From NCBI RefSeq assembly GCF_003334335.1, contig NZ_QOWQ01000003.1: a DNA stretch of 64,000 bases. One strand, 5' to 3'. Made by a program: the position numbers and the translations under genes. The number at the start of each line of letters is the position of its first letter. The stretch's first letter is position 1. Under the pieces are notes generated by a model that was not told the origin of the DNA, did no database searches, and saw nothing but the letters and a program-made list of their open reading frames with translations. Of this stretch, positions 1 through 64,000 are shown piece after piece. The stretch comes from Escherichia coli. Lineage in GTDB: Bacteria > Pseudomonadota > Gammaproteobacteria > Enterobacterales > Enterobacteriaceae.

Positions 1-216
1 TACTACCTGATGGAAGCCTACAAACACCTTAAACCGATTGCGCTGGCGGGTGACGCGCGCAAGTTTAAAGCAACAATCAAGGTCGCTGACCAGGGTGAAG
101 AAGGGATTGTGGAAGCTGACAGCGCTGACGGTAGTTTTATGGATGAACTGCTAACGCTGATGGCAGCACACCGCGTGTGGTCACGCATTCCTAAGATTGA
201 CAAAATTCCTGCCTGA
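1..216 (+). CDS. katE: catalase HPII, C-terminal end (5' part lies outside window)
   Basis: Open frame from position 1 to TGA at 214-216; translation ...[22 protein letters not shown]...[10 protein letters not shown] recognised as KatE C-terminus from memory. Confidence 0.8.
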
Positions 217-221
217 TGGGA

Positions 222-461
222 GGCGGCGCAATTGCGCCGCCTCAAATGATTTACATAGTGCGCTTTGTTTATGCCGGATGCGGCGTGAACGCCTTATCCG
301 GCCTACAAAACTGTGCAAATTCAATATATTGCAGGAAACACGTAGGCCTGATAAGCGAAGCGCATCAGGCAGTTTTGCGTTTGTCAGCAGTCTCAAGCGG
401 CGCAGTTACGCCGCCTTTGTAGGAATTAATCGCCGGATGCAAGGTTCACGCCGCATCTGGC
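222..461. repeat. cluster of REP (repetitive extragenic palindromic) units, BIME-like
   Basis: Perfect palindrome GGCGGCGCAATTGCGCCGCC at 222-241, then GCCGGATGCGGCGTGAACGCCTTATCCGGCCTACA-type units at about 273-306, 342-372 and 431-461; typical enterobacterial REP sequences between katE and chbG. Confidence 0.8.
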
Positions 462-473
462 AAACATCCTCAC

Positions 474-1235
<762 letters not shown>

Positions 1236-2588
1236 TTAATGTGCTTTTTTAAGCTCTGCGATGCAGTCGGCAAAGTTTGGCAGCCATTTCTCGTGCGCCA
1301 GAATCATCTCGCGTGCCAGCAGCTCAGCATCGCGATCGGAATGCACCAACGGACTAAGGTTTAGCGCCAGTAACACATCGTTAAATTCTCCGCTAAGTGC
1401 GGCGTTACTGGCAGCAATCTCGAAGCCTTTAATGGTGTGAATCAGCCCCATTACTTTATCATCGAAATGCGTAATGCGCGGATGTGGCGTCGCGCCATCG
1501 CGCCCCAGCTTACAGGTCATTTCTACTGCCCAGTCTGCCGGAATATTATCAATCTGCCCATGATGCGGGATATTAACGTAATGTTCTGCTTGCTTGTCGT
1601 TGTAGATAGCGTTGATCACTTCGCATGCTGCATCAGAGTAATAAGCCCCACCGCGCTGTTCCAGTTCTTTCGGCTTAACTTTCAGCTCAGGATTTTTATA
1701 CAGCTCAAAAAGTTGTTTCTCGACTTTCTGTACTACCTGCGCTCGTGCGCCGCCTTTGTAGTATTCGCCCATTTCAATAGCCAGCATCTCTTTCTGCTTG
1801 AAGTAATACAGCAGATAAGAACATGGCAGCAGATTCAACGAACGAATTAAGCCCTCACTAAATGGCAGATCGAAAATATTTTTTACAGAGGACGCTTTTA
1901 ACTGCCCTGACGCCACACCATCAAGCAATTCGGCAAAGCGCGACTTGCCATTTACCAGCACATCCTTAATGAACACCATATGGTTGAGGCCGAACAAATC
2001 GATAGATAAATCATCGCTGTCTTTCAGCATCAGAACATCGCGAATAAACATCTTCATGCCGATCGGAATATTACACACGCCGATAAAGCGTTTAAATCCG
2101 GTATGACGATAAACGGCTTCAGTGACCATTCCCGCCGGGTTAGTGAAGTTAATCACCCATGCATTCGGACAAAGTTCTTCGACATCTTTTACGATGTCAA
2201 AAATCACCGGAATGGTACGCAGACCTTTAAACAAACCGCCCGCGCCGTTGGTTTCCTGACCAAGATAACCATGACTTAATGGAATACGTTCATCCAGTTC
2301 ACGCGCCGGTAATTGGCCAACGCGCAGTTGGGTAGTAACGAAATCAGCATCTTTCAATGCTTCGCGGCGATCCAGCGTTTTATAAAGCTTCATCGGGACG
2401 CCAGCGTTATCAATCATCCGTTGGCAGAGATCGAAAATAATATCCAGTTTCGCTTTACCACCTTCGACATCCACCAGCCATAATTCGCTGACCGGCAATT
2501 CGTGATAACGCTTAATAAATCCTTCCAGTAACTCCGGGGTATAGCTGCTCCCGCCACCAATAGTGACGACTTTTAATTTCTGGCTCAT
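1236..2588 (-). CDS. chbF: 6-phospho-beta-glucosidase, glycoside hydrolase family 4
   Basis: 450-aa ORF; N-terminal VVTIGGGSSYTPE NAD-binding signature of GH4 enzymes; recognised as ChbF/CelF. Confidence 0.9.
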   Translation of the reverse strand: MSQKLKVVTIGGGSSYTPELLEGFIKRYHELPVSELWLVDVEGGKAKLDIIFDLCQRMIDNAGVPMKLYKTLDRREALKDADFVTTQLRVGQLPARELDERIPLSHGYLGQETNGAGGLFKGLRTIPVIFDIVKDVEELCPNAWVINFTNPAGMVTEAVYRHTGFKRFIGVCNIPIGMKMFIRDVLMLKDSDDLSIDLFGLNHMVFIKDVLVNGKSRFAELLDGVASGQLKASSVKNIFDLPFSEGLIRSLNLLPCSYLLYYFKQKEMLAIEMGEYYKGGARAQVVQKVEKQLFELYKNPELKVKPKELEQRGGAYYSDAACEVINAIYNDKQAEHYVNIPHHGQIDNIPADWAVEMTCKLGRDGATPHPRITHFDDKVMGLIHTIKGFEIAASNAALSGEFNDVLLALNLSPLVHSDRDAELLAREMILAHEKWLPNFADCIAELKKAH

Positions 2589-2692
2589 AATTTCTCCCTT
2601 CAGTACAGAATACTGATATCTGGCATATCTGCCCCCCCGGACATAAATAATCCAGCAACAGGACAGATATGTGAATTGTCAGGTATAACGAC

Positions 2693-3535
2693 TTACTGAT
2701 TAAATTCAGTCAATTTCTTACGATAGCTCTTAGGCGTAAAGGACGTTAATTTCTTAAACGTTTTAATAAACAAACTCGGGCTACTATAACCGGCCTCAAA
2801 CGCAATATCCGTCACTGAATAGTTGGTCATTTCCAGTTGTTTTTTGGCAAAATTAATACGGATTTCATTAATAATCTGCATTGGCGTTTTGCCATAATAT
2901 CGTTGAGTCGCTCGCGTCAAATATTCCTGTGATTTGGCTGACAACGCCACCATATTCTCCAGCGCCGATTCACTAAACTGCTCTTTATCATGCATCTTTT
3001 CTACCGTACTTTTCAGCCACTGCGGTACATCATCAATCACCTGTTCTTCGCGGTAATGACGTAAACGGTTAATGACATAAAAAGTAACCATCTCAACAAA
3101 CTCTTCCAGCCCTGTTTCGCGGAAATTCAATGAAGAAATCACTGTTTCCACATAGGTGAGAAAAGCGTTATTGGTCCGGTATACCTGCGAAGCGACAAAG
3201 CAATAAGGCAACAATGGCAGGTAATGCTGCTCAAAAAAGCGTTTACTGATCCCAACGTTCAATATGCGCGTGGCACCAAACTCATAAAAACTTTGATGGT
3301 GCGAACCTAACGGAATAAAAACAAAATCGCCCCGTTCCAGTAACACGCGCTTACCGTTAATCTCCTGGAAATAACGCCCGGTTAATACCAGAGTAAATTC
3401 ATAATAGTCGTGCTGATGCAGTCCGCTGATACTCTCAGTTTTGTTATAGATAAACACATGGAAGTTTTTGCCATTAAACAACTGCTGTTCTCGGGCAGTG
3501 GCAATTTCCGGCGCGTTAATCACTGGCTGCATCAT
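2693..3535 (-). CDS. chbR: AraC-family dual regulator of the chb operon
   Basis: 280-aa ORF with C-terminal AraC-type HTH region; position inside the chb operon. Confidence 0.9.
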
Positions 3536-3542
3536 CGACTCC

Positions 3543-3893
3543 TTATGCCTTCAGTTTTTCATGAAGCTCAATTAATTCAGTAATCAGTTCACGCGCAAGC
3601 ATGGACGTCATTAAATGATCCTGAGCGTGGACCAGCACCAGACTCACTTTCATCTTACCTTCGCCCGCATCGCCTTCAATCAGTTTCGTCTGTACCAGAT
3701 GCGCTTCATTCAATGCCATCCGTGACTGATCCATCATGGCTTTTGCTGCGGCAAAATCGCCCTGCTTCGCCTGTTTCAGTGCCGCATACGCCAGGCTGCG
3801 CGCTTGTCCGGAGTTGATGATCAGCCCCATCACCACTTCTTCCAGCTCTTCAGCTTCCGTTTGCGTATCGGGAATGTTATCGAGATCCATCAT
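3543..3893 (-). CDS. chbA: PTS chitobiose-specific EIIA component
   Basis: 116-aa ORF, lactose/cellobiose-family EIIA; operon context. Confidence 0.9.
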
Positions 3894-3943
3894 ACATCGT
3901 TCCTCTCTTTTCTTACCGGCACGATTACCCGTACCGGCATCGA

Positions 3944-5302
3944 TTAAAATTTCAGGGCGTTAGCGATATCTTCTTCGCTCTCTTCTTTATCAATCGCATT
4001 TTGTGCTTTGTTAGCCACCACAACAAAGGGCAGATAAATTAACGTTGCGATGCCAAGGTTGAAGAGTGCGACCAGCAATGCGGCGACGCTACCGTTGGTG
4101 TTAAAGAAGGCTCCCAGACCGGTTGGCATGGTCCACGGTGCAATATTGGTCACCGGAGGAATAATGCCCATGTAGTACGCTGCGAGGGTGATTGCCGCCA
4201 GAATCGGTTGTACCAGTACAAACGGGATAAACATCACCGGGTTCATGATAATTGGCAGACCAAACAGAATCGGTTCGTTAATCTGGAAGATGCCGGACGG
4301 CAGCGCCAGTTTTGCCACCTGACGATAATCAGCACGGCGAGAGGCGATAAAGATAGCCAGGATCAGGCCTAAAGTCGCACCACTGCCCCCAAGGAAAATA
4401 AAGGAGTCCAGCATCGGCTTGGCCCAGATATGGAAGGTCTTACCGGCTGCCAGCGCCGCTTCGACGGAACCATATTGCTGATAGGTCGCGATATTTTCCA
4501 GTGCCCACGGCGTCATAATGCCGTTGTCCAGTGCGGTCAGCGCCAGCGCGCCATGAATACCGAAGAACCAGAGCAGTGGAACAAAGATCACATAGGCCCA
4601 GCCCACCACGCTACCCAACGATGCCAGTGGGGTTGAGATGGTATCCATAATGATCTGATGGAAGTTGGTGCCCCAGGTATTCAACGCCCAGGCAATAATC
4701 CCCATCACGGAAAGAATAATAAAGCCGGGAATTAATGCCGAGAAGGAACGCGATACTGAAGCAGGTACGCTGTCGGGCAGTTTAATGACCCAATTGCGGC
4801 GGACAATAAAGGTAAACATTTCTGCCACCACCAGGCCAATAATAATCCCGGAGATGATATTCGCCCCACCTAACCAGTTTGCACCAACCGCATAGGCCTC
4901 ACCGACACTATATGGGGTGACGGTCATAAATGCTGCAACGGATAACAACCCAGCCGCCAGCGCATCGACTTTAGGCTCTTCTGCCAGCGCCATGCCAATA
5001 AAGAACGGTGCCATTAAAGACATTATTCCTAATGTTCCGTTATATACGTTGCCGCCAATACCTTTCAGACCATTAAGTGTTTCAATGGTTGAGGCGTCGA
5101 GGCGAATACCTAAGGAATAAAAAAACGACCCCTCCCCAAAGCTTAGAAAAACGTTGTTAATTAATACAAACATGGCCCCCGCAAGGGTTAACGGCATTAA
5201 GCGAATAAAGCCATTTTTGATTGCATTAACGTGTGGCTGCTTTCCTATTTTAACTGCAAAAGGGAGGAGTACCTTTTCAAGCGATGCAATAACATTACTC
5301 AT
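3944..5302 (-). CDS. chbC: PTS chitobiose-specific EIIC permease
   Basis: 452-aa polytopic membrane protein; operon context. Confidence 0.9.
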
Positions 5303-5386
5303 AGAAAAATACCCTTAAAAACCGCAATTTAAATATTGCGGTATTGATTTATGAAATAACTCTTTGACGGGAAAATTTAAAATAAA

Positions 5387-5707
5387 TTAATTTGCTGCGG
5401 CTTTTTTAATCGCTGCAACCGCAGCCTTAAGCACGCCTAAACCATCGACTTTGCCATAAAGCAGCGAGTCAATTACTTCAACCGGTTTGTTGGGTAACAA
5501 ACGCTGGATTTCGGGCAACATATAAGCAATCTGCGGCCCTAATAACACGACATCGGCATTCTGACCTTTTTCACCAGCCAGTGTTTCCGGAAATGCTTCA
5601 ATAATGACCGGAACTTCATATTTTTCTGCCTGTGCGCGCATTTTTGATACCAGTAAAGAGGTAGACATGCCCGCAGAACAAAACAGATAAATGTGTTTCT
5701 TTTCCAT
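5387..5707 (-). CDS. chbB: PTS chitobiose-specific EIIB component
   Basis: 106-aa [23 protein letters not shown]... with the phosphorylatable Cys of lactose-family EIIB. Confidence 0.9.
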
Positions 5708-5889
5708 AAAACTGCCCTCATCGACGATTATCTGTCAGCCAGACACTCCGCAAGCCTTAACCTGCTTCCATGCTCTGGGTAACTTGCGAAACCAACATGA
5801 CTTTTTTTGTGGCTGAAAGGAGTATACGGTATAGACCTGAGCAATAGTATTTCTTTGACCTTATAAATTGTTTCTCCTTGACCTGTGGT

Positions 5890-5905
5890 TATGACCCTCT
5901 TCACA
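5890..5905. promoter_or_regulatory. CRP-like site in the chb promoter region
   Basis: TATGA-N6-TCACA, one mismatch to the TGTGA-N6-TCACA consensus, about 185 bp upstream of chbB; the chb promoter is known to be CRP-dependent. Confidence 0.45.
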
Positions 5906-5947
5906 TTTCGGGCAAATAATTCGCGAAGATAATTAAGAACTCAGGCC

Positions 5948-5973
5948 AAAAAAAACCGGCGCAATGGCCGGTT
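5948..5973 (-). terminator. rho-independent terminator of osmE
   Basis: Minus-strand RNA forms AACCGGCCAUUGCGCCGGUU followed by a U7 tract (A-run 5948-5954 on the plus strand), 33 nt after the osmE stop. Confidence 0.8.
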
Positions 5974-6005
5974 TCCGTTGTTACTCAAGCTTTCAGACGA
6001 ATTGA

Positions 6006-6344
6006 TTACTTCGCAGCCTGTGGATCAGTGTCGTATTCAGCACAGGTCTGATAACCGGAGTTGATGACATGTCCGGTATCATCTAACGCGACAAAGTAGG
6101 TTTCTGCTTTACCATCACGTTGACCCAGGATGTAGGTCTGGCAAGTACCGCGAGCATGGATCATGCTCACTTCAGACGAAGGTTTACCCGCAATTTGTGC
6201 AACCTGCGCCCGGCTCATGCCTTTTTTGACGTCTTTCACCACAGGCTGTACAAACTGGTCTTTGGTACGATCATAAGCCGTACAACCCGCCAGCATGGTT
6301 AATACCGCCGCTGCACTCAGAATTCCTGCCATATTCTTGTTCAT
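6006..6344 (-). CDS. osmE: osmotically inducible lipoprotein OsmE
   Basis: 112-aa ORF with signal peptide and lipobox LAGC; recognised as OsmE. Confidence 0.9.
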
Positions 6345-6545
6345 ATTCCGTCCTCTTGTTTATCAGCGTGTTAGATAAGCCTGGAATACATTGGGCGCTT
6401 TTTCAAGCCCGTGAACGAAACGGCTCCGCTTTCAGAGGATTCCTGTATGACGTTTTAACCACCATTCAGCCCGCTGTCGCTTGTCGTTTCAGTAGCAACG
6501 GGTTAGCTTTAAGGAAGTTTTGTCTTTTCTGTCTGGAGGGGTTCA

Positions 6546-7373
6546 ATGACATTGCAACAACAAATAATAAAGGCGCTGGGCGCAAAACCGCAGATTAATG
6601 CTGAAGAGGAAATTCGTCGTAGTGTCGATTTTCTGAAAAGCTACCTGCAAACTTATCCGTTCATTAAATCACTGGTGCTCGGGATCAGCGGCGGTCAGGA
6701 CTCCACGCTTGCCGGAAAGCTGTGCCAGATGGCGATTAATGAGCTGCGCCTGGAAACCGGCAACGAATCACTGCAATTTATTGCCGTACGCCTGCCCTAT
6801 GGTGTTCAGGCCGACGAACAAGATTGCCAGGATGCCATTGCCTTTATTCAACCGGATCGCGTATTAACCGTTAATATCAAGGGCGCGGTATTGGCCAGCG
6901 AACAGGCATTGCGGGAAGCAGGCATTGAACTGAGCGATTTTGTCCGTGGCAATGAAAAAGCGCGTGAGCGGATGAAAGCACAATATAGCATTGCGGGTAT
7001 GACCAGCGGTGTCGTGGTGGGCACCGATCATGCAGCAGAAGCCATTACCGGATTCTTCACTAAATATGGTGACGGCGGTACGGACATTAATCCGCTGTAT
7101 CGTCTCAACAAACGTCAGGGTAAACAGTTACTGGCGGCATTAGCTTGCCCGGAACACCTTTATAAGAAAGCGCCAACGGCCGATCTGGAAGATGATCGCC
7201 CTTCTCTGCCAGATGAAGTGGCACTCGGCGTGACCTATGACAATATCGACGACTATCTGGAAGGGAAAAACGTACCTCAACAGGTCGCCAGAACAATAGA
7301 GAACTGGTATCTGAAAACCGAACATAAACGCCGTCCGCCAATTACCGTTTTCGATGATTTCTGGAAAAAGTAA
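6546..7373 (+). CDS. nadE: NH3-dependent NAD+ synthetase
   Basis: 275-aa ORF with PP-loop motif SGGQDS ([12 protein letters not shown]); recognised as NadE. Confidence 0.92.
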
Positions 7374-7418
7374 TAATTTGCACATATTGGATTGTGCGAA
7401 AAAGAGTAATTTGTTCAC

Positions 7419-7518
7419 GCCGGATGCGGCGTGAACGCCTTATTCGACCTATAAAACTATGCAAATTCAATACATTGCAGGAGTCGAATAGGCCTGACAG
7501 GCGTAGCACGTCAGACGG
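7419..7518. repeat. REP pair (BIME-like) downstream of nadE
   Basis: GCCGGATGCGGCGTGAACGCCTTATTCGACCTAT unit and inverted AGGCCTGACAGGCGTAGCACGTCAGACGG unit; the linker between them is near-identical to the one at 300-355. Confidence 0.75.
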
Positions 7519-7602
7519 TGTAACCTTTGTCATCGACCCGCCTCTTTTTTAATCGCTTCCCGCCTGTTACACTGGATAGATAACCAGCATTCGGAGTCAA
7601 CA

Positions 7603-9103
<1,501 letters not shown>

Positions 9104-9140
9104 TTAGTGGTGATCAGGCTTTTTTTACAACTGTTTGAGA

Positions 9141-9205
9141 AGAGAAAAGAAAACCGCCGATCCTGTCCACCGCATTACTGCAAGGTAGTGGACAAGACCG
9201 GCGGT
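9141..9205 (-). terminator. rho-independent terminator of spy
   Basis: Long inverted repeat ACCGCCG...GTCCAC / GTGGAC...CGGCGGT (9153-9205), followed on the minus-strand RNA by a U-rich tract; a T6 run at 9212-9217 follows it on the plus strand as well. Confidence 0.75.
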
Positions 9206-9227
9206 CTTAAGTTTTTTGGCTGAAAGA

Positions 9228-9713
9228 TTATTCAGCAGTTGCAGGCATTTTACCTTTTGCCGCTGGACGTTCTGTCAGACGCTTCTCAAAATTAGCATTA
9301 AATTGCTTTTTCTGTTCCGGCGTCAGGATGTTGTAAATTTTGTTCTGGGTTTCCATGTGCGCCAGCATGTTAGCTTTGCGCTGTTCTTCCATTTTTGCGA
9401 TCTGCGCTTCAGCTTTTACTTTATCGAAGGTATCGCTGGCAATGATGTCATGCATTGCGCGGCGTTCTTCCAGCGGCGGACGTTTCATCTGGTCACGCTG
9501 GCCTTTCATGATTTCGCGGATCTGCTGTTTCTGCGCGTCGGTCAGGTTCAGGTCTTTGAACATCATGTCCTGATGCGGACCGAACTTGCCTTTGTGGTGC
9601 ATCATCGGCTTCGCGTCAGCCGGTGCTGCGGTAGTGGTGTCTGCGGCATGGGCCAGGTTAGCCGCGCCAAGAGCCAGGGTAGAGGCAACAAACAGTGCAG
9701 TTAATTTACGCAT
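9228..9713 (-). CDS. spy: periplasmic ATP-independent chaperone Spy
   Basis: 161-aa ORF with signal peptide and two LTxxQ motifs (LNLTDAQKQQI, LTPEQKKQF); recognised as Spy. Confidence 0.92.
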   Translation of the reverse strand: MRKLTALFVASTLALGAANLAHAADTTTAAPADAKPMMHHKGKFGPHQDMMFKDLNLTDAQKQQIREIMKGQRDQMKRPPLEERRAMHDIIASDTFDKVKAEAQIAKMEEQRKANMLAHMETQNKIYNILTPEQKKQFNANFEKRLTERPAAKGKMPATAE

Positions 9714-9818
9714 ATTCTATATCCTTCCTTTCAGTTATTTATTACGGCTTTCTTAAGTAGCGTGCCGTGTTGACGAGATTAACTTTACTGACTTTAGCGT
9801 CAATTAATCAGAGCAACG

Positions 9819-9839
9819 GTAAAACAATGAAAGTGTAAA
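9819..9839. promoter_or_regulatory. CpxR-like GTAAA repeats in the spy promoter region
   Basis: GTAAA at 9819-9823, GAAAG at 9829-9833 and GTAAA at 9835-9839, about 105-125 bp upstream of the spy start; spy is known to be Cpx/Bae-regulated. Exact operator not determined. Confidence 0.4.
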
Positions 9840-10014
9840 AAACACTTTTGCGCCAATTATGGAGAAAAAAAGAAAATTTGATGGAGAGTGATGAGAGAAT
9901 ATTACAACACGATGATTTTGCAGAGATTATGAAGAACTATACCGGATGACTGGTGATAAATAAAGCAAATAACCAGGATTAATCTGTATTAATTTATAAG
10001 AAAGCAACTTAATA

Positions 10015-10036
10015 CCCGCAGAATGATTTCTGCGGG
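10015..10036 (-). terminator. stem-loop just after astE (probable ast operon terminator)
   Basis: CCCGCAGAA-tgat-TTCTGCGGG hairpin 6 bp after the astE stop, followed on the minus-strand RNA by a moderately U-rich stretch. Confidence 0.5.
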
Positions 10037-10042
10037 TAAGTA

Positions 10043-16106
<6,064 letters not shown>

Positions 16107-16141
16107 TTAATAATAAGTAATGTTTGCGCTGTAAATGTAGA

Positions 16142-16158
16142 TTGCAGGGTTCGTGCCA
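16142..16158 (-). promoter_or_regulatory. sigma54 (-24/-12) promoter of astC
   Basis: Minus strand reads TGGCACGAACCCTGCAA, matching the sigma54 consensus TGGCACG-N4-TTGCW at all but one position; about 70 bp upstream of the astC ATG. Confidence 0.75.
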
Positions 16159-16515
16159 GCCAGTGATAAAAGTGCATAAACGGCGGAGGCTAACTGGAAA
16201 TCAAGGAGTTATAACCAAACCATATGCATTTAAAGTGCATATAAAGTGAATACGTTTGCGATGTGGGTGAATAAAAAGAATAAAAAACGCAATGTTATGC
16301 AGAAGTAAAATATAATTCTGGAATTGTGATCATTGACGAAATTTACTGGAAATTACTGCGCCATTCTGACGCAGCGCGCACTAAAAGCGGGCATTTTTTG
16401 CGCCATCGTTGACATCATTAACAACCATCGATCAAATCACTTAACAACAGGCGGTAAGCAACGCGAAATTCTGCTACCATCCACGCACTCTTTATCTGAA
16501 TAAATGGCAGCGACT

Positions 16516-17322
16516 ATGAAATTTGTCTCTTTTAATATCAACGGCCTGCGCGCCAGACCTCACCAGCTTGAAGCCATCGTCGAAAAGCACCAACCGGATG
16601 TGATTGGCCTGCAGGAGACAAAAGTTCATGACGATATGTTTCCGCTCGAAGAGGTGGCGAAGCTCGGCTACAACGTGTTTTATCACGGGCAGAAAGGCCA
16701 TTATGGCGTGGCGCTGCTGACCAAAGAGACGCCGATTGCCGTGCGTCGCGGCTTTCCCGGTGACGACGAAGAGGCGCAGCGGCGGATTATTATGGCGGAA
16801 ATCCCCTCACTGCTGGGTAATGTCACCGTGATCAACGGTTACTTCCCGCAGGGTGAAAGCCGCGACCATCCGATAAAATTCCCGGCAAAAGCGCAGTTTT
16901 ATCAGAATCTGCAAAACTACCTGGAAACCGAACTCAAACGTGATAATCCGGTACTGATTATGGGCGATATGAATATCAGCCCTACAGATCTGGATATCGG
17001 CATTGGCGAAGAAAACCGTAAGCGCTGGCTGCGTACCGGTAAATGCTCTTTCCTGCCGGAAGAGCGCGAATGGATGGACAGGCTGATGAGCTGGGGGTTG
17101 GTCGATACCTTCCGCCATGCGAATCCGCAAACAGCAGATCGTTTCTCATGGTTTGATTACCGCTCAAAAGGTTTTGACGATAACCGTGGTCTGCGCATCG
17201 ACCTGCTGCTCGCCAGCCAACCGCTGGCAGAATGTTGCGTAGAAACCGGCATCGACTATGAAATCCGCAGCATGGAAAAACCGTCCGATCACGCCCCCGT
17301 CTGGGCGACCTTCCGCCGCTAA
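16516..17322 (+). CDS. xthA: exodeoxyribonuclease III
   Basis: ATG at 16516 ([14 protein letters not shown]...) gives 268 aa; the ORF-track start at 16504 is a 4-codon extension. Confidence 0.92.
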
Positions 17323-17488
17323 TTTAGCAGCTCTCCTGGCTCAAACTGGGTCAGGAGAATTAACCTTGAGAAAAATCAACAAACTGTCAGTAATGATTTG
17401 TTGCCTGCCGTCCTTTGTTATACCGTCTCTGCGTTTTTAGTTGTCTGACCACTTCTCTATTATCAAGTTTGATATAGGAAACTCCACG

Positions 17489-18199
17489 ATGAACGCTGAG
17501 CGTAAATTTCTTTTTGCCTGTCTTATTTTTGCGCTGGTCATTTACGCTATCCACGCTTTCGGTTTATTCGATCTGCTCACCGATTTACCCCACTTACAGA
17601 CACTCATCCGCCAGAGCGGATTTTTCGGCTATAGCCTCTATATTCTGTTATTCATCATTGCCACCCTCTTGCTGTTACCAGGAAGCATACTGGTGATCGC
17701 GGGAGGAATAGTTTTTGGCCCGCTCTTAGGGACACTACTCTCATTAATTGCCGCCACGCTGGCCTCCTCGTGCTCATTCCTGCTGGCGCGCTGGCTGGGA
17801 CGTGATTTACTGCTGAAATACGTTGGCCATAGCAATACCTTCCAGGCCATTGAAAAAGGCATTGCGCGTAACGGTATTGATTTTCTTATTCTGACCCGCT
17901 TAATCCCGTTGTTTCCTTACAATATTCAAAATTACGCTTACGGATTAACCACAATCGCCTTCTGGCCTTATACCCTTATTTCGGCACTCACGACCCTACC
18001 CGGTATTGTTATTTATACCGTGATGGCAAGCGATCTCGCCAATGAAGGCATTACGCTGCGCTTTATTTTACAACTCTGTCTGGCGGGCCTGGCGCTGTTT
18101 ATTCTCGTCCAGCTCGCAAAACTCTACGCCCGACACAAACATGTGGATCTGTCTGCTTCGCGCCGCAGCCCACTTACTCACCCAAAAAATGAAGGATAG
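17489..18199 (+). CDS. ydjX: TVP38/TMEM64 (DedA-superfamily) inner membrane protein
   Basis: Internal ATG at 17489 gives 236 aa; polytopic membrane protein. Confidence 0.8.
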   Translation: MNAERKFLFACLIFALVIYAIHAFGLFDLLTDLPHLQTLIRQSGFFGYSLYILLFIIATLLLLPGSILVIAGGIVFGPLLGTLLSLIAATLASSCSFLLARWLGRDLLLKYVGHSNTFQAIEKGIARNGIDFLILTRLIPLFPYNIQNYAYGLTTIAFWPYTLISALTTLPGIVIYTVMASDLANEGITLRFILQLCLAGLALFILVQLAKLYARHKHVDLSASRRSPLTHPKNEG

Positions 18200-18203
18200 A
18201 ACG

Positions 18204-18881
18204 ATGTTGCAACATTATTCAGTGTCATGGAAAAAAGGACTGGCTGCACTCTGTTTACTGGCTGTTGCTGGGCTTAGCGGCTGCGATCAACAAGAGAATG
18301 CGGCGGCAAAAGTGGAATACGACGGACTTTCGAACAGCCAACCGCTGCGTGTCGATGCCAATAACCATACGGTAACCATGCTGGTGCAAATTAATGGTCG
18401 TTTCCTCACCGACGACACTCGTCACGGTATTGTGTTTAAAGATGGCTCCAACGGACATAAATCGCTGTTTATGGGTTATGCGACCCCGAAAGCATTTTAT
18501 GAAGCCCTGAAAGAGGCAGGTGGTACGCCGGGCGAAAACATGACGATGGATAATAAAGAAACGACTCATGTCACAGGCAGCAAACTGGATATTTCGGTCA
18601 ACTGGCAAGGGGCGGCAAAAGCGTATTCCTTCGATGAAGTGATTGTTGACAGTAATGGCAAGAAACTGGACATGCGCTTTGGCGGTAATTTAACGGCAGC
18701 AGAAGAGAAGAAAGCGGGTTGCCTGGTGTGTCTGGATAGCTGCCCGGTCGGCATCGTCAGCAATGCAACATACACTTATGGTGCGGTTGAAAAACGTGGT
18801 GAAGTTAAATTCAAAGGCAATGCCTCAGTTCTCCCGGCGGATAACACGCTGGCAACGGTTACCTTTAAAATCGCCGAATAA
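18204..18881 (+). CDS. ydjY: predicted lipoprotein YdjY
   Basis: ATG at 18204 with AAGGAT ribosome-binding site; 225 aa; lipobox LSGC; C-terminal Cys cluster CLVCLDSC. The ORF-track N-terminal extension overlaps ydjX and is rejected. Confidence 0.8.
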   Translation: MLQHYSVSWKKGLAALCLLAVAGLSGCDQQENAAAKVEYDGLSNSQPLRVDANNHTVTMLVQINGRFLTDDTRHGIVFKDGSNGHKSLFMGYATPKAFYEALKEAGGTPGENMTMDNKETTHVTGSKLDISVNWQGAAKAYSFDEVIVDSNGKKLDMRFGGNLTAAEEKKAGCLVCLDSCPVGIVSNATYTYGAVEKRGEVKFKGNASVLPADNTLATVTFKIAE

Positions 18882-18895
18882 AGCCAGGATAAAGG

Positions 18896-64000: not shown

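Follow-up and report, generated by a model that had tools for sequence, protein, structure and literature searches.

Why do the sequences downstream of katE and nadE in Escherichia coli resemble each other so closely that open reading frames crossing them yield look-alike peptides? Here we address this question in a 64-kb stretch of genomic DNA (64,000 nucleotides; hereafter the window). We conclude, with a probability of about 95%, that the two sites are two ordinary, independent copies of the repeat BIME-1, and that they are alike because both belong to the BIME-1 family.

Genomic setting

The window is from a K-12-like E. coli: its first 8.6 kb differ from K-12 MG1655 at 4 of 8588 positions, and positions 1–1200 are matched at 100% in many RefSeq genomes. 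katE and chbG converge on an intergenic region at 217–473. Further genes are the rest of the chb operon, osmE, nadE (6546–7373) and cho (7603–8490); gdhA ends at 27802. Both elements have an extragenic, 3′-end location, one between the convergent katE and chbG, the other downstream of nadE, between nadE and cho. The K-12 MG1655 RefSeq record lists only CDSs across 1815800–1824500, with no repeat features and no REP or RIP label. The parts of the katE–chbG cluster and its neighbours are as follows.

1–216, plus strand: 3′ end of katE, TGA stop at 214–216 (ORF list and RefSeq annotation of identical or near-identical genomes)
220–243, no strand: P1 palindrome GAGGCGGCGCAATTGCGCCGCCTC, perfect over 24 nt; 90% match to 397–416
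258–272, plus strand: BIME-1 left flank GTGCGCTTTGTTTAT; 14/15 to the consensus of 65 family members
273–306, plus strand: Y REP with a CTAC tail (303–306); 34/34 to the family consensus
307–341, plus strand: L linker, 35 nt; 29/35 to the family consensus, z = 7.6 against shuffles
342–371, minus strand: inverted Z1 REP; 29/30 to the published Z1, GTAG on the plus strand at 342–345
372–394, plus strand: BIME-1 right flank GTTTTGCGTTTGTCAGCAGTCTC; 20/23 to the family consensus
397–416, no strand: P2 hairpin GCGGCGCAGTTACGCCGCCT, followed by TTGT (repeat search)
416–462, minus strand: third REP, degenerate and Y-like; palindrome at 432–462, CTAC tail at 419–422 (GTAG on the plus strand)
474–1223, minus strand: chbG, convergent with katE (ORF list and RefSeq annotation)

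REPs were scanned by Hamming comparison. Over 272–306, the katE Y REP agrees with the published Y sequence at 34 of 35 positions (PMC11208160). An octamer scan also picked out the REP-head-like octamer GCCTGATG at 211–218, which holds the last codons and the stop of katE. The nadE–cho copy has the same order of parts.

7404–7418, plus strand: left flank, degenerate; 10/15 to the consensus
7419–7452, plus strand: Y REP, decayed; 31/34 to the family consensus and 30/35 to the published Y
7453–7487, plus strand: L linker, 35 nt; 28/35 to the consensus, z = 7.4 against shuffles
7488–7517, minus strand: Z1 REP, decayed; 23/30 to Z1
7518–7540, plus strand: right flank, degenerate; 13/23 to the consensus

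A shared unit downstream of katE and nadE

The likeness of the two sites extends well beyond the linker. A repeat finder aligned 264–386 with 7410–7532 over 123 nt, ungapped and 81% identical, by far the longest direct repeat within the 64-kb window. The whole shared unit spans 258–394 and 7404–7540 and comprises a flank, a Y REP, the 35-nt L linker, an inverted Z1 REP and a second flank, with 104 of 136 positions identical (0.76). The linker proper (307–341 against 7453–7487) is identical at 29 of 35 positions. The 55-mer that the earlier note had quoted as the shared linker is present at 303–357, three positions away from the 300–355 given there, and is identical at 44 of 55 positions to its in-register partner at 7449–7503.

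The two copies differ in their state of preservation. With 126/137 positions agreeing with the family consensus and both GTAG and CTAC kept, the katE copy is intact, whereas the nadE copy is decayed (105/137): its Y tail reads CTAT (7449–7452) in place of CTAC, and its Z1 REP starts with ATAG (7488–7491) in place of GTAG, the tail-to-tail arrangement being kept. In both copies the correct REP type scores best, Y for Y and Z1 for Z1.

Identity of the repeat

In the literature of the 1990s, BIME-1, a dispersed and non-coding repeat of Escherichia some 137 nt long, went under the names RIP or RIB. Its defining parts are single z1 and y REPs on either side of a long linker, L (Ton-Hoang et al., PMC3333891), whereas BIME-2 consists of z2 and y REPs with short linkers in tandem copies (PMC3333891). 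Both sites in the window have a Y and an inverted Z1 REP placed tail-to-tail around a 35-nt spacer, a layout equal to the published BIME-1 definition. Each locus has one L, and there are just two L matches in 64 kb; these are therefore single units and not a tandem array. The sites had been described as a BIME-type composite repeat and not a protein family, which is right and can be made more exact: both loci are BIME-1.

To place the two copies within their family, the L core GCAAATTCAATANATTGCAG was scanned in one genome per species, which gave 80 loci, almost all in Escherichia species or Pseudocitrobacter. From Escherichia and Pseudocitrobacter, 65 distinct further full units share a common layout, and 48 of them have a 35-nt linker. 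Because the sample was collected by exact match to a 19-base core, that core is conserved among its members by construction; the flanking positions, and 12 L-like linkers (34–35 nt) found without the core, are independent of the retrieval. The consensus of the 65 copies reads, part by part, as follows.

Left flank: GTGCGCTTTGTTCAT
Y REP: GCCGGATGCGGCGTGAACGCCTTATCCGGCCTAC
L linker: AAAATCATGCAAATTCAATATATTGCAGAAATCAT
Z1 REP: GTAGGCCTGATAAGCGTAGCGCATCAGGCA
Right flank: ATTTTGCGTTTGTCATCAGTCTC

The linker as a proposed IHF site

The L linker contains, at ATTCAATATATTG (319–331) in the katE copy and at ATTCAATACATTG (7465–7477) in the nadE copy, sequence matches to 8 of the 9 specified positions of the IHF consensus WATCARnnnnTTR (PMC8407004). 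IHF binding is a described property of the BIME-1 linker (PMC3333891). The main text of an IHF/HU ChIP-seq paper (PMC3333857) mentions neither REPs nor BIMEs, and neither katE nor chbG.

A different identity for L is on file in Rfam, in which RF02751 (ES036/CssrF) is typed as 'Gene; sRNA'. The model, 43 nt long, corresponds to the L linker plus GTAGGCCU. It matches 307–349 with 55.5 bits and 7453–7495 with 42.9 bits, both above its gathering score of 37.6, and these two L linkers are the only Rfam matches at or above the gathering threshold in the 64-kb window. If L were an sRNA gene, its hairpin would act as RNA instead of, or besides, a DNA site for IHF. Such a role would accord with the inverted repeat TGCAA...TTGCA held by L and with the location of BIMEs in 3′ UTRs, about 80% of annotated REPs being reported as transcribed in one study (PMC4550694). 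The sequences of the family speak otherwise. Across 54 distinct linkers we detected no covariation supporting the Rfam hairpin, the score of 0.050 being reached by 496 of 500 shuffles, although the inner helix of the model falls inside the core by which the linkers had been retrieved. The three outer pairs of the model are mostly unpaired (in 52, 25 and 38 of the 54 linkers), and the katE copy itself breaks two of them. The sole variation in the inner helix, a T to C change at column 8 in nine sequences, breaks its pair and is uncompensated. A repeat is also a better fit than a gene for dozens of copies that are dispersed and differ in their flanks, and a literature search for ES036/CssrF returned no relevant paper. 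We therefore regard an sRNA gene as improbable. The conservation of L is at the level of sequence and not of structure, and the best reading of its sequence is that of a protein-binding DNA site, which IHF would bind and bend, as suggested by this conservation together with the 8/9 consensus match and the published work on BIME-1. In practical terms, a 43-nt stretch that behaves as a dispersed DNA repeat has an sRNA-gene entry in Rfam.

Population distribution and IS621 insertion

The two copies have different distributions. Every one of 5426 complete E. coli genomes has the nadE copy, which also occupies the orthologous nadE–cho site of E. whittamii, of Escherichia sp. E1V33 and of a divergent 'E. 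coli' lineage (~89% identity); the E. albertii nadE–cho site is without BIME-1 and has a plain hairpin. The katE cluster is found in about 2161–2170 of the 5426 genomes (~40%), and in the other genomes sampled, which include O157 and extraintestinal isolates, katE and chbG are separated by 46 nt that hold an unrelated hairpin. The nadE copy is old and decayed, and the katE copy intact and strain-variable.

The katE copy is also a target of IS621, a member of the IS110 family with a bridge-RNA recombinase, the natural target of which is ATCAGGCCTAC (PMC11208160). In the window this target lies on the minus strand at 342–352, within the katE Z1 REP, and on the plus strand at 27831–27841, within a Z1 REP downstream of gdhA; a target scan of the nadE Z1 REP found no site, the sequence there being GTCAGGCCTAT, two mismatches away from the target. 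The window itself has no IS621. The element interrupts the Z1 REP of the katE copy, at the CT core of the target, in 232 complete E. coli genomes, among them S40, in which the junctions on the minus strand read ATCAGGC-CT/TGTAT... and ...ACAGTAT-CT/AC. The remark that such elements can act as IS targets is thereby demonstrated for the katE copy.

S40 and 2013C-4361 carry a second allele of the katE–chbG BIME-1, in which 13 of 35 linker positions differ from the window, whereas the flanks compared (~100 nt upstream and ~120 nt downstream) are identical to it. IS621 is present in the allele of S40; in 2013C-4361 the IS position reads GTAG-AT-CCTGAT, a scar that IS621 might have left behind on excising imprecisely. 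It is possible, although we consider it doubtful, that the katE–chbG BIME-1 linker is actively exchanged between dispersed copies. If that were true, the locus would record linker replacement, by gene conversion or TnpA-REP strand exchange, tied to the gain and loss of IS621 in natural populations.

Relationship between the two copies and their reading frames

The katE and nadE elements are separated by 7.1 kb and share their orientation, and both have ACT at linker positions 4–6, where the family consensus has ATC. These features might point to a special relationship, through a recent copying event or local gene conversion. Family-wide comparison makes this very improbable. Mean pair identity in the family is 0.81, above the 0.76 of the katE–nadE unit, and 76% of pairs equal or exceed these two in identity; at the variable linker positions alone, 33% of pairs at least match them. 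Each copy has its nearest relatives elsewhere, those of the katE copy being family members L005 and L043 and those of the nadE copy the orthologous nadE loci L058 and L041, and the population histories are unlike (~40% against 100% of genomes). Two independent copies of one family account for the likeness.

Two open reading frames run through the units.

181–396, minus strand: spurious ORF, 71 aa, through the katE BIME-1
7342–7533, minus strand: spurious ORF, 63 aa, through the nadE BIME-1

Aligned by BLASTP, their products share 30 of 53 residues (E = 2e-11), including LRLSGL..SCN(I/V)LNLHSF(V/I)GRIRRSRRIR. This score, and the fact that the frames stay open for 63–71 codons, are what a real family of small arginine-rich proteins would have to recommend it, and we find such a family hardly credible. 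Over the repeat, peptide identity is 25–28 of 40–41 residues in all six frames, frame +2 is as open as the minus-strand frame, and the 23 mismatches fall on codon positions 1, 2 and 3 in the ratio 6:7:10, with no third-position bias. Because the six frames are equally alike and the mismatches are spread in this way, the likeness of the ORFs resides at the DNA level. The ends of the ORFs lie outside the repeat and are unrelated to each other, Pfam and NCBIfam searches of the peptides gave no match, and neither K-12 nor any of the listed RefSeq genomes has a CDS annotated for either ORF. Moreover, the first 'gene' is missing altogether from ~60% of E. coli genomes. The earlier note had put the matching peptides down to repeated DNA, and all of these results agree. 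The unit being a repeat, any long ORF that runs through it in the same frame gives the same 'peptide'; for annotation, BIME-1-crossing ORFs mimic peptide 'families' and should be masked, not annotated.

Chance resemblance of the linkers, which has the AT-richness of these intergenic sequences in its favour and nothing else, can be dismissed: the central linker 30-mer has exactly two sites in the window, 307–336 and 7453–7482 (2 mismatches), no match at three or fewer mismatches turned up in 100 dinucleotide-shuffled versions of the window, and the linkers score z = 7.4–7.6 against the family consensus, with 0 of 2000 shuffles as good. The proposal that the katE and nadE linkers are more alike than expected by chance is thus confirmed, the real partner being found in the window and in none of its shuffles.

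Neighbouring repeats

The katE copy is enclosed by two further palindromic segments, P1 (220–243) and P2 (397–416), which had been counted as parts of the REP cluster. They are not: neither matches any REP consensus at more than 22 of 35 positions, and they occur at this locus alone. We also ruled out another dispersed palindrome family, as the median is two places per genome, at this locus alone. P1/P2 are found solely in the 2170 genomes carrying this intergenic allele, and their single occurrence elsewhere in 745 kb of related DNA is at the orthologous E. albertii site. P1/P2 is a locus-specific duplicated hairpin. P2 is probably the ancestral hairpin of the katE–chbG intergenic region; its E. 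albertii orthologue is followed by TTTTAT. A simple promoter and terminator scan of 1–700 made no call, P2 included.

In the third REP, a 9-nt insertion (423–431) parts the palindrome from the CTAC tail. This REP matches the published Y at 31 of 35 positions in a gapped alignment, is 81% complementary to the Y REP at 272–302, and is base-paired to that Y REP in the predicted transcript fold.

A third REP cluster lies downstream of gdhA.

27811–27905, no strand: REP pair 3′ of gdhA, made up of a Z1 REP at 27811–27841 (plus), a spacer at 27842–27875 and a divergent REP at 27876–27905 (minus)

Its left REP matches the published Z1 at 29 of 30 positions, and its right REP matches Z1 at 22 of 30 and Y at 24 of 35. 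The pair is present in 3456 of 5426 genomes. Global alignment of its 34-nt spacer with the L consensus is equalled or bettered by 346 and 879 of 2000 shuffles in the two orientations, and the spacer scores 12.8 bits on the RF02751 model, below the gathering score of 37.6; a degenerate L is thus unsupported by either measure. The gdhA REP pair is not BIME-1. Of the three clusters that the earlier note had proposed to align, all have REP units, but the one at 27812–27904 is without the L linker. As a separate observation, the gdhA spacer contains GCACAATTCATTGCAG, a sequence similar to the L core apart from an extra base and the loss of 5 nt.

Function and spread

Predicted RNA folding is strong at both loci, with z = -7.3 for 214–473 and z = -3.7 for 7371–7602. 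In the literature, REPs are given context-dependent roles as 3′-UTR decay blocks and partial Rho-dependent terminators; their presence between convergent genes goes with raised expression of both genes but no general effect on half-life, and a recent study found the effect of REPs on mRNA half-life to be weak and context-dependent (bioRxiv 10.64898/2026.03.23.713779). By extension from this literature, the REP hairpins flanking the linker may, depending on context, block decay and partly terminate transcription in the 3′ UTRs of katE/chbG and nadE. A role as gyrase sites had also been suggested. However, the enrichment of gyrase cleavage is documented for BIME-2 (PMC6379681) and does not transfer automatically to the BIME-1 copies described here.

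TnpA-REP, the REP-associated tyrosine transposase, requires a GTAG tetranucleotide, and its cleavage sites lie at the inverted REP and in the linker (PMC3333891). From what is published of this enzyme, copies of BIME-1 would have been spread and reshuffled by such a GTAG-requiring transposase. GTAG stands at the foot of the imperfect palindrome in both REPs of the katE copy and in neither REP of the nadE copy (ATAG, CTAT). Since GTAG is kept in one and lost in the other, the katE copy is a potential TnpA-REP substrate and the nadE copy should not be, and the population split (~40% against all genomes) fits this division between an intact and a decayed copy.

BIME-1, the L linker, its IHF site, REP-derived ORFs, strain polymorphism of BIMEs and the targeting of REPs by IS621 have all been described already. 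The locus shows textbook behaviour and leaves current understanding unchanged.

Comparison with known systems

RF02751 differs from the elements described here in being typed as an sRNA gene; it looks like a transcribed BIME-1 linker and not a dedicated gene. With respect to the natural target of IS621, the katE Z1 REP has ATCAGGCCTAC and the nadE Z1 REP has GTCAGGCCTAT. BIME-2 likewise has extragenic REPs in alternating orientation, but differs from what we observe: among the REPs of the three clusters Z2 is never the best-scoring type, the spacers measure 34–35 nt where BIME-2 has the short S linker, and there are no arrays. REPINs or REP doublets, mobilized by RAYT (TnpA-REP), are likewise built from two inverted REPs round a spacer, with many dispersed copies and GTAG (PMC3333891; PMC3337134). 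Here the transposase gene lies outside the window, and the nadE copy, being without GTAG/CTAC, should no longer be a substrate.

The closest system is BIME-1 itself, from which the two copies do not differ in any substantial way. The katE copy sits within the duplicated P1/P2 hairpin and adjoins a degenerate third Y REP. The nadE copy has all the sequence features of BIME-1 but intact GTAG/CTAC, and the katE copy has every one of them: a Y and a Z1 REP in inverted arrangement, the L linker with its match to the IHF consensus, a single, extragenic unit, and both flanks.

Allelic variation between katE and chbG

The katE–chbG intergenic cluster, 257 nt in length (217-473), is present in a strain-dependent manner as a whole. 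Among complete E. coli genomes, about 60% have in its place a 46-nt spacer (loci L084-L087) that holds an unrelated hairpin, AAGGTCAC...GTGACCTT. Genomes with this spacer have a chbG that is 9 nt longer, and their katE ends in CCG GCG TAA, compared with CCT GCC TGA in the window, both of which read Pro-Ala-stop. A REP-head-like octamer, GCCTGATG, is found at window 211-218 and contains the katE stop codon.

The BIME-1 within the cluster (258-394), a repeat composed of a Y REP, a 35-nt linker (L) and an inverted Z1 REP between two flanks, also exists as a second allele, observed in strains S40 (L083 183-231) and 2013C-4361 (L088). The linker of this allele, AAAGTCGTATAAATTCAATGTATTGCAGTTTATTG, is different from that of the window at 13 of its 35 positions, and the flanks compared are identical to those of the window. 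In S40, the IS110-family element IS621 is inserted into the Z1 REP of this BIME-1, at the CT core of ATCAGGCCTAC (L083 225-1500); the same junction is found in 232 of 5426 genomes. The REP foot of 2013C-4361 reads GTAG-AT-CCTGAT, which might be the scar of an imprecise IS621 excision. A second exact IS621 target lies within the REP pair downstream of gdhA (27811-27905), a strain-variable pair found in 3456 of the 5426 genomes. The sites concerned are as follows.

Window 342-352, - strand: IS621 target in the Z1 REP of the katE–chbG BIME-1
Window 27831-27841: second exact IS621 target, within the gdhA-downstream REP pair
NZ_CP027347.1 1740049-1740690 (L088): strain 2013C-4361, second linker allele without the IS

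Elsewhere in the window, at 36626-36656, 11 nt separate GGCCTACAAT from ATTGTAGGCC, which point towards each other; these are REP tails only, without REP stems.

The corresponding locus of E. albertii (L002 8780-8960) lacks katE between cedA and chbG. There, the left arm of P1 (one copy, with P2, of the duplicated hairpin beside the katE–chbG BIME-1) is joined directly to the core of the linker L (GGCGGCGCAA|ATTCAATATATTGCAG); Z1 comes next, and then a P hairpin that has TTTT as its tail. This order appears to have arisen by deletion from the K-12-type arrangement.

Predicted transcript folds

The Y REP (272-302) and a third, degenerate REP (432-462), located 129 nt apart, are 81% complementary, and in the predicted fold they form a long-range helix that encloses L, Z1 and P2. 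A match to the Rfam model naRNA4/CssrE at 215-303 on the - strand, in which the P1 palindrome is paired with the Y REP, scores 39.7 bits, below the gathering score of 59.5, and stems from the REP content of that model. The BIME-1 downstream of nadE is bracketed by GAAAAAGAG and CTCTTTTTT (7398-7406 and 7542-7550), which pair with each other in the predicted transcript fold and may be the remnant of a terminator stem split by BIME-1 insertion.

BIME-1 in other taxa

E. coli-type BIME-1 sequences occur in assemblies labelled Desulfosporosinus sp. OT, Bacteroides MAG and Collinsella MAG (L012, L013 and L064). The Desulfosporosinus contig, 262 nt in length, matches the E. coli katE–chbG region, with a katE 3′ end 99% identical to that of the window. 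Contamination or mis-binning is the likely origin of these copies. Pseudocitrobacter species carry many BIME-1 copies (L019-L033 and L065-L071) with a signature of their own, in which the Y REP has the loop GTAAAC and the right flank reads GCAATGTTGCGTTTGTCATCA; the BIME-1 family therefore extends beyond Escherichia. Finally, whereas BIME-1 has been described as single-copy (PMC3333891), Escherichia sp. MOD1-EC7003 (L078, L079, L081 and L082) contains tandem arrays of Y-L-Z1 units, with a period of 115 or 162 nt and at least 5 units in the most extended.

Follow-up and report, generated by a model that had tools for sequence, protein, structure and literature searches.

The astC-xthA intergenic region

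The window analyzed here, a stretch of 64,000 nucleotides, is part of the Escherichia coli chromosome, and the region under study is the control region of the arginine succinyltransferase operon astCADBE. The astC and xthA genes, annotated as succinylornithine transaminase and exodeoxyribonuclease III, respectively, are divergently transcribed and separated by an intergenic region of 445 bp (16071-16515), inside which the control sites of Table 1 fall. Of 5426 complete E. coli genomes, 5425 contain a match to the 801 bases around these sites, and the matched segment carries annotations for astC and xthA. All positions are those of the window; addition of 1,815,912 converts them to coordinates of NC_000913.3.

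For the comparative analysis, the astC locus was collected from 80 Enterobacteriaceae species, and 470 nt upstream of the ATG were aligned. The alignment has 80 rows, namely 79 loci with enough upstream sequence and the window itself; counts given for the sigma54 element refer to loci, and those for NtrC-site invariance, spacing, the IHF consensus, and identity refer to alignment rows.

Table 1. Genes and control elements of the astC-xthA region. Centers are relative to the transcription start predicted for the sigma54 promoter; exact coordinates of the NtrC, ARG-box, CRP, and IHF sites are predicted from conservation and motif matches.
Feature	Sequence	Position	Strand	Center	Basis
astC, first gene of astCADBE		14850..16070	-		ORF list, RefSeq annotation, K-12 b1748
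Published ArcA-P operator, four direct repeats at 11-bp spacing		16082..16124	+	~+9 to +51	PMC3798270
Invariant element just downstream of -12	CTACATTTACA	16130..16140	-		alignment
Sigma54 -24/-12 element (astCp2)	TGGCACGAACCCTGCAA	16142..16158	-		pattern, conservation, Salmonella orthologue ChIP-chip
Conserved ARG-type half-site, in helical phase with the upstream repeats	TTTATGCAC(T)	16171..16180	-		conservation, TGMAT at 16173
Predicted IHF site, exact to consensus WATCAANNNNTTR	AATCAAGGAGTTA	16199..16211	+	-73	consensus, conservation
ARG-box-like cluster, three overlapping registers (16262-16245, 16251-16234, 16241-16224)		16224..16262	-		matrix, TGMAT repeats at 11/11-bp spacing
ARG-box-like site	TCTGCATAACATTGCGTT	16286..16303	-	-162.5	matrix, conserved TGMATAAT
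Almost invariant element	CCAGAATTATATTTTACT	16304..16321	-		conservation; weak ARG-box match, 5.5 bits
CRP-like 22-mer	AATTTCGTCAATGATCACAATT	16322..16343	-	-200.5	consensus score, conservation
Predicted NtrC site B, inside the palindrome at 16356-16374	TGCGTCAGAATGGCGCA	16357..16373	-	-233	3 mismatches to TGCACC-N5-GGTGCA
Predicted NtrC site A	TGCCCGCTTTTAGTGCG	16377..16393	-	-253	4 mismatches in E. coli
Conserved element resembling an NtrC right half-site	GG[C/T]GCAA	16398..16404	-		alignment
xthA, divergent, bounds the region		16516..17322	+		start by K-12 comparison

On the xthA side, a separate conserved block, AGTGCGTGGATGGTAGCAGAA (plus strand TTCTGCTACCATCCACGCACT), lies at 16469-16495, some 20-45 bp upstream of the xthA start codon. 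This block may contain the promoter of xthA, in which CTACCAT would be a sigmaS-like -10 element.

The sigma54 promoter and the ArcA operator

The near-consensus -24/-12 element reported in the initial annotation upstream of astC is present at 16158-16142 and is kept in all 80 species. Its sequence, TGGCACGAACCCTGCA, differs from TGGCAC-N5-TTGCW (GG and GC 10 bp apart) in one position, where TTGC has its first T replaced by C. Measured from the astC ATG (16070), the T of TGGCAC is 88 nt and the -12 GC about 75 nt upstream, and TGGCA[CT]-N5-[CG]TGCA occurs at 87-92 nt from the ATG in each of the 80 Enterobacteriaceae species. The bare pattern, with one mismatch allowed, is found four times in the 64 kb with 3.6 matches expected, which is no excess. 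In Salmonella, ChIP-chip has shown sigma54 on the orthologous element TGGCACGAATGCTGCAAT, for which NtrC is named as the activator. By gSELEX, peaks were obtained in the astC/xthA spacer both for the RpoN holoenzyme and for NtrC; the same source gives astC as experimentally confirmed. The promoter, astCp2, has been described as weak.

Transcription from this promoter is inferred to start at the A in position 16132, as given by a rule calibrated on glnAp2 that counts 26 nt between the T of TGGCAC and +1. The 18 nt following the sigma54 element (TGCAATCTACATTTACAG) are almost invariant among the aligned species, and CTACATT and TTTACA within 16130-16140 are candidate sigmaS/sigma70 hexamers.

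Among the three other matches to the sigma54 pattern in the 64 kb is a site upstream of yeaG, TGGCATGAGAGTTGCT (50877-50892, plus strand), which has the same sequence as the sigma54 site given for yeaG of Salmonella; it represents a second sigma54 promoter in the window.

Downstream of the start lies the published operator of ArcA-P. Its reported sequence CAGTAAATAATTCGTTATTTATATGTTAATAATAAGTAATGTT (NC_000913.2, 1830018-1830060; PMC3798270 supplement) is identical to window positions 16082-16124. DNase I footprinting showed protection of 44 bp by ArcA-P, and mutation of arcA derepresses the operon 10.6-fold. The leader heptamer TTAACAT is invariant across species because the strongest ArcA repeat falls there. 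The conserved TAAC...TTGAT sequences at 16190-16228 were also considered as ArcA repeats and rejected, since the published coordinates correspond to 16082-16124.

Two candidate NtrC sites far upstream

The palindrome that had been likened to NtrC-type sites reads CTGCGCCATTCTGACGCAG on the plus strand (16356-16374), with arms CTGCG/CGCAG and a possible extension if one mismatch is accepted. It contains a conserved 17-mer (site B), and another one lies further upstream (site A), which has the form TGCACC-N5-GRCGCG in most genera; together they are the only matches to the NtrC consensus with at most four mismatches in the 445-bp intergenic region. The NtrC-type character of the palindrome is supported by the conserved 17-mer and its invariant GC pairs, with the correction that it is one of two sites, the distal of which had been missed. 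Judging from the aligned sequences, the palindrome is very probably the promoter-proximal member of this pair. The placement rule that gives centers of -253 and -233 also reproduces the established NtrC sites of glnAp2 at -140 and -108.

The pattern of conservation in these sites is specific. Positions G2, C3, G15, and C16 (GC-N11-GC) are invariant or nearly so in both 17-mers in 80 sequences, and at other positions the dyad symmetry survives substitutions, for example in CGCCCCGTTTTGGGGCG (Buttiauxella) and in TGCACCATTCTGGCGCA. The distance between the centers of A and B is 20 bp in 76 of the 80 species and 19 bp in the remaining four, which puts the two on one face of the helix, as oligomer assembly would need. 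As a bare motif, the NtrC consensus with at most three mismatches occurs 30 times in the 64 kb, and weak sites form pairs as often as in simulated sequence (24 observed, 24 simulated). A full third NtrC site upstream of site A was rejected, as only the right half-site at 16398-16404 is conserved and a conserved left half is missing.

NtrC ChIP-seq data (Brown et al. 2014) list astCADBE with 'direct binding'. The 80-bp interval reported for astC in NC_000913.2 converts, with the published ArcA site as the anchor, to 16085-16165, that is, it lies on the promoter and off the proposed enhancer. At glnA, glnK, and glnH the reported intervals are likewise within about 45 bp of the sigma54 promoters and off the known NtrC sites; therefore, these data do not locate the enhancer, either way, and we rejected the interval as evidence for its position. 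The promoter-centered intervals could reflect cross-linking through a loop or a systematic offset.

Candidate ARG boxes in the enhancer-promoter interval

Between the candidate enhancer and the promoter, TGCAT/TGAAT repeats at about 16220-16290 had been proposed as ArgR boxes. Such pentamers (TGMAT) start on the plus strand at 16225, 16236, 16247, and 16268, with another one at 16173, and 16198-16295 is the only stretch of the 64 kb with at least four same-strand copies within 71 bp. The sites were scored with a matrix derived from 16 genuine ARG boxes of the K-12 operators of carA, argF, argA, argG, argR, argD, argECBH, and argI. The training boxes score 8.4-22.3 bits, compared with 10.3 bits for the best E. 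coli astC box (16234-16251), which is among the top nine of the window, and with 4-5.5 bits for the others, namely 16286-16303 (5.4 bits), 16304-16321 (5.5 bits), and 16223-16240 (4.4 bits). In the 74 non-Escherichia species, the mean scores of the registers 16262-16245, 16251-16234, and 16241-16224 are 7.2, 8.7, and 3.7 bits, respectively; the box at 16286-16303 averages 7.6 bits and reaches at least 6 bits in 72% of these species.

Compared with the 18-bp palindrome WNTGAATWWWWATTCANW, the astC boxes have poor right halves and are mostly direct rather than inverted repeats. The canonical 3-bp gap is found in the pair 16262-16245 and 16241-16224, which has a low score of 5.2 bits, and the other offsets are 11, 18, and 41 bp. 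Scores of ARG consensus pairs are 17-18 for astC versus 19.5-24.5 for the biosynthetic operators. The additional half-site at 16171-16180 keeps fixed distances of 27 and 19 bp from its neighboring elements. The assignment to ArgR stands on conserved matches to the ARG matrix, with the qualifications that the range extends to about 16303 and that the boxes are weak direct repeats. The exact registers are uncertain, and the ARG-like sites would occupy 16224-16303, or reach to 16321. In the literature, ArgR is an accessory activator at astC and is not essential.

A PurR-like box CGCAAACGTATTCAC (16260-16246, minus strand), resembling GCAAACGTTTGC, occurs only in Escherichia and Citrobacter and is a probable coincidence.

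The best ARG-box pair of the window, AGTGATTATTCATCATAT-TTA-AGTGCAAAAATATTCAGA (55927-55965, plus strand; 20.9 bits), is found at another locus, where it straddles the stop codon of cdgI (yeaI), with dgcJ (yeaJ) following about 165 bp downstream. At 55828-55843 there is an intragenic sigma54-like sequence, TGGCACGGTTTTTTCA.

CRP-like and IHF-like sites

The CRP-like and IHF-like sites, like the ArcA operator, are additions to the sites of the initial annotation. The best-conserved upstream block of the alignment is 16345-16304, which starts with the CRP-like 22-mer and continues with CCAGAATTATATTT. The CRP-like site reads TTCGT-N6-TCACA, so that relative to TGTGA-N6-TCACA the right half is perfect and the left half matches in two of five positions. 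Its score of 10.0 is the best of the intergenic region; 39 sites in the 64 kb score equally well or better, which is no excess over chance. In 48-50 of the 80 species, the corresponding position of the alignment holds the best CRP-like site, and CRP is on the published list of astCADBE regulators, together with RpoN, RpoS, NtrC, and ArgR. As bare motifs, those of sigma54, NtrC, and CRP are not above chance; the sites are supported by their conservation, by where they lie, and by the literature.

The remainder of this block, 16304-16321, agrees by eye, in an unscored comparison, with 12 of 15 positions of the Lrp consensus, and TATAAT is present on its plus strand (16311-16316). The possibility of a divergent promoter formed by this hexamer was dismissed: TATAAT is lost in several genera in which the ARG-like GAAT...TTTTA is kept, and a promoter scan found nothing.

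The sequence at 16199-16211 is one of three exact matches to the IHF consensus in the 64 kb. The consensus is exact at the aligned position in 76 of the 80 species, and its four N positions vary freely. As a positive control, the rule was applied to glnHp2, where the IHF site is established in the literature, and gave an exact core, AATCAAGGAGTTG, at -39; upstream of glnA and glnK it finds no exact match. No report of IHF acting at astC was found in the accessible literature. The IHF-like site is possibly the only new site in the region, and it is a prediction.

Conserved spacing of the control elements

Site A is located 233-235 bp from the promoter in all 80 species, at a median identity of 64%, and every interval between elements is constant within 1 bp in the 80 species, for example 43 bp between site B and the CRP half-site. 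Outside this segment, the spacer on the xthA side varies between 30 and 118 bp, and the 5' leader is 87-92 nt long. Fixed lengths are the pattern that a stereospecific looped complex would require.

Alternative interpretations

The interpretation of the palindrome as an NtrC site was weighed against its being a chance inverted repeat, or a site for xthA or another factor, with NtrC acting nearer the promoter. That would fit the 30 equally good consensus matches in the 64 kb, the occurrence of pairs at the simulated rate, and the ChIP-seq interval at 16085-16165. Against it, the intergenic region has no other 17-mer with at most four mismatches, G2, C3, G15, and C16 are invariant in 80 sequences with symmetrical variation elsewhere, a second site lies at a fixed 20 bp, and the promoter lies at a fixed 213-215 bp. 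The ChIP-seq argument is weakened by glnA, glnK, and glnH, where the intervals also fall on the promoter and off established NtrC sites. A role as a hairpin or terminator was rejected too, as no terminator-like hairpin was found. We consider a chance or unrelated palindrome very improbable and retain the pair of NtrC sites. The repeats between enhancer and promoter pose a similar question, since the TGMAT copies at 16225-16268 might be direct repeats for a winged-helix response regulator or for Lrp, with ArgR bound elsewhere, e.g. at 16286-16321. Four copies on one strand at 11, 11, and 21 bp, a single register reaching 10 bits, right halves AGTGA instead of ATTCA, and pair scores below those of every genuine ArgR operator are all in its favor. 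On the other hand, ArgR is an accessory factor of the astC promoter in the literature, and about 70% of the 74 species have ARG matrix scores at corresponding positions of the alignment. Occupation of the repeats by ArcA is opposed by the published footprint, in which one 44-bp region is protected on a fragment (-166 to +62) that should cover them, provided that the start is near 16103, as inferred from the '-22 to +22' entry; moreover, the four predicted ArcA repeats map to 16082-16124. A regulator other than ArgR at these repeats therefore appears improbable, if somewhat less so than a chance palindrome, and we continue to read them as weak ARG boxes.

The IHF-like site is the element for which an alternative has to be taken most seriously. 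The WATCAANNNNTTR match at 16199-16211 may not be an IHF site, and the conserved TAAC/TTGAT may instead be an extension of the ArgR contacts or be bound by another factor; we give this explanation a substantial, though minority, share of the probability. The accessible literature yielded no IHF binding at astC, one literature passage is taken to pair astCp with ArgR and not with IHF, and the E. coli site lacks the upstream A/T-rich element common at IHF sites. Opposed to this, the conserved positions coincide exactly with the positions of the consensus and the four N positions are free, IHF-assisted sigma54 promoters typically have their IHF site between enhancer and promoter, as would be the case here, and the rule recovers the glnHp2 site, whose core differs in one base. 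We favor IHF as the cognate factor.

A model of astC regulation

The dependence of the operon on sigma54, NtrC, and ArgR and the ArcA footprint have been demonstrated by others, and the nitrogen- and arginine-dependent control suggested in the initial annotation agrees with this literature on astCADBE. Combined with the predicted sites, they point to a switch consisting of sigma54, remote NtrC, ArgR, CRP, and IHF between them, and ArcA downstream, an arrangement that we regard as highly probable. The sigma54 RNA polymerase would form a closed complex on 16142-16158. When nitrogen is limiting, phosphorylated NtrC would assemble on the two weak 17-bp sites, unusually far upstream, and would reach the polymerase by looping the intervening DNA, which may hold bending proteins at fixed positions: arginine-bound ArgR on the weak ARG boxes at about -100 to -162, possibly to -180, CRP probably at about -200, and IHF probably at -73. 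ArgR bends DNA by 70-90 degrees, and its bending could raise the chance of contact between NtrC and polymerase, which would explain the 'superinduction' by arginine. ArcA-P at +9 to +51 would repress the operon, and one or more sigmaS/sigma70 promoters overlapping the sigma54 promoter or just downstream of it may provide expression in starvation and stationary phase.

A more far-reaching proposal, based on sequence comparison, is that the enhancer-promoter interval is a rigid multi-protein assembly instead of a simple loop, with the IHF consensus at -73 as a part of it; this is speculative and, on balance, rather unlikely. If IHF binds at -73, it could account for the 'ArgR-independent induction' over an unusually long distance, ArgR and CRP would add further bends, and the nearly invariant 16304-16345 block would include one more contact.

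Comparison with known systems

The locus itself is that of astCp2 in E. coli and of the ast control region in Salmonella typhimurium, and nothing in it is different in kind. In Salmonella, Lu and Abdelal reportedly described sites of NtrC, CRP, and ArgR in 1999, with ArgR between the upstream NtrC and CRP sites and two promoters; this order is also the one found here.

Of the well-studied systems compared, glnHp2 resembles the arrangement predicted for astC in its weak sigma54 promoter, tandem NtrC sites, and bend between enhancer and promoter, and its IHF core is nearly identical to the IHF-like core of astC. They differ in geometry: the NtrC sites of glnHp2 are at about -108 to -134 and its IHF core is at -39, whereas in astC the candidate NtrC sites are about 120 bp farther, the IHF-like core lies at -73 and is oriented the other way, and the extra distance is filled by ARG-box-like and CRP-like sites. 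With glnAp2, astC shares the activator, the sigma54 mechanism, and, in its candidate sites, the 17-bp dyad type. However, the glnAp2 sites are strong (one or two mismatches), located at -140 and -108 with 32-bp spacing, and not accompanied by an exact IHF consensus, whereas the astC sites are weak (three or four mismatches), 20 bp apart, and at -253 and -233.

The ARG-box-like sites of astC resemble the biosynthetic ArgR operators (argI, argF, argECBH, carAB, and others) in the 18-bp motif and in TGAAT/TGCAT half-sites in helical phase. A biosynthetic operator has two strong boxes with 3 bp between them, and it overlaps and represses the promoter. The candidate astC boxes are weak, lie 100-180 bp upstream, are spaced irregularly (by 11, 21, and 41 bp), and would have a positive effect.

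Conclusions

The control region of astC was already known, and the reading proposed for it in the initial annotation is supported. Its confirmation adds nothing new in kind; the comparison across species contributes predictions of sites at the level of single bases, a candidate IHF site, and a rule of spacing. Among these, only the IHF consensus conserved at -73 and the strictness of the spacing are possibly new, and both are predictions. With the predicted sites, the candidate IHF site, and the spacing rule, the architectural model can be tested directly. As a textbook case of signal integration at a sigma54 promoter, the region combines nitrogen (NtrC), arginine (ArgR), carbon (CRP), redox state (ArcA), and growth phase (sigmaS).
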